This document shows positions 1 through 64,000 of a stretch of 64,000 nucleotides of DNA, piece by piece (the stretch's first letter is position 1; each line of letters starts with the position of its first letter). Under the pieces are notes generated by a model. That model made no database searches and was not told the DNA's origin. It was given only the letters and a program-made list of their open reading frames with translations. A program made the position numbers and the translations under genes. The DNA lies in IMG/VR virus record IMGVR_UViG_3300021978_000001, positions 352,001 to 416,000 of that record; one strand, written 5' to 3'. Source of the DNA: a virus. Its lineage: Duplodnaviria > Caudoviricetes.

Positions 1-131
1 CAAAGGCGCTTCAAGGAGACCCTTGGGACAGTACAGCGTATGCTCGATGTTCCGCTCGAATACAACGAAGACCCCTACGCGAACGAAACCCCTTCCGAGC
101 CCTCTGCGGTCGATTTTAGTGAGTTTTGGTG

Positions 132-788
132 ATGAGCACACCCCCGGACAGAGATGCTTTCCTGGATACCATGGCCGCGCGCGTTTGCGAGCAAGGGCAT
201 GAGATGCGTGTCACGAGCGCCAGCAAGAATGGACGGCGCTTTCTCGACCTCAGAGGACGGGGAAACGTGTTGATTTGCCCGATGTATGAGGAGACCTTGA
301 AGTTGGTACGTTGGGTAGCAGGTGTCAAGGCTTCTTACACTCTCTCAGAACTGACGCCGCGTGTTCACGCTTCTTTACGAGAAGGCTTGCATTACTTGCA
401 TGCGTGCTCCCGAGAGGAGGTGACGCATCATCTGGGTCAGGAGTACACTTGCGTGGGCTTCGGTGACCTCGATGTCGAGGACGCGAACAGGCTCGCACGA
501 CGTCATGAATGTTTGTTGAGGGAGTTGAATTGCACCTTCGATGAGGATGCCAGCGTTTCTGACGTGTGGTACAAGCATTTCCGCTTACCAAGTGGCTTCG
601 GTTTCCGCATGGCACGTTACAAGAGGAACCCGCTCTTTCTCGATGTCCCCGCCTTCTGCTGCAACTATTCGGGAGACGTGGAGATGTATTTGTGTGCTGT
701 GCGACGCGCGCGAGATGAGTTCGTGACGGTCTCGCGTCACCTCGGAACCCCTGTGCTCTACGCTTCTACGCGTGAGGGAGGTCAATGA
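132..788 (+). CDS. Hypothetical protein, paralogue family A (weak member)
   Basis: ORF 126..788, ATG at 132; C-terminal AVRRARDEFVTVSRHL resembles family A helix; ATGA overlap with next gene. Confidence 0.7.
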   Translation: MSTPPDRDAFLDTMAARVCEQGHEMRVTSASKNGRRFLDLRGRGNVLICPMYEETLKLVRWVAGVKASYTLSELTPRVHASLREGLHYLHACSREEVTHHLGQEYTCVGFGDLDVEDANRLARRHECLLRELNCTFDEDASVSDVWYKHFRLPSGFGFRMARYKRNPLFLDVPAFCCNYSGDVEMYLCAVRRARDEFVTVSRHLGTPVLYASTREGGQ

Positions 789-1441
789 TGCGTAAGGAGT
801 TCGAGAGTCTTTCGGCGCTCCATGGAGCCATACAAGAGGTGTTCGAGCCTTCGATAACGTGGAACCATCGAGGGTACAACCTCACCTCGCTTCCTCTTAC
901 GATTGAAATATCTCAGGAGGGGAGGGAGGACCACATGGTGGTCAATCTTCAGGGCAGGAGAGGACCTATTCTGGTTCATGAAACCCGAGGCGAGGTTCGT
1001 TATCTCTATGCGCAGTATCTCACGGTCGGGGAAGGCGTGAATGAGCCCTCACTTCGCCATGCTGATACGTTCGAGCGTCTCCTGGGAGATGGTGTGTTCC
1101 TTCAGGATGCGACCTCTGGCCGGACGATCGAGTATTACTGGAACCGCAAGCGCTATAACTTGACCCCCGAGGCGGTGCGTGACTTGAAAGAGGCAGGCTT
1201 TCGACGGGTCAGTTGGGAACCCGATTTTACGAGCTGGTCTTTTCCGGGGGGTACCCTGATGTACATCCCCACGATGCCGGGCTTCTTGCCCTACGTCCAC
1301 AAGCTGCCTGATATGGCCACACATGACCTGGACGCAGCTCGGGTAGGGCTCACCTCTTACCGTCGCTTCCTGGACGCCTGGGAGCTTCTGGAGCGTACCG
1401 TGTTCAAGACCGAGTACCTGACGCCACGTGATGAATCGTGA
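785..1441 (+). CDS. Hypothetical protein, family A
   Basis: GGAGG RBS; C-terminal YRRFLDAWELLERTVF. Confidence 0.8.
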   Translation: MMRKEFESLSALHGAIQEVFEPSITWNHRGYNLTSLPLTIEISQEGREDHMVVNLQGRRGPILVHETRGEVRYLYAQYLTVGEGVNEPSLRHADTFERLLGDGVFLQDATSGRTIEYYWNRKRYNLTPEAVRDLKEAGFRRVSWEPDFTSWSFPGGTLMYIPTMPGFLPYVHKLPDMATHDLDAARVGLTSYRRFLDAWELLERTVFKTEYLTPRDES

Positions 1442-1471
1442 TACACCACCCACAAACCAAGAGAAGAGGAA

Positions 1472-1960
1472 GTGATGGCAAAGATCGAAGAGGGAATGTG
1501 GCTTACCTGGCGCGTGGGGCGGCAGTGCTTCATCGGCGGCGCCCTGAAAGACGCGGGATTTGATCATTGGTGGGTCAACAAGCATGAAGGGGATAACCTT
1601 GTCCGGGAGATCAAGCCGGTGGAGGAGCTTGTGCCCTTGTGCCGCACGGACAAACAAAAGGGCGCCTACCTCGTGACGCTTCGCTTGCTCGAAACGTACC
1701 TCGACCCTAGCGCGGGGCGGCAGACGTTGGCGTATCGCATTCCTCCTGCTACACTTTTTTTTGCAGGCAGCATGGCTCCCACGGACTGGACGTCTTTGCA
1801 TCTCGTATACAGCCCTTCGATGGTGCGTCTTCGGAGCGTCGGAGACATGACCATCGAGATCCTCGGGCCGCACGGGACCGCCTATACGTTCCTCTCCGAT
1901 GCCGCGATCGAGTTGTGGGACCTGAAGACACCTGAAGACATCAAGAAGATGCACAAATAG
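1472..1960 (+). CDS. Hypothetical protein
   Basis: GAGGA RBS; fits tandem + strand gene run. Confidence 0.7.
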   Translation: MMAKIEEGMWLTWRVGRQCFIGGALKDAGFDHWWVNKHEGDNLVREIKPVEELVPLCRTDKQKGAYLVTLRLLETYLDPSAGRQTLAYRIPPATLFFAGSMAPTDWTSLHLVYSPSMVRLRSVGDMTIEILGPHGTAYTFLSDAAIELWDLKTPEDIKKMHK

Positions 1961-1968
1961 AGGTAGAG

Positions 1969-2739
1969 ATGACTGTGAACGTTTTACCTTCCATGGCAGA
2001 GATGTTTCGCCAACTGGACCATGCGTTGCCCGAGGGGATGGAAGTGCGTCTTCCTTGCGAACTGGATGCGCTCGACGAGTTTTGGGAAGGCGAGTTGAAC
2101 TTCTGGATCGAAGGTATCTCGACCTGGGATGTGAGCTTCTACCCTCCTTGGGACTACGCGGACGCGTTTCATATGACAACACCACGCCACCACGCCCTGG
2201 GAGAGGTCGAGGTGCTTCGTTTCTCGATCCGTGTCAGAGGCTACTGGCAACATAGCGTCACGAAGGCTCTCGAAGCGGCGCGTGGTGAGCGCATCTATGG
2301 AGATGAAACTACCCTGTCTTCCATTGAGCAAGAGGAGCTTGAGAACCTGCTCGCGGCGCTTGCCGCGATGGAGTTCTACTTTTATCCCGTATCCGGCGTA
2401 TCCGAGATTTATCACTTCCCTGGTTTCCGTGAATACACCTGGACCGAGGAAGCTCGTGCTCTTTTTGCGGGCGCAGGCTTTGAAGAGCAGAATTATCATC
2501 GACGCTGGTTCTCTCATTGGAAGCACATGGCCTCGGGGTCTGAGCTTGGTGTGTTCCGCCTCCTGGGGTATCACACGGGTCTCGTGACATCGAGCTACGC
2601 GCGCGCTGCTACACCAGAAGAGGCTCGACGCGCGCTCGACGCGGAGCGCAAGTTCGTGGATGCCTGGGAGCTTGTCGAGCGCGCCATCATCACGCGTGAC
2701 GATCTCCTCGTGCCTGATCTTATCGCGGGGAGAGACTGA
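1969..2739 (+). CDS. Hypothetical protein, family A
   Basis: GAGG RBS; C-terminal ERKFVDAWELVERAII. Confidence 0.8.
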   Translation: MTVNVLPSMAEMFRQLDHALPEGMEVRLPCELDALDEFWEGELNFWIEGISTWDVSFYPPWDYADAFHMTTPRHHALGEVEVLRFSIRVRGYWQHSVTKALEAARGERIYGDETTLSSIEQEELENLLAALAAMEFYFYPVSGVSEIYHFPGFREYTWTEEARALFAGAGFEEQNYHRRWFSHWKHMASGSELGVFRLLGYHTGLVTSSYARAATPEEARRALDAERKFVDAWELVERAIITRDDLLVPDLIAGRD

Positions 2740-3266
2740 TGCTCTACAACGCCTTCAAGCCCTCTCGCGTGATCTGGCAAGGCCCTCACGAGGACATTGA
2801 CCGCGTGGCTTGGTTCCTGATGCGCTACGAAACGCGTGGGACATATGGGTTCTGGGGGCGCGAGGACATCAAGCTCGGTGCCCTGGTGGAGCGTAGGTTG
2901 GTTATGGGTACCGAGGATGTGTATGGGGACAAGGTAGTACGGAGTTTTCTCTTGTGCGTGACCTTTACCATTCTGGCGTTCGATACGGATAGCCGTTATG
3001 CCACGCGTATGGGAGGCCCCTGGACGCAGCCGATGCCCGAGGGCTACGATTGGGATGCGCGGGGATTCGGATACCTGTTTCACCACTGGTGGACGAAGCG
3101 TTTTGGAACGGATGTCTTGTCTTATCCTTGCCTCACGCCAACACTCGACTTCATGCCTGCCCCGGGTGCCGAGTTGTTGAGTTATGAGGGGTGGCGAGGG
3201 CGCAAGCCTGTGACGGATGAGTGGAACTACGCCAAAGAGGTCGCAGATGCTTTACAACATGTTTAA
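2739..3266 (+). CDS. Hypothetical protein, family B (MLYNAF start)
   Basis: TGATG overlap; full-length paralogue of next ORF (W..MRYE/LRYE, CLxxT, SY[ED]GWxG). Confidence 0.8.
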   Translation: MLYNAFKPSRVIWQGPHEDIDRVAWFLMRYETRGTYGFWGREDIKLGALVERRLVMGTEDVYGDKVVRSFLLCVTFTILAFDTDSRYATRMGGPWTQPMPEGYDWDARGFGYLFHHWWTKRFGTDVLSYPCLTPTLDFMPAPGAELLSYEGWRGRKPVTDEWNYAKEVADALQHV

Positions 3267-3807
3267 ACCGCCCCTCTTCTCCTGGCAGGGAGGTCACCCC
3301 GAGCTGGAGAAGTGCTCCTGGGTGCTGCTTCGTTACGAGCCTTCATACCTCCCGCGTGAGCTGGAGGTCTTGGCCTCGGGTGCGCTCATTTCTCGGTTTT
3401 TCAACCGTAACCGAGGCGGCGAGGAGATCTTGAACATCTCGGTGTGTATGTTGGTGTATCATGTGGATAAACACCGCTGCACGCCGGTCGGGCCTACTTA
3501 TTACTTTAAGCCTCGCGGGCATTGTGCTACAAACTACGCAGACTTGAACATCGACGAGGATTCCTGGAGCAAGGAAGGCTTCGGGCGCCTCATGCAGTTC
3601 GTGTGGACCAAGAACGAGAGTACCTTTTACGACGCGAGGAGGTTCCCTTGCCTCGGTCAAACCCCTGAGATCGAGATGACCCCCGGGAACCTCACGAGCT
3701 ATGACGGGTGGGTAGGCTATGCCCCTTGTCAAGATACCTGGCCTGATTATCGGGACCACGACATATCAGAGGAAGACCTCGCGAAGTTGGTGGAGTTATT
3801 GAAATGA
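3247..3807 (+). CDS. Hypothetical protein, family B (MLYNMF start)
   Basis: In-frame ATG at 3247 with GAGG RBS; paralogue of 2739..3266. Confidence 0.8.
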   Translation: MLYNMFKPPLFSWQGGHPELEKCSWVLLRYEPSYLPRELEVLASGALISRFFNRNRGGEEILNISVCMLVYHVDKHRCTPVGPTYYFKPRGHCATNYADLNIDEDSWSKEGFGRLMQFVWTKNESTFYDARRFPCLGQTPEIEMTPGNLTSYDGWVGYAPCQDTWPDYRDHDISEEDLAKLVELLK

Positions 3808-4397
3808 TCCCCTGGGATGAGTACATCAAGACCTTCCTGCCTTTCGAGGAAGTAAACGCGAAGGTCGAGGGCATCCTCGACGAGCTTGGTATCGAGCGCA
3901 GTTTTGGCAACGTGCTCACGGACTACGAGCTGCGTAGCCCGGATCTTCCGCTCAAGTTCTCGCTCGACGAGTCTACCTGGCATCATGAGGAACTCTTCAC
4001 TTGTGGTGTCATGGATTCGCCTCGTCATTGTCATGAGTTTCGGGAGCAATTTCGAGAGCGCATCAAGGACCTACGCTTTTTCGTGTTCTTTGGCGATTAC
4101 GTGCGGTACTACCACCTTATCTGGGAGGAAGACCTCGCGCGCCCTGACCAGGAGACGCGACGGCAGATCGAAGAGGTCATGGGCTTCAAGTCAACAGACT
4201 ATGGGGAATGTCACAGGACGTATTCTCTTGACGGTTGTTACTTCACGTTCTACTATGTGCCCGACCGCCCTCCAACCTGGACCACAACAGGTGTAGATGC
4301 GCTCGAAAGCATCGATGCCATGCGCGCCTGGGTCGCGAAACAACGTGGGATGATGGAAAAGTGGGAGTACCTGAGACGCACGCTGGGGTGGCCTTAG
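3804..4397 (+). CDS. Hypothetical protein, family A
   Basis: ATGA overlap; QRGMMEKWEYLRRTLG. Confidence 0.75.
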   Translation: MIPWDEYIKTFLPFEEVNAKVEGILDELGIERSFGNVLTDYELRSPDLPLKFSLDESTWHHEELFTCGVMDSPRHCHEFREQFRERIKDLRFFVFFGDYVRYYHLIWEEDLARPDQETRRQIEEVMGFKSTDYGECHRTYSLDGCYFTFYYVPDRPPTWTTTGVDALESIDAMRAWVAKQRGMMEKWEYLRRTLGWP

Positions 4398-5131
4398 CGC
4401 GCACAACAGACGACGTAGAGAGAGTAGAGGAAGTCTTGAGCACCACACCCAAATCCTACCCGAGCCACAAGGAGTTCTTCGAGGAGCTTCTGGCTCCTTT
4501 TGAATCCGAGGTTCACTATAACGTAGGCCGCCCCGAAAGTGGCCTTGAGCTACGTGGAAAAGCTCAGACGCTTTATTGGAATCTGGGATTTCTCACAACG
4601 CATGCGCATGATAAGGCGCGTCAAACCCCACAAGGGAAGAGTTTGACGTCCCTGGATATGTCGCGCGATTGGGGATGGAAAACTATCGCCCACGAAGACC
4701 TCGCGCTCGAAAAGGAGCTTGAGCGCGCCCTCTGGAATGTCGAAGCCTACTTCGATTTTGACCACTACTTCGATGAGGATGTCGCGCACTGGCATGTTCG
4801 CGGGACTGGGGGGTGGCAAGTCGCGCCCGAGGTACGATCCAGGCTCCTGGAGTGTGGCTATACGGTACACAAGGAAGACGCGTGGAAGTTGCACTTGCGT
4901 GATCCGCATGGCGCGCTCATTCTGTACAAGCATCCCGACTACACGCCTGTGTGGCAAAGCGGCGCGACCGAATGTGATGACCCCGAGCGAGGTCGCGTGT
5001 GGCTTTCGGAGCAACGTGCCTCCCTTGAGCGTTGGGAGTTCGCGAGGCGCGCGTTGCTGACCGGGGAGCATTTTATCAAGTATGACTTCGATGGGAACGT
5101 CATCGAACATAGCAAGAAGGCAGTTGGATGA
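4388..5131 (+). CDS. Hypothetical protein, family A (start uncertain)
   Basis: ORF 4235..5131, GTG at 4388 chosen to limit overlap; QRASLERWEFARRALL. Confidence 0.7.
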   Translation: MALARTTDDVERVEEVLSTTPKSYPSHKEFFEELLAPFESEVHYNVGRPESGLELRGKAQTLYWNLGFLTTHAHDKARQTPQGKSLTSLDMSRDWGWKTIAHEDLALEKELERALWNVEAYFDFDHYFDEDVAHWHVRGTGGWQVAPEVRSRLLECGYTVHKEDAWKLHLRDPHGALILYKHPDYTPVWQSGATECDDPERGRVWLSEQRASLERWEFARRALLTGEHFIKYDFDGNVIEHSKKAVG

Positions 5132-5898
5132 CGGTCAAGGTTCTCTTCAGTGATAAAGACCCGGGTGCGGGCGAGGAACATGACTTCTTTGTGGGGCAGA
5201 GTGTCCTTGAGATCTATGCACACCTGCGCCGTGTGTTCTCACATCGTTACGCGTGCACCCTGGCAGACTACCACGAGGATTGCCCCGAAGCGGACCTCGC
5301 GCTCACGCATGGTGTCGCCTTCCCTTACGACGATGCGTTCTTGACCTTTGAGGCGGAGGGACGCATCGACGACATCATGTTCACCACGCTCAAGCTGTAC
5401 ATGCCTCATGCAGGGCAACAAGGAGGCCCGCTTGAGTTCACGCACAGGGTCGAGTGGGAGGCGTACAACAAGGGGTACAACACCACCAACCCCAGAGCTT
5501 ACCAGGCAAAAGTGCAGATGGTCAAAGACGTCTTCGAGACGCTCGAACATCACACCACACATTGGGAGACGGAGGGGGTGACCCATCGTTGGGGAGGCTT
5601 CGATGCTCCTCGGGTGTCCAAAAAAGCGCACCGCAAGCTCGAAGAGATCGGATACACTCGGGTGTACGAGGGCATCAATGTCACGCGTTACGCGTGTCAC
5701 GGGACGCACCTGGAAGTCTACCACACGCACGCCATCCCCCCACGTTGGGGTAACGTCAAGGTCGCTCCTGATGATGTCGAGAGCGCGCGAGCCTGGTTGA
5801 CGGATGCGCGTCGTGCGGTCGATATGTGGGAGGCCGCGTGTCGTACCGTGTTTACAGAGCCCTACCTTCAGCGACGCAAGTCCACAAAGAGGAAGTGA
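5128..5898 (+). CDS. Hypothetical protein, family A
   Basis: ATGA overlap; HRWGGFDAP and ARRAVDMWEAACRTVF. Confidence 0.8.
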   Translation: MTVKVLFSDKDPGAGEEHDFFVGQSVLEIYAHLRRVFSHRYACTLADYHEDCPEADLALTHGVAFPYDDAFLTFEAEGRIDDIMFTTLKLYMPHAGQQGGPLEFTHRVEWEAYNKGYNTTNPRAYQAKVQMVKDVFETLEHHTTHWETEGVTHRWGGFDAPRVSKKAHRKLEEIGYTRVYEGINVTRYACHGTHLEVYHTHAIPPRWGNVKVAPDDVESARAWLTDARRAVDMWEAACRTVFTEPYLQRRKSTKRK

Positions 5899-5899
5899 T

Positions 5900-6577
5900 A
5901 TGTTGCAACGTGATCGTACATTCGAGGAACTCCAGGTGTGGGGGGTGCTCGAAGAGGACGCGAAGTCTTCTGGGTTGACATGCGCTTGCGAGGTGTACCA
6001 TGAGCTGCATGGTTGGGAGTTTGTGATCAGGCAACCCCTTTATAAGGTGACCCTCACCGCGTCGTTCCTTTCGGCGCACCGTTCAAAGATCCCCAAGCCA
6101 CCTCTCGTGCGATTTACCTTGTGGCTTTGTTTTGGGGAGGACAATACCGTCATCGAGGAAGCTCAATGGGATATGGATGTCTCCCGCTTCAAGCGTGACA
6201 CACCCCTCAAGCACGTCTTGTTGGCGGGGCTGGAGTTGTATCAGCGTCATGATCGCGCGCGCAAGGAGGATGCTGCTGAGTGCCTCGAACAGGTCATGAG
6301 CTGGGCTGTGCTACTTCACCAGTTGTACGGGAACGTGCAGTATAGCGAGGACCTGCGGATGTCTGATCTGGTGATGCAAGCACATTACTATCACGAACTG
6401 CGTCTCAGTGAGCTGGGGATCGTGCTACTTGGAGGGGTTACAGAAGCACCCACGGACGTGCGCGAGCTGACGTGGTATGGGGAGGTGTTGCCGACTCGAC
6501 TCGGGCGAGGCACCACGACCGTCTTTACCATGATGAGCCTTCCGTCCAACCCCTTTTACGTTGGCGTGCTTTCGTGA
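5900..6577 (+). CDS. Hypothetical protein
   Basis: In-frame ATG at 5900, 1 nt after previous stop, GAGGA RBS. Confidence 0.7.
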   Translation: MLQRDRTFEELQVWGVLEEDAKSSGLTCACEVYHELHGWEFVIRQPLYKVTLTASFLSAHRSKIPKPPLVRFTLWLCFGEDNTVIEEAQWDMDVSRFKRDTPLKHVLLAGLELYQRHDRARKEDAAECLEQVMSWAVLLHQLYGNVQYSEDLRMSDLVMQAHYYHELRLSELGIVLLGGVTEAPTDVRELTWYGEVLPTRLGRGTTTVFTMMSLPSNPFYVGVLS

Positions 6578-6592
6578 TCCACAGGTGATAAG

Positions 6593-7276
6593 ATGCCCTT
6601 GCATAGACATGAGAGCTTGATCATCCTGCCGCCTCTGGAGCGCGCATTGGATGCTGCTGCGGACAGGCTTGTCCACCCATATCAGCACGTGATGCACGAG
6701 GTAGTGGGGGATGCCTTCGAGTTATACTTCGAGCGTCCTGATTTTTTCCTGTCCTTTCGCGCACGCTTCAAGCCTCAAATCGCGCCCGAAGGTTACTTGA
6801 ACTACGCGGGTGACCCTCAGTTTCGCTTCGAGTTCATCTTGAAGGTCAAGGAGTGGGGTGATTATGCGGGGCCGCTCCCTGACGAGTACAGCAACCTGTT
6901 CGACGTGATCGACCCTACATTGTGCTTTACTTCACGTGGTGAGATCGAGATCCCCGTGGAGCCCCGGACCACCATGTACGATTTCATCCTGCACGTGACC
7001 AGCACGCTTTGTGTCCGCATCGCGCAAATGGACTATAACCTGGATCATGTCTCGCCCTTGATGCGGATGTCCTGGTTCCTGGTGGCGCTGCGTGCGCTCA
7101 AGCACAGCGACGCTCGGCTGGGTCGAAATGTCTTCGATGATTGGATCGTCGCGTCGCATCGAAAGCACAACGCGTATGTCAAGCACCAACACGAGCAGTA
7201 TTCCCCTGGGCTCCCCCTGCGGATCGAGTATCGGAAGTGGTGTCACGAGGTCATGACCACCTATCTCTTGCCTTGA
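6593..7276 (+). CDS. Hypothetical protein
   Basis: 227 aa ORF in tandem run, AGGTG RBS. Confidence 0.7.
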   Translation: MPLHRHESLIILPPLERALDAAADRLVHPYQHVMHEVVGDAFELYFERPDFFLSFRARFKPQIAPEGYLNYAGDPQFRFEFILKVKEWGDYAGPLPDEYSNLFDVIDPTLCFTSRGEIEIPVEPRTTMYDFILHVTSTLCVRIAQMDYNLDHVSPLMRMSWFLVALRALKHSDARLGRNVFDDWIVASHRKHNAYVKHQHEQYSPGLPLRIEYRKWCHEVMTTYLLP

Positions 7277-7286
7277 AGGGGTACTT

Positions 7287-7742
7287 ATGTTGATTCCATG
7301 CTTTGACTTCGAGTTGGAACGCTGGAGCTTTGAAGGCCCGGCAGTTTCCATGCGTGATCTGGAAGCGCATGACGAGCATATTATTCACATGGCCGTGGAG
7401 TTTCCCTCGAAATGGCGCATGTTTCTCAAGAGTGGCATTTATCGGAATGTGCGGCCTGCTCAACCTGATTATCGCTCGACAGCGGTCTATTTCTATTCAC
7501 CGGACCAAGAGGACCTCGTGATTGACCCTCGCAACCCGCCGCCTCCAGGGTACGCAGGGGCGAGGCGACTGGGAGTGCGCGCGCTTGATTGCCCGAAAGA
7601 CCAGTTGGTGCTTCGGGAGATGTATTCGTTGCGGCAGGTGCCGCATCACCATATGAAGGACTTGTTGATTCCAGACGCGCAGAAGCGCCTGTACGCGCGG
7701 AGCCTGGAATACATCATCTACATGTTGGAGCGTGGTCGGTGA
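7287..7742 (+). CDS. Hypothetical protein (MLIPCF start, family B-like)
   Basis: AAGGGG RBS; tandem run. Confidence 0.7.
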   Translation: MLIPCFDFELERWSFEGPAVSMRDLEAHDEHIIHMAVEFPSKWRMFLKSGIYRNVRPAQPDYRSTAVYFYSPDQEDLVIDPRNPPPPGYAGARRLGVRALDCPKDQLVLREMYSLRQVPHHHMKDLLIPDAQKRLYARSLEYIIYMLERGR

Positions 7743-8275
7743 TCAGGAACGCTTTTCGGCTCACATTAGACATCGACAACAGGCAGGTGCCTCGCATCGC
7801 CATGGTTCGTGGATACCCCGTCGAGCTTACCCATCGGCGTCGCCTGGGGCTCGTGATCGAACCGATCGAGTGGCTCGGACCCGAGGGTTACCTGTGGAAA
7901 GGGCGCCTTGCCTGGTTCGAGCTGAATACAGACTTCTGGGCATTTGGTAAGACCTACCACCTCAAGGGGCACGAGCCGCCTTACGTGCGCATGTTCCTGA
8001 TGGCGAACCGTCGTGATGTCGCGATAAGTTCGCTGCCATGCGACTTCCAAAAGGAGATGCTCCGCGTTGCCGAGTTTGGTGTCGCGTTGCGTCATGTCGA
8101 GATGGCAGACCCCTGGCTCACCAAGCTCAAAGAGCATTATGGCGGCGCCTACCCTCGCAACACAGAGCGTTGGACACCGCAGCCCTATGTCTATCCCTTC
8201 ATGGAGCCTCCACGACCTGCTCGTTCGTTCGCTGATATTCTTGCAGGGATTCAAAGGACTTACCAAAATGCGTGA
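7739..8275 (+). CDS. Hypothetical protein, family B-like (MIRNAF start)
   Basis: GTGA overlap at 7739, in frame with ORF 7589..8275. Confidence 0.7.
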   Translation: MIRNAFRLTLDIDNRQVPRIAMVRGYPVELTHRRRLGLVIEPIEWLGPEGYLWKGRLAWFELNTDFWAFGKTYHLKGHEPPYVRMFLMANRRDVAISSLPCDFQKEMLRVAEFGVALRHVEMADPWLTKLKEHYGGAYPRNTERWTPQPYVYPFMEPPRPARSFADILAGIQRTYQNA

Positions 8276-8882
8276 TCTGACAATTTATCCTGACATCGAC
8301 GCCATGTGGAACTCGCTGATCCCCGAGGCTCCGCGTTATATGGACCCCTACGTGAGCGATCATCGGTTGCATCTTCCCATCCTCGCGGGAGAGGATGTGC
8401 TGTACCTTGGCAACAAGGAGCCGCTCATTCGTCAAACCCGTGAGGGAGAGTGGCTCGCGCTCGCCAACATTCAGGTAGGCATCGGGGGTATCATGCAATA
8501 TGCCAGCCTGGATGAGATCGGGGACTTACCGGATGTGGGGACCGCGTTTACCTCACCTCGGGCATGGTACGGGGATGTGTATCACGAGGGTAAGCGGACA
8601 CGCTTTCTGCATTATTGGCATGGTTTCCGCGCGCCCATGCTCACCGAGGCGCAAGACGCCTTTCGGGAGAGCCTTGACTTGACGCTTTCTGCGGAATACT
8701 ATTGGTTCTCTACGCTGCGAATCAACCCAGCATGTGTAATCGAGGTGTACCATATCGAAGAGGTGCTGCCGATGCTCCGGGTCTTGTCTGGTTTCAAGCA
8801 AGATAATGAGGAGGCGCGGCAACACCTGGCGTGGGTCAGGGAAGGTGTGGAGCTGTTGGAGTTATTGAGGAGGTCCTGGTGA
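8268..8882 (+). CDS. Hypothetical protein, family A
   Basis: In-frame ATG at 8268 with AAGGA RBS; HYWHGFRAP and VREGVELLELLRRSW. Confidence 0.75.
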   Translation: MRDLTIYPDIDAMWNSLIPEAPRYMDPYVSDHRLHLPILAGEDVLYLGNKEPLIRQTREGEWLALANIQVGIGGIMQYASLDEIGDLPDVGTAFTSPRAWYGDVYHEGKRTRFLHYWHGFRAPMLTEAQDAFRESLDLTLSAEYYWFSTLRINPACVIEVYHIEEVLPMLRVLSGFKQDNEEARQHLAWVREGVELLELLRRSW

Positions 8883-9703
8883 GAGGTCAGTACACGCATT
8901 ACGCGAGCGAAGATGATGCGAAGACCGAGCTGTGCGAGCGCATAAGGCGCGCGGGTTACGACGTGCATCACGATGGCAACTTGATTGTCTTTCGTCTCAA
9001 TGAGCGAGATACGGCGCGCATTCTGTTTCGGGTCAACTCCGAGTTCTTTGAATGGGGCGAATGCCCTGTCGCTTGGCGTGTCCACGATCGGCATCTCGAC
9101 CAGGTACAGCAAGCCTCCCTGGAGCTTTACATCCGCAGGGGGGCAGCAGGTAGTGCAGGCTCCCATGTGGAGACTTATGACGAGCTGTGGTGTGGCTTCC
9201 CGGAAGAGGAGGAAAAAGACAACTACAAGCTGCGCGATACCTCTCGGCTGGAACGCTTGTTGGACGTGCTCAGGGACTTCAAGGCGAGCTATTGGTATCG
9301 AGAGGATACCTACGTCTTCTTGCATGGGATGGGCTTCGGGAGCTTCCCTGTGGCGCTCGATGCTCGTCTTCAGGATCTCGGTGGAAAGCGCTTCAAGCAC
9401 TACTGGACCAAGTATGCGTGCAACTACCTCTTCGATCAGGGCGCGCATCATCCGTTCGTGCTCACGATTCCGGTCGAGACCTCTCTTCGCCCGAACCTCA
9501 TGTTCACCGACAAGTACGACGACCCCGTGCATCTGGAGTTCACGACGCCGCGTCAGCTCGAAGAGTTCGCGCGCGCCTCTCGGTTGACCGCCGAACTTTT
9601 CAACACCATCTTGCGCGCGGTCCAGGATGTACGCGAGCACGACATCTTTCCCTCTCCTCTCCCGCTTGACGCGCCCTCGCCTTCTGTTGTTAATGTTGCT
9701 TGA
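8879..9703 (+). CDS. Hypothetical protein
   Basis: GTGA overlap with GAGGAGG RBS; ORF 8831..9703. Confidence 0.7.
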   Translation: MRGQYTHYASEDDAKTELCERIRRAGYDVHHDGNLIVFRLNERDTARILFRVNSEFFEWGECPVAWRVHDRHLDQVQQASLELYIRRGAAGSAGSHVETYDELWCGFPEEEEKDNYKLRDTSRLERLLDVLRDFKASYWYREDTYVFLHGMGFGSFPVALDARLQDLGGKRFKHYWTKYACNYLFDQGAHHPFVLTIPVETSLRPNLMFTDKYDDPVHLEFTTPRQLEEFARASRLTAELFNTILRAVQDVREHDIFPSPLPLDAPSPSVVNVA

Positions 9704-9728
9704 CGCTTGCCTTGCTTTAAGGTATAAA
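9700..9728 (+). promoter_or_regulatory. Sigma70-like promoter TTGACG-N17-TATAAA
   Basis: Near-consensus -35/-10 at 17 bp spacing in an AT-rich gap upstream of 9783. Confidence 0.75.
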
Positions 9729-9782
9729 GAGGTCTCGAACCTTGAATCTCGAAAATGGAAATGCGAGACGATACCTTGAAAC

Positions 9783-10172
9783 ATGGGAGAGCATGAGATG
9801 AATGAACAACAGACGAAAGCCGCGAGGCTCCTGGCTGGGCTGGTGTGTGACTTCTATGAGGGTACGCGCAAGCTCGTCGAACTCGACATGCACGAGTATG
9901 GCTTGCAAGCCTACATCAACGTGCAATACTACCAGAGCTGGCTGCTGCCCTACCGCAAGTCGAGCTTGCGACCAGAGTACCTTTACAAGCAAGGCGCGTT
10001 CGGGGCTTATGTGGGCTTTATGCCCGCGAGCAAGGAGGAGGTCGCGCAGTTCACGGACATGCTTCGCGAGGTCGCGACCGAGCGGGGATGTCAAGCAGCG
10101 CTCGACATGCTCGATGCTTCACCGAGCGTTAAAGCAGGCGATAACTCCGGTGATACCTCGGGTGGCGCGTGA
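9783..10172 (+). CDS. Hypothetical protein
   Basis: First ORF after promoter; start could be 9798. Confidence 0.7.
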   Translation: MGEHEMNEQQTKAARLLAGLVCDFYEGTRKLVELDMHEYGLQAYINVQYYQSWLLPYRKSSLRPEYLYKQGAFGAYVGFMPASKEEVAQFTDMLREVATERGCQAALDMLDASPSVKAGDNSGDTSGGA

Positions 10173-10843
10173 TGATAGACAAGAGACACTTCGAGAGCTT
10201 CGACCACCTCACAACGCATATCCAGCGTAACGTCGATGTGCGTCTGTATGGGGATGCGTATGATGAGGGGTGGGCGCTCGGGCAAGAGCGTAACGCATCT
10301 TGTGGTAACCTCGAACTCATCTCGGTGCATCTCGAATACTACCCCGAGGACTGCCAGTACCTCAACGGGTTGTATTACTTCTTCGACTCGATTCAGGACT
10401 TGGAGCGCGAGGTGGAGAAGGATTGGTTCTGCATGAGCCGGTACATGACCCTAGAAGACGTGGAGCGAGGCTTGGAAGTCATGAACGCCTTTCGCGATGT
10501 CGAGTACACTGTGGACCTCGGGAAGGAGCGCACGGGGCTCTGGAAGGGTTTTCAGGCGCCTCCTGGAATCAGTGAAGGGACACGCGCCCGCGCAAAAGAG
10601 TTGGGGGTCCGGCGATTCAACAAGCGGACGTACTGGTCACAAGATTTTATCCTCGAAGGTGGTGAACCTTTCGAGAAGCATGTGACTTTCTACTTCCACC
10701 CGGACGTGCCTGTACGTTATGCGCTCCCAATGCGGACCCTCAAAGGGGTCGAGGCAGGGCGTGAGACGCTCGCGAGGATGAGGACGTTTCTCGACCGCCT
10801 CGAATTGATCGAGCGCTTGATCGGCACCGAGGCATACAAGTGA
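10169..10843 (+). CDS. Hypothetical protein, family A
   Basis: GLWKGFQAP and RMRTFLDRLELIERLI. Confidence 0.8.
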   Translation: MMIDKRHFESFDHLTTHIQRNVDVRLYGDAYDEGWALGQERNASCGNLELISVHLEYYPEDCQYLNGLYYFFDSIQDLEREVEKDWFCMSRYMTLEDVERGLEVMNAFRDVEYTVDLGKERTGLWKGFQAPPGISEGTRARAKELGVRRFNKRTYWSQDFILEGGEPFEKHVTFYFHPDVPVRYALPMRTLKGVEAGRETLARMRTFLDRLELIERLIGTEAYK

Positions 10844-11361
10844 CATTGATCAACGCTTTTCGACCTGCAACCTTCAAGGCGTACAGCGAGTACCACTGTG
10901 GCGGCGTGATCTCTTCGTTCGCTTATCGAGGGGGGTATCTCGGGCTTGCGGCTGATCTTTACTACGATGATCCTGTCGAGGGGGTGCATGGTTATGGCCT
11001 CACGTTGACGTGTTACAGCAAGGGACCTCCCCGGGTCCCCGCGCCACGCGATGAATGCCCCAATCAGGGGCCTCCCGAGACATGGGTCTTATACGAGTAC
11101 AAGAATCCTTTGAGCCATCTCCAGGGCTCTTTGGATCTTCATGAGCTGGACCCTGAATGGGTGCGCGGAGAGAAGCTCTTGTGGGCGTTCGGACACCTTT
11201 ACATGAAGGTGGTGGAGCAGGGTGATCTGCCCTACTGGCCGATCTTGTGGAAGCCTGAATATACCGAGAGTTTGCCGCCTTGTGTTCGTTGGTTCGAGCC
11301 TCATGACTATCACTCCTATCCCCACCTCTTGTGCAAGGATACACACCATGAGCCTAGATGA
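10840..11361 (+). CDS. Hypothetical protein, family B (MTLINAF start)
   Basis: GTGA overlap; LINAFRP matches LYNAFKP. Confidence 0.75.
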   Translation: MTLINAFRPATFKAYSEYHCGGVISSFAYRGGYLGLAADLYYDDPVEGVHGYGLTLTCYSKGPPRVPAPRDECPNQGPPETWVLYEYKNPLSHLQGSLDLHELDPEWVRGEKLLWAFGHLYMKVVEQGDLPYWPILWKPEYTESLPPCVRWFEPHDYHSYPHLLCKDTHHEPR

Positions 11362-12151
11362 TTATCCCGAATACGCGACCCTGGAGGATGCCTTCGCGGA
11401 TATGACGCGTTGCATACGCGCAGAAGATGAAGGGTTCGCGGTGTCTTACCAGGAGGCGTCACCTTATTTGCGAGAGCCTCACCTCTTGATCCAGGGGGCA
11501 GGAAGCCTCACGCCAGAGTGGTTGCTCTCCTTCGCGACGCCTTCCTCTCGAATGCTCAAGGCAGAGGGCGCTTTTTACAGCGAGTACAAGGGGGTGATCT
11601 ACGAGCCGATAACCTTGCGCTTGCATACGATTTCGATGCACAGCAGTGGGGATGGGTGCATTCTGGAGAAGGCATACCCCACGATAAACCCGCCTGTGTT
11701 CGCAGATGATAACCTTCTCGTGGAGAACCCCCCGTATGCGCTACTCCCTATTGTGCGCGCCTTGCTTTCCTGGCGTGGCCGCATCGCGCAAGGCTGGCGC
11801 ACGCTTCTCATACATGGGTTTCAGTGGCCAGGGATCGACCCTGAATTGCATCGCCGCCTGCTAGAAGAGCACGGATTTGACAATCCGAACAGCAGTTGGC
11901 AAAGGTGGAATGGAGCCTCGCTTCGGTACTCCTTTTCACAGATGGAAACGGTGTATGCGGACGAGGAACCGCAACGCATGGTGCTTTTCTACCTTTCGGT
12001 ATTTCCCGCCCGTTTCCTCCCGCCAGCGCTCGCGTTTCATACCGAGCTTCCTCTCTCCTATTCACTGGACAGGGCGGACCACGCGCTCGCCAGGATGAGG
12101 CGCGCACGCGACTTATACGCGCTTTTATTACGGACGCATTGGTCGGATTAA
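11348..12151 (+). CDS. Hypothetical protein, family A
   Basis: In-frame ATG at 11348 with AAGGA RBS; RMRRARDLYALLLRTHW. Confidence 0.75.
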   Translation: MSLDDYPEYATLEDAFADMTRCIRAEDEGFAVSYQEASPYLREPHLLIQGAGSLTPEWLLSFATPSSRMLKAEGAFYSEYKGVIYEPITLRLHTISMHSSGDGCILEKAYPTINPPVFADDNLLVENPPYALLPIVRALLSWRGRIAQGWRTLLIHGFQWPGIDPELHRRLLEEHGFDNPNSSWQRWNGASLRYSFSQMETVYADEEPQRMVLFYLSVFPARFLPPALAFHTELPLSYSLDRADHALARMRRARDLYALLLRTHWSD

Positions 12152-12153
12152 TC

Positions 12154-12182
12154 TTTACAAGACGCGCGCGTTGTGGTATCTC
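12154..12182 (+). promoter_or_regulatory. Promoter-like TTTACA-N17-TATCTC
   Basis: Intergenic; same TTTACA-N15-GG-TA layout as other promoters in window. Confidence 0.5.
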
Positions 12183-12219
12183 CAGGGAGACGGCATTCAC
12201 TCGAACCCCTGGAGGACTC

Positions 12220-13041
12220 ATGCCAGAAGTCAAACACTACGAGGACCCCGAAGGCTTTGTCCTGATGATGGGGGAGCTGCAACACGAGATCGAACGTCTC
12301 CTGGCTGCCCGCGACTTTCTGTCCAACTACAAGGTGTACCTGTTCAAGTCACCGCACAAGGTGCACCAGATCCGTGTCCAGACCAGGGAGTACCTCTACT
12401 CTTTCGAGTTTCGCCTCTCCGAGAGCGCCGTGGTTCACGTCGAGCAAGGAGAGGTGGACTTGATGGATCTGTGCGTCAGCGTGCAGGGTGGGAAGCTCCT
12501 CTCGATCGACGTCCTGAAACACGAGCGCGATATTGCGGTGTGGGAAGCGGCCTGGAAGCAGCGCATGAAAGCGGACTTGCCTTCTGAAGTGGTGACGCTG
12601 CTTCAAACGGTCATGCAAGGACTCAAGACGTATCGCGTGGCATGGTTTGGTGAGCGCTTGCTCGGCCCCTCTTCCTACCAAATGTGGAATGGCTATGACT
12701 ACCACGAGGTCACGCCTGCGTTGCACGAAGAGATCGCGGCGCTCGGGTGGAAGGCAGGCGCGTTGTTGAGCACCTGGAACAGCCGTGTTCTCGATGCGCC
12801 GTCTTCGACGTGGGCCACGACGTGGTGGGGGCGCGGTCAGGAGATGTTCCGCATCTACCATGACCTGTCTTTGCGTCCTGCATGCAGCTACGACTTCGAC
12901 CATCTTCGCTCCGAATACGCCACGGTAGATGCGCTCGACCAAGCTGTGCAACGGATCTTGCGTGAAGCGGTGTATCCTGCGCGTGCGCTCGAAGACCTGT
13001 TGACGCAGCACCGCGTGGCGAGCCAGGAGCGCGAAGCATGA
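12220..13041 (+). CDS. Hypothetical protein, family A-like
   Basis: GGAGG RBS before ATG 12220; YQMWNGYD and C-terminal helix. Confidence 0.7.
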   Translation: MPEVKHYEDPEGFVLMMGELQHEIERLLAARDFLSNYKVYLFKSPHKVHQIRVQTREYLYSFEFRLSESAVVHVEQGEVDLMDLCVSVQGGKLLSIDVLKHERDIAVWEAAWKQRMKADLPSEVVTLLQTVMQGLKTYRVAWFGERLLGPSSYQMWNGYDYHEVTPALHEEIAALGWKAGALLSTWNSRVLDAPSSTWATTWWGRGQEMFRIYHDLSLRPACSYDFDHLRSEYATVDALDQAVQRILREAVYPARALEDLLTQHRVASQEREA

Positions 13042-13700
13042 CGTTGGATGTGCATGGCTTTCGTGAACACCTTGTCCAGCTCGTGGGGGGTGAATGGGTA
13101 GGGGAGTACCTGCTCGTGGTAGAGTCACGCGATCTATTCATGCACCTTCAGGTGAGCGTCTTCGGCGGTCGCGAAATCGGTGAGAGGCTGCATCACCCTG
13201 AGATCAAGGTGTACGTGTACAATCGCTTGCGGCTCAACGACAAGGGGGAGCCTTCACTGCGATGTTGGACCCACGATGCCATGCTCACGTCGGAGGATTA
13301 CAAGAGAGACCGCGAGGATTACACCGGGGGGCAACTTCGACAGATACAGACATGGCTCGATGCCTTGCCACAAACGCCTGTGAGCTACGAGGACAAGCGC
13401 GGGACACATTTGTGGGCGTGGGCTCACCTTCCTGTCCCGGACCACACAGCGATGCTCTTACGCAGCATAGGCGCCGAACCTCTTTCTCGCGAAGATTACA
13501 CATGGCGGCATCGTCCGTTTTCGAGCCCCTGGCAGCTCGGAGAGGCTGTGTATGAGATCTTTCATGTCGCAGGTATCCCGCCCCGCTTGCCGCTGCAAGC
13601 CTGTGAACTGGGAAGTAACGAGGACGCGCGCGCGTACCTTGCCCGCGTTCGGCGCCAGGTCGATCAATACGAACTGATTCTACGAACCTTGAGGAGATGA
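13038..13700 (+). CDS. Hypothetical protein, family A
   Basis: RVRRQVDQYELILRTL. Confidence 0.8.
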   Translation: MTLDVHGFREHLVQLVGGEWVGEYLLVVESRDLFMHLQVSVFGGREIGERLHHPEIKVYVYNRLRLNDKGEPSLRCWTHDAMLTSEDYKRDREDYTGGQLRQIQTWLDALPQTPVSYEDKRGTHLWAWAHLPVPDHTAMLLRSIGAEPLSREDYTWRHRPFSSPWQLGEAVYEIFHVAGIPPRLPLQACELGSNEDARAYLARVRRQVDQYELILRTLRR

Positions 13701-13701
13701 T

Positions 13702-14409
13702 ATGCAGATGTTCCCCGATCAAAAGACGTTCTGGGAGGTCTACCTCCAACATCTCGAAGCAACCTTGCCTGAGTGGACCTTCGCCTTGAAAGTCGAGGAG
13801 GAATCTGAGACGGCGGTTTCGGAGAACCACGAGGCGTATTACATCCTGGCAAAGTCCCCGAGGTTTACCTATGACCTCCTCGTGCGCTGTGACTTTTACC
13901 ACGCCCCGAAGACCTCTACCGAGTCTCTCATGAACATGCTGGTTTTGCCCATAGGCCAGGGCGGGTGGCCGCTCACGAAGTGGTTTGCTCCGCCTGATGA
14001 CTCTGAATTGGGTATAGACATCCGGGAGGACGTGCGCGAGTTGAACGATGCCATGTCTTCCTGGAAAGCAGCGTATCAGGAGAGTGATGGTTCTGTGACG
14101 CGGTATGTGGGGTGGGCGCTTGAGTTTGACCTCGATCGCATCCACCAGATGTGTGAGACGTTCGAGGGGCAGATTATCTCAGATGCTCCGGGAGAGCGCA
14201 CGGTGGTGTGTGCTTTCGAGCACTTCGAGCTGGAGGTCTGGCCCGACAATACGTTCTTGCCCGAGTTCGTGTTCCGAGACTTGCGACCGTGCATGGGCAC
14301 AGACGCCGCGCGTGCGGGCATCCAACTTCACCGTAAAGCGGTAGACCTGTACGAGCTGATCCTTCGCACGTACTGGCCTGCCTCACCTTCCCTGGAGGAC
14401 CCCTCATGA
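13702..14409 (+). CDS. Hypothetical protein, family A
   Basis: HRKAVDLYELILRTYW. Confidence 0.8.
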   Translation: MQMFPDQKTFWEVYLQHLEATLPEWTFALKVEEESETAVSENHEAYYILAKSPRFTYDLLVRCDFYHAPKTSTESLMNMLVLPIGQGGWPLTKWFAPPDDSELGIDIREDVRELNDAMSSWKAAYQESDGSVTRYVGWALEFDLDRIHQMCETFEGQIISDAPGERTVVCAFEHFELEVWPDNTFLPEFVFRDLRPCMGTDAARAGIQLHRKAVDLYELILRTYWPASPSLEDPS

Positions 14410-15179
14410 TTTATAACGACTCTGCTTCTTTCCTGGAATCCTTTCTCGAACGCTCGGCAGATCTCGCGGCGTTGCATGGCTTGAATGGCAGGAGGGCGGG
14501 ACCTAGCTCACGGCGCCAGGGAGCTGTCATGTGGAATCGTGAGGGCACGTGCTACGAGTTCAGGCTGTTGCTCAAAGCGACCAGCGCGACGGAAGGTGTA
14601 GCGTTGCTCGCAGGGTTCTTTGTGTTGCAGAACGACGACGGGGACCCGTTGGGTGCAATCCTCAATTTCACGCACAAGCAACAGATCGAAGAACGTTCCC
14701 TTACCGTGAAAGTGGTGCAAAACGATAGTCTTAATCCCGAGCTGTTTTATCAACAGCTCGGGTACCCTGACGAGTCCTTCTTTCTTCCGGCACTCCTCAA
14801 CCTTTTCGAGTCCATCGAGCCTTGCGCCTTTCGCCATGAAGGGCGTGTGTATCACTGGGAGGGGTTCGCGCCCGATTGGAGTGCTCTGAATCAACATGAA
14901 CCTTTGCTGGTCGAGATGGGCGGGGTGCGCCTCGACGAGGATGCCCTGGATCTCGGGCTCTTTCAGGAGAGCTTGTTTCGGGTGTACCACTTCGAGTATG
15001 AGGACCATGCGTTCTACTTCGCGCCGTGCGTGCGAAAGGAGATCGCGCCGATCTTTTTGAACATCGAGACCTTCCCGAGCATGCTCAGTCCTCGTGACCT
15101 CTTGCGTCGCTACCGTAAAGCGGTGGACACCTACGAGCTGCTTTCGCGCACGATCAACACCCAGGGATCTGCTTCATGA
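14406..15179 (+). CDS. Hypothetical protein, family A
   Basis: YHWEGFAP; YRKAVDTYELLSRTIN; close paralogue of next gene. Confidence 0.85.
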   Translation: MIYNDSASFLESFLERSADLAALHGLNGRRAGPSSRRQGAVMWNREGTCYEFRLLLKATSATEGVALLAGFFVLQNDDGDPLGAILNFTHKQQIEERSLTVKVVQNDSLNPELFYQQLGYPDESFFLPALLNLFESIEPCAFRHEGRVYHWEGFAPDWSALNQHEPLLVEMGGVRLDEDALDLGLFQESLFRVYHFEYEDHAFYFAPCVRKEIAPIFLNIETFPSMLSPRDLLRRYRKAVDTYELLSRTINTQGSAS

Positions 15180-15931
15180 TTTATGAAACCAAAGCAGACA
15201 TGCTTCGAGCCCTGCAAGAGCGTCTCGAAGATGCCTTGCCTCCTGGGCTCGATGTGCGCGGTTGGGAAGCCTCCATAAGCGTGACGGGTACCTGGAGCGC
15301 GTACAGGTTTTACCTGCGCGAATATCCCTTGAGCGCGACACAGGGACTCGCGCTCCTCTCAGGTACACTGGAGCATAATGAGCCCGGGGGTGGTTACATG
15401 GCAGACCACGCGCGGATAAGCCCTATTACTCACGAACAACAGTTGCTTGAGCGTCGTGTACAGGTGGACCCTGGGGGTCGTTACGGGTACAGTGGTGATC
15501 TCTACCATGAGCTGGGGTACGGGAGTGAGCGTGACCCCTCCCGCGCCGTGCCATTGATCATGCAAGCGTGGCGTGATCCTGTGGCTTACCGCGAAGGAGA
15601 GCGCGTGTTCTATTGGGCTGGCACCAATCCCTCCTGGGATGCTCTCGATCAGCATGAGCCTTTCCTGCGCGAGATGGGGGGCGAGCGCCTCGACGAGGAT
15701 GTGTGTGATCTGGGGGCTTTCTTCGAGTATGCGTTCAGGGTGTACCGCTTCACCACGCAAGCCTACGACTTCTGTTTCGTGTTGTGCGTGCTCCCTGTCG
15801 TGCGCCCCATGTTTCGTCTCGTCGAGGAAGGGCTCTGGCTTGAGCCTCGTGAGCAGCTCCAACGCTCGCGTCGCGCTGTGGAGCTTTACGAAACACTCAC
15901 CCGGACGATTTACCCAGGAGAGATGCCATGA
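15176..15931 (+). CDS. Hypothetical protein, family A
   Basis: FYWAGTNP; SRRAVELYETLTRTIY. Confidence 0.85.
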   Translation: MIYETKADMLRALQERLEDALPPGLDVRGWEASISVTGTWSAYRFYLREYPLSATQGLALLSGTLEHNEPGGGYMADHARISPITHEQQLLERRVQVDPGGRYGYSGDLYHELGYGSERDPSRAVPLIMQAWRDPVAYREGERVFYWAGTNPSWDALDQHEPFLREMGGERLDEDVCDLGAFFEYAFRVYRFTTQAYDFCFVLCVLPVVRPMFRLVEEGLWLEPREQLQRSRRAVELYETLTRTIYPGEMP

Positions 15932-16728
15932 CCCGTCAACCGAGGACCCCTGAAGAACGTCGCCTCGGAGAGGATCGTCTCTGGTTCTCGAACCATGGCG
16001 AGCTTCGCGTGTGGTTGGAAGAGGAGCTATGGTCCCTTGTCGAGGCGGAGATCTTACCCCTGGAAAAGGCACCGCAACGCACCGAGCATGATGTGACGTG
16101 GGGCGCGCGCCAGGAGTTTTTCCTGACCATGGGAGGAGGAGGCTTTCGATTCTATGAACATGCGTATCAAGCTCATTTCTACATGGAGTGGTGGGAAGAA
16201 CACTGTCCTCGCAGCGCAAGCCTTTACAGAAAACGTGACGCGACAAACCTCCTCGAAGAGCTTGGTCAGGCGCGTCAACAAGAGGATGGTGGGCGTGATC
16301 AGGTGACGCTCACGGACTGGTTCATGCTCGAAGATCCTGATTACTTGACGCACCTTCACGCCGTGTTCGACCACTTCGCCTACAAGCCTGTGGGCATCCG
16401 GGGAGGCACGGGGAAGCAGCTCGTCATTTGCAATGGCTTCGACCCCTTCGACATGAGCGCACACTTCACAGATCTTGAAGACAAACTCGGGTGGAGGGTC
16501 GTGCCCTCTTCGGATGATGACCTTTCCATCGTGCACTTCGAGCATGGCAAGGTGTTGATCCCTCATGATGCCCGGCTCACGCCTCTCATGCACTTCAATA
16601 CCACGGAACACTGCTACGACCCGCAAGAGATCCAAAAGGTACTTGACGGGCAGCGTAAAATGCTGCAACAATTCAGGCTGTACTTGAGGATGTATCGCGA
16701 CAGGCAGAACGTCAGAAAGAGTGTGTGA
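15928..16728 (+). CDS. Hypothetical protein, family A
   Basis: ICNGFDP; QRKMLQQFRLYLRMY; similar to next gene. Confidence 0.75.
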   Translation: MTRQPRTPEERRLGEDRLWFSNHGELRVWLEEELWSLVEAEILPLEKAPQRTEHDVTWGARQEFFLTMGGGGFRFYEHAYQAHFYMEWWEEHCPRSASLYRKRDATNLLEELGQARQQEDGGRDQVTLTDWFMLEDPDYLTHLHAVFDHFAYKPVGIRGGTGKQLVICNGFDPFDMSAHFTDLEDKLGWRVVPSSDDDLSIVHFEHGKVLIPHDARLTPLMHFNTTEHCYDPQEIQKVLDGQRKMLQQFRLYLRMYRDRQNVRKSV

Positions 16729-17450
16729 TGGAACGTCAATGGTTTGACACCAGGGAAGATCTGGTCGAGTGGATGGTCGCGCAACTGCGCGCGTTGGAAG
16801 ACCAGGGCGCCTTTTTGGACGTGCGCGTCGAGTATGAGGCGAAGCGCTCTTATGCCATAAAGTTGAATCGGTACTGGGATTTGTACATCACCTCACCATG
16901 GTTCGCGGGAGATTCACACATTCAGGGTATTTCGGTGTTCCTGGAGTGGAGCCATGCGGACCATTACGAAAGTCTGGGCACGCTCGAAGAGATCGAACGA
17001 CGCCTCGCGAATGACGTGTCCGCCTCCCTGCGCTACGAAGATGTTGCGGTGATCGCGCGTCACTTCAAGGATGTGCGATGTGGCGTGCGTGAGTATGAGC
17101 ACGAAGGGTTAAAGCATGTCGCGATCTGGAACGGCTTCTCGCCTTCGGATCGCGCACAGGATTTCGCGCTGCTCGAAGAGCTTTGGGGGTGGAAGTGCCG
17201 CCCCAGTGGGTATTGGTACAAGCGCGCCGATGTAGAGGGGTTAAGCCTGGATGTCCCTCGTGATGCCTTGCTTCCCTTGCGACTTACTTTGAGCGGTGGT
17301 CTTTCTTTCACGGACCCTGACGCGTTCGAGGCGCATCTCGGGAAACAGAGACGCGTTCTGGCGCAGTGGCGCACCTACAGGCGTATGGTGAATAGAAGGC
17401 AGGACACAGAAGCAGGAGAAGCAGATGTTGGAAGCAGTGTGGAACTTTGA
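16725..17450 (+). CDS. Hypothetical protein, family A
   Basis: IWNGFSP; QRRVLAQWRTYRRMV. Confidence 0.75.
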   Translation: MMERQWFDTREDLVEWMVAQLRALEDQGAFLDVRVEYEAKRSYAIKLNRYWDLYITSPWFAGDSHIQGISVFLEWSHADHYESLGTLEEIERRLANDVSASLRYEDVAVIARHFKDVRCGVREYEHEGLKHVAIWNGFSPSDRAQDFALLEELWGWKCRPSGYWYKRADVEGLSLDVPRDALLPLRLTLSGGLSFTDPDAFEAHLGKQRRVLAQWRTYRRMVNRRQDTEAGEADVGSSVEL

Positions 17451-17805
17451 ATTTACCTGGACAGACGGGATGCAGGTCGGGCTCGTGGACTTCCGACGGT
17501 CTCGCAAGCGACGAGTGCTCACCCTCTGGAACGAAGCTCGAACACAGAAGGTCGAGTCTGTCCTGGAGATCGAGACCAACGAAAGAGGTGAGTTCTCCTG
17601 GAAACTCAAGGAGATCAGTTGGACCAAGGATACTTGGGGGTGGGGACGCACGTTGCCTCGTGTACAGACCTACGAGCAGGCGCCCGACCTCTACCGGATG
17701 ATCGTGAGCGCGCTCGACCACTTCGATGACGTCGAGATCTGCTCGCAGATTCGCTTCGGGGATAGCTTACCAGCTCCGAAGCTCCAACCCACCGTGTTCA
17801 AGTAA
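17425..17805 (+). CDS. Hypothetical protein
   Basis: AGGAG RBS; tandem run. Confidence 0.65.
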   Translation: MLEAVWNFEFTWTDGMQVGLVDFRRSRKRRVLTLWNEARTQKVESVLEIETNERGEFSWKLKEISWTKDTWGWGRTLPRVQTYEQAPDLYRMIVSALDHFDDVEICSQIRFGDSLPAPKLQPTVFK

Positions 17806-17809
17806 GCCC

Positions 17810-18379
17810 ATGTTGATCAACAGCTTCATGCAAGACATCGGATACGCGCGCGTGATCTTCGATAACGTCGAGTGGTATTATGCGCGACACCACGGCAAGC
17901 TCGGGTTCACGCGCCATTATCCCGCGTGCAAAGAGCGCTTTCTACCTGGCATACAGGAACTCTTGCCCTCTCCTGCTCGGATGCATCACTACATGCCAGG
18001 GGAAAACGTCGAGGGGCTTAGTGTCTATGCAAGTTGGTATCCGAATGATGGTGCTCACGTTGCCCGGTCCAGCGCGGTGAAGGTGTCCGATATGCGCGCG
18101 TACCTCACGCGTATCGAATGTCAGGTAGGCTTTGGTAGTGCGCATGTGCACCCCTGTTTCCAGTGGACGACGATCAAGTTTGATGTCCCTGGTGATCTCG
18201 AAGGGTTGGGTGAGAGGCAAGAAGTCCTGTACCAACAGGCGCTCGTGTGGTATGCTTTGGGGGTCCAGGGCGGGCTCTTGTTGCAGGATTTGGATGAGGA
18301 GCAACGCGAGATCGCCATCGAAATGTGCCGGTATGTGTACCACAACCATGGCTTCGATCAGGGTGCCCCTTCATGTTAA
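17810..18379 (+). CDS. Hypothetical protein, family B (MLINSF)
   Basis: In-frame ATG at 17810 just after previous stop. Confidence 0.75.
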   Translation: MLINSFMQDIGYARVIFDNVEWYYARHHGKLGFTRHYPACKERFLPGIQELLPSPARMHHYMPGENVEGLSVYASWYPNDGAHVARSSAVKVSDMRAYLTRIECQVGFGSAHVHPCFQWTTIKFDVPGDLEGLGERQEVLYQQALVWYALGVQGGLLLQDLDEEQREIAIEMCRYVYHNHGFDQGAPSC

Positions 18380-18759
18380 TCAATGGCTTCATCACGCCGC
18401 TTCTGGTGCAGAACGTCAACAACTACCTGTGGTACATCGAGGATATACGGTTGCCTGTGTGTCTGGCTGTACAGGTAGCTGGTGATGCCCTCTTTGTGCC
18501 GCATGAGGATAGCGCGCTGCCGGGCTCACGTGTCATGCATCGCACCCTGTCATGCGTTTACCCGGAGGAGGGTGCGCGCGTCGCGTGGGTGTCCGAGATC
18601 TACACCCAGGACTATACACTCTATGCGCCTTTTGCGATTCGCGAGAGCCTGGTTCAGGGGATCGAGAAGGTAGAGGCAGAAGAGACGCGAGTGTGGTTGA
18701 GAGAGACCTTGCATTGGACGCAGCGCTGTGGCTTGTCAGGAGGTTCGACATGTTATTGA
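18373..18759 (+). CDS. Hypothetical protein, family B (MLINGF)
   Basis: In-frame ATG at 18373 overlapping previous stop. Confidence 0.75.
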   Translation: MLINGFITPLLVQNVNNYLWYIEDIRLPVCLAVQVAGDALFVPHEDSALPGSRVMHRTLSCVYPEEGARVAWVSEIYTQDYTLYAPFAIRESLVQGIEKVEAEETRVWLRETLHWTQRCGLSGGSTCY

Positions 18760-19523
18760 ATGTCTTTTACAAGACCCTGTACAACACCGCCTGGGATGGG
18801 ATGCTCGACGGCTGGCGTGTGCTCTTGATCGAAATCGAAGACTACTTCCTGTCTTTCATGCAGCGTCCCTGTGTCGAGGGTGAGATGGGCTACAGGGACC
18901 TCACGGTGATGCGTAGCCTCGGGGTATCCATCTTCACCAAGAGCACAGGAAGCCTCGTGCACTTGAGTCTACGGGGGCGCTTTATCGAACCTTGCCCGGG
19001 CTTTATGGAGGTACGCCTTCCTACGATGTATCGTGAGCGCGCCAAGGGCGCGTGGCCCAGCTTTATCGAAGAAAGAGAAGCCTCTATCCTCGACATCTTC
19101 TTTACCCCTGATGATCCTTACGCCTTCACCGTGCGTATCGTGGACCCCCCGAGCATCTTCCCTATCCCTGCCGGGATACCAGACGCCACCAAGCCGTGGA
19201 AGACCACGACGCGTGGTCATTACAAGGGAAGAATAGGAGGTCAAAACATCGAGCTGGTGTGGGTCGAGAGCGATCGACATTGGGAGCTTCGCTCCGTCAA
19301 ATATTCCGGGGCGTTCCAGGCGCAAGCCATGGCCTGGGAGGGGCTGCGAGAACCGACAACCCGGGCCATGTATCTCACCCTCTGTATGGCTTATGTCTCT
19401 CTTCCCAATCAATCCCAGGGGATGAAGGAGACGCGACGCGATGCTCTGGCGATGTTCAAGAGAGACTTCGAGGATTTCCAGACTGCGTTCAAGTTACTTG
19501 ACAAGCGCGAAGGGAGAACGTGA
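18750..19523 (+). CDS. Hypothetical protein, family B (MLLNVF)
   Basis: AGGAGG RBS before ATG 18750. Confidence 0.8.
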   Translation: MLLNVFYKTLYNTAWDGMLDGWRVLLIEIEDYFLSFMQRPCVEGEMGYRDLTVMRSLGVSIFTKSTGSLVHLSLRGRFIEPCPGFMEVRLPTMYRERAKGAWPSFIEEREASILDIFFTPDDPYAFTVRIVDPPSIFPIPAGIPDATKPWKTTTRGHYKGRIGGQNIELVWVESDRHWELRSVKYSGAFQAQAMAWEGLREPTTRAMYLTLCMAYVSLPNQSQGMKETRRDALAMFKRDFEDFQTAFKLLDKREGRT

Positions 19524-19524
19524 C

Positions 19525-20367
19525 ATGTTGTATAATGCATTTACCACCATGGGGGAGGTTCAGGTGCTCCGGCTTCATGCGGGAGGCTTCGCGTACAGGG
19601 GACGTTTTTACGAGGTCCAGGCTACGCGTACACCAGAGGACCCCATGCTCCTGCGCGTTCGCGTGAGCAAGGTGCTCTCTCCAGGGAATGCTAAGAGGTT
19701 GGATGCCCGCGAGAAGACACAGCGCTTGCTTCAACTCAAGCGCGCGCAGGACACCACGCGATTGGCACGAAGAGTCCACCACGCACGCGAAAAGGCGCTG
19801 CAAGGCACCCTGGATGCCAGGACCGTGCGTGGTAACACAGAGCGGCATATGTTCACCTTCTACCTTCGTTTACCTGGTTGGCTCGCGCAAACTGAATCGG
19901 AGTACCAACGGTGCTATGAGGTCGTCTGGAAGTGGATGATCCGTGGTATGCTCCGGCATCTCCCGAAGCACAAGGCGTACCTCGAAGGGTTGCTGCATGC
20001 GCAGCTCGCGTTCAAAGGCTCGTGGCGTCAACCCTGGGTAAACGCGAGAGCGTTTGCACCAAACCTTGCGGGTTCTACACGGGATCATCTGATCCTGACC
20101 ATCCCCGGCTCTGAACTTCCTGATGTCGTCCCCATGCGTCAACCCATGGGCGCTCTGTTCGCATCTTCGGTGGATATTCGCGGTGCACAAGTACCAGATG
20201 ACCTTTCGCAAGAGGAACTCGCGGTGATGCGTAGTTCGCTGGCTGAGTTTGGTCCTTCCATCCTGAACTCTTTCGTGAGCGTTTACCGCCAGGGGCAGCT
20301 AGTCGAGCACGTCTGGAGACTTGAGGGTGACGAGCAGGTTCAAGAACACGATCCAGAGGAGGAGTGA
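19525..20367 (+). CDS. Hypothetical protein, family B (MLYNAF)
   Basis: GGAG RBS; ATG 1 nt after previous stop. Confidence 0.8.
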   Translation: MLYNAFTTMGEVQVLRLHAGGFAYRGRFYEVQATRTPEDPMLLRVRVSKVLSPGNAKRLDAREKTQRLLQLKRAQDTTRLARRVHHAREKALQGTLDARTVRGNTERHMFTFYLRLPGWLAQTESEYQRCYEVVWKWMIRGMLRHLPKHKAYLEGLLHAQLAFKGSWRQPWVNARAFAPNLAGSTRDHLILTIPGSELPDVVPMRQPMGALFASSVDIRGAQVPDDLSQEELAVMRSSLAEFGPSILNSFVSVYRQGQLVEHVWRLEGDEQVQEHDPEEE

Positions 20368-20368
20368 G

Positions 20369-20866
20369 ATGCTCATTAATCTCATGACACCTCTGGGCAT
20401 TCGAGAAGCCCCGGTGCACGTACACCAGGATAGGCGTGACTACAGGTTTGTGGTCGAGCGGGGTGCGCCTGAAACTCCGCAGCTTTTCCTGGTCACATTC
20501 TCTGTCGAGTATGTTCGGGGAGCGATTGGAGCGTCCTGGTTGGGTTTCGCGAACATTCGCTTGCTCGCACCTCACGTGGATAGAGCACTGGCGCAAAAGT
20601 GGTTGGAGCGAGTCGAGGTGTTACTTGAGATAGGGGAGAGCATCGACATCGGGGGTAGACCCCTGCACTCACGTCATCACTGGAAACAAGCCCTGTTGCG
20701 TCACCTTCGCGATCAGTTCCTCGGTGAGGTCGATTACATGCCACCAGAGAGGGCCTCTCTGGCGCGCATGGTCGAAGTGCTCTTGTGGCATTACAAGACC
20801 ATGGGAGAATTGCCGCTCCCCTTGCCTCCCTCCAAAAAACCCTCCAGTCCATGGTGTCGCTCATGA
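20369..20866 (+). CDS. Hypothetical protein, family B (MLINLM)
   Basis: GGAGGAG RBS; ATG 1 nt after previous stop. Confidence 0.8.
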   Translation: MLINLMTPLGIREAPVHVHQDRRDYRFVVERGAPETPQLFLVTFSVEYVRGAIGASWLGFANIRLLAPHVDRALAQKWLERVEVLLEIGESIDIGGRPLHSRHHWKQALLRHLRDQFLGEVDYMPPERASLARMVEVLLWHYKTMGELPLPLPPSKKPSSPWCRS

Positions 20867-21504
20867 TTACACGCAGTCACAGCTTCAAGCAGATGATGTT
20901 CCTGGAGGGGCTACTTACCGAACTACGAACGGGGAAGCTCGTGTTTGAATCGAGCGATGGTGCGGTGTCTCTGATCTATACAAGATCTATTCGACCAAAC
21001 TATCATCTCCAGGTCGTGCTCGACCTCCAGCTCCTCACGCCGGTCTCGATCGTCTATCGTGAGATCCCTGAAGAGACGTGGTGTTCGACGTTTGCGGTGA
21101 GGTTTCAGTATCACCCAGAAGATAGCCCTCATACCGAGAGCTTTGTCTTCAAGCGTCTGGAGCATGAAGCACCATCGGCGTACATGAACCTGGCAGTGTA
21201 CGCGGAAAAGGTCTTGCGTGAGCATGCAAGAGCGCTCGAACGCGAGGAGAGTGACGCGCAGCATGACTTCGGAGAGTGGACGCCCTTCTACCTCGCTTGT
21301 GCGATGGCTGAACGCGTGCCCTCAACGCCTCTCAAGGTGCAGGAGATGGCTTATGCCGCATGGCGACAGCATAACAGTCTCGTGGACTCCTTCCGAACCT
21401 TGATGAACCTGGAGGTCGCGACGAAGCATTGTTACTGGGGACATTGGGGGTTGGGGACTCTGTACTTTGTAGAAGAGGAGGAGAGTGATGCCCCTGTTGA
21501 ATGA
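20863..21504 (+). CDS. Hypothetical protein
   Basis: ATGA overlap, in frame with ORF 20785..21504. Confidence 0.65.
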   Translation: MITRSHSFKQMMFLEGLLTELRTGKLVFESSDGAVSLIYTRSIRPNYHLQVVLDLQLLTPVSIVYREIPEETWCSTFAVRFQYHPEDSPHTESFVFKRLEHEAPSAYMNLAVYAEKVLREHARALEREESDAQHDFGEWTPFYLACAMAERVPSTPLKVQEMAYAAWRQHNSLVDSFRTLMNLEVATKHCYWGHWGLGTLYFVEEEESDAPVE

Positions 21505-22126
21505 CTTCATGAAACCACGTCTCGACGCGGAGCGGGATGAACATCTCAAGGCGCTTACAAGTGTGTGTTCGGCCCGCGTCAAGAAGCTCGAAAAATACCT
21601 CCTCGCGACGTATCCTGTCGCAGAACGTGTAGACGCTTCGCGCGCCGGACGCTTCATGCTCACGCGCTACACCCCCTTCGAGTGGTGGGCGTGCTTTCTG
21701 GCGGCTCACCACTTACCCTCAATGATGCCCATGCCCCTGGCCGCGCAGCCGATGAATGTGACCATGCCGTACCAGATCATGTCCACAGGGGAGGACCCCT
21801 ACTCCTATCACTGGGTGACCGTGCCGACGCGTCTGGTGTGGCTACTGCGACCCGGGTGGTATTACGTCATCGAGTTGGACATGAGAGGACACAGGCGCGC
21901 GCAGATCTGCAAGGATGCTTTCGATTGGTGGGATGAGGATTGGCGTGACCCGCATCCTTCGGACTGGAAGACGCGAAGGTATGCGCGCGTACCTCAGACG
22001 TTCGTGCGCCCAGGGGAGATCTCTTCCGAGAGTACCCTGGCACTCTTGAGGGCTTATCAAAAGGGGCATCATACCTTGATGAAACGCTTGCTCGGAGACA
22101 CGGTGGAGGTGTTGCTAGGGGTGTGA
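21485..22126 (+). CDS. Hypothetical protein, family B (MPLLNDF)
   Basis: GAGGAGGAG RBS. Confidence 0.75.
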   Translation: MMPLLNDFMKPRLDAERDEHLKALTSVCSARVKKLEKYLLATYPVAERVDASRAGRFMLTRYTPFEWWACFLAAHHLPSMMPMPLAAQPMNVTMPYQIMSTGEDPYSYHWVTVPTRLVWLLRPGWYYVIELDMRGHRRAQICKDAFDWWDEDWRDPHPSDWKTRRYARVPQTFVRPGEISSESTLALLRAYQKGHHTLMKRLLGDTVEVLLGV

Positions 22127-22138
22127 TCCTGTGTTACC

Positions 22139-22864
22139 ATGGATTTGGTAGATGTGTACCATTTTCCCAGGTATGTCATGTTGATCAATTATTGCAAACG
22201 CATCGAACAGGCGACCACCGAGGAGCGCGCGATCCTGGATCGCAGAGACGCGCGCTTCGGGATGGCCCGAGCTGAGATCACAAACGCGCCCATACTCCCG
22301 GCGCTGTTGCCCCCCGAACGAGTACCGCACGAGCGAAGAGATCGGGCGGTTTACTTCTATTGGTGGTTTGTGCCCGAGGACTTCCCGGAAGAGGAATCCC
22401 TCTGGGAGCCTTCAGGATATGCGGAAGCGAACTTCCTGGGCACGGTGGGGCGTCGGGTCGAGTGCCTGGAATATCATGGGACTGTGAGTTGGAAAGCACA
22501 TCTTTTGCACATGCTGCATACGTTGTGCCCGAAGCTCGCTTACGCTCCTTCTCCTCTTGCCATCGACCTGAATATACCCCATGTGTTCGATGCACGCACC
22601 GAGATCATGTTGACCTGGCAAGCAGACGCGAGTAGCACGCATGTGATCTTGACGCGTGAGGGAGGCTCCTGTCAGTGGGAGGTGACTTACATCGACCCAG
22701 ATCACAGACTGGAGACCTTGTTCACGTCGCGGTTGCACCCCTGGAACCTCCAGATCACAGATCAGCCTCGATTCCAGTACAGCACACACTTTAACCGGGC
22801 ACGTCTCGCTTATATGGCCTTCTATGACCGAGGCCCGCGTTCTCTGCAACTTCCCGGAGCTTGA
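22139..22864 (+). CDS. Hypothetical protein
   Basis: 241 aa ORF in tandem run. Confidence 0.7.
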   Translation: MDLVDVYHFPRYVMLINYCKRIEQATTEERAILDRRDARFGMARAEITNAPILPALLPPERVPHERRDRAVYFYWWFVPEDFPEEESLWEPSGYAEANFLGTVGRRVECLEYHGTVSWKAHLLHMLHTLCPKLAYAPSPLAIDLNIPHVFDARTEIMLTWQADASSTHVILTREGGSCQWEVTYIDPDHRLETLFTSRLHPWNLQITDQPRFQYSTHFNRARLAYMAFYDRGPRSLQLPGA

Positions 22865-22865
22865 G

Positions 22866-23300
22866 ATGCTTTACAACGCCTTGTGCGCGTGGCGGGACAT
22901 GACCCCACAAGAACGTGAGCAGCTCTCCGCGCATGTTGGAGAGGACACGAAGAACCGTTGGGGGTTGTTTCCCTTGTGCGTGGCTCACTACTGTGACTAC
23001 AGCAGGGATTATAGCACCGTGATGGTGTATGCCTGGGCAGTTTGGGTTGGCCCGACCTTCAACGCGGCGGAGTGCTTGCTGTGTGTCCAGTCGCTTCATA
23101 TCCCCATGAGTCGAGGATATGAAGGGGTGAGATGTTCGCCTTCCTGGTACAAGGAGAAAGCACAAGAGCCTGAACGCATGATCGACACTCTTCGCCGCGA
23201 GTGGAGGGTAAAGCTCAACTATCCAGCGGCTTCGATGTCCAGTGCTTTACGCTTGTGGTCTATTGACTACGATCGTCTAAGAGGCTTCCGAGAGACTTGA
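22866..23300 (+). CDS. Hypothetical protein, family B (MLYNAL)
   Basis: GGAG RBS; ATG 1 nt after previous stop. Confidence 0.75.
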   Translation: MLYNALCAWRDMTPQEREQLSAHVGEDTKNRWGLFPLCVAHYCDYSRDYSTVMVYAWAVWVGPTFNAAECLLCVQSLHIPMSRGYEGVRCSPSWYKEKAQEPERMIDTLRREWRVKLNYPAASMSSALRLWSIDYDRLRGFRET

Positions 23301-23326
23301 CGTGCCTTGGTTGATTGGGGTAGTCT
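23297..23326 (+). promoter_or_regulatory. Promoter-like TTGACG-N18-TAGTCT
   Basis: Intergenic, GG immediately before -10 as in other promoters here. Confidence 0.55.
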
Positions 23327-23353
23327 TTGGTTCGCCCTGAAACGGAGTAGCGC

Positions 23354-23671
23354 GTGATGTTGTTGAATCCTTTGTGCCATGATAAGTTGCATTTGCCCCT
23401 CGAACGATGGTGTACAGAAGGCTGTGTCTTCACCTGTGAACACGAATGGAAGTTGTACTACAAGCACAAGAAGCCACACCACTTGATGCGCGAGTCCTGG
23501 GTACGTTGGTATATCTATCGAGCAGACGGCACGCTTGTTACAAAGGGGCGTCTGCTGGTGCAACCTGCGCATCGTGTGCAGAGCGGGTATGACATGCAAG
23601 GCACCTATTACAGTGCCTCAGAAGAATCAAGCATTTCGAGCCATCCCAGCGTTCGTGGAGGTGGGGCATGA
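23354..23671 (+). CDS. Hypothetical protein, family B (MLLNPL)
   Basis: GGAG RBS; LLNPLC resembles LYNALC. Confidence 0.7.
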   Translation: MMLLNPLCHDKLHLPLERWCTEGCVFTCEHEWKLYYKHKKPHHLMRESWVRWYIYRADGTLVTKGRLLVQPAHRVQSGYDMQGTYYSASEESSISSHPSVRGGGA

Positions 23672-24294
23672 GCGTATCTAATGCCTTGTGCAAGTGGGGG
23701 AATCTCGTGGCCTTTTTGGAGGGAATCGAGGCGCAGCTCTCCCCGTGGTGGCGCTTCGATTACAACAGCGCCGAAAAGCAGGATAACATCACGACCGCGA
23801 CGATCGTCCACACGATCCTACCCTTGAAAGCGCGCTTCAAGTACACGACCAGCCTTTACACCCCATTGCGTAGCAAGAGGGCCTACCTCAATGACACGTA
23901 TATGGCTTCTCTGGGGGTTCTCAAGGCGGTCGGGGAGGTCATGGCGCAGGCGCATTGGTCTGTGATGTATCTCTGGCCTGATGCCGATCTGAGGATGCGT
24001 TCGCTCGCGCACAGTTACGCTGCCAAGTCCTTCCAGGCTTGGCATCCTGATGGTGAGAACCCCGAGAACCGCCACGAGGTCTTTGATATGCTGGGTCAGC
24101 GTCTCATCACGATCCTCGCGCAAATGCAGAAAGACAACGCGGTTTACCCCATCACGCTTCACACATGGGAAGTACCCCCCGAGGGGTTCCCTGATTTCCT
24201 GAAGTCCGGTGCATCTTTACAGGAACGCCTGGACTGGCACCCCTATCACACGCTCCAGTTGCAACCCGTGCCCTGGGGCTTCTCTTACCAGTAG
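23668..24294 (+). CDS. Hypothetical protein, family B-like (MSVSNALC)
   Basis: GGAGG RBS, ATGA overlap. Confidence 0.7.
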   Translation: MSVSNALCKWGNLVAFLEGIEAQLSPWWRFDYNSAEKQDNITTATIVHTILPLKARFKYTTSLYTPLRSKRAYLNDTYMASLGVLKAVGEVMAQAHWSVMYLWPDADLRMRSLAHSYAAKSFQAWHPDGENPENRHEVFDMLGQRLITILAQMQKDNAVYPITLHTWEVPPEGFPDFLKSGASLQERLDWHPYHTLQLQPVPWGFSYQ

Positions 24295-24302
24295 AGTCGC
24301 GC

Positions 24303-24602
24303 ATGCAAGACCTCGATCTTATCACGGATACCCCGATCACACCTGGCAACCGATACGTGTACCTGCGTAACCTGCTCTCGCTCGGGGTGCGCCACCCAAC
24401 CCGAGCATGGACTTATCTGTCGCTCAAGCGTCGGAGTGGTTTCACATCCCCCGAGAGCTTCTGGCGCCTCTTGTGCACCAAGATGGGCAGCAATGACGTC
24501 TTGCTTGACGCGATGGAAGCTGTAGATTACAGGGACCCGGAGGCGGTGATGGCACAGATCACAGATGTCCACGCAGCCTCGACCACGCCCTGGCTTACTT
24601 GA
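24303..24602 (+). CDS. Hypothetical protein
   Basis: 99 aa ORF ending in the 14-bp repeat tract. Confidence 0.55.
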   Translation: MQDLDLITDTPITPGNRYVYLRNLLSLGVRHPTRAWTYLSLKRRSGFTSPESFWRLLCTKMGSNDVLLDAMEAVDYRDPEAVMAQITDVHAASTTPWLT

Positions 24603-24644
24603 ATTGGCTTACTTGAATTGGCTTACTTGACCACGTTTACTTGA
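24591..24644. repeat. 14-bp period tandem repeat with four TTACTTGA boxes
   Basis: TTACTTGA at 24595, 24609, 24623 and 24637; unit TGGCTTACTTGAAT. Confidence 0.9.
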
Positions 24645-24655
24645 AGGATACCCCC

Positions 24656-25618
24656 ATGCAAGCCTACCTCGACCTCGTACAACATGTCCTCGATCACGGA
24701 GAGCGTAAGATCAACCGCACAGGTGTGGATACACTCTCTTGTTTTAGTCAGCACTACACCGTGGACATCTCCGAGAGCTTCCCGCTCTTGACCACCAAGG
24801 ATATGTCTGGAGGGGTGTGGAACTCCCTGATCTATGAACTGCTCTGGTACCTGAGCGGTGAGCACCACATCCGCGAGTTCGAGAAGCACTCCAAGATCTG
24901 GTCTTCCTGGGCAGATGAGAACCGAAACCTCCAGACCGCTTACGGGCGCTTCTGGCGCCGCTTCCCTTTGCCTGAGTTGTCGGACCGCTTGCCTGGAGAG
25001 GCGTGGCCTGATTACAACGCCATGCAGAAGTATGTCCGCGAGGAAGAGCGCGCCGATTTGCGCTTCACGCTGAATTTCGATCAGATCGCGTACATCTGTG
25101 ACCTGCTCTTGAATCAACCCGAGTCCAGGCGCATGATCTTGAGCGCGTGGCATCCGGCAAACGCAGCGGTCTCTCTCTTGCCGCCCTGTCATGCGTTCGT
25201 GGTGTTCAATGTCACAGGGCTCGACGAAGAGACGGGCAAGGGCAAGCTCAACTGCCACCTCACGCAGCGGTCAGGGGACATCGGGCTCGGTATCCCGTTC
25301 AACATCGCGAGCTACTCTGCTTTGACCTACATCCTCGCTCGTGCGACCGGGCATGCGCCTGGCAGTTTCTCACACACCATCGTCGATGCACACATCTACT
25401 GTGGTGAGAACGAGGATGACCCCTTCTCTCACGTCAAGCCCTTGCGCGAGCAGCTTACACGCGAACCGCGTGCTCTCCCGACGCTCCAGTTGCACGGAGC
25501 CCCCAAAGAGTTGACGCTTGAGGGTGCATTGGCATACATCGACGGATTAACCTTTGACAGCTTCAAACTGATGGGGTATGATCCTCATCCAAGGCTGCGT
25601 ATGAAGGTGGCCGTGTAA
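24656..25618 (+). CDS. thyA: Thymidylate synthase
   Basis: FPLLTTK, ELLWYLSG, RRMILSAW, catalytic LPPCH, QRSGDIGLGIPFNIASY, DAHIY; ATG at 24656 after AAGGA. Confidence 0.95.
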   Translation: MQAYLDLVQHVLDHGERKINRTGVDTLSCFSQHYTVDISESFPLLTTKDMSGGVWNSLIYELLWYLSGEHHIREFEKHSKIWSSWADENRNLQTAYGRFWRRFPLPELSDRLPGEAWPDYNAMQKYVREEERADLRFTLNFDQIAYICDLLLNQPESRRMILSAWHPANAAVSLLPPCHAFVVFNVTGLDEETGKGKLNCHLTQRSGDIGLGIPFNIASYSALTYILARATGHAPGSFSHTIVDAHIYCGENEDDPFSHVKPLREQLTREPRALPTLQLHGAPKELTLEGALAYIDGLTFDSFKLMGYDPHPRLRMKVAV

Positions 25619-25643
25619 CACCACATTGAAGAAGAGTGTGTAA

Positions 25644-26150
25644 ATGGCAGATGAATCGCAGACCCCCGAAGAGACCCTCGAAGAGATCGCAGAGCGCGAA
25701 GGTGTCGTGCTCGGTGCCTGGGGCTATCGTTTGATGCGTCACATGGCGATGGATTACGGCGAGCTTGATGCTTTCTACGGGGTCGTCGAGGTGTACTACC
25801 GCAAGGACCGCTCGATTTACATGTGGGAGGAGCCTGCGGACACGCGCCACCTGCGCTTCCTGAAATCCCCTGAAGAACTCCAGAAGACCCTGGATCGCAT
25901 GCGCGCTGCATACCTCTTGCCCCCCTTGATGTTGGTCGATGACGAGACGGAAGGGAAGGAAGGTGAGAAGATTGCCGTGGAGGTCCCCCCCGAACTGCTC
26001 GCCAAGGACGCCACGCCCTGGTATGAGGCGCGCTACGCAGGTATGACTACCGAAGAGGTGGAGGCGGCCCTCGACGCGGAAGACGCGCGCATGGATGAGG
26101 AAGACGCGCGCCTCGATGCAGAGGACGCAGAAGGCTCGGAGGAAGAATGA
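25644..26150 (+). CDS. Hypothetical phage protein with acidic C-terminus, paralogue of next ORF
   Basis: YRLMR...EVYY...PEEL...M...PPL pattern shared with 26147..26527. Confidence 0.7.
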   Translation: MADESQTPEETLEEIAEREGVVLGAWGYRLMRHMAMDYGELDAFYGVVEVYYRKDRSIYMWEEPADTRHLRFLKSPEELQKTLDRMRAAYLLPPLMLVDDETEGKEGEKIAVEVPPELLAKDATPWYEARYAGMTTEEVEAALDAEDARMDEEDARLDAEDAEGSEEE

Positions 26151-26527
26151 GAGAGAACCCCGAGGATAAAATCTGGATGGACTACCGCATTGTTCGGTAC
26201 ATCCATGAGATCCCCATCGAAGGGTACCCCGATCAGGTGTTCTACCAGCTCTGCGAGGTCTACTTTCGTAACGGCATCCCGGTTTCCTGGTTGAACGATA
26301 AGAACCCTGTGATCTTTGCGGAGACCCCCGAAATCCTCGTGCAATGTGTCGAGGATATGCGAGAGGGTGCCAAGCATCCCCCCTTGATGTGGGATGATGC
26401 ACAACGCAGGTTGATCGAGGTGCCCAAAGAGGTGATCGAAGCTGATCGCGCGGCTGATGTGGCGCGGACCGAGGAAGCCTGGACCCGTTGGAAAGAAGCG
26501 AACAGTGGTCAATCCGAAGAGGAATGA
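26147..26527 (+). CDS. Hypothetical phage protein
   Basis: YRIVR...EVYF...PEIL...M...HPPL; ATGA overlap. Confidence 0.7.
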   Translation: MRENPEDKIWMDYRIVRYIHEIPIEGYPDQVFYQLCEVYFRNGIPVSWLNDKNPVIFAETPEILVQCVEDMREGAKHPPLMWDDAQRRLIEVPKEVIEADRAADVARTEEAWTRWKEANSGQSEEE

Positions 26528-26567
26528 CACTCATACTCTGACACGCTCGAAGAAAAAAGGAAGTCTC

Positions 26568-27185
26568 ATGAACATGTACGGCACACATCACAAGCTCATC
26601 CACATCGTCGCGATGGACAGCGCGGGCGTGATCGGGGTCAATGGTAACATCCCCTTTCGCTTGAAGGGAGATCTCGCGCGCTTCAAGACGCTGACGCTCA
26701 ATACCCCTGTGATCATGGGACGCAAGACCTACGAGAGCCTCCCCACGCCGGGCCTCAAACACCGCATCAACATCATCCTCACGAGGCAAAGCGAGATCGA
26801 GATTCCTACGGGTGACGGCCAGGGAGGGAGCGCTCTCTTGCATGTTGGGCCAGGTCAGGTCGCGACGAACCATGATGAGACCACCGAGCGCTACTACGTG
26901 GCGACGATGGAAGACGCGCTCTCGCTCGTACCGAGGGCGCATGATGTCTACATCATCGGCGGCGGGGAGATTTACAACATGACCCTCGACGCGGTGCATG
27001 AGGTGCGCGCGACCTTCGCCATGAAGTCCGTCGAGACGAAGGACACCGATGAGGTCGTGCGCTATCCGATTCGTCGCCTCGATGATGGGTTCGTCAAGGG
27101 CTACGAGCATGCTGTATACGGGGATGACGGCAGCCCAACGCACGTCTACCAGGATTGGACGAGGTTTCGAGGAGACATGCGATGA
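26568..27185 (+). CDS. folA: Dihydrofolate reductase
   Basis: IVAMDSAGVIG, DLARFK, VIMGRKTYESLP, RINIILT, YIIGGGEIY. Confidence 0.92.
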   Translation: MNMYGTHHKLIHIVAMDSAGVIGVNGNIPFRLKGDLARFKTLTLNTPVIMGRKTYESLPTPGLKHRINIILTRQSEIEIPTGDGQGGSALLHVGPGQVATNHDETTERYYVATMEDALSLVPRAHDVYIIGGGEIYNMTLDAVHEVRATFAMKSVETKDTDEVVRYPIRRLDDGFVKGYEHAVYGDDGSPTHVYQDWTRFRGDMR

Positions 27186-28018
27186 GCTTTCGTGTCTTAT
27201 TTCGAGTAGACCGTGATAACGAGGACGAGTATCGCGCGGCGGTCAAGGTCCTCGGGGGCTCTTGCGTGACGATGTTCCGTACCTCGATCAACGAGGGGGA
27301 TGTTGTGATGGGGCGTTATAGCGTCTTGCCCTGGTTCAAGGATCTGGAAAACGAACTCCAGTACAATGGCGCGAGTCTTATTAACAGCTACACGGATCAC
27401 TGCTACATCGCAGAGATGCAATGGTACGAGGACATCCGACACCTCACACCCGCGACCCATACCAACATGGGGTGGGCAAACGTGCCGGACGCGCCGCACG
27501 GGTGGGTCGTCAAGGGGGCCACGAACTCGCGCAAGCAGAAGTGGTCTACGCACATGCGCGCGCCAACACGAGAGAAACTCAAGGATGTGATGGGCCTGCT
27601 CTACGATGACCCGCTGCTCGGTGAGCAAGGTCTGGTCATTCGCGAGTACGTTCCGCTTCGCACCTACGAGATCGGCGTGCGCGGGATGCCCATGACCAAT
27701 GAGTGGCGTTGCTTCTTTGACGGCACAGACCTCCTGGGAGCAGGCTACTACTGGTCGCAAGCTGAACACGCTGACCAGCGTGGTGCTATCCCCGAGGAAG
27801 CGCTCGCCGTGGCACAGGAAGCGGCCAACATCCTGGCAGAGCATGTTCGTTTCTTTGTGGTAGATGTGGGCGAGGTGGTCAAAGCGCCTTATGGTCAGCC
27901 TGGACATGAGGAGCACGATTACTGGACGGTGATCGAAGTGAACTCGGGCCAGATGGCCGGGTTGTCGATGATCGACCCACACGACTTCTACACACGAATC
28001 AAGGAGAACTTTACATGA
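27182..28018 (+). CDS. ATP-grasp domain protein (R2K-like clade suspected)
   Basis: WVVKG, LVIREYV, EWRCFF, FFVVDVG, VIEVNSGQMAG motifs; ATGA overlap with DHFR. Confidence 0.7.
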   Translation: MSFRVLFRVDRDNEDEYRAAVKVLGGSCVTMFRTSINEGDVVMGRYSVLPWFKDLENELQYNGASLINSYTDHCYIAEMQWYEDIRHLTPATHTNMGWANVPDAPHGWVVKGATNSRKQKWSTHMRAPTREKLKDVMGLLYDDPLLGEQGLVIREYVPLRTYEIGVRGMPMTNEWRCFFDGTDLLGAGYYWSQAEHADQRGAIPEEALAVAQEAANILAEHVRFFVVDVGEVVKAPYGQPGHEEHDYWTVIEVNSGQMAGLSMIDPHDFYTRIKENFT

Positions 28019-28359
28019 GCGAAGATACTCGACATGACGCTGAAAAAGAGCCAGAACAAGAGGGCTCGGAGGATGGCTCGACCGAGACCCTGAGTTGGCC
28101 ACGCGCTAGAAAGGAGTTGGACCGCCTGATCGGGTGGGTCGTATATCTTCTGGGGTTGACTTTCGTGCTCATGATGCTCGGGTTCATGTTCGAGGGTTGC
28201 ACGATAACCACTTCGACACATGAGTACAGCGTGGGTATCCTTGGTAAGGGCGGTCCTCACATGACTGCCCGCCCCTTGAGTGAGACCTTGAGTGAGAAGA
28301 GCGAGAAGCAGGACGCAAAGCAAGAAGGCTCGAAGCAAGAAGCGAAAACAACCCCTTGA
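28015..28359 (+). CDS. Membrane protein
   Basis: Hydrophobic segment LIGWVVYLLGLTFVLMMLGFMF. Confidence 0.65.
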   Translation: MSEDTRHDAEKEPEQEGSEDGSTETLSWPRARKELDRLIGWVVYLLGLTFVLMMLGFMFEGCTITTSTHEYSVGILGKGGPHMTARPLSETLSEKSEKQDAKQEGSKQEAKTTP

Positions 28360-28400
28360 ACGCAGCAGATCAAGGGTAACACAAGAGAAAGGAGAACATC

Positions 28401-28769
28401 ATGGGTGAACATCAAAGTGTATCGGTAAGTGGTGGGGGGTGCTTCGGTTGCCTGGGAACCATCGCCTTTTTTATGGTCGTGTGGGCCTTGATCTTCGGTG
28501 TAACGATCGGGGGTGTGCATCACTCACTCTCGTGCAGCAAGGACAAGGGCGTGGCGATCCGACAGGAGGTGGAGGAGAACGCGAAAGCGCCAACGCAATC
28601 CGACATGTCCCCCAATGCAACCGACTTCGAGTCAAGCGGACCTGGTGACATCGCGCCGGGGGATACGGTGATCTATGAGAAGGCCCCCGCGCGCTACGAG
28701 CATGTGCCCGAGACGAGCAGTGAGTCCATGACACCTGTCGCATCTCCAGGTGTCCTTGTGACGCCTTGA
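28401..28769 (+). CDS. Membrane protein
   Basis: AAGGAG RBS; GCFGCLG followed by hydrophobic helix. Confidence 0.7.
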   Translation: MGEHQSVSVSGGGCFGCLGTIAFFMVVWALIFGVTIGGVHHSLSCSKDKGVAIRQEVEENAKAPTQSDMSPNATDFESSGPGDIAPGDTVIYEKAPARYEHVPETSSESMTPVASPGVLVTP

Positions 28770-28820
28770 GCCTTATGAGGTTCTCGGATCACATGACTAC
28801 ACGAGACGAAGGAACCACAC

Positions 28821-29552
28821 ATGAGCCTCGAAGACGAAATCCATGAGGTGCTTCGGCGCAGGAAGAGCCTCGCAGACTTTATCACCGCGAAGGTAGGGCA
28901 CCAGGAATGGGAAGCTCGGTTGTTGGGCATCTTCAATCGGCATGATCGCTATTCCACGTCTAGCAAAGCGACCAAGAGACGCGAGGAGTATGTGCGCACG
29001 CTCGCAGACGAGATCCGCCGCGTGACAGCGGACACGATCTCTTATGCGGAGGTGCGCTCAGTGTTGCAAGGGCACCCCCAGACGCGCACGGGCTTCAAGA
29101 CTGTGCTCTATCACTTGCGTGATCTGGACAAGAAGTACAAGCAGGGCTCGCATGATCCGCCTATCGAGGTCGTGTGGCATTGCATCACGCGGGAACTTTC
29201 GCGGTGGGAAGAGAAGGCGAGGTGGGTGGACATCGTGGTTCCTGACCCCCTGTTGAAGATAGGTCTCGGTGGTGTGCTGCGTACCAAGTACATGGCGGAG
29301 TGTTTCGAGGCGGGGAAGCTGCAACACTTCACACGGTTGGAGATCGAGCGTCCTGGCTTTCGACGCTTGCAACTCTACAAGAAGAGCATCCCGGAGCACC
29401 CCAACATCACTCGACTCGTGATCGAGGGGAAGCCTTCTCGATTAGACGCGGAGATGTACCTTCGGGATACCTTCCAGGAGATTTGCCCGAACGCAGAAGT
29501 GTCCTTCAAGAAGCCTTCCCTGTACAAGAGTTACACGAAGTGGAACCGCTAA
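28821..29552 (+). CDS. Hypothetical protein
   Basis: AAGGA RBS; 243 aa. Confidence 0.7.
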   Translation: MSLEDEIHEVLRRRKSLADFITAKVGHQEWEARLLGIFNRHDRYSTSSKATKRREEYVRTLADEIRRVTADTISYAEVRSVLQGHPQTRTGFKTVLYHLRDLDKKYKQGSHDPPIEVVWHCITRELSRWEEKARWVDIVVPDPLLKIGLGGVLRTKYMAECFEAGKLQHFTRLEIERPGFRRLQLYKKSIPEHPNITRLVIEGKPSRLDAEMYLRDTFQEICPNAEVSFKKPSLYKSYTKWNR

Positions 29553-29563
29553 GAGAGAGCCAC

Positions 29564-29800
29564 ATGACCTTGCCTGAACCTCTTACTCGTGACCATGTGA
29601 CGCTTTGCTTCGCGATAAGCGCGTGGAAGGTGTCAGATGCGACGTGCCGTGAGCGCTTGAGCGTGGAAGAGCAGGAGCATTTGAACACCCTGTACAGGCA
29701 TTGCTATGTACATGTCCGGGATGAGAACGTCGTGGTCTTGACGCACAAGGGAAAGGACCTCTTGTTGAAAGCCTCTGATATGATGTCTGCACATCGCTGA
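29564..29800 (+). CDS. Small hypothetical protein
   Basis: In-frame ATG at 29564 after GAGAG, 78 aa. Confidence 0.55.
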   Translation: MTLPEPLTRDHVTLCFAISAWKVSDATCRERLSVEEQEHLNTLYRHCYVHVRDENVVVLTHKGKDLLLKASDMMSAHR

Positions 29801-29823
29801 TAACCAGAACAAGAGAGGAAGAG

Positions 29824-30279
29824 ATGGGAACACGCGCAGATTTTTACGTGGGCAAGGGGAAGGACGCCGAATGGCTCGGGTCCATTGCCTATGATGGGTA
29901 CCCGGACGGGAACACCGCTGAACATGATGTGAACATCGCGAGCACCGAAGAGGAGTACCGTGAGCGCGTTCTCGCGATGATCGAAGCGCTGGATCACGGC
30001 ACCAAGCCCGAGCAAGGCTGGCCATGGCCCTGGGAGGATAGTTCGACCTCGGATTATGCTTACACCTGGTGTAGCGAGAACGAACGCGTCGAGGTCACGG
30101 ATTCAGCTTTCCCCTGGTGGCCCGCGCAGGATCTCCATGATCACGGGGGCGGGGAGTATGAATACGGCAAAGCCTACAAGGAAGGGTTGGTGGTCTTTCC
30201 CGACATGACCGAGCGCAAGAACGTGACATTGGGACGGCGGTCAGGAATGCTGGTCTTCGGCTTCCAACCCCCGGAGTAG
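29824..30279 (+). CDS. Phage hypothetical protein (MGTRADFY...DGYP type)
   Basis: GAGGA RBS; N-terminus recalled as common in phages, not verified. Confidence 0.7.
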   Translation: MGTRADFYVGKGKDAEWLGSIAYDGYPDGNTAEHDVNIASTEEEYRERVLAMIEALDHGTKPEQGWPWPWEDSSTSDYAYTWCSENERVEVTDSAFPWWPAQDLHDHGGGEYEYGKAYKEGLVVFPDMTERKNVTLGRRSGMLVFGFQPPE

Positions 30280-30522
30280 GCGCGGGTCGTGCTCGGTTTC
30301 CTGTTGCCAGGTCATACATGCGTCACGTAACGGTGCCCATGCAGGCAGCTTTTCCCGAACTACAAAAGAGGCGCGCAGGCATCCTATTTTGAGCCTCCAT
30401 TTTTCGGGCTGTTCGGATACGTCGAGCAAAATCTGATTCATGCGTGCCCAGTCTCGTGCTTGACCAGCGCGGTGAATCTGCCCGAACCAGTGCTCCATTT
30501 CCTCTCGGAACGAGTGCTCCAT
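30241..30522 (-). CDS. Hypothetical protein
   Basis: GAGG RBS on minus strand; convergent overlap. Confidence 0.55.
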   Translation of the reverse strand: MEHSFREEMEHWFGQIHRAGQARDWARMNQILLDVSEQPEKWRLKIGCLRASFVVREKLPAWAPLRDACMTWQQETEHDPRLLRGLEAEDQHS

Positions 30523-30627
30523 TTCAACCTCCTTCGTTTACAGGTAGAACGCTCTCCAATCAAAGAAGCCCCTGGGAATGACCCAGGGGCTTCTTTGATC
30601 CATCATATAGCAACACAACATATCACG

Positions 30628-31407
30628 TCAAGGGTTGGTCGGCACGTAGCAGATCCAGATGTCGTATGCATCTTCGAGGCGGTAGCAAGCGACGCCATCA
30701 CGCGCGAGGCCCTGTGCATCGAACGGAGGCATGGCGGTGATGATCGCGGGGCGTCCCCAACGCGTGTGCGTGGCATCGTAGCTTTTGATCACAGCACGGC
30801 TCAGGAGGGTGGTGTTGTTCCCGGACTTCAGGCGCTTCATGAAGTCACCATAGGTGGCATCGAAGTCCTGGAGGTAGCCCTTGGGGTTAGCTGGGAACCA
30901 GCTCTTTCCGCCCTTCTGCTTGCCTTCCTCGGGGAAGTCCCCCGCGAACTGATCACTCTGTTCTTTCCAGCGCTCAATCTTGTTGGGCTGCGCGACCATC
31001 AAGTCTTTCCAATCACGCACCAAGGGACGAGAGGCTTGCTTCTCGGTTCCTGCTTCAACGGCCCCCTCAGAAGCATCTTCAGAGACGAAGGCATACTTCT
31101 CGATCAGGGGCATGAGCACCGAACGGTGTTCAGGCTGCTCGAACGCGATGCGGATGAGTTGATCACGAATATCTTGTGCGGCTTTTCGGTATTTCATGTC
31201 GCTGTGGCTGTAGAAGCTGGGGTCATCGGTGGTCTTACCCTTGAGCGCTCCCTCATCGACAAGCTCATCGAAGGCTTCATACATCGCGAGGTCGTCGGGA
31301 TCACTCTTGTCCATGTACACGTCTTGCATGCTGAATTGCTTGCCACCAGGGGCAAACTTATCCATGATCAGGCTCTTGATGCGTTCGATGTCACGGCGCG
31401 TGGGCAT
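30628..31407 (-). CDS. Hypothetical, possibly head-internal protein
   Basis: Start at MPTRRD; carries IRDQLIRIAFEQPEHRSVLMPLI module. Confidence 0.65.
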   Translation of the reverse strand: MPTRRDIERIKSLIMDKFAPGGKQFSMQDVYMDKSDPDDLAMYEAFDELVDEGALKGKTTDDPSFYSHSDMKYRKAAQDIRDQLIRIAFEQPEHRSVLMPLIEKYAFVSEDASEGAVEAGTEKQASRPLVRDWKDLMVAQPNKIERWKEQSDQFAGDFPEEGKQKGGKSWFPANPKGYLQDFDATYGDFMKRLKSGNNTTLLSRAVIKSYDATHTRWGRPAIITAMPPFDAQGLARDGVACYRLEDAYDIWICYVPTNP

Positions 31408-31549
31408 GTTTGTCTCTCGAAGGGCGAGCAAGGAGGCTTGACGCCTTGCTTGTTCTGTGTTATCATCCAGAGTCTTGCATACAGCAGTCTCGGTGTGAAT
31501 CATCATGCTGTGATTACAAACACAATACCAACGTAAAGAGGACCCCTAC

Positions 31550-33841
31550 ATGGCGGACATGTCGGCTCAGATCCAGGACCTTTACCTCGAATACGCTGTC
31601 GCGGTCGTAACGGGACGCGCGCTTCCCGATGCTCGCGATGGCTTGAAACCCGTGCAACGTCGCATCCTTTATGCAATGGCCAGGGACCTCAAGCTCTCGC
31701 CAGGTGCCAAACATCGCAAGAGCGCGGCTATTGTGGGGCGCGTGCTCGGGGCGTATCACCCGCACGGCGATCAGTCAGTGTATGACGCCATGGTGCGCAT
31801 GGCACAGGACTTTTCGATGCGTTATCCGCTCGTGGACCCACAAGGTAACTTCGGGTCGATTGACGGGGATAACGCTGCATCGATGCGCTACACCGAAGCG
31901 CGCCTCGCGCCCATGGCAGAGCGTCTGCTCGGGGAACTAGGGCAAGACACCGTGGACCATGACGAGAACTACGATGCCACCACACAGGAGCCCGTGGTGC
32001 TGCCTGCGGAGATCCCCAACCTGCTCATGAATGGTGCCCAGGGGATCGCTGTGGGGATGGCTACCAATATCCCACCCCACAATGCTACCGAACTGCTCGA
32101 CGCGCTTATCGACCTGTGCAATCACCCAGAGCGCAGGGTATCGACGCTCATCAAGAATCACATCAACGGCCCTGATTTTCCATCGGGAGGTGTGATTGTC
32201 GAGGGTGAAGACGCGATCATCAAGGTCTATGAGGAGGGCACAGGCTCCCTGACGATGCGGGGTCAGTGGGAACTCGAAGACATGGGGCGTGGGCGCCAAC
32301 GTCTGGTCTTTACTGAACTGCCCTATCAGGTGAACAAGGCAGACCTCTTCGAGAAGTGCGCGCAAGCGGTGTATGATGGGGAGATTCCCCAGGTCTCCGA
32401 GGTGCGAGATGAATCGACCGATGACATTCGCCTCGTGTTTGACCTCAAGAAAGGGGAGGACGTCGAGGTCGTGCTCGCGTACCTGTTCAAGCACACGGCA
32501 TTGGAGACCAAGTTCCATTACAACTTGACCGCGCTCATTCCGCTCGCGGTGCACGAAGGGGAAGACCCGAGTGACCCGGACACCGAGTTGACGCTCGTGC
32601 CTTTGCAAAGCGACCTCGTGACGTTGCTCAAGGCGTTCCTTCAACATCGCGTGCGCACGGTCACGCGCCGCACGCGTCACGCGCTCAAGCTCTTGCAACG
32701 CCGCATTCATATCCTGGAGGGCTTCGAGGCCGCGTTCGCAGATGTGGACCGCCTCGTGGCGCTCGTGCGTCAAGCGTCCTCCAAATCAGATGCGCGAGAG
32801 AACGTCCAGGAAGCCTTTGGTCTCGACCATGATCAAGCTGAAGCGGTCGTGGCGATGGCCTTGCACCGTCTCGCGAGCACCGAGGTCGCTGATGTCCTCG
32901 CGGAACTCGCGGACAAGCGCGCGCAAGCAGAGAAGCTCAAGACCTTACTCGGAGATGCGACCAGCGTGCGAAGTCTCGTGCGCGAGGAGTTCATTCAGGT
33001 CAAGCAGACGCTCTCGGATGCGCGCAAGACACGTATCGAAGCGGCACCCGCGCGAAGCTACGAGTACGAAGAGGAAGCCTACATCCAATCGCAAGATGTG
33101 CATGTCATCTTGACACGTGAGGGTTGGGTGCGCGCGCAGAAGTCTTACTCGGACCTTTCGGCCTTGCGATGCAGGGACGGGGATGAGGTCGGTTGGGCGC
33201 TCGCATGCAACACTCGGGATGTCCTGGTTGTGTTCACTTCGCGAGGCAAAGCCTACAGCGTGCGCGTCGATGAGCTGGAGCTGACGACGGGGTATGGTTC
33301 CCCTGTGCAGACCTTCCTCTCTTTCGAGGATGGCGAACGCGTGGTCGCGGCGCATGTATGTTTGTACGAGCAAACACCGACCGAGGAGATGATCAGCGTG
33401 ACCAGTGATGGTCAGGTGGTTCGTTTCGCCCTGGAGGGGTATCATATCCCATCCAAGGTGACGGGACGTCTCTATCAGCGCATCAAGGCAGGGGCGCGCG
33501 TCCTCAACGTCGAGTGCTACCACCAGGGCCAGGAGGATCGCGTGGTGCTCGCGACGCGCGATGGTAAGGGGATCAGCTTTGACCCGGAAGAGTGCCGGGT
33601 CTTTTCGGGCGCGGGGTATGGCTTGACCGCCATCAACCTCGGGAAAAAGGATGAGGTCCTGGCTTACATGCTGCTCGGTCCTTCGCGCGATGATAACATG
33701 TACCTGGAGACCAACCGAGGCGCAGAACGCATGCTTACCCACCAGACGTACAAGTCACAGCGTCGCGGGGGCAAGGGCTTCACCATCATCAAGCGAGGTC
33801 ACCTCGTGGTCTGGAGACGTCCTGTGGTGCAACAGCTCTAA
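31550..33841 (+). CDS. Type IIA topoisomerase subunit A (GyrA/ParC family)
   Basis: [26 protein letters not shown], catalytic [30 protein letters not shown]-terminal pinwheel repeats; gyrA versus parC not resolvable by eye. Confidence 0.93.
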
Positions 33842-33900
33842 CTTCTATATACCAACAAAGATATAAATCATAAAAAGGGGCCTTTTCTTTCGGCGCAGGC

Positions 33901-33929
33901 TTTACGCTCCTGCTATCTTGTGGTAAATA
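33901..33929 (+). promoter_or_regulatory. Promoter-like TTTACG-N17-TAAATA
   Basis: AT-rich gap after topoisomerase; TGTGG before -10. Confidence 0.5.
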
Positions 33930-33936
33930 TTCTAAC

Positions 33937-34887
33937 GTGACGACATCGAAGCAATGCTCTATCATGAAAGAAGAGGAGGTCTGTATGAAGGTCGAGACGA
34001 CACCCTGGTTATTATCCAGTCACTTGCACACCAAGATCGGTGTCCCTACGGGTTCGATGCATGCCCTCGAAAGAGATAAGAAGCTCTGGAGAGGGTGGCT
34101 CATTCAACGGCGCCCTGCGTCCGCGCTCGAACGGACGTACATCACGCAGGATTGGCTCTGGCGTGGTGTGAGGCTCGGGGAGTACCAGGAGGCGACAGGT
34201 ATCACCGTTATCGAGGTGCCTCTCGCGTGGTTCGGGGAACTTTCCAGGCTTCGGCAAGGCAAGTGCGATCTCAAGGTTGTGAGAGAACTCGAAGACGACC
34301 TTGACACCTTGCGGACAGACAAGGGTATGATCCGTTCTCTGGAGTATGAACGAGCCACAGCGCTCACCCAGATTCAACGTGCTGTGCAAGCGATCTGGTC
34401 ACACCCGAGAGCCAAGGATATGCCGCTCGGGTCCACGGATGAGTTGCTCAATCTCTTTCGTGACGTGACCCTGATACCGATGCTCGAAGACACGTCGGAA
34501 GCGGTGACCGAGGAGATCCTTGTACCTGCAAAGAAAGGCGTGTGCGCGAGCATGGCCCGAGCCCTGATCGTGGGAGGAGACCCGAGAGCCCATGTCGAGC
34601 GCAAGGTCAAGAAAGAGCTGGGGTTCGATGATGTGGAGTGGTGGGCCACGAATGAGAGGACCAACCTGAGTGTGCACAGCGGGAAGATCAGTCAGGTGGC
34701 CCACGGGCAGTATGACATCGTGTTTTGCTTGCTTCGTTTTTGCAGACATCGTATGTTCTATGCCTTCAGGGACGCATGCAAGGCTTCGGGCACGCCTTAT
34801 GGGGTCTTGCAGCGGGGCTACGGGATCAGTCAGTTCGAGCAAGCTGCTCGTGATGCCCTGGGCAAAGACGTTTATGTGCACGGGTAA
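33937..34887 (+). CDS. Hypothetical protein with C-terminal DUF2325-like Rossmannoid domain
   Basis: ALIVGGD...YDIVFCLLRFCRH...ACKASGTPY; true start may be MKVET (GAGG RBS). Confidence 0.55.
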   Translation: MTTSKQCSIMKEEEVCMKVETTPWLLSSHLHTKIGVPTGSMHALERDKKLWRGWLIQRRPASALERTYITQDWLWRGVRLGEYQEATGITVIEVPLAWFGELSRLRQGKCDLKVVRELEDDLDTLRTDKGMIRSLEYERATALTQIQRAVQAIWSHPRAKDMPLGSTDELLNLFRDVTLIPMLEDTSEAVTEEILVPAKKGVCASMARALIVGGDPRAHVERKVKKELGFDDVEWWATNERTNLSVHSGKISQVAHGQYDIVFCLLRFCRHRMFYAFRDACKASGTPYGVLQRGYGISQFEQAARDALGKDVYVHG

Positions 34888-34934
34888 CAAACCTCTTCGA
34901 GCTGTAGAACAAAAGCTGTAGAAAGACAGGAGCA

Positions 34935-35165
34935 GTGATGATCAGTCCTTATCAGGTAGCTCACCCTCACTACCGCCTCGTGGAAGCCACCATTGATGGT
35001 TTCTTGCGCGCGCATGAATGGTCCCAACATCGGGGGTGTATCATTCACGTTCAGCGTGCATGGCACCCTGATGTGCTGGAGAACCTGCTCGCGAACTACC
35101 GTCGCACGGGGTGGTTTATCTACTACTATACCGCAGAAGAGATCGAGGCGAAGTCTCTCCAATGA
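34935..35165 (+). CDS. Small hypothetical protein
   Basis: AGGAG RBS. Confidence 0.65.
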   Translation: MMISPYQVAHPHYRLVEATIDGFLRAHEWSQHRGCIIHVQRAWHPDVLENLLANYRRTGWFIYYYTAEEIEAKSLQ

Positions 35166-35313
35166 AATGGAGAGCTTCACAGAGCTTTATGGGGAGCTGC
35201 CGGAGACCTACGATACGATGTATGGGTTTGTGCTCGACGCTTCCCTGGTGTCGTAATCTCTTCTCACATTGGCCAAACACCCAGGCAACACACCAAGGTC
35301 ACACGAGGTTCCT

Positions 35314-35772
35314 ATGTTTCTCGACACCCAGGCTCCGACCACACTCGAAGAGATCACCACCTACCACGAGCTATGTGCTTACCTCGCGCTCATGTCCACC
35401 CACACCGCGCGTAATGCAGGGGTGCTGCATCATAGCGGAGATGAGTGGCACGCGCGCGCCCCTGGGGTCTTGTTATCCGAGGCAGGAAACGCGGGATGTA
35501 CCTTGCTGGTTGCCAACCTCAAGACGTGCTTCGCGCTCTCCCGGGCTTTCCCGCAGATGATCGAGGTCGAGCACGCTGATCTGGAGCACGGGTACCGCGC
35601 TAAGGTGCACGGTTTGCCTGCGCTGTTTCACGGGCAGTTCCCCGAAGATGTCATGCTCCTGCTCGCGAGCAGGGGAGAGGGGAAGCTCGCGCGTGGTTCG
35701 TTCTGCACGAACACCATGCGTTGCATCGAGGAAAGCTATCTCTTCGATGCGTTGATGCAGCCTTCTACTTGA
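35314..35772 (+). CDS. Hypothetical protein
   Basis: GAGG RBS before ATG 35314. Confidence 0.6.
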   Translation: MFLDTQAPTTLEEITTYHELCAYLALMSTHTARNAGVLHHSGDEWHARAPGVLLSEAGNAGCTLLVANLKTCFALSRAFPQMIEVEHADLEHGYRAKVHGLPALFHGQFPEDVMLLLASRGEGKLARGSFCTNTMRCIEESYLFDALMQPST

Positions 35773-35810
35773 GGGCAGGTGGTGGGACCTTGTGGAGCCT
35801 CGAAAAGTGC

Positions 35811-35839
35811 TTTACAGGTTTTAGGTCTTGCGGTAAGAT
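35811..35839 (+). promoter_or_regulatory. Promoter TTTACA-N17-TAAGAT
   Basis: Intergenic, 17 bp spacing, GG before -10. Confidence 0.65.
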
Positions 35840-35901
35840 GCGTTGTGGTAACAAGGAAAGGACACATCTAACACAGACACGAAACCAGAGAGGAGCATGC
35901 C

Positions 35902-36207
35902 ATGTTGCTGAATAAATACTACCTGAGCTTGCCGCTCGGAACGAACGGTGAGTGGGTAGCCGCGAGCACCCCGGAAGAGGCGATTCGCCAGCTCTTGCCC
36001 GAGGAAGACATCAAGGTTGTGGACACGGCGCGCGCCAAACCGCAACAGAAGAGCCCTCGTTGGGTGGTTTACGAAGTCGGTCGTGACCTCGCCCCGTGCT
36101 GGCCACGGGAGAACATCGACAACATGCCCGGTTCTGGGGGTCGTCGCGTGGACGTGGAGTATCGCGGTCAAATCCATGTCGCGTACAACGGAGACAAGAA
36201 CACATGA
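35902..36207 (+). CDS. Hypothetical protein, family B-like (MLLNKY)
   Basis: GAGGAG RBS. Confidence 0.7.
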   Translation: MLLNKYYLSLPLGTNGEWVAASTPEEAIRQLLPEEDIKVVDTARAKPQQKSPRWVVYEVGRDLAPCWPRENIDNMPGSGGRRVDVEYRGQIHVAYNGDKNT

Positions 36208-36716
36208 AAGAGATCTCATCTTATGCCCTCACGTGGCTCCGCAGTGAGCCGGTGATTGACCTCGACGCAGACGGCGCTGTGAGCGTTGCAGAGCTGCTCG
36301 AAGCGTTCGAGCAGTACACACCCCTGGAGTTGGACCTCGACGTCCTCATGAAGGCGCTCAAGCGTTCTTCTGCGGTCGAGCTTCTCGATGGGCAGCAGCG
36401 TGTACGCGCTCGCTCGGGACATCTCCAGGACGTGGTGGTTTACCCACGCGCTGCACCTCCTCATCCTTTGTACATGGCTTGTACGCGAAGCCAGTGGGCT
36501 TACCTTCAGGATCAGGGGATCGAGGAAGGTCCCGGATACTTCGAGGTGTATGAAAGCAGTGAGGACGCGCTCAAGGCCAAGCGTGCCAAGGGCGCGCATG
36601 TCTTCCGCCTCGACGCACATGAGGGAGATCCCGAGTGCTTTTTCTTCGCAGGGCGCTGGTACATCACGTCATGCACGCCGGATGCGATGGTGCATTTGGG
36701 TTTCATGACCCGATAA
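36204..36716 (+). CDS. Degenerate RNA 2'-phosphotransferase (Tpt1/KptA)-like protein
   Basis: WLRSEP...LDADGAVSVAELL...RVRARSGH...PPHPLY matches KptA N-lobe pattern LRH..P..LD..GW...IRA.QGH...P..LYHGT with catalytic substitutions. Confidence 0.55.
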   Translation: MKEISSYALTWLRSEPVIDLDADGAVSVAELLEAFEQYTPLELDLDVLMKALKRSSAVELLDGQQRVRARSGHLQDVVVYPRAAPPHPLYMACTRSQWAYLQDQGIEEGPGYFEVYESSEDALKAKRAKGAHVFRLDAHEGDPECFFFAGRWYITSCTPDAMVHLGFMTR

Positions 36717-36770
36717 AGTCTTGTTGGCCCCTGTCCTATAGACACTCTCTCGCGTCGAGAGATACCCTGT

Positions 36771-37136
36771 ATGGATGAGGCTGACGTGAACTTCCGCATT
36801 TATGTGTATGAGTTTGAATGCAACGTGTGTGGGCATAACTGGCGCTCACACTCTACCGACGCTGATCACGAATGCGATTGCGTGCATTGTGATGGCAGCG
36901 AGGACGTGGACCGTGATCTTGTCGAGGTGGTAACCGATGAACGGGCTGCCCTGGCGTTGGTGGACGAGGAAGAGGCTTCGGCGTTGCCTGAAACCTGGGA
37001 GGAATCCTGGACAGGCATCTCGGAGCCTTTTTATCGTGGTCCACGTTTCGAGGATGACGAGAATCCCGAGGACATCCTCGCGAGACAACGTGACCCGAGA
37101 CCCAATCCCGATGAATGGGAAGATGAGGAGTGGTGA
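36771..37136 (+). CDS. Zinc-ribbon protein with acidic tail
   Basis: YEFECNVCGHNW...CDCVHC. Confidence 0.6.
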   Translation: MDEADVNFRIYVYEFECNVCGHNWRSHSTDADHECDCVHCDGSEDVDRDLVEVVTDERAALALVDEEEASALPETWEESWTGISEPFYRGPRFEDDENPEDILARQRDPRPNPDEWEDEEW

Positions 37137-37390
37137 TGCGAGCTGAAATCGAAGACGCTTTTCTGGAGTGGCAATGTGGCATCTCCCCCGACAACCTTCA
37201 AGACTGGGTGGAGTTTGATTCTTACGATGAGAGCCTCATGTGTGTCTTTGTATGGCGTCACCAGGACTTCGATCGAATCTTGATTGCAGCTTTGGAGAAT
37301 TTCCTGCAAAATGAAGTACACCCGGACCTTCGGGTTTCGACCCTCATGTGGAGGGAAGCGAAGAGGCAGCAGGGAGAAGACTCGGCATGA
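37130..37390 (+). CDS. Small hypothetical protein
   Basis: GAGGAG RBS, overlap with previous stop. Confidence 0.6.
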   Translation: MVMRAEIEDAFLEWQCGISPDNLQDWVEFDSYDESLMCVFVWRHQDFDRILIAALENFLQNEVHPDLRVSTLMWREAKRQQGEDSA

Positions 37391-37417
37391 GATTTCTCGG
37401 GTCACTGGTGCTTTCTT

Positions 37418-37446
37418 TTTACACCTCAACGAGGTTATGGTATATA
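37418..37446 (+). promoter_or_regulatory. Promoter TTTACA-N17-TATATA
   Basis: Intergenic, GG before -10. Confidence 0.65.
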
Positions 37447-37520
37447 GGTTATGTAGAACGCCGCTCGGGGTCCCGAACCCGTAGTAACCCGTCTCACCCC
37501 GTCAAGGAACAGGAGACATC

Positions 37521-37709
37521 ATGTTGGACAAGCTCCCGCCCGATCATATCATCGAAGAATGGCTCAAGCGCGAGAAGCAAGAGCGCGAGAGACCACGAAT
37601 TGATCTACCTCTCTATCCTCCGCAGGCGCCACCTACGGAGCGAGCATCGGAGAGCCCTGTTGACCCAGATGCGCCACAGCGGGGAGTAGATACGTTTCAG
37701 ATGTGGTAG
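37521..37709 (+). CDS. Small hypothetical protein
   Basis: AGGAG RBS, 62 aa. Confidence 0.6.
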   Translation: MLDKLPPDHIIEEWLKREKQERERPRIDLPLYPPQAPPTERASESPVDPDAPQRGVDTFQMW

Positions 37710-37739
37710 CGTCCTCCTCCCCCATTATGGAAGTTGAAT

Positions 37740-38279
37740 ATGCAAGCACAGAGACAGACACGATTCTCGACCCCCTGGACCTTGCAGCTACGATCGCTGC
37801 TCGATCATATCCAGGATGGGTTCATTCAGATGCCGGAGCACGAGGTCCCCACGGCTCCACCCCCCGGCTTCGATCAATACGTGCGTCTGATCCTCCAGGG
37901 TTCCTTTGCGGGGACCTTCCATGTCGAAAATCTCTTCGAGGACGATAACGTGGTGAATCGGTTGGTCGATTACAAGCTCAACCACCTCCAGGCATTGATT
38001 CACGCTCTCGATGACACCATGCCTTACGAGCTTGATCTACGTGAGTACAACGCGACGATCGCAGCGTACCCGGAAGACCAACCGACCACGGTACTCTTGA
38101 GCGTCTTTAGCAATCGTTCGTTGATCTTCGAGGCGGGACGTGAGATGGGGGAGCAAGTCCAATTCGTGTTGGAAGCGTATCTGGACAGGTTCTATGAGGC
38201 GACGGTGACACGCGTGGATTGGTGTGAGGACCCTTCGCCTTACCTGGATATGACGCAGCGCGAAGGGCTCCCGTTCTGA
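37740..38279 (+). CDS. Hypothetical protein
   Basis: ORF 37734..38279. Confidence 0.65.
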   Translation: MQAQRQTRFSTPWTLQLRSLLDHIQDGFIQMPEHEVPTAPPPGFDQYVRLILQGSFAGTFHVENLFEDDNVVNRLVDYKLNHLQALIHALDDTMPYELDLREYNATIAAYPEDQPTTVLLSVFSNRSLIFEAGREMGEQVQFVLEAYLDRFYEATVTRVDWCEDPSPYLDMTQREGLPF

Positions 38280-38282
38280 GCG

Positions 38283-38978
38283 TTACAGGAGAGCTACCTG
38301 ACCATCGACCAGCTCGGACAGGATGTTGTGACCGACCTCGAAGACCTCTTCGGGGTTTTTTTCTGTCGTGTCGATGGTCCAAAAGTTGAACTTCACGTCA
38401 GGGTAGTAGGAGGGCAAGGTCGAGACCAGATCACCCCGGATGATCTCGTAGCGTGTCTGGAGGCGCCGAAGATGAGAGACCCGGCGAAACTTGGTCATGG
38501 CTTCGACCTCATCCGGGCGCGTCCCCTGTTGCATCTCGGCTGCCAGACGCGCTTCCACGCGGTCACTCGCCTTGTTGGGGTCGCAAGTAAGCTGGACAAT
38601 AGAGCATTCCATACGCGTGCTCTTGACCGTACCGAGGCGCGTGATCCCGAAGAACGCTTCTGCCCCGAGCTTGTAAATAGCGTCGTAGCGCATCGCGTCC
38701 TTGAGGCACCCCTTGCCAAAACCCTGGTATGCCAGGGTGGTGATGAAGGAACGGTCAAAGATCAACACGCCCGGGTGACCGAGGCGTTGAGACACCTCGC
38801 GCTGGAAGTCTTGCAGGTGGTAGAGCGAGCGCGCGGTGAGGTCTGCCTTCTGCTCGCCTTGAGGGAGCCTTGTGGGGAAGTTGTGCGACTTGATGTCGGG
38901 TTGCTTTTGTGTGAGGTGCTTGACCAGCGTGCTTTTGCCGGTGCCGTCGATCCCGTCGATAATCATCATCTTGATCAT
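38283..38978 (-). CDS. tmk: Thymidylate (dNMP) kinase-like P-loop protein
   Basis: IIDGIDGTGKST P-loop; LIFDRSFITTLAYQG. Confidence 0.8.
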   Translation of the reverse strand: MIKMMIIDGIDGTGKSTLVKHLTQKQPDIKSHNFPTRLPQGEQKADLTARSLYHLQDFQREVSQRLGHPGVLIFDRSFITTLAYQGFGKGCLKDAMRYDAIYKLGAEAFFGITRLGTVKSTRMECSIVQLTCDPNKASDRVEARLAAEMQQGTRPDEVEAMTKFRRVSHLRRLQTRYEIIRGDLVSTLPSYYPDVKFNFWTIDTTEKNPEEVFEVGHNILSELVDGQVALL

Positions 38979-39535
38979 GTGTCTTCTCCTGTGTTGTGTG
39001 TAAGCTCCGCATCGAGCGCGTCGAGGTCAAAGATTGCGTATTCGCCCTTGTCCCTGTCCTTGTTATCGTGAATGAACATGGGGTGTTCGTTACTGCGTGG
39101 GTGAGGCATGTTGTTGATAGGAATCCCCCAGAAGCCTTGCGTCTGGGAATGTCTCCAACCTCTAACATCCCCCAAAGGGACCTCATCCATGCGCAACCCC
39201 AACCAGGTCTTGATCAGGGTGGTCTCGTAACCTTGGGATAAGGTGAGTTCGACGACTTGATTGTGCAAGAGCGCAAAGCCGTAACCCTTCTCTTTCTGTT
39301 CATCGGTCAAGCTCATGTTGACCCATTCGATTTGCAGCTCGCGGGGACGTTGGTGTCTCACTTGCCGGGGTTTCCAGTTCAAGCTCTTGGCGTAGGTGGT
39401 CGCTTCATGCCAATCTTCCCAGATCCAGTTGTCCAACAAGGCATCGACTCGCTCCGCGTCCCAGTTGGAGAGCGCACTGCGCAGGTCGCCCCATACCGAG
39501 TCGGGAGCCTTGAGTGATTGCTTTTCTTCGGACAT
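38975..39535 (-). CDS. Hypothetical protein
   Basis: AGGAGG RBS before MSEEKQ. Confidence 0.7.
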   Translation of the reverse strand: MSEEKQSLKAPDSVWGDLRSALSNWDAERVDALLDNWIWEDWHEATTYAKSLNWKPRQVRHQRPRELQIEWVNMSLTDEQKEKGYGFALLHNQVVELTLSQGYETTLIKTWLGLRMDEVPLGDVRGWRHSQTQGFWGIPINNMPHPRSNEHPMFIHDNKDRDKGEYAIFDLDALDAELTHNTGEDT

Positions 39536-39602
39536 GAAAAAACCTCCTGTGTAGGTCACAGGAGGTTCTCATAAAAGCGGGGCGCCGTCAAGAGAAACGG
39601 CC

Positions 39603-40583
39603 TTAGCCGTAGTATTTCGCGCCCCAACAGAAGGTGCCGTCATACTGCATGTAGATGGGGTGGAGTTGTGTGACACACTCGCTCACGACCTCGCCCTGGT
39701 CGTCCGTGATCTCGGGGCGCTGATAGACCACACAGAAGCCGTTTTGCCAGTTGGGGTTGAACATGTACTCGCACTGCGCGAGATCGTACAGGCCGCCGTT
39801 CTCCAGTGCTTGTTTGTTACGGCGGCGATCCTTGTGGTGGTACCATCCCATGCGGTGCGTGTGGCCCGTGATCAGGAAGTCGGAGCCCGCCTTGTCCAGT
39901 TCGCCACGAGCCGAGTACGCACTCATGCCGCGCGTCACGGTGCCGTGGTAGACGTCGAGGTTGCCGATGGTCAGCATGACGCCATAGTCGTAGTAATGAA
40001 TCCCGAGACGCTCGAACTCCAGCAGGCTTTCGAGCGAGAAGGAACGCAGGCCATAGAGACCGTGCTCGCGCTTGATGAGGCGGCGCAGGCGCTCTTCGTG
40101 GTTGCCTTCGGTGAAGTGGAGGACGGCGGTGGGGCAGGAGCGGCGGAGACGTTCGAGGATTTCGAGGCCCTCATCGAGTTCCTCTTGCAGGGTGGGGAAC
40201 CCGACATCCTTGGGGAAGGTCGAGATGGAGTGGCAGTCGAGGAAGTCCCCGTTGATCACGATGATCTCGGGTTGGATGTCCCTGCACAGCTCCAGCCACC
40301 CTTCGACCGCCTGTTTGTTGTGGAAGGGTACGTGTACATCGTTGACCACGACAATGGTGCGCCATCCCTCGGGTGCGCCTCCAAGACGCCGCCGCGCTGC
40401 TTCCTCTTCCGAGGAGGCCAGGTAGAAGGTAGGCGCCTCCAACCCGTTTCGGGTAAACGCACCGGCGAGTGCGTTCGAGGTCTCCCCGATCTTCTCCAGC
40501 GCTTCCTCGTAGTTGGTGGTGTGCAACAGCGTGTCGAGCGCTTCACGGATGAAATCGGGTGTCCACTTCTTACTCGTGCTCAT
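39603..40583 (-). CDS. Calcineurin-like metallophosphoesterase
   Basis: DVH, GDFLD, GNHE, YHG and GHTH motifs in order; GAGG RBS before MSTSKK. Confidence 0.88.
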   Translation of the reverse strand: MSTSKKWTPDFIREALDTLLHTTNYEEALEKIGETSNALAGAFTRNGLEAPTFYLASSEEEAARRRLGGAPEGWRTIVVVNDVHVPFHNKQAVEGWLELCRDIQPEIIVINGDFLDCHSISTFPKDVGFPTLQEELDEGLEILERLRRSCPTAVLHFTEGNHEERLRRLIKREHGLYGLRSFSLESLLEFERLGIHYYDYGVMLTIGNLDVYHGTVTRGMSAYSARGELDKAGSDFLITGHTHRMGWYHHKDRRRNKQALENGGLYDLAQCEYMFNPNWQNGFCVVYQRPEITDDQGEVVSECVTQLHPIYMQYDGTFCWGAKYYG

Positions 40584-40789
40584 GTTTACCTCTGCAACGG
40601 GTGAAATCCCTTCAAGTCCCTCGAAGATTGTTTTTTCTTCTCGGTTGGGGTGTGGTACCGTGAGAGCGCCGTCCCCAACGCACCAGACCTGACTTACAAA
40701 ACGAATGTTGAAGTCATTGATCGGATGAATGGGAAAAAGATGCCTCGGGGCCACAGTTCTTGATTGAAATCCCTTGAAAGGATCGCATT

Positions 40790-41680
40790 ATGCCGGATAA
40801 CACGCCCTCTCCTGAGTCTTCTCAGCTTCCTACGTTGCAAGACCGTCGTATTCGTATTGTTCCGCACCTCAAAGGACACAAGGAGGGGGTGATCTGTTTC
40901 GAGACTGGATGTTCGCGTGACGAGGTTTGTGATCTGCATCACTTCGTCTTCGATCATCACGGTTCCGAACACCATCCCTTGTTTTCTCCGTCTGCGTTGA
41001 GGCTGTTTCATGAGCGTTTGATGCTTGGCCAGGCCATGCCTTCTGTCTTGCTGTTGACCCGATGGTATCGCATCGACCAGATCATGGCGTCTGCGATGTT
41101 CATCGAACCCGGTCTCCTCTTGCTTCAAGGCTTTACTAGCCTGGTGCAATCGGTCGATCAGGTCGAGCGGCTGGGTCCTCTCGCCCTGGCGCATATCCCC
41201 TGGGAACACAAGGAATTGATCCGCCTACTCCGTCACGTTACCCGATTGTACAGATCACGTCAAGCACATCAGGAGTCTCTTTCGACACAAGACCATGAAA
41301 ACGCATTGACTTTACTCGTGCAATGCACCCAATACATCGCGACCTATCTTATGGAAGGCACCTTGCCTCTCGAACCTGAAACCCCTCCTGAGCTGGACGT
41401 GCTCGCCGCAGGAGAGGGGTTTATCGCGTTTACATGTGAGGAGTGGCCCTGGGATGTGGCGTGGTCGAGTGGCGCGGTGTGGGGTGTGTGGTTTGGTCCA
41501 AGACAAACCGAGGTGCGCGCGAAGTCCACCTTGATCGGGTTGGAGACGCGCGTGGTCACAGAGCGACTCGGGGAGATGTTCACCTATCAGGATGACATCT
41601 CCCCGGGTTGGGTGTCTTCGTCTGTGTTCGAGGACCGGGAAGCTCAGGAAGAGCTGTTGGAAAGGCTACTGGGCTCTTGA
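40790..41680 (+). CDS. Hypothetical protein, possible degenerate DHH-family phosphoesterase
   Basis: VFDHHG motif; other DHH motifs not clearly seen. Confidence 0.4.
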   Translation: MPDNTPSPESSQLPTLQDRRIRIVPHLKGHKEGVICFETGCSRDEVCDLHHFVFDHHGSEHHPLFSPSALRLFHERLMLGQAMPSVLLLTRWYRIDQIMASAMFIEPGLLLLQGFTSLVQSVDQVERLGPLALAHIPWEHKELIRLLRHVTRLYRSRQAHQESLSTQDHENALTLLVQCTQYIATYLMEGTLPLEPETPPELDVLAAGEGFIAFTCEEWPWDVAWSSGAVWGVWFGPRQTEVRAKSTLIGLETRVVTERLGEMFTYQDDISPGWVSSSVFEDREAQEELLERLLGS

Positions 41681-41714
41681 AGACGGGCTCGTGAAGGCAG
41701 GTCCTTGACCGCGC

Positions 41715-41951
41715 TCAAATGACTTCGAGGTACTTGAGCCCTGCCATAATCGCGATGATGACCAGGACCAGGAACACCATGACGAGAACCAGAATCACGA
41801 TGAAGATCAGAAGTTCGATCAGCGTGAAGCCCTGACGTTGCTTCATCGAGGCAGATAAAGCCTCACGCAATGCGCCAGGCAGCGCGTGAAGCCTTGCGTA
41901 CCGTGAATGCGCGGAGAGATGCGCGGAGAGATAAGCGAAGATAGCCAACAT
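41715..41951 (-). CDS. Miniature type IV prepilin-like protein
   Basis: AGGAG RBS; KQRQG/FTLIELL class III signal followed by long hydrophobic helix and almost no globular domain. Confidence 0.7.
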   Translation of the reverse strand: MLAIFAYLSAHLSAHSRYARLHALPGALREALSASMKQRQGFTLIELLIFIVILVLVMVFLVLVIIAIMAGLKYLEVI

Positions 41952-42013
41952 GTGTGCTCCTATGAGAGGTGTAAAGGACTCCACCTCCAGGGTAGCTCGA
42001 CACATCTTGCTCG

Positions 42014-42811
42014 TCAAGCTCCCTCGAACGCGCGCTTTGCCTGGTTGTAGCCCGACTCGATCAGGGCTTCTGCTTCCTCGCGGTTCATGTTGAAGTTCAA
42101 GCTCCCGGAGCCCGCCTTCAACCCTACCATGCGCGCGTGCACCGCGTCTTCGATGTGCTCTCTCGCGATTGCCCCCATCATGATGTCCACGACGCTCATG
42201 GCGTAATCCTTGAGCGTCTCGGGTGGTTGTGGCGCTGCGAGGGGCCTGATCTGGAAGCCAAAGACCCCCTCACCCAGCCCATAGATGTCAAGCGGGAAGT
42301 TCGATGCGACGCCGCCGTCAATGTGACGCTCACCCTTGATGCGCGCGGGCCGGAACACGAACGGGATCGAGATCGAGGCGCGCACGGCGTCTGCCATGTT
42401 TACATGGGGTGTGCCCTCAGTGGAGTAGACCATGTGGTTGGGGCCATAGTTGCCCGCGCCATCGAGGTTGACTGTTCCGATGTTGCACGGGATGTAGGCG
42501 TCCCCGAGGGTCGCGACAAACACCTGCTGCATCGCGTGCTTGATGCGGTCCCCTTTGATGAGCCCCCAGTCACACCAGGGCTTCCAGGACCAATCCACGA
42601 GCTTTTTGGGACCGGGGAGCATGTCGAGCAGCATATCGTTAAGCTGCGGTCCCGGGCTGTATCCCGAGGCAACAGCGGCGGCGATGATGGCGCCTCCCGA
42701 GACACCTGTGATATGCTCGATCTGGTAACCTTGGTCGGCCAAATACCAGAGCGCGCCTGCGTGGAGAGGGTACAGGAGCCCTGCACCTGAGAGTACGATC
42801 TTGAGTTTCAT
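42014..42811 (-). CDS. Patatin-like phospholipase
   Basis: SGAG..H.G oxyanion loop, GVSGG (GxSxG), ASISIPFVF, DGG. Confidence 0.9.
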   Translation of the reverse strand: MKLKIVLSGAGLLYPLHAGALWYLADQGYQIEHITGVSGGAIIAAAVASGYSPGPQLNDMLLDMLPGPKKLVDWSWKPWCDWGLIKGDRIKHAMQQVFVATLGDAYIPCNIGTVNLDGAGNYGPNHMVYSTEGTPHVNMADAVRASISIPFVFRPARIKGERHIDGGVASNFPLDIYGLGEGVFGFQIRPLAAPQPPETLKDYAMSVVDIMMGAIAREHIEDAVHARMVGLKAGSGSLNFNMNREEAEALIESGYNQAKRAFEGA

Positions 42812-42812
42812 G

Positions 42813-43247
42813 TCACTCCTCCTCGGTGAGTGTGGCGAGGTCCACATCGACCATGCTGTCTTCCGGGCGGAGTGCAGGGGCAGGGAGTCTCGCGTTGCTA
42901 TCCAACTTCCAGGGGTTGCCCTCGCCTTCCTTTTTTATCACGGGGAGCTTGCGCGTCTCTCGAAGCTCCTGCTGACGCGCCTGGGGGAGCTGTTGGGTCA
43001 CCTTGAGGGTGTCGCTCAGGCTTTCGCTGTCCAGGCTCGCAGGGGTCTTGTGCTCGTGCCGCTCGAAGGCTTCGCGCCCGCGTTTTTCTCGCAGGGCCGC
43101 ACGCCATTCACTCCAGTCCACGAGTTGGTCCTGCTCATCATACCCTATGGTGCGAGAGCTTTCTGCTTGTCGTCTACGTTCACGCAAGGCGCGCTTTTGC
43201 CAGGGCGCAGGCTTGATGATTTGACACAACGGTGCTTTCTTTTTCAT
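42813..43247 (-). CDS. Hypothetical protein
   Basis: ATGA overlap with upstream gene. Confidence 0.6.
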   Translation of the reverse strand: MKKKAPLCQIIKPAPWQKRALRERRRQAESSRTIGYDEQDQLVDWSEWRAALREKRGREAFERHEHKTPASLDSESLSDTLKVTQQLPQARQQELRETRKLPVIKKEGEGNPWKLDSNARLPAPALRPEDSMVDVDLATLTEEE

Positions 43248-44371
43248 CCGTCCAGACCATCCTCGAAGCCATAAAAGCTCGCCGTGCAAAACGTCCCATC
43301 AAACGGCGTGTCGGTATCCAGCTTGACCTTGATGCGGAGACCCTGATCCGCGCGCAAGCGCACGACCGCCTGGTAGTCCCAGGGGAACGTCAGCACAGGA
43401 GAGGTCGAATCTCGCCAGGTCGGGTTCGCGTTGGTGGTGTACGGGATCGTGGCGTAAGCTCCGTTTGCTTCGTTGCAGTAGTCGTAGAAGCTCTTGTAGG
43501 TCGCAGGTGCTCCGAGTTCCACACGATCTGTGGGCTGCAATAGCCCTTGCTCGACGGCATCGGGCGCGAACACAGCGGCATACCCTTCGATGAAGAAATG
43601 GATCGTGTCACGAATCGAGGTGTCCTGGGTGAATTGAACCTCGACACGGCTCAGGTCGATCTGGCGCCCCTCTTCGGGTTGGATGTAGAAATCGGAGGTG
43701 GTCGCATGGTAGTAATCAATAGTGACAGCTTGTCCTGCGGTCAGCGCCTCGTGGAAGTGGACGACCCCTGCGGCGTAGTCGATGGTGTAATCTCTCTTGA
43801 AAGACGGGTCCTGGTTCTCGCCGTATTGCGCGAGCGTTTCTGTCTTGAGATCACCGTCAACGTACACGCGGGGTTGATACGAGGTTCCTTCTGGAGAGAG
43901 GATGCTGTCCTCTTTCCACTGCTTGCCGTGAGTCATGTCGATGAGGTTGACCTGGCTGACGTTGTACGTCTTGTAATCGCCTGCATGCCCCAGGGCTTCT
44001 CCCTCCACCAAAGCCGCGCAGGTGTACCAGGTGGTCGGGTCCGTCCAACGATGGGATACCTTGTTAAAGCGATCGACGCGTGGGGGGTAAGTCGAAACCG
44101 TGATCGAGGGTTGCTTTTTTACAGGCAAGTTACTTGTAGGGGTCAGCGGTTCGCCTGAATGATTGGCAATGATCTCGTCGAGTGCCGCTTTTTGGGCAGG
44201 TTCAAGCTCGACCTTGAAGTGGATGAGGATCGTCGAGCCTTCGAGCTGGATGCCGAGAGGATCGAGCGCGATCGTGATGTCTGGGCTCGCCTGGATTTCT
44301 TTTTCGAGACGTCCCGGATTAGCTTTGTTGTTCGGGGTCGCGTCGAGGTTATAGGTGTAGGTCGTGGCCAT
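43244..44371 (-). CDS. Putative virion structural/decoration protein
   Basis: TGATG overlap; beta-rich; N-terminal domain similar to that of 44371..45150. Confidence 0.55.
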   Translation of the reverse strand: MATTYTYNLDATPNNKANPGRLEKEIQASPDITIALDPLGIQLEGSTILIHFKVELEPAQKAALDEIIANHSGEPLTPTSNLPVKKQPSITVSTYPPRVDRFNKVSHRWTDPTTWYTCAALVEGEALGHAGDYKTYNVSQVNLIDMTHGKQWKEDSILSPEGTSYQPRVYVDGDLKTETLAQYGENQDPSFKRDYTIDYAAGVVHFHEALTAGQAVTIDYYHATTSDFYIQPEEGRQIDLSRVEVQFTQDTSIRDTIHFFIEGYAAVFAPDAVEQGLLQPTDRVELGAPATYKSFYDYCNEANGAYATIPYTTNANPTWRDSTSPVLTFPWDYQAVVRLRADQGLRIKVKLDTDTPFDGTFCTASFYGFEDGLDG

Positions 44372-45150
44372 CAGCTTATCCTTTGGATGAAGAGACGCGC
44401 ATTTTGGATATAAGCCGTACCGAGAAGCCCCGAGTCCCGGCGCCATTGGATCGCGATTTGATTGACACCGGATAACGTCGCGACCTTGATGCCTCCATTG
44501 CTTGTCCGCACAGAACGGTAGACTTTCAAGAGGCTCAGGATAAACGTCACGTCGAGCAGGAAAGCGCTCGTTGCCGTGTTCCCATAGGTCTCACTCGTGG
44601 TCAAGTTTCGGAGCCGCGCTTGTGCGATACGGTTGGGGCCTGCGTCTCCACGAAGCTCACAGCTCCAGTAAATCAAGTATGTACCTGCCTCGAAGTCCTG
44701 CATGATACTTGCACGGGTGGCAAAAGTCTCACTCGTGGTTCCTGTTTCCGCATTCACTTCGGTATGCCAATGCTGAGACGTGATGTTGATTTGAGCGATA
44801 AGCGCGTTGACATTCTCGCCGTTGAGGTCGCCCACGTTGTAGAGGTTGTTATTCTGGAGGTCGAGGTCTTCATCCCATGCTGCGGCCTCTTCGCTTGCTG
44901 TAGTTTCGGGATCTGAAGCGGTATGCGCAGCGATAATGCCATCCAGTTCGGTGACTTCTCCACCTGTCAATGCGGGGTCTGTCCAGACTTCGATTGAAGT
45001 TGGAGGGTTTGACATGTTATCTTCATGCTTCACGTACTCCAGCTTCGCGGCGAAGGTCGAGGCTTCGATCTCTCCACGGAGCTTGGAGAGGCTGGCGGTA
45101 CCATCCAACGTATCTGTCGCAATCGTATATGTGTATACGGTAAAACTCAT
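44371..45150 (-). CDS. Putative virion fibre/decoration protein
   Basis: DLDLQNNNLYNVG fibre-like motif; beta-sandwich-like C-terminus. Confidence 0.55.
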   Translation of the reverse strand: MSFTVYTYTIATDTLDGTASLSKLRGEIEASTFAAKLEYVKHEDNMSNPPTSIEVWTDPALTGGEVTELDGIIAAHTASDPETTASEEAAAWDEDLDLQNNNLYNVGDLNGENVNALIAQINITSQHWHTEVNAETGTTSETFATRASIMQDFEAGTYLIYWSCELRGDAGPNRIAQARLRNLTTSETYGNTATSAFLLDVTFILSLLKVYRSVRTSNGGIKVATLSGVNQIAIQWRRDSGLLGTAYIQNARLFIQRIS

Positions 45151-45983
45151 GCTGATACCCTGTAGAACATGAAATAGCTACGGTCTACGAAACTATTCGT
45201 GCCGTTGGACCCCCCAAACGAGAACGTGATGTTGTATGTCCCGGCGCTCAGGTTAAGAAGGCGGAATCCCGCCGCAAGGAAGCGTTGGTTGGACCCGAAA
45301 CCATCCAGGAGACCTCCCGCGTCTTGAGGCTCTTGTCTATGGAAGCTGATCTCCGTGTTGTCGAGAGAGATGCGTGCGATGAAATCCGAGTTGGTAGAGT
45401 TGTAGGCCCATGTGTAGCTGAAGTCCAGCCTGTAAAGACCGTCAACGCTGGCAGTTACACTGAAGCTGTCTCGATCAAACAAACCATCATTTGGCGGGGG
45501 GTTACCGTTGAAGGGGGCGGATACTCCTTGCTCGGTGGTATTCGTCACCGTGGTTAGGTCGTTGAAACGACCAAGCTCTGCATTCAAGGCTTCGATCGCA
45601 CTTTGAACATCGGTCACCCCCAACAGGGTCAAGGCATCATCGTAGTCGATCTCGGCTGCAAGCAGGCCCGGGTCTGCGTTTGCATCACGAATGACTAGAG
45701 CGTATGGGCCACTATCCGGGAAGGGTACGGTCTGGAGGAAGGACTCGACATCGGCTTGTGCGACATCGGTTGTACCGTCGTTGAGGATAAGCGTGGAAGA
45801 GCCCGCACCAAAGGCGTCATCTTGCGTGAGCACCAGGAGGTTTCGGCTCTCGGAGATCTCTTGCAAGGCGTCCTGGTTGGTGAACGTGACCGAACCCCCC
45901 GAACCCGGGATAAGGACTCCCAGGTCACTGATAAGGACATCGGTGACCTGGGAGACGTTGGTTTTGATGATCAGGGTGGCCAT
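45147..45983 (-). CDS. Putative virion fibre/decoration protein
   Basis: N-terminal ~85 aa strongly similar to 45993..47423; VQSAIEAL fibre-type motif. Confidence 0.6.
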   Translation of the reverse strand: MATLIIKTNVSQVTDVLISDLGVLIPGSGGSVTFTNQDALQEISESRNLLVLTQDDAFGAGSSTLILNDGTTDVAQADVESFLQTVPFPDSGPYALVIRDANADPGLLAAEIDYDDALTLLGVTDVQSAIEALNAELGRFNDLTTVTNTTEQGVSAPFNGNPPPNDGLFDRDSFSVTASVDGLYRLDFSYTWAYNSTNSDFIARISLDNTEISFHRQEPQDAGGLLDGFGSNQRFLAAGFRLLNLSAGTYNITFSFGGSNGTNSFVDRSYFMFYRVSA

Positions 45984-45992
45984 TCAAGCCTC

Positions 45993-47423
45993 TTACACGA
46001 TGGCGAGCACTTCATTCACTTCGACCAGCGCCACCACATTGTCGAACGCGGAACCGAGCGCGATACCTCCCACGCGCTCCATACTCAAGCTCAACTCGTC
46101 TCCTGCGTTGTAAGACACGTTCAAGGCTGTGGAGGCAGCCGTGTCGTTTCCGTTAGGCAAAGACAGGGAGGCCACTTCAGTGCCGTTGATCTTGATCGAG
46201 AGCTTATAGTTGTTCGAGGTTGGCGCCGTGTCTACTTGCAAGGTCGCAGCAGTGATCACGCCGTTGCGTGGGAGATACAACCCTGCGGCACTGGTCGCGA
46301 CATTGCCTGCGCTCTTCAGGAACCGCACACCGCCCAAGGGTACGCTCAAGTTGGAGCCGAAGGTGATCCACTTTCCAACGTATCGGGAGTCCTGGAGCGC
46401 GGGATTGTTAGCACCCGAGTTTTGCCAAACCCCTGCGTCTGCGTCCCACACGTAAATCGTGTCTTCGTCCCTGGTAACGTGGGTTTCCGAAGGTTGGAGG
46501 GTTGCAGTTGCACGTCCAAAACCAAACGTCTTGACCGCTGGGTCGGCTCCAGGCAACTGAGCGCTCACCGAAGAGGTGTAATCCAGGAGACCCTCGAAGC
46601 TCACGTACTGCACGTCTGCGGGAGTCGTGAACGTACCGTAGATGCGATCGTCGTAAGAATCTTGAGCCGAGTTGTCGGTACGGTAAATTGCCACCACACG
46701 GGCGTTCAACTGGTCGAGGGCGTCTTCGGTGACGGCGCTCCAGAGCGTCGAGTCTGTGTTGATGGTTGTGGTCAGGTTGTCCATCGTCTCCAAGGCGTCC
46801 GCGCCGATCTCTACATCGAACGCGACCGCTGGAGTTGCAGTGAACGTGAACGTCTCGGTGGTCGTGCCATCCGTGATCACGAGCGTGTCCCCTTCGGCTG
46901 CATTATTGTCCAACCAGAATGGAATCGCTTGAGAGATCGCATCATTGACGGAATCGAGCTGCTCGGTGACGAGGATCAGCTCTTTCCAGGTGCGGAACCC
47001 GCTCGTGCGGTCATCCACGTATTGCTTGTTTGCGGCATCAGACGCATTGACAGGGGTAGGCAGTCCCGTGATCGTCGCGGTGCCGTCGAATGTGACGTTA
47101 TCATCGACTTCACCATCAGCGTTGTTCTTGACTACGCCGAAGTCATTGCTCGCGTCGGGGAGGATGAGCGTGTCGAGGAAGTTCTCGGCATCCGCCTGGT
47201 CGATGTCTGCGGTGCCGTCATTGAGGATGAGTGTCGAGGAGCCCGCGCCGAAGGCGTCGTCTGTCAAGAGCGTGCGCAGGTTGCGCGACTCCTGAAGCTC
47301 GACAAGCTCATCATTGGATGTGAAGGTGTCTTGACCCCCACCGAGGGGGATGAAGATGCCAACGTCTGCGATCAGGACGTCAGCGCCGGTACCTGCATTT
47401 GATTTGATAACAAGAGTGGCCAT
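45993..47423 (-). CDS. Putative virion fibre/decoration protein
   Basis: ITGLPTPVNASDAANKQYVD tail-fibre-type repeat; T/D/A-rich. Confidence 0.65.
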   Translation of the reverse strand: MATLVIKSNAGTGADVLIADVGIFIPLGGGQDTFTSNDELVELQESRNLRTLLTDDAFGAGSSTLILNDGTADIDQADAENFLDTLILPDASNDFGVVKNNADGEVDDNVTFDGTATITGLPTPVNASDAANKQYVDDRTSGFRTWKELILVTEQLDSVNDAISQAIPFWLDNNAAEGDTLVITDGTTTETFTFTATPAVAFDVEIGADALETMDNLTTTINTDSTLWSAVTEDALDQLNARVVAIYRTDNSAQDSYDDRIYGTFTTPADVQYVSFEGLLDYTSSVSAQLPGADPAVKTFGFGRATATLQPSETHVTRDEDTIYVWDADAGVWQNSGANNPALQDSRYVGKWITFGSNLSVPLGGVRFLKSAGNVATSAAGLYLPRNGVITAATLQVDTAPTSNNYKLSIKINGTEVASLSLPNGNDTAASTALNVSYNAGDELSLSMERVGGIALGSAFDNVVALVEVNEVLAIV

Positions 47424-47444
47424 GGGTGGCTCCTTTTTTGGAAG

Positions 47445-48431
47445 TCAGGCGGCGGTCATCTGAACCGTCACCACGATGTTTTCAAATAGACTCTTGCTAC
47501 TTCCAGACGTGCGTCTTACCTGCACTTGAACACGTTGTCCCGTGATCAGGGGAATCATGACGGCTTGGGTGAGGCTCTGGACCCCTGCTGGAATGGGCAC
47601 GCTCGTCATCAAGACCTGGTTCACAAATAGATCAACGGTGTAATCCTGTGTGTCTGTAGCATCGAGAGAGACTCCCACAGCCGAGAACGTCCCCGCTGCG
47701 GGTGCGACCCAGGGCGCGCTCGATGTCACGACCGTTCCTGCTTTCAGATACAAACGCCCGGCTCCCGCAGGGACCGCGATGTCCGAGGTCAACGTGAGGA
47801 CGCTGAGTTCCTGGCCACCGCCCGCAGCGGCGGCGTTGGTCAACACCCACCAGTTTCCGAGACCATCTGCTTGCAAGGTCACCGCACCGAGCGCATCACT
47901 CAAAGCATAGGTGCCTGGGACGCCTTCGATGGTGTTCCCCACAGGCGCCGTGATCAGGACGCTGTTGCCATCGAGAGATGTCTTCTTGATGGTGATGCGT
48001 GTGCCTTCTGGGGTACGCTCCTGGGGGAAGGGTTCGGAGAAGATGTCCGGGAGGTTCACGAGGACATCCCCGCCATCCGTGCTCACCGTGAGCAAGGTAT
48101 CATCGGCCTGGACATCATAGGCGGGCACGAATTGCTCGATGCCCTCATCGACTTCGATGTTCTGGAGGATAAAGGCTTCGAGCAAGCCTCCATCAAGGAA
48201 ACCCCGGATGCTGCCTTGCTGGTAACTGGTCAGGGTTCGATCGGTCAGGAGGATGTCCACGGTCTCTCGGAAAGGGACGTAGACCGGGATCTTTTCATTG
48301 TCGCGTTTGTTCTCAGGGGTGTCCAGGTCACTCAGGAAGAGACTACCGCCCGAGACGCCTGTGTGCCGCAAGCGAATGAACTTCGCTCCCTTGCGGATGG
48401 GGTAGGTGTGTGCGTTGATCAGGCCAGGCAT
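47445..48431 (-). CDS. Putative virion structural protein
   Basis: VNLP...ITIKK...V.I.A.....I.G...ADG..NW fibre-type module; C-terminal domain similar to that of 45993..47423. Confidence 0.55.
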   Translation of the reverse strand: MPGLINAHTYPIRKGAKFIRLRHTGVSGGSLFLSDLDTPENKRDNEKIPVYVPFRETVDILLTDRTLTSYQQGSIRGFLDGGLLEAFILQNIEVDEGIEQFVPAYDVQADDTLLTVSTDGGDVLVNLPDIFSEPFPQERTPEGTRITIKKTSLDGNSVLITAPVGNTIEGVPGTYALSDALGAVTLQADGLGNWWVLTNAAAAGGGQELSVLTLTSDIAVPAGAGRLYLKAGTVVTSSAPWVAPAAGTFSAVGVSLDATDTQDYTVDLFVNQVLMTSVPIPAGVQSLTQAVMIPLITGQRVQVQVRRTSGSSKSLFENIVVTVQMTAA

Positions 48432-48569
48432 GGGAGCGTCTATCCTGTGTAGAGTCCAGGTCCTCCGTAGATGGGCGGGAGGTCACACCAAGGCACTATT
48501 ACAAGAGGATTAGACGATCCTGTACAGGATTCTTTTGACACTGTAATTATACTGTGGAACTGTATAAAG

Positions 48570-49067
48570 TCACCAAAGACTGGCCAGGGATTTCGGGTAC
48601 CTCTCGCCATAGGCGCCGGGGTAGTAGTAGATACGGATGGGATTCAATCCCGCGTCCATATCAAAACCGAAGCTCTCTGCGGTCCCTCGGGCGAGATCCA
48701 TCACCCCTCTCCACTTGCCAGGCTGCCGTCTTCTGAACTTCACAATCCATTCGCCTTCGTGAATCGCACCATAGGGTCCCCGATCATTGACGCGGCACCA
48801 GGTTCGTGTACCCGTGCGCACATCTTCCACGAGCACGACCGTGTTCAAGGGGATCGAACGCGAGGCACATGTGCGCTTGCTCGGGTCAAAGTCTTCACCC
48901 GTCGCGGTGATTTTCCCGTGCAGACCGCCATCTCCGGTACCCCCTCCATACCAGGACGCCATGCCCCTTTGCTGCAAGGGCATGGGGTCGATCTCGGGGA
49001 CGTCTACTCCCCCTGTTTGCAGCGTGGTGTACATCGCGAACATCACACCGAACTTCACCAGACTCAT
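48570..49067 (-). CDS. RlpA-like double-psi beta-barrel (lytic transglycosylase/expansin-like)
   Basis: GMASWYG, TATGEDFD, TCASRSIPLNT, VNDRGPY, MDLARG; N-terminal hydrophobic stretch. Confidence 0.85.
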   Translation of the reverse strand: MSLVKFGVMFAMYTTLQTGGVDVPEIDPMPLQQRGMASWYGGGTGDGGLHGKITATGEDFDPSKRTCASRSIPLNTVVLVEDVRTGTRTWCRVNDRGPYGAIHEGEWIVKFRRRQPGKWRGVMDLARGTAESFGFDMDAGLNPIRIYYYPGAYGERYPKSLASLW

Positions 49068-49227
49068 GACTCTCTCACCTGTTGGGGCACCCTTTAAGGT
49101 GCGTGTTGTGGCTGTGGTCCCAAATCCCGCGCGGGATAAATGCCCAACCATTCTCGGAACCTAGCCCAACATCAGGTCGAAGTCAAACTTTTTGGTTCCC
49201 AGAAAGCGCATTTGTGCCACGAAAGTT

Positions 49228-49258
49228 CCTTGACCGTCAAGGTCCTGTGGGGTACTAT
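49228..49258 (+). promoter_or_regulatory. Promoter TTGACC-N17-TACTAT with palindrome CCTTGAC-C-GTCAAGG over the -35
   Basis: Read directly; upstream of the HTH gene. Confidence 0.65.
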
Positions 49259-49342
49259 AGTGCACCAGCTTGGGCATGAGTCCCTATGGGGTGCTCAAGT
49301 GGTTTTGCCGGACCAAGAAGGAAGAGGGGAGAACATGACAAC

Positions 49343-49954
49343 ATGGCAGGAAAGGTAACTGAGAACGCGAAGAAGTATATCCGAGAGTTGGTCCTCGCAG
49401 GAGAGACCTATGCCGATGTGGCCTCCAAGTTGGAGACTCACTACGACATCAGCATCTCGAAGCAAGCGGTGAGCTACTATGTGGGCAAGATGAACTTGCG
49501 CGACAAGGCAGCTCAGGTGCGGGAGCAACAGCGACAGGAGCAAGAGCAGCAGTGGCGAGAAGCCCTTATGACCTGGGTCCAGACGGTCCCCGACAATGAA
49601 GTCACGTTGCGCGCAGCCTCGGATCAGGTGGGCGCACCGATTGACTGGACGCGGGACGTGTTGATCGAGATCGGCGCGTATGATGATACGACGTTTCGTG
49701 AGCGCATTGATGTGGGAGACCTCATGACCCAGTACGTGGTCGATGATCTCTCGCTCTCCGAGCTGCACGAGCGTTACTACGCGGATGTGTGCATTTCTAC
49801 CTTGACGCAGACGGTGCGCAAGTTGATGTACGAGTATGGTGTGGAGCCGCGCCCGAAGTCTTGCGCCAACAACGAGGAGCTGCGCTCTTCATGGCGTCAG
49901 GAAACTCTGGCCAAGCTCGAAGCCAGCGGATGGCAACTTGAGCAGGTTGATTGA
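49343..49954 (+). CDS. Putative helix-turn-helix DNA-binding protein
   Basis: GETYADVASKL...ISKQAVSYYV HTH-like; further HTH-like segments. Confidence 0.55.
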   Translation: MAGKVTENAKKYIRELVLAGETYADVASKLETHYDISISKQAVSYYVGKMNLRDKAAQVREQQRQEQEQQWREALMTWVQTVPDNEVTLRAASDQVGAPIDWTRDVLIEIGAYDDTTFRERIDVGDLMTQYVVDDLSLSELHERYYADVCISTLTQTVRKLMYEYGVEPRPKSCANNEELRSSWRQETLAKLEASGWQLEQVD

Positions 49955-50079
49955 CATCAGGTCGATTGACATCACAGCACACAGGAAGACCACCCCTCCC
50001 CTAAGTATATCAGGTCTTACGAATACACGGGCTCTACACCGGGAAACGGCGTAACCCTCGACGACTCTGCCTGAACGTG

Positions 50080-50124
50080 ACCCGCTCTCATGGTGTAAAC
50101 AGCCCTGGAGCGGGTTTTCTTTTT
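50080..50124 (+). terminator. Rho-independent terminator-like hairpin
   Basis: ACCCGCTC / GAGCGGGT stem (20-nt loop) followed by TTTCTTTTT. Confidence 0.5.
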
Positions 50125-50225
50125 GTATTCTGTTTGTGGGCATAGTCAGTGTCCTCCTCAGATCAGCAAGAGGGGGTTGATGAGCTTTGACCAGGTTATC
50201 CTATTCCGATAAAGGAGAATCCCCC

Positions 50226-52214
50226 ATGAACGAATTGACTCGTATCGCGCGCTGGGTCGAGCGCTTGGAGCAGGACCTTGATAGCCTGCAACAACGCAAG
50301 GCCCACACTGAGGGGCGCATCGCAAAGAAGATCCGCACACTCGTCAAGATGGCCAACGAAGGTGGTGTCGTGGACCGTGAAGCCTTGCTTGCCTCGCTCG
50401 CAGCGCTGGAGGCGAAGATCGCCAACGCAGAGATGACGCACAAGACCCTCGAAGAGGTCGAGCAGGAAGTGGACCGCATCTACGGTGATCAGTCCAAGAA
50501 CGAGACGTACTACTTCTCGCGCCGTAACAAGGGCGCCTCCGAGCGCGTTGCTGCAACCTTCAAGAACCTCAATGACCTCGGGGATTGGATTAACCGCCAG
50601 CTCCGTGAAGCCGAGCGCAACGCAGGGGATGTCGAGCGCAACCTCGACCACTTCCTCGCCATGAGCATGCAGCTTCGTCGTGATGAGCTTGTCAACCAGG
50701 CTCACCTCGACACGTTCTTCAAGCGCATGGAGAAGCGCCTCTCGCGCTTGCCGAGTGATCGCTTCGAGCTGGAGATGGTCTACAGCGATGTCCTGGACGA
50801 GTTTGCCGGGATGGTCAAGCGCATCAAGGCGATGCGTGGTGGCCGCTTCGATCGTCAGAGCGCCTCGAAGATCTCAAATGCGTTTTGGAGCGCTTCGTAT
50901 GTGCCTTCTGACTTGAATGACTTTCGGATGTATCTCAAGTACGAGGTCGATGAACTCTACCGAGAGGCTCAGGAGTATAGTCTTCCGGTAGTTCACGAGG
51001 CTATCGGCTCTTTCCGGGATGATATGCAGAAAATCTCTCGCCTGCCTTGGGTTCAAGGGACAGAAGCGGAGATCGTTCTAAAGAAACTCCTGGGTATGCT
51101 CAGGGCGTTGCCTGGCCCGAACGACGAGGATGGTATCTCCAGGATGTTGCGAAGTCTTTCTAGCGTGGTCAATGCTTTCATCAAGCGCACACGCAATGCA
51201 GGCTCCAAGGTCGCCGTCAATGGGCTCAATCCCATCGGCAACACCATCCTCGAACAGATGGGCGGGCGTCGCCTCTCTGCCATGCTCGGGGTCCAGCAAT
51301 ACTACGACATCCGCAATGGTGTCGGGTTCAAGTGGCCGAACCGTCAGCGCTCCAAGGGGAACTACGTCGAGATCGTCCTCAATGGCAAGGATCTCTATGA
51401 CATGACGTTCTTCAACGTCTCGCGCTCCGGCAAGAAGCGCGTCGCGCAGTTCAACGATCTCTTCGCAGAGAGCCTCGTGCGCGTCTTCGAGGATCACACG
51501 GGGTGGTACCTTCGTCTGGCCTCGGTCAACGCGTCTGAGGAGAGCACAGACAGCTCCTCGGGGTACAAGCCACGTGATCTCGAAGATGTCCAGGATGACT
51601 ACGATAACACGTATGGCGACCAGGGCAAGAACGACACGTACTACGACATGCCTGCATCCGAGTACAAGACCGAGCTGTACAAGGACCTCGAAGCGCTCAC
51701 GACGTATGTCTACGGCGAGGAGCACGAGAGCGAGTGGGATGGAAAGATGGATCAGGGCTTCGACTCGATGAAGAACGCCTCTCCCGATTGGCTGCGTGAT
51801 GCAGGCGACTGGTGGCGTGACGCCCTGGAAGAGGATGGCCTCGTGATCGACCCTGCGGACCAGCTCGACCTCGGTCAGCCTGGCCCCTACGATTACAACG
51901 CGCCCGAGCCTCTGGACGAGAACCACCCGCTCGGGATGCATGACTGGAATGGTCATGACCCCATGGATGGCTTGCTCGGACGCCAGAGCAAGGTTCAGGA
52001 AGCCGCGCGCAAGTTGATGGCGACCTTGCATAGTGATCACGATCTTCGTGACGTGGCCGCGCGTAAGGAGGTCCTGCACCGCCTCGCCTCGCGTTACCAG
52101 ATCACGCGTGCGCAGGCAGCACGTATCGCCAAGACGCTCGAAGCGCATCCTGTGACGTTGAACACGCCTGCTGCTTGTGGGCGCGTCGCATCAGCGTTGA
52201 TGAACGTGCTCTGA
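50226..52214 (+). CDS. Large mosaic protein, possibly head-internal
   Basis: AAGGAG RBS; N-terminal coiled coil, central TILEQMGG...LYDMTF module, acidic region, C-terminal RVASAL. Confidence 0.7.
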   Translation: MNELTRIARWVERLEQDLDSLQQRKAHTEGRIAKKIRTLVKMANEGGVVDREALLASLAALEAKIANAEMTHKTLEEVEQEVDRIYGDQSKNETYYFSRRNKGASERVAATFKNLNDLGDWINRQLREAERNAGDVERNLDHFLAMSMQLRRDELVNQAHLDTFFKRMEKRLSRLPSDRFELEMVYSDVLDEFAGMVKRIKAMRGGRFDRQSASKISNAFWSASYVPSDLNDFRMYLKYEVDELYREAQEYSLPVVHEAIGSFRDDMQKISRLPWVQGTEAEIVLKKLLGMLRALPGPNDEDGISRMLRSLSSVVNAFIKRTRNAGSKVAVNGLNPIGNTILEQMGGRRLSAMLGVQQYYDIRNGVGFKWPNRQRSKGNYVEIVLNGKDLYDMTFFNVSRSGKKRVAQFNDLFAESLVRVFEDHTGWYLRLASVNASEESTDSSSGYKPRDLEDVQDDYDNTYGDQGKNDTYYDMPASEYKTELYKDLEALTTYVYGEEHESEWDGKMDQGFDSMKNASPDWLRDAGDWWRDALEEDGLVIDPADQLDLGQPGPYDYNAPEPLDENHPLGMHDWNGHDPMDGLLGRQSKVQEAARKLMATLHSDHDLRDVAARKEVLHRLASRYQITRAQAARIAKTLEAHPVTLNTPAACGRVASALMNVL

Positions 52215-52275
52215 ATGAACGGAAGTGGTGTCGGGAGTATATAGCTTTACGAACACTCGATAAGGAGAAGTCCAC

Positions 52276-52917
52276 ATGAGGGACAACGACAGCTACATCT
52301 ATCGCAAAGGCACCACGCCCAACACGCGTATCGCGATCAGCCAGAAGAACAAGCTCTACTCGGTGGCGCGCGGCCAGACTGCGTTTAGCCAGGTCGGGCT
52401 CGTGTCGAGCTTCGGGTTGAGCGAATCGCGCGCTGTGGACGAGGTGCGTGGGATGGGTTACGGTGATCAGATCGCAGAACTCGTGCCCGGAGTCACCGGC
52501 GCCATGAGCATCTCGGTCAGCCGCACCTTGCTCTATCTCGCAAACATCTACCAGGCCATGGGATACGCTGCGGGCATTGACGGCCTCGTGCGAAGCCTCA
52601 AGCACCACCAGTGGCCCTTTGACCTCAAGCAAGAGCTGGTGTTCTCGCGCATCGCCACCAACTCGCAGAACAACCCCAAGCTCACGGTCCCCTCTTCGGA
52701 TGGGGTCAACGAGGCACTCCTCGTGTTCTTCGAGGCTTGCTGGATGGAGTCCTACTCCGCCAACTACGCTTCGGACGCGGCGATGATCTCGGAAGACGTG
52801 GGCATCAAGGCTACCGACGTGATCGACGGTACCTCGACCTACGGCGAGCTTGCTTCCGATGCAGAGTCCACGGGTAACAACCCGTTCTCCGAGATCGGTT
52901 CGCTTCGCTACGGCTAA
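52276..52917 (+). CDS. Contractile tail tube protein (T4 gp19-like fold)
   Basis: AAGGAG RBS; VRGMGYGD..ELVPG, F.ACWM.SYS and I.EDV.I.ATD pattern typical of myovirus/eCIS tube proteins. Confidence 0.75.
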   Translation: MRDNDSYIYRKGTTPNTRIAISQKNKLYSVARGQTAFSQVGLVSSFGLSESRAVDEVRGMGYGDQIAELVPGVTGAMSISVSRTLLYLANIYQAMGYAAGIDGLVRSLKHHQWPFDLKQELVFSRIATNSQNNPKLTVPSSDGVNEALLVFFEACWMESYSANYASDAAMISEDVGIKATDVIDGTSTYGELASDAESTGNNPFSEIGSLRYG

Positions 52918-52932
52918 TCCGTCGCTTTGACG

Positions 52933-52977
52933 TAAAAAAGCCCGCTCTCCTACAAAGAGAGCGGGCTTTTCTTTTTT
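52933..52977. terminator. Bidirectional rho-independent terminator
   Basis: AAAAGCCCGCTCTC (52936-52949) - CTACAAA - GAGAGCGGGCTTTT (52957-52970), A/T tracts on both sides. Confidence 0.9.
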
Positions 52978-53002
52978 CGGGGATGTTTGCGTGGTAACGA
53001 AT

Positions 53003-53031
53003 CGGACCATCCCCGCGCATGCGGGGAAACC
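53003..53031 (-). CRISPR. Solitary type I-E-like CRISPR repeat
   Basis: CGGACCATCCCCGCGCATGCGGGGAAACC, 27/29 identical to the array repeat; no second repeat nearby. Confidence 0.85.
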
Positions 53032-53121
53032 TTTGATACAACCTGTCACACCTTACAACACCGAACTTCGCGTTCCTGTACCGAGTCAAAGGGTACCTCG
53101 ACTTGACACTACCTGTCAAGT
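53032..53121 (-). promoter_or_regulatory. Truncated leader copy with promoter TTGACA-N18-TACCCT
   Basis: Shares TGTACCGA..C.AA.GGTACCTC...TGTCAAGT with the other two leaders; repeat-proximal part differs. Confidence 0.8.
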
Positions 53122-53334
53122 GTTATTCGAGGCTCTTCTCCTCACTATCATCTCTTTCCCTGAGATCAAGCGCAAGACCGAATCTGCGACGGTGCGGCGA
53201 CGGCCATCATCGAAGCAGACATGCGCGCCGTTGTCATCATCCCCGAGAAGTGTTCCCATGCCGTACTCGGGGTGAAGTACGCGATCTCCGCGAAACCACC
53301 AAGTTCTTTGTACGAGCGTCGTGTCTTTTGTCAT
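53116..53334 (-). CDS. Small SH3-like beta-barrel protein
   Basis: GDRVLHPEYGMGTL...VCFDDG; AAGGA RBS; TGA stop lies inside the TTGACA -35 box. Confidence 0.65.
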   Translation of the reverse strand: MTKDTTLVQRTWWFRGDRVLHPEYGMGTLLGDDDNGAHVCFDDGRRRTVADSVLRLISGKEMIVRRRASNNT

Positions 53335-53345
53335 GGCGCTTCCTT

Positions 53346-53603
53346 TTATGCTGGTCGAAAGTTCCCTACCGCCCACCGTAGCAGGCGTCCCATTGCCTGA
53401 ACACTCTCATCTGAGCTTGCGAGCAACCTCGTAGCGGCTTCAGTAGCGCGCTGCTCTGCATCCCCCGAGGTGCCCTCGAAGGCATCCCTCACAGCGCGCT
53501 TGACGCTTTCTGGGACGTCATTGGCGCGCTCCACAAGGTCGAGACCTTGCGTAGGATTTGCAGCCAACGCGTCGGCGTAAAATACCATCGTTGTTCGTGC
53601 CAT
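53346..53603 (-). CDS. 85-aa helical protein directly downstream of CRISPR array
   Basis: GAGGA RBS lies inside the terminal degenerate repeat. Confidence 0.65.
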   Translation of the reverse strand: MARTTMVFYADALAANPTQGLDLVERANDVPESVKRAVRDAFEGTSGDAEQRATEAATRLLASSDESVQAMGRLLRWAVGNFRPA

Positions 53604-53605
53604 TT

Positions 53606-53817
53606 TATCCTCGCCCCGCACACGCGGGGAACACTGGTCAATGTCTGAGCGCACGATCTCAGTGATCGGACCATCCCCGCGCACGCGGGGAACACGGTGA
53701 GGGCTGGAGCCGTCACGAGGTGGACATCGGACCATCCCCGCACGCGCGGGGAACACATCTGGTCCCAGGTCTCGGGTGTCCAGTTCACCGGACCATCCCC
53801 GCGCACGCGGGGAACAC
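53606..53817 (-). CRISPR. Type I-E-like mini-array: 4 repeats, 3 spacers of 32 nt
   Basis: Repeats at 53606 (degenerate), 53667, 53728, 53789; minus-strand consensus GTGTTCCCCGC-N4-GCGGGGATGGTCCG. Confidence 0.95.
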
Positions 53818-53934
53818 TCTTCAAATGTCCAGTTCCGTAAGTCCTCGGATTCTTTACAGAATCCTCGAACCCTCGCGAACCCGCTTCCCTGTACCGACTC
53901 GAAAGGTACCTCGACTTGACAGGTCGTGTCAAGT
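53818..53934 (-). promoter_or_regulatory. CRISPR leader with promoter TTGACA-N18-TACCTT
   Basis: Near-identical to 56653..56767; inverted repeats GGATTC-N6-GAATCC and ACTTGACA-N5-TGTCAAGT. Confidence 0.85.
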
Positions 53935-53935
53935 G

Positions 53936-54187
53936 TTATTCGACGACTTTTCCATCACTCGCAGGGATGAACACCCCCGGCCCGCGTTCGAGCACGGCGA
54001 AAAACCCCTGCTCGCCATTATGGACCCCCCTGTGCGCGGGATGGTTACGGAAAGCGACGCGTCGGCCTTTCGAGCCATCCACGGTCACGTCGATGCGGCA
54101 TTTGGTGCCAGGTCCGATTTGGGCCATGTACGTGTCGGGGTCGATGATTTTGTGGCCGTAGGTGTTCGTGCCGTCTTCGTTCGTCAT
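53936..54187 (-). CDS. Small hypothetical protein
   Basis: GAGGA RBS; own promoter at 54227..54255. Confidence 0.65.
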   Translation of the reverse strand: MTNEDGTNTYGHKIIDPDTYMAQIGPGTKCRIDVTVDGSKGRRVAFRNHPAHRGVHNGEQGFFAVLERGPGVFIPASDGKVVE

Positions 54188-54226
54188 AGCATTCCTCTCT
54201 TGATGGTGAGTTCACGTTACGCTTTA

Positions 54227-54255
54227 TCTATACCACAAGAGGGACAGGCCGTAAA
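54227..54255 (-). promoter_or_regulatory. Promoter TTTACG-N17-TATAGA
   Basis: Minus strand, TGTGG before -10. Confidence 0.6.
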
Positions 54256-54258
54256 GAA

Positions 54259-54747
54259 TCAATCTCCAGGCAAGAGGGAGTGACTCGGCACATCCTTGAC
54301 ACCGAGCAAGGAAGGGAGGAAGGCGAGCGCTTCTTCGATCGTGGGGAAGATGAGGTCTGCGGCTTCACGGATGAACGCGTGATCCATGCAATGCCCATCC
54401 GTCAGCCCCGCGATCACGACCAGCGTGTGCTCTTGACGCGAGGCCCACGCGATCTCGAAGGTGGTCCCGAGCGAGCGCGAGGTGGCGCCGGTGAGATCCG
54501 CGAGCAGGACATCGGCTTGCGCGACCATCCAGGAGTCCCGCCCGAAGATGGCGCGGTCATTGGAGATGGGGTCTTTGTAGCCCTTGGCCTTGGCTTCCCC
54601 TTGCCCGAGCAAGTGCTCCTTACCGAGCATCGGATGCAGGACATGGAAACCCATCGCCTTGAGGACGGTCCCGCGCTCGTGGAAGTGGTTGTAAGCGTCG
54701 TCGAGGTCGAGGCCCGTGATCGGTCCGGCTGCGTAAATGGTGGTCAT
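54259..54747 (-). CDS. Nucleoside 2-deoxyribosyltransferase-like protein
   Basis: IYAAGPI, F.VLHP, D..MV..ADVLLA, SLGTTFEIAWA. Confidence 0.8.
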   Translation of the reverse strand: MTTIYAAGPITGLDLDDAYNHFHERGTVLKAMGFHVLHPMLGKEHLLGQGEAKAKGYKDPISNDRAIFGRDSWMVAQADVLLADLTGATSRSLGTTFEIAWASRQEHTLVVIAGLTDGHCMDHAFIREAADLIFPTIEEALAFLPSLLGVKDVPSHSLLPGD

Positions 54748-54870
54748 GGTGTGCTACCTGTTGGTGACCCTGGGGAGGGTATCTCTCTTGTACCTCGAAT
54801 GCTCCGGCCTGTCCAGTAAGCTGTGATATTTCCCTTGTAATGTGGGCTCTTTGACCCATGAGGAGGCGCC

Positions 54871-55245
54871 ATGGCTTCGGTTCGAGAAATCCTGCACACG
54901 TATCTTGGGATGAACGTCTCGGGGAAACTCCGTGATGCCTTGATCGACATGTTGAGCTACAAGTCCCTCCCTTCCTGGGAGGATTGGCAAACATGGTACC
55001 TCAATACAGTCGTGGAACACCTGGTTATCTTGTTGCCGGGTGCCACAGGGGACGGTCACGAAATCACGTTCACGCACTCTGAACACGGCTGGGTTCACCT
55101 GGCCTTTTCGTTTCGCACGGGTACCCAGACGCTTTGCGTGTCGATCCGAACCTCGAATCACCATGTGTGTTTGTATGAGGAAGACCCAAACCTGTTGAGT
55201 CTTCTGGTCGTGCGCATTCACGAGACCCTGAGAGATCTATCATGA
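54871..55245 (+). CDS. Hypothetical protein
   Basis: GAGGAGG RBS. Confidence 0.7.
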   Translation: MASVREILHTYLGMNVSGKLRDALIDMLSYKSLPSWEDWQTWYLNTVVEHLVILLPGATGDGHEITFTHSEHGWVHLAFSFRTGTQTLCVSIRTSNHHVCLYEEDPNLLSLLVVRIHETLRDLS

Positions 55246-55853
55246 CACTCGACGAACTCAAGACCACCTTGCTCGCCATGGGTGTTCAACACCCCGAAGT
55301 CAAGCTCCAGTTGCGCGCGGTGATGGATACGCTCTCGACAGGTGTCTTCGATCCCTCCCGTATCGCACGCACGAGGCGTGTGGCCGCGATCCCCAAGAAG
55401 TACGAGCATCTCGACTTCACGCCACCCAAGGACGTGCAGGAGGCCGCAGGGCAGGGTCTCGAACTGCGTCAGGAGCAAGAGGGCGATAAGGCGGGGTTGA
55501 CCAATGAAGAGGCGAGCGATCAGGGCATCGGGTCTGGTGTGCAGCGCGCGGTCAACCTCAAGAACGGGACCAAGCTCGAACCTGACACCATCCGGCAGAT
55601 GGATCGGTTCTTCAAGCGCTTCGCGTCTCTTATCGAGAAGGCGCGTCGTCTCACCAAGAAAGAGGAGATCCTCAAGTCCAATATGCATATCAGTGATCTG
55701 CTCTGGGGAGGCGCGCCCGGTGAGAAGTGGGTCACCAAGATGATCCGCGAGATGGATAAGGCGGATGAGGCAGAGAAGAAAAAGGAGAGCGCCCTCGCAC
55801 GTCGCGTCGCTTCTGTTTACCTTATGGCGCGAGGCGTGGCTCAGGGTCATTGA
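55242..55853 (-). CDS. Phage protein with TPP..V..AA..GL...GVQRA..L...TI..M..FF.R...LLWGG module
   Basis: Module recalled from phage head-associated proteins (unverified); C-terminal RRVASVYL. Confidence 0.6.
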
Positions 55854-56193
55854 GCGGTCGCACGCGCTCCAGCTTCACGTCATCCTGGTGCACGAGTACG
55901 CGCTGTCCTTCCTGGCGTTGGATCTCCCAGCACGCCCATTGCACATCCTTGTAGATGGATTCACACAGGTTCTTGACCTGGTTATAGGCTTCCTTGCCCT
56001 CCTGATACCAGAGACGGTCCATCGAATCCGAATCGAAGAGAAGATAGGTACGCCTCTCTTCGGGCTGAAACCCGTGCGCCTTGTATGCTGCGTCCGGCGT
56101 ATCATGCTCGGTTAGATGAATCGTGAGCTTGGTTTGTGCCAGCCCATCCTCCTGTTGCTTTATCGTACCCATTTTCACACTGAGCCATGTCAT
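55822..56193 (-). CDS. 123-aa protein directly downstream of CRISPR array
   Basis: AAGGA RBS; ATG 14 nt after terminal repeat. Confidence 0.65.
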   Translation of the reverse strand: MTWLSVKMGTIKQQEDGLAQTKLTIHLTEHDTPDAAYKAHGFQPEERRTYLLFDSDSMDRLWYQEGKEAYNQVKNLCESIYKDVQWACWEIQRQEGQRVLVHQDDVKLERVRPLNDPEPRLAP

Positions 56194-56207
56194 GGTTGTT
56201 TCCTTCT

Positions 56208-56652
56208 GGGGCTATCCCCGCGCATGCGGGGAATGTCGTTTCGCGCGTAAACAGGGCATCGAGCCATCCCCACAGATGTGGGGAACATAGGAGGCGAGCG
56301 CCAACATGAGACCAGATCCTCGGACCATCCCCGCACATGCGGGGAAAACATGTCCATATTCTCACCAATGAGTGAGGGCGAGCCATCCCCGCATGCGCGG
56401 GGAACACGGGTATACCCGGTATAGGAGGTATTCCTGGAATAGGGCCATCCCCGCATGCGCGGGGAACACAAAGAGTGGTGCGTGCGCGGTTCCAGACCCA
56501 CCGGACCATCCCCGCACGCGCGGGGAACACGACAGCAGCGCCCACACGGGCATCACACGCCCCGGACCATCCCCGCGCATGCGGGGAACACTCCGTCAAT
56601 GAGGTCAGCATCCGCCCATATTGCGGACCATCCCCGCGCATGCGGGGAACAC
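56208..56652 (-). CRISPR. Type I-E-like array: 8 repeats, 7 spacers (23, 32, 29, 33, 32, 32, 32 nt in ascending coordinates)
   Basis: Repeats at 56208, 56260, 56321, 56379, 56441, 56502, 56563, 56624; degeneracy increases away from the leader. Confidence 0.95.
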
Positions 56653-56767
56653 TCTTCAAATGTTCAGTTCCGTAAGTCCTCGGATTCCTTAAAGAATCCT
56701 CAGACCCTTCCGAACCCGGTTCTCTGTACCGACTCGAAAGGTACCTCAACAGGCCAAACCCTGTCAA
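56653..56767 (-). promoter_or_regulatory. CRISPR leader with promoter TTGACA-N18-TACCTT
   Basis: 34/35 nt identical to the other leader next to the repeat. Confidence 0.85.
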
Positions 56768-56845
56768 GTATGTTTTTTCTCCAGTGGTATTCTTCTTGTG
56801 GCGTGAGCTTTACAGGAATGACTGTCTCTCACGCGAGTTATCATC

Positions 56846-58534
56846 ATGCTACCAAAGATCACCCCCAACCTCGAACAGCGCCTCAAGCACGAGGTGTGCG
56901 AGGTCGCGCGCCAGGGCTTGATGCAAGTCCCTTCCAAATCCCCCAACCGCATGCTTTCCAAGCTCGCAAAGCACCTTGTCGGCAAGGTCGATCTCCCTGC
57001 GGGCGCGTTGAGCCAACAGGAAGCGTACCGCTTCGCCATGGAGCTGCTCGGGCAATGCCGCGTCGCCTTGACCGCACATGATGTCAAGAGCGCGGTCAAG
57101 GAAGTCACCGGGGACGAAAACCCCCTCGTGGATACCTCGACCGTCCAGCGTATCGCTGCGGCACTCCAGAAAGGATGCGAAGGCATGCGTGATGACGCGG
57201 AACGTGGTGCTCAGGGCGCCTTGCGTACCGTGACCAAGCTGCTTGTCCGCGATATGGCGCTCGAAGAATGGTCCGCCATGCAAGTCAGCGATGCCATGGT
57301 CCGTGATATGCTGATCACGCTCCCGATGGCATCCGATCAGATCGCAGGATTCCTTTCGACCTATGTGTCCCGCGCCGCGAGCATTCGGCTCGTGCAAGCG
57401 CGTAAGGTCGCGCGCGCCTTCGCCATGAAGGCTGCTTGCGTGAGCTTGACAGAAAGGACTGCATGCGAGGGCGGGAACTGTGCTTGCTCGGGCGCCTGCG
57501 CTTGCGCATGTGAGGGCTACGCGAATCAGGATGCTTGTGCGTGTGCCTCGGTGACGTCGGGCATCACGATCGCCAATGCAGAAGACTTCCCAAAGAGCAC
57601 CCAGGTCGCGATGAAGCGTCTCAAGAAGATCAATGAAGATCTCGAAATGCTCTCGACCAAGATCGAAAAGCTCGAAGATCAGGGCGTGGATGCCTCCAAG
57701 CTGCATGGGAAGCGCAATGACCTCCAGGGAGAGTACGACCGCACGGTGCGTCTCTTGGAAGGCTTCGGCGTCAAGGTCGCAAAGAACTATCCACCCGAAG
57801 TCGAACGCTACGTCGAGGAGCACAAGGCGCAAGGCATGCCTGTCGGTAAGGCATGGGCCATCGCCTGGTCGCGCTATTGCAAGTACAAGAACCCAGGCAG
57901 CGAGCATTGCAAGGGGAAGGATTACTTCCCGGGGCGACGCTCCGCGCAGCTCCCGCGCCGTCAACCTCGTGAAGCGGGAAAGGACGACGCCAGGATGTTC
58001 AACATGGACCCCACGCGCTACACCCGTGAAGAGCGGCGTGAGATCTTGAGGGAGCGCCCCTGGCTGCATCCCCGCAACCCGAGCGCGCTCGACTATGCCA
58101 TGGATGCCTTGCGCAAGCCTCTGGCGAACTGGCAAGAGGGCGGTTCCGGGAAAGGCGCGGTATTCGCGGCATACAATGCGTTGCATGAGGACCAGAAGAA
58201 AGCGCTGGCCATGGCAAACGCCAAGGTGATGCCTTCGAGTACAGTGGCGTTCCGCTCCAGCATGAACGGTAAGACGTTCCCCTCGTCGATGAAGGGGCAA
58301 TCGTTGCATGTCGAGATCGAACCTGGCATGGCGCGGCTCGGACCCAACCATGTCCGCGCTTACCAGGTCACGCCACGCGAGGTGATGATTCACCCGGACA
58401 TCCCCGGGTCTCCGCTCGGCAAGGGTGTGTGGAAGTGGGAGCGCGAGATGATCCTGATGCCGGACGCGAACCCCAAGCGTCTTTCCGATGCACAGACCGC
58501 AAAACTTCTCGATTCGATCGCCAGGAGAGGCTGA
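56846..58534 (+). CDS. Large mosaic protein: Cys/Ala-rich linker, ChaB-like segment, possible C-terminal ADP-ribosyltransferase-like domain
   Basis: CACSGACACAC; GMPVGKAWAIAWSRY; AFRS...QSL...YQVTPREV...WEREMIL. Confidence 0.55.
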   Translation: MLPKITPNLEQRLKHEVCEVARQGLMQVPSKSPNRMLSKLAKHLVGKVDLPAGALSQQEAYRFAMELLGQCRVALTAHDVKSAVKEVTGDENPLVDTSTVQRIAAALQKGCEGMRDDAERGAQGALRTVTKLLVRDMALEEWSAMQVSDAMVRDMLITLPMASDQIAGFLSTYVSRAASIRLVQARKVARAFAMKAACVSLTERTACEGGNCACSGACACACEGYANQDACACASVTSGITIANAEDFPKSTQVAMKRLKKINEDLEMLSTKIEKLEDQGVDASKLHGKRNDLQGEYDRTVRLLEGFGVKVAKNYPPEVERYVEEHKAQGMPVGKAWAIAWSRYCKYKNPGSEHCKGKDYFPGRRSAQLPRRQPREAGKDDARMFNMDPTRYTREERREILRERPWLHPRNPSALDYAMDALRKPLANWQEGGSGKGAVFAAYNALHEDQKKALAMANAKVMPSSTVAFRSSMNGKTFPSSMKGQSLHVEIEPGMARLGPNHVRAYQVTPREVMIHPDIPGSPLGKGVWKWEREMILMPDANPKRLSDAQTAKLLDSIARRG

Positions 58535-58536
58535 CC

Positions 58537-59280
58537 ATGAACCGAATGATTCGACGTATTGCTCGCCTCTACCTCGCGGGCATCCCTGAGTACGAGAAGC
58601 TGCTACGCATGCACCGTTCTGAATACGGCGAGCGCCCCTGGTCGCTCCAGATCGAGCGCTTGCATGGTGCCTGTATGGATGCGCATGCCGACATGAACAT
58701 CCGTGAAGCCCGGGAAGCTCTCGGTGCGATCTTGCGCGACATGGAAGCCCTGAGCAAATTGCTCACGCTCGAACCAGATCTCGCGAACATCGAGGATGTG
58801 GTCAAGGTCCAGACCCTCGTGCGTATCGCTTTCCGTATGGAGCAGCCGACCGAGGGTGATCTGTTGGTGATCATCGCGAACGCGCTCGAAGCGCTCGTAA
58901 CTCCCGGGCTTGGTGATTGGGCATACTCGCTCGACATCACCACACGTGAAGCAAGCAAAGCGCAGCGTGTGGCAAAGATGACTCCGACCGATCTCGAAAA
59001 CACCGTTCGCCGTCTGGAGAACCAACTCTTGCGTGTCAAGAAGACGATGGCGGGGGGCGCGCACAAGCGCGTGGTCCAGGTCGAGCTTCGTGAACTTTCT
59101 CGTGATCTTCGAGACTTCTACTTCAACGCAGGGGTCATGCATCTCGATGAGCTTCCGGGATCGACGGCCAGGCGCATGAAGGTCATCGAGCTGGAGAAGG
59201 AAGAGCTTGAGGCCATGACAAAGACCAAGGATCAGGACACGCTCGAAGTCTTCTTGCGAGACCTCGCGAAGCGTTTCTGA
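58537..59280 (+). CDS. Helical hypothetical protein, possibly head-internal
   Basis: GGAGAGG RBS; N-terminal RRIARLYL. Confidence 0.65.
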   Translation: MNRMIRRIARLYLAGIPEYEKLLRMHRSEYGERPWSLQIERLHGACMDAHADMNIREAREALGAILRDMEALSKLLTLEPDLANIEDVVKVQTLVRIAFRMEQPTEGDLLVIIANALEALVTPGLGDWAYSLDITTREASKAQRVAKMTPTDLENTVRRLENQLLRVKKTMAGGAHKRVVQVELRELSRDLRDFYFNAGVMHLDELPGSTARRMKVIELEKEELEAMTKTKDQDTLEVFLRDLAKRF

Positions 59281-59304
59281 ACAAGCACATAAGGGAGAAG
59301 AGCC

Positions 59305-59952
59305 ATGGTAAGAGGATTGTTGGAAGCAGGGACATACAAGCCGCGTGATCTCGAAGTCCACGAGCAGAAGAGAAAGAACGCGTTTCGCAACATGTGCCTG
59401 ATGTACGCCTTCTGTGTCGCGGCGCTCCTGGCGATTGCCTTTGCATGGTTCGCAGCACATGATGTGACCGGAACGATCGTGGCCATTGGCTTTTTCCTGG
59501 TGAGCTGCGGCGTCGCAGCCTGGGGAACGCGTGGGTACTACAAGAAGGCTCGCTACGGCTACGACATCGTGGATGGTGCAGTGCGGATCGAGTTTGACAG
59601 CCTCGATTACTACGTCCCACCAAACCTGATGGAACCCTTCCTCAAGGGCATCTTGCATACGTTCCGTGAGGAGTTTCAACGCGTTTACGGCAAGGAACCC
59701 AAGGACGTGATCCAGGTGCTCATGGTGGTCAAGAAAGAACGCCCCGAGGACCCCTTGAAGCGTGTCTCCGCCGATCGCGTCGTGGGGCTCACCTATCATG
59801 GTCAACGCGTGAGCTATGTCTATGGCCCCTACGCCTTGAGTGATGGCGGGCTCGGGTATGAGTTTCGGCTCCAGTTGTGTCACAAGATCGTCCCGGAGAT
59901 GTCTGAGCCCGAGAAGATCGAGTGGATGGCAGAGAAGGGTCTCTATCCTTGA
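59305..59952 (+). CDS. Membrane protein with two TM helices
   Basis: GGGAG RBS; two hydrophobic segments. Confidence 0.7.
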   Translation: MVRGLLEAGTYKPRDLEVHEQKRKNAFRNMCLMYAFCVAALLAIAFAWFAAHDVTGTIVAIGFFLVSCGVAAWGTRGYYKKARYGYDIVDGAVRIEFDSLDYYVPPNLMEPFLKGILHTFREEFQRVYGKEPKDVIQVLMVVKKERPEDPLKRVSADRVVGLTYHGQRVSYVYGPYALSDGGLGYEFRLQLCHKIVPEMSEPEKIEWMAEKGLYP

Positions 59953-59974
59953 TCGACTCGATCGTTTGAAACCC

Positions 59975-60439
59975 TCAGTACCCGAAGTCGAACCCATACC
60001 TGTAGACCACGCCCTCCACGGCCAACTCCTCCTCATAAGCGCCAACCCCGCCTCCCCTCTTGATGCGTTCGTAGACGCGTTCCATCAAGGGGTCTCCTAT
60101 TTTGGCGACACGGGACGAGCTACAACAGCCCCGCGAGGCTTTTTCCGTGAGAAGGCGCGCCTTGATCTGCTCGACCGCTGGTGCAGGCAAGAGGTGCTTC
60201 CAGTACATCATGTCCCCCATCAATTCGTAGAAGGCGAGACACTCTTCACACCACACCTCATCGGGCACCTTGGGGTACCTGTCATCTCGAAAGATGTGGT
60301 CTACAGCAGATGTCCCGCAACAGTTGCAGCGGGCATCGTCAGGAGGCTCGACGGTGGTCTTGTGTCTGCGCTCCTGGAAGGCCACCGTGATGCCCCGGTC
60401 GATCAACCAGTCCTTTTCCTTCGTGTACGTGTTCGTCAT
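59975..60439 (-). CDS. Hypothetical protein with possible Zn-binding cysteines (start uncertain)
   Basis: CNCC...CEEC; ORF 59975..60796. Confidence 0.55.
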   Translation of the reverse strand: MTNTYTKEKDWLIDRGITVAFQERRHKTTVEPPDDARCNCCGTSAVDHIFRDDRYPKVPDEVWCEECLAFYELMGDMMYWKHLLPAPAVEQIKARLLTEKASRGCCSSSRVAKIGDPLMERVYERIKRGGGVGAYEEELAVEGVVYRYGFDFGY

Positions 60440-60557
60440 GGCCTTTGATTCTCCTGTGATGGTGTATTCCTCCCTTCGTACCATGACAAGTGCATCCTGT
60501 AAAGGCGTAATCATCTTATAACACAGGTGAAAGACAACACCTGCAAAGGGAGTAGAT

Positions 60558-61571
60558 ATGCAGATGAATACATTGAGTTTCGAGCGTGTCCAGGCGGGCA
60601 TGAAGGCCATGCGTGAGTTTGGCGTCGAGCGTGATGCTTTCGAGGTACGTGGTATCGCGGTCAAGCTGCGAACGCTCGTAGGAGATGAGCACCGCAAGGT
60701 CAACACGTATGTCACGGCATATATGGAAGAGTACCAGGACGTGGACGAGAGCGCGTTCAACTTCGACGCGACCCTGGATTTCTTCCTCGTGCGCAAGATC
60801 GAGGTTCTCGCCTACAGCATCGAGCTGATGGGCACCTTCGACTTCGACGGCATCGAGTATGTGGAGACGGGGGAGATGAATGACCAGGGCATGCCGGTCA
60901 AGATCCCGAAGGCTGTCTTCGTGCGCCAGATGCTCCACCAGGTGGATCAGACCATCGTGGATGTGCTCTATCGCAAGTACGCAGATCTCGTCGAGGTCGC
61001 GGAAGAGAAAGCCTATGCGGGCATCGAGTTTCGCGACCCCGAGGATGAACTCGCCAAGGCGCGCGCAAAAGTCGAGCGTCTCGAACAGGAACTCGGGATC
61101 ACGCGCGAGCCCGAGCTGACCGAAAACTCCGAGCAAGAGATCGAGGACAGCGACATCCTCACGGAAGAGGCCATTCACGACATGGCCTTCCAGGTGATCC
61201 CCGAGGAAGACCGAGAGATCCTCTTGACCGAGCGCGCCGATCCGATCCCCGAGCCTCCCAAGAAGGCGCCACCACAGAGTCGTATGAATGTAGGTGGTCA
61301 AGAGTTTGTCAAGCTCGACGAGCCCGAGGAACTCACCGAGGAAGAGGCCGCTTACTTCGACGCGCAAGAAGAGCTGTATCAACAGCGGTACGGAGAGGAC
61401 GCCACGCTGCCTCCACGAAAGCCCCTGAACACTCAGGTGCCGCAGTTCCAGGCGGGCTCGCTCCCGTCTCAGGGAGCGCAGCGTCGCGTCGTGCGTCAAA
61501 GCATGCAGGCGCCTCCCGGGATCGAAGTCGCAGAAGGCATCCATGGCCCCGAGACGCTCACCAAGAAGTGA
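60558..61571 (+). CDS. Probable tail assembly chaperone-like protein
   Basis: GGAG RBS; V.LRTL motif, acidic linker; position upstream of tape measure. Confidence 0.45.
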   Translation: MQMNTLSFERVQAGMKAMREFGVERDAFEVRGIAVKLRTLVGDEHRKVNTYVTAYMEEYQDVDESAFNFDATLDFFLVRKIEVLAYSIELMGTFDFDGIEYVETGEMNDQGMPVKIPKAVFVRQMLHQVDQTIVDVLYRKYADLVEVAEEKAYAGIEFRDPEDELAKARAKVERLEQELGITREPELTENSEQEIEDSDILTEEAIHDMAFQVIPEEDREILLTERADPIPEPPKKAPPQSRMNVGGQEFVKLDEPEELTEEEAAYFDAQEELYQQRYGEDATLPPRKPLNTQVPQFQAGSLPSQGAQRRVVRQSMQAPPGIEVAEGIHGPETLTKK

Positions 61572-61598
61572 TCGGGTTACTGTGCGGGAAGGAGAGTC

Positions 61599-62771
61599 AT
61601 GGGCAGGTATGATGACGTCGAAGCGCTCTTGCATCGAGGTTTCTTGAGCGCGAGGTGTGATATGTTCAATATCCCCGTCGTGTTCAAGACCTTGACACAG
61701 GTGGAGTTTGACCTGGTGTTGATGCAGGGCGAAGACCTGGCCCGGGATTGGCGCGTTCATACAGGGTACTACCTCGCGTACTCCACGCTCTTCTTTAACC
61801 GTCAGCTTCTCTTGCCTGTTCGTCAGTTCTGGGTGACCGAGCTTGCCGAGCTGTACGCCTCCCTCCCGGATCGCATTTTGGTGGTGCTCCTCCTGATGGT
61901 CAACCGGATCAACCAGCGCTCCCGGGAAGCGCTCGAACAGGTCCAGGCATACAGCTATGGCGCCGCGTCGAGAGAACGCTGGGCTTCGGTCAAGGGACTC
62001 CCCCTGTGCGATTCCAGGGTGACGGGGATCGAGGGTACGGAGAAGGTGGGCCTGACCTATCACCAGCGATTGTGGTCTTACCTCAACCGCGCCGAAGACG
62101 AGCAAGAGCACTTCCTTCGCATGTACGGGCTCGCCAAGTTTATCACCTCTCCGCATGCGCCCAAGGAGATCCAGAAGATGGATCGCAAGGACGCCAAGAA
62201 GATCAAGGAGATGAACAAGGTCCGGCGCAAACTCTTCGAGGGACGCGCCGCGCGTCTGGGGGAGGATGATCGTGAGGTGCGTGTGAGCGCGGAGAGTGCG
62301 GAAGAGTTGCTCGAACAAATGGAGCGCACCCTGCGTGGGGAGAAGGACTACCACGACCTCGTGATCGAAGCGCACCAGAAGAAAGTCCGTCAAGCCTACA
62401 TCGCGCGCGAGGAAGAGCGTCAACGCCTGGCGAAGATGAACGCGGCGCGTCGCGAGCAGGCGCTCATGCAAGAGGCGAGCGCGCTGGCGTTTAAGGGGCT
62501 GACGCGGCAAGAGGTCGAGCATCTCATCCGTAAACAGCGCCAGGAGAGCGCGCAGATGCGACAGGAGAAGACCTGGATCGACCCGGATGCTCTCGCGGCG
62601 CAAGAGCAAAACCTCTTGCGATGGGGCTTCCTCGATGTCGAGGACATCCCGAGCAACCGACGTGAATGGTATAATCCGGCAAAGCACACCGTGACACGTC
62701 CGGGGGAGGACGACGAGAATCCATTGATGGATTCTCATTATGAGCGTGTTCACCCTGAACGTGAAGACTGA
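61599..62771 (+). CDS. Probable tail assembly protein
   Basis: GGAGAG RBS; V.FKTL motif; coiled-coil C-terminus; directly upstream of tape measure. Confidence 0.45.
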   Translation: MGRYDDVEALLHRGFLSARCDMFNIPVVFKTLTQVEFDLVLMQGEDLARDWRVHTGYYLAYSTLFFNRQLLLPVRQFWVTELAELYASLPDRILVVLLLMVNRINQRSREALEQVQAYSYGAASRERWASVKGLPLCDSRVTGIEGTEKVGLTYHQRLWSYLNRAEDEQEHFLRMYGLAKFITSPHAPKEIQKMDRKDAKKIKEMNKVRRKLFEGRAARLGEDDREVRVSAESAEELLEQMERTLRGEKDYHDLVIEAHQKKVRQAYIAREEERQRLAKMNAARREQALMQEASALAFKGLTRQEVEHLIRKQRQESAQMRQEKTWIDPDALAAQEQNLLRWGFLDVEDIPSNRREWYNPAKHTVTRPGEDDENPLMDSHYERVHPERED

Positions 62772-62786
62772 TTTCCGAGGCGAGCC

Positions 62787-64000
62787 ATGGCAGAGGACAT
62801 TCAAAAGCTGATCATTTCAGTCGGGCAACGTGGCCTGGCTGATGTCGAGCGCAGCTTCAAGAACCTCGATGGTGTGGTCTCCACGGCTTTCGACAAGCTC
62901 GGGAAGTACAACAAGAACCTTGGTGAAGATAGCGCGGATGCTGCCAAGCGTCTGCAAGCCGTCAGCGGCGCGCTTACCAGCATCGAACGGAACATCCAGA
63001 GCGCGGGAAAGGGCCTCTCGACGACCTTCGATGGTAAGAAGATCCAGAACTTCGACACGCGCGTCCGCAAACTCCAGCGCTCCCTGCTCGACGCGGTGGA
63101 TGATTTTCGTACCGCCGAAGACCAGGCAACCAAGGCGAGCGCCAAGAAGCGCATCCAATCCATTCAGAGCGTGATCGACAAGGAAGTGGCGAGCTTTGGC
63201 AAGCTGTACGCGAAGCACCGGGAGCAGTTCCAGGAGCTTTCCGAGATGCAGCGCAAGACAGGCATGCAAAACTTCGCCTCGGGCGCGCGTGGTACCGCGC
63301 AGCTCATCAATCAGCTCCGATCCGGTGATGTGGGAGGCGCTGCGAACACCCTCGGGAGCGGTGGGCAGCAACTCTTCAAGGGCGCGCAAAAGCGTTCGTT
63401 CGATTCTGCGATGAAGGGGAGCAAGGGCGCCGCTGGTGTCACACGCGCGCTCGGTGCCCTGGCCAAGGTCGCGGGTCCCATGGCGGCGGTGGCCATGGTT
63501 CTGGGCAGCGTGGTCAAGGCGTTCCTCGACCTCGACGCCAGGGTCAAGGACATCAACAAGTCGATGCTCAAGAACGTCCCGCTCACCTCGCTCGCGGCAG
63601 ATCAGTTCGGTGACCTCGCGGGCCAGGTCGCAGATGGTGAGCAGGCGCTACGTGAGATCCGCAACACGATCTTGACCGATGCCGACTTGCGCATGCTCGG
63701 AATGACTCCCGAGATGATGAGCCAGACGATGCTCGCCATCGAACAGCAAGCGGGGGGTTTGAGCAACCTCAGATCACAAGGCGTGAGCGCGCGTGATGCG
63801 CTCGAAGCGGCACAGGTCGCGGCGCTTAACCTCGGTGTCGATGCCAACGAGACCATGGGCTTGATCGGGTCGCTCATCGACGTGACAGGCGCGAGCTTTA
63901 ACGAGGCGGTCGATTCGCTCTCGATGGTTATCTCCAGCGCGCAGGATGCCGGGGTCTCCACGCAGAAGTTCTTCAACATCGTGCAGTCTGTTGTGGGCGA
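62787..64000 (+). CDS. Tape measure protein, N-terminal part (runs off window)
   Basis: GAGG RBS, MAEDIQKLIISVGQRG...; no stop seen in the part translated by eye; A/G/L-rich helical with hydrophobic GPMAAVAMVLGSVV segment. Confidence 0.7.
   Translation, partial: MAEDIQKLIISVGQRGLADVERSFKNLDGVVSTAFDKLGKYNKNLGEDSADAAKRLQAVSGALTSIERNIQSAGKGLSTTFDGKKIQNFDTRVRKLQRSLLDAVDDFRTAEDQATKASAKKRIQSIQSVIDKEVASFGKLYAKHREQFQELSEMQRKTGMQNFASGARGTAQLINQLRSGDVGGAANTLGSGGQQLFKGAQKRSFDSAMKGSKGAAGVTRALGALAKVAGPMAAVAMVLGSVVKAFLDLDARVKDINKSMLKNVPLTSLAADQFGDLAGQVADGEQALREIRNTILTDADLRMLGMTPEMMSQTMLAIEQQAGGLSNLRSQGVSARDALEAAQVAALNLGVDANETMGLIGSLIDVTGASFNEAVDSLSMVISSAQDAGVSTQKFFNIVQSVVG

What the first reader, a model, noticed from the sequence alone, without database searches (positions are those of the whole stretch)
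53346..56236. Terminal repeats are fused to translation starts: possible Cas6-gated gene expression
In the 4-repeat array the last repeat's 3' handle has changed from ATGGTCCG to CGAGGATA, creating the GAGGA Shine-Dalgarno of an 85-aa ORF whose ATG (53603) is 2 nt beyond the repeat. The hairpin is intact. In the 8-repeat array the last repeat is followed by AGAAGGAAACAACC-ATG (56193). No terminator was seen between array and ORF in either case. Cas6 cleavage would generate these mRNAs' 5' ends, and Cascade assembly on the handle could mask the RBS. The ORFs could thus respond to host Cascade, which suits anti-CRISPR or accessory proteins (inference).
Basis: partly seen in the sequence, partly recalled or inferred. 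Interest (0 to 1): 0.75.

Follow-up and report, generated by a model that had tools for sequence, protein, structure and literature searches.

The report
Phage genes led by CRISPR arrays

Summary
Both arrays lie on the minus strand. Their decayed last repeats keep the hairpin and run straight into SD+ATG: 2 nt before ORF85 and 14 nt before ORF123.

The window belongs to a 437-kb phage with about 79 type I-E repeats in 11 arrays, all on one strand. It encodes its own cas3, cas7, cas6e, cas5 and a fused cas8e-cas11, but I found no cas1.

- In 7 of 11 arrays the next gene, including cas6e itself, starts 2-18 nt after the last repeat, with no promoter motif between.
- Three other arrays have the phage's general promoter in that gap.
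- Strain-level relatives keep the hairpin-SD-ATG layout while spacers, stem bases (compensatory) and SD letters change.
- Both ORFs are under purifying selection (pN/pS about 0.17).

Most likely the arrays serve as 5' leaders of mRNAs and phage Cas6e releases messengers with short leaders.

True gating by Cas6e remains untested, and no RNA data exist.

This scan already noted array-interleaved cas genes elsewhere in this genome, and repeat-fused starts in other genomes.

The parts
56653..56767 (-). Leader of array M with promoter-like P1 motif (TTGACA-N16-GGTACC, TTGACA starting at 56767)
   Evidence: P1 occurs 7 times in the genome, all on the minus strand, and 6 of the copies sit upstream of CRISPR repeats (five array leaders and the solitary repeat). 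It is 88% identical to the leader of array L (family D4).
56208..56652 (-). CRISPR array M: 8 type I-E repeats and 7 spacers (the last spacer only 23 nt)
56208..56236 (-). Terminal repeat of array M, ACATTCCCCGCATGCGCGGGG|ATAGCCCC. Hairpin intact; predicted Cas6e cut after G21.
   Evidence: In relatives the stem changes CCCCGC/GCGGGG to CCCCAC/GTGGGG.
56194..56207 (-). 14-nt gap AGAAGGAAACAACC holding the SD of ORF123
   Evidence: The SD letters differ in relatives (AGGAGAG; AAAGGA) but an SD remains and the leader length changes little (22 nt, or 19 nt in L044).
55822..56193 (-). ORF123, a real but orphan gene
   Evidence: pN/pS 0.16 against the 87%-identical homologue. No family, no remote homologue, poor fold model.
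54231..54255 (-). General phage promoter motif P2 (TTTACG-N13-CTTGTGGTAT) upstream of ORF83
   Evidence: at least 57 copies genome-wide on both strands. This is the only P2 copy on the minus strand in this region.
53936..54187 (-). ORF83, the gene directly upstream of leader L
   Evidence: called in relatives
53818..53932 (-). Leader of array L with P1 motif (TTGACA starting at 53932)
53606..53817 (-). CRISPR array L: 4 repeats and 3 spacers of 32 nt
   Evidence: All spacers differ in relative L018.
53606..53634 (-). Terminal repeat of array L, GTGTTCCCCGCGTGTGCGGGG|CGAGGATA. The handle holds the SD GAGGA.
   Evidence: The junction is identical in L018 apart from two loop letters.
53346..53603 (-). 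ORF85, a small five-helix protein and orphan gene
   Evidence: pN/pS 0.17. AF2 pLDDT 81, no fold match. Its 5' two-thirds are deleted in strain L045.
53116..53334 (-). ORF72, the second gene of the unit
53032..53119 (-). Third P1-type leader (TTGACA starting at 53119) in front of a solitary repeat
   Evidence: (family D5)
53003..53031 (-). Solitary repeat with intact handle (GGTTTCCCCGCATGCGCGGGGATGGTCCG)
52936..53002 (-). 32 nt of native gene remnant, then a hairpin with a T-run that ends the minus-strand unit
   Evidence: The terminator was scored on the + strand; by inspection it works in both directions.

Best explanation
The arrays are built into operons as 5' leaders.

- A leader promoter (P1) that occurs almost only at CRISPR leaders drives a transcript made of array M followed by ORF123.
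- A second P1 copy drives array L, then ORF85 and ORF72.
- The phage's own Cas6e cuts every repeat hairpin after G21, including the decayed last one.
- Each cut yields crRNAs for the phage's own Cascade. The last cut also yields an mRNA with a 5'-OH end and a 10-26-nt leader that begins just before the SD.

Guide RNAs and a set of small accessory genes, cas6e among them, are therefore expressed together and separated after transcription.

What is shown: the sequence layout, its recurrence, its conservation, the absence of promoter motifs, and the cas gene set. What is inferred: the promoter function of P1, the co-transcription, the Cas6e cut at terminal repeats, and any effect on translation.

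My odds:
- co-transcription through the array, about 0.85;
- Cas6e defines the mRNA 5' ends, about 0.7;
- cleavage or binding changes expression enough to count as a switch, about 0.25-0.3.
For: 1. The gap from last repeat to ATG is 2 and 14 nt here. It is 7-18 nt at five further arrays of the genome, including the one before cas6e.
2. The genome has a clear general promoter motif, P2, with at least 57 copies. P2 lies between last repeat and gene only at the three arrays with long gaps (61-131 nt) and never at the fused ones. The sigma-70 scan finds no site in 52800-57000.
3. Related strains carry different spacers right up to the last repeat, so no conserved promoter can lie in the array. The ORFs are nevertheless under purifying selection, pN/pS 0.16-0.17.
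4. Four junction variants exist for ORF123. They carry two stem versions (compensatory G-C to A-T) and three different SD sequences, and all keep hairpin, SD and ATG.
5. In terminal repeats the six core stem pairs are paired in 78 of 78 cells, while the 3' handle is 53% diverged.
6. The phage encodes cas3, cas7, cas6e, cas5 and cas8e-cas11. Its Cas6e keeps the catalytic His (LHQ, aligned to E. coli His20) and the G-rich loop.
7. ORF76 is sandwiched between two arrays. Its ATG lies 28 nt after array F, and its TGA directly abuts the first repeat of array E.
8. The genes downstream of arrays are unrelated to each other, so the junctions arose independently.
9. Established knowledge: Cas6e cuts 8 nt before the repeat-spacer junction, leaves a 5'-OH end and stays on the upstream hairpin (PMC5965381).
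Against: - No RNA data exist for this phage.
- P1 is called a promoter from its TTGACA box and its position only.
- In array L and two other arrays the base after the cut site is C rather than the usual A, and cleavage there is untested.
- Repeat-to-repeat recombination within arrays would keep the terminal hairpin intact without any selection for gene expression. The compensatory stem changes are therefore not clean proof of function.
- The tight fusion is mostly absent in two more distant phages. There the gaps are 49-136 nt, some holding a P2-like motif.
- ORF85 can be lost.
Confidence: 0.7

Rival explanations
1. A true Cas6e switch. Translation or stability of the array-led mRNAs depends on Cas6e. 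In one form the hairpin, with Cas6e bound, blocks the adjacent SD until it is cut. In the other form, terminal repeats with a non-A base after the stem are bound but not cut, and Cas6e then acts as a translational repressor. This would include feedback on cas6e itself.
For: - The SD begins 2 nt after the stem in array L and lies within 3-18 nt of it elsewhere.
- cas6e is itself one of the fused genes.
- Engineered Cas6f/Csy4 hairpins next to an RBS do control translation and mRNA stability (PMC4604432, PMC13478208).
- The layout is kept in relatives.
Against: - Predicted RBS accessibility does not differ between precursor and cleaved RNA: 0.36-0.75 against 0.40-0.71.
- Nothing distinguishes this reading from simple co-expression.
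- Three arrays put an ordinary promoter in the same place instead.
- More distant phages mostly lack the fusion.
Confidence: 0.27
2. The ORFs are anti-CRISPR or CRISPR-accessory genes that sense host Cascade. Host Cas6 and Cascade would act on the terminal repeat and so tune production of an inhibitor.
For: - Solitary repeats of phages cluster with acr genes and can share a transcript with them (PMC10651486).
- A promoter-led solitary repeat follows ORF72.
- The ORFs are small orphans, as many Acr proteins are.
Against: - The phage carries the complete matching I-E effector set, so an anti-I-E inhibitor would disable its own system.
- The handles that Cascade reads are diverged.
- There is no similarity to any family or solved structure.
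- No HTH-type (aca-like) neighbour appears among the Pfam hits.
- ORF85 is deleted in one strain.
Confidence: 0.05
3. Independent expression. A promoter hidden in the last spacer or the terminal repeat starts the mRNAs, and the closeness to the array is only tight genome packing.
For: Phage genomes are tightly packed. Promoters inside repeats exist in some type II-C arrays (PMC5965381).
Against: - The gaps of 2-18 nt cannot hold a promoter.
- Spacers differ between strains.
- The repeat carries neither a P1, a P2 nor a sigma-70-like box.
Confidence: 0.06

Closest known systems
Canonical type I-E CRISPR-Cas (E. coli K-12, Thermus thermophilus): pre-crRNA processing by Cas6e
   Same: A 29-nt repeat with the same CCCCGC/GCGGGG hairpin, 32-nt spacers, a leader at one end and a decayed repeat at the other. 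The Cas6e has the catalytic His, and Cascade and Cas3 genes are present (PMC5965381).
   Different: There are 11 small arrays scattered over a phage genome. I found no cas1. The cas genes are separated by arrays. The last repeat is joined to the RBS of a protein gene rather than to a non-coding trailer.
CRISPR systems and mini-arrays of phages: ICP1 type I-F, jumbo-phage systems without adaptation modules, virus-borne mini-arrays
   Same: A jumbo phage with an interference-only CRISPR-Cas system and short arrays, presumably used against competitors or the host (PMC11656645, PMC6858448).
   Different: The papers found by four full-text searches, and the two read in part, do not describe arrays used as mRNA leaders or genes sandwiched between arrays.
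Solitary repeat units / RNA anti-CRISPRs (Racr), including the bicistronic acrIC5-racr transcript (Camara-Wilpert 2023, PMC10651486)
   Same: In both, phage CRISPR repeats are co-transcribed with small protein genes and processed by Cas6. The window also holds a promoter-led solitary repeat (53003-53031).
   Different: In the Racr case the repeat lies 11 nt downstream of the gene and acts as a decoy against the host system. Here full arrays lie upstream, the repeat joins the RBS, and the matching Cas proteins are the phage's own.
Engineered Csy4/Cas6 hairpins used as RNA insulators and translational controllers (PMC4604432, PMC13478208)
   Same: A Cas6 hairpin placed just upstream of an RBS. 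Cutting it gives a defined short leader, and binding can repress translation.
   Different: Those are synthetic devices. This would be a natural counterpart, and it is untested.
CRISPR repeat-like regulatory elements (cr-like RNAs) in cas loci (Shmakov 2023, PMC10120712)
   Same: Repeats and mini-arrays inside or beside cas operons with a proposed regulatory role.
   Different: Those act through partial spacer matches to cas promoters. Here no spacer matches the phage's own genome over 18 nt or more, apart from one 20-nt hit with 2 mismatches at E = 0.47. The proposed action is in cis, at the RNA 5' end.

Membership tests
Type I-E CRISPR array | Direct repeats of about 29 nt with the I-E sequence and hairpin | tested here: met
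   about 79 copies. Core stem paired in 411 of 413 cells in internal repeats.
Type I-E CRISPR array | Unique spacers of about 32 nt | tested here: met
   56 spacers, mostly 32 nt, none with a convincing match elsewhere in the phage's own genome.
Type I-E CRISPR array | Leader with promoter at the end opposite the decayed repeat | tested here: met
   conserved P1 leader motif. This is motif-level evidence only, with no transcript data.
Type I-E CRISPR array | Matching cas genes, including an active-looking Cas6e | tested here: met
   (all over the curated cut-offs). (catalytic His and G-rich loop kept).
Type I-E CRISPR array | Adaptation genes cas1/cas2 | tested here: not met
   no Cas1 match in the complete genome. 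cas2 was not searched. Spacer turnover between strains implies acquisition in trans or recombination.
Anti-CRISPR (Acr) gene/operon | Similarity of ORF85, ORF72 or ORF123 to a validated Acr | tested here: inconclusive
   No hit in Pfam, PHROGs or PDB folds. No dedicated Acr library was available.
Anti-CRISPR (Acr) gene/operon | Neighbouring aca-type HTH regulator | tested here: not met
   no HTH family among the neighbouring ORFs.
Anti-CRISPR (Acr) gene/operon | Inhibits a system of the host, not of the element itself | tested here: not met
   the phage itself carries the I-E effector that matches these repeats.
Solitary repeat unit / Racr (for 53003-53031 only) | Single repeat outside an array with a promoter within 250 bp | tested here: met
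   (P1 motif whose TTGACA box starts 88 nt upstream of the repeat).
Solitary repeat unit / Racr (for 53003-53031 only) | Inhibits the matching CRISPR-Cas system | not testable with these tools
   Needs an interference assay. The phage's own matching system argues against a decoy role.
cr-like autoregulatory RNA (Shmakov 2023) | Spacer-like part partly complementary to a cas promoter or gene of the same element | tested here: not met
   the only self match of 18 nt or more is one 20-nt hit with 2 mismatches (E = 0.47).

The most novel reading that the evidence does not exclude
The phage's Cas6e doubles as a dedicated mRNA-maturation and control enzyme. At least seven array-led genes, its own included, would form a regulon whose messengers become translatable, stable or repressed only through Cas6e action at the terminal repeat. 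CRISPR arrays would then be cis-regulatory leaders as well as guide stores.
Probability: 0.27. Interest if true: 0.82.

Novelty: new variant of a known kind. Interest (0 to 1): 0.64.

Why it matters
Cas6 enzymes are known as crRNA makers, and synthetic biologists use them to cut and insulate mRNAs. If this reading holds, a virus already does that. One promoter would yield guides and proteins in fixed proportion, and the processing enzyme would cut the transcript that encodes it.

This would add a natural post-transcriptional layer to CRISPR biology. It would show how interference-only phage systems organise their expression. It would also yield compact natural parts (leader, array, terminal hairpin and RBS) for multiplexed expression of guides together with proteins.

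The claim can be tested directly with reporters and 5'-end mapping in a laboratory strain.

Tried and rejected
- RNA evidence: no RNA holder was listed for the stretch. The one metatranscriptome from the source sample (18 million letters read) laid nothing on it. This says nothing about expression.
- Spacer targets: three spacers, with every sixth base or the variable bases left free, found nothing in IMG/VR.
- Relatives through the search for related loci: ORF85, ORF123 and the 203-aa neighbour found none in IMG/VR. Relatives came from exact-protein look-ups in Logan contigs instead.
- Rfam: no family over threshold in 52800-57000.
- Function of the ORFs: Pfam, PHROGs, ESM Atlas, a full HMMER scan for ORF123 and Foldseek for ORF85 gave nothing usable. 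The AF2 model of ORF123 is too poor to search (pLDDT 49).
- Host identification from the repeat: exact matches occur in Actinomycetota, a Burkholderiales MAG and a Desulfovibrionales MAG, so the repeat does not identify the host.
- Control with bacterial arrays of the same repeat: none of about six array ends showed an SD-led gene at the last repeat. The loci are cut and GC-rich, so I give this little weight.
- GenBank phages: no phage record carries a comparable Cas6e.
- RNA-structure gating: rejected as unsupported, because RBS accessibility is the same in precursor and cleaved RNA.
- Cassette duplication as the source of the pattern: rejected, because the downstream proteins are unrelated.
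Full report
**Observation.** Read on the minus strand, the repeats are GTGTTCCCCGCGTGCGCGGGGATGGTCCG, the type I-E form.
- Array L (53606-53817) has 4 repeats. Array M (56208-56652) has 8.
- The last repeat of L reads GTGTTCCCCGCGTGTGCGGGG|CGAGGATA, followed by AA and the ATG at 53603 of an 85-aa ORF.
- The last repeat of M reads ACATTCCCCGCATGCGCGGGG|ATAGCCCC, followed by AGAAGGAAACAACC and the ATG at 56193 of a 123-aa ORF.
- Both hairpins are intact.
- The scan finds no minus-strand terminator-like site between array and ORF, and no sigma-70-like site anywhere in 52800-57000.
- The repeat core pattern occurs 25 times in the window (both strands counted) against 0.85 expected.

**Context changes the reading.** The window is bases 352001-416000 of a complete 437,490-bp virus record with direct terminal repeats.
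- The genome holds about 79 copies of this repeat, all on the minus strand. They form 11 arrays of 3-9 repeats plus several solitary copies.
- The phage encodes its own type I-E interference set on the same strand: cas3, cas7, cas6e, cas5 and one frame that matches both Cse1 and Cse2. All score over the curated cut-offs.
- I found no Cas1.
- The Cas6e aligns with E. coli CasE. It keeps the catalytic histidine (LHQ, His20 of E. coli) and the glycine-rich loop.

The Cas6 and Cascade that matter for these repeats are therefore, first of all, the phage's own.

**The layout recurs.** The gap from the end of the last repeat to an SD-led ATG is as follows:

| Array | Gap (nt) | Downstream gene |
|---|---|---|
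| L | 2 | ORF85 |
| at 110 kb | 7 | ORF84 |
| at 17.8 kb | 11 | cas6e |
| at 23 kb | 12 | ORF96 |
| at 31 kb | 13 | ORF94 |
| M | 14 | ORF123 |
| at 25.5 kb | 18 | ORF140 |

- After a Cas6e cut at G21 these mRNAs would carry leaders of 10-26 nt.
- ORF76 starts 28 nt after array F, and its TGA directly abuts the first repeat of array E.
- The downstream proteins are unrelated to each other, so the junctions are independent and not copies of one cassette.

**Promoters.**
- A motif search shows a general phage promoter, P2: TTTACG-N13-CTTGTGGTA(T/A). It has at least 57 copies on both strands, in front of genes.
- P2 lies between last repeat and gene exactly at the three arrays with long gaps (131, 61 and 83 nt). 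It lies at none of the fused ones.
- A second motif, P1 (TTGACA-N16-GGTACC followed by a conserved leader of about 85 nt), has only 7 copies, all on the minus strand. Six of them precede CRISPR repeats, including arrays L and M and the solitary repeat at 53003-53031.
- The inferred units in the window are:
  - P1 (56767), array M, ORF123.
  - P2 (54255), ORF83, P1 (53932), array L, ORF85, ORF72, P1 (53119), solitary repeat, 32 nt, a hairpin with a T-run.

That P1 and P2 are promoters is inferred from sequence and position. It has not been shown.

**Relatives.** Exact-protein look-ups gave Logan contigs from marine metagenomes, and laid contigs agree with them.
- For ORF85, contig L018 is 96% identical in protein. 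It has a different set of spacers right up to the last repeat, yet the junction GGGGCGAGGATAAAATG is identical. Only two loop letters differ.
- For ORF123 there are four junction versions:
  - window: stem CCCCGC/GCGGGG, handle ATAGCCCC, SD AGAAGGAAA;
  - L042 and L043: same stem, SD AGGAGAG;
  - L016 and L017: stem CCCCAC/GTGGGG, SD AGAAGGAAA;
  - L044: stem CCCCAC/GTGGGG, handle CTAACAAA, SD AAAGGA.
- All four keep hairpin, SD and ATG, with a leader of 19-22 nt.
- Both ORFs are under purifying selection. For ORF85, pN/pS is 0.17. For ORF123 it is 0.16, with 25 synonymous against 16 non-synonymous changes.
- Because the spacers are not conserved, no conserved promoter can lie inside the arrays.
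- In G000's terminal repeats the six core stem pairs are paired in 78 of 78 cells. The 3' handle differs from consensus at 53% of positions and the first four bases at 31%.

**Limits of that evidence.**
- Recombination between repeats would renew the 5' part and hairpin of a terminal repeat without any selection for gene expression. The handle, by contrast, is tied to unique downstream DNA and is free to change. The compensatory stem changes could therefore be swaps between the two common repeat variants (47 G-C and 12 A-T among internal repeats).
- In strain L045 an intact repeat is joined to the last 57 nt of ORF85, and ORF72 is kept. ORF85 is therefore dispensable, and these borders are recombination-prone.
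- In two more distant phages with related arrays (G001, G002) the next ATG lies 49-136 nt away, in some cases after a P2-like motif. One possible fused case exists. The tight fusion is thus a feature of this lineage, not of all such phages.

**Mechanism.** Established knowledge is that Cas6e cuts 8 nt before the repeat-spacer junction, leaves 5'-OH and 2',3'-cyclic phosphate ends, and stays bound to the upstream hairpin (PMC5965381). Applied here, the cut frees mRNAs that begin 1-17 nt before their SD.
- I tested whether the precursor hides the RBS. The mean unpaired probability of the RBS-AUG stretch is 0.36-0.75 in precursors and 0.40-0.71 in cleaved RNAs, with no consistent shift. RNA structure alone therefore gives no gate.
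- A gate through Cas6e occupancy remains possible. The SD starts 2 nt after the stem in array L. In three arrays (L, I, E) the base after the cut site is C rather than A. Engineered Cas6 hairpins next to an RBS are known to control translation and stability (PMC4604432, PMC13478208).
- Cascade masking the RBS is unlikely, because the handle that Cascade would read is the diverged part.

**The ORFs.** ORF85 is a confident five-helix bundle (pLDDT 81) with no PDB match at E ≤ 0.001. ORF123 has only strain-level relatives among 1.8 billion representatives and folds poorly. Neither ORF, nor ORF72, matches Pfam, and none matches PHROGs at a meaningful level; ORF72's best PHROG hit has E = 0.09. Nothing supports an anti-CRISPR role, and an anti-I-E inhibitor would hit the phage's own system.

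**Literature.** Four full-text searches and two papers read in part gave the nearest known cases:
- jumbo-phage CRISPR systems without adaptation modules;
- viral mini-arrays;
- solitary repeats/Racr, including a bicistronic acr-racr transcript;
- cr-like regulatory repeats in cas loci.

None of the papers found or read describes arrays serving as mRNA leaders with the terminal repeat joined to an RBS. No GenBank phage carries a comparable Cas6e.

**Earlier notes of this scan.** Other notes report cas genes separated by arrays in this same genome, and repeats fused to gene starts in other genomes. I re-derived the cas and array map myself. The other notes served only as leads.

**Verdict.** Arrays as operon leaders processed by the phage's own Cas6e is the best reading (0.7). 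A true Cas6e switch stays open (about 0.27). The host-Cascade and Acr readings are unlikely.

Noticed in passing
window 52936-53146 (compare L018:765-1094): A P1-type leader plus a solitary repeat with an intact handle replaces the 5' part of a gene that is whole in relative L018 (110+ aa). The join lies at ...ATTCGTTACCACGC (protein IRYHANIP). Exactly 32 nt, one spacer length, separate the repeat from the terminator stem. Repeat plus native flank could therefore act as a guide against relatives that keep the gene. In L018 the three bases before the matching site are AAC.
   Followed up: partly
genome-wide; window 54231-54255, 53932, 56767, 53119: There are two promoter-like classes. P2 (TTTACG-N13-CTTGTGGTAT, extended -10 type) has at least 57 copies in front of genes on both strands. 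P1 (TTGACA-N16-GGTACC) has only 7 copies, and 6 of them precede CRISPR repeats. Arrays and the genes fused to them may therefore be regulated separately from the rest of the genome.
   Followed up: partly
window 53840-53865 and 56675-56700 (minus-strand leaders): The P1 leaders contain a conserved palindrome, GGATTCT-N5-AGAATCC (for example GGATTCTGTAAAGAATCC), between the promoter and the first repeat. It could be an operator for a dimeric DNA-binding protein or an RNA hairpin.
   Followed up: no
L040:14430-14930 (genome 25430-25930): A 76-aa ORF is sandwiched between two arrays. Its ATG lies 28 nt after array F, and its TGA stop directly abuts the first repeat of array E, which begins TAG instead of GTG.
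   Followed up: partly
L016:300-640, L017:60-400: In related strains an extra ORF of about 70-88 aa sits inside array M. It is preceded by a decayed repeat plus GGAGG, and 10 nt after its stop comes a repeat cut short at its 5' end. The window lacks this gene.
   Followed up: partly
window 54871-55245 (+): The 124-aa plus-strand ORF is absent from the related contigs L016, L017 and L042 and from runs X2 and X5, where 41 other letters stand in its place. It is present in L044. It is a strain-variable accessory gene.
   Followed up: partly
genome 25917-25948 and 28873-28904 (arrays F and G): Two arrays carry variants of one spacer: GGACGCCATCGCGCGCC(T/C)AAG(T/C)TC(C/T)CTGT(C/T)CG. This looks like two guides against variants of one target. 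No target was found in IMG/VR.
   Followed up: partly
L045:1-230: In one marine strain an intact repeat is joined directly to the last 57 nt of ORF85. The gene is lost and ORF72 is kept. Array-gene borders are recombination hot spots.
   Followed up: partly
L042:2100-2238 compared with window 53818-53960: Leader modules are shuffled between strains. L042 has the P1 promoter, a 34-nt internal duplication and the other type of leader-proximal segment (GGTGTGACAAGATGTCTCAGA) in front of array L. The window has that combination only at the solitary repeat.
   Followed up: no
window 53116-53334 (-): ORF72 contains GDRVLHPEYGMGTLLG...VCFDDG...R. From memory this resembles the small Tudor-like C-terminal domain of UvrD/PcrA-type helicases. 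No Pfam hit supports it.
   Followed up: no
window 54259-54747 (-): The 162-aa ORF matches nucleoside 2-deoxyribosyltransferase (PF05014, E = 1e-8). It is conserved next to ORF83 in all related contigs.
   Followed up: no
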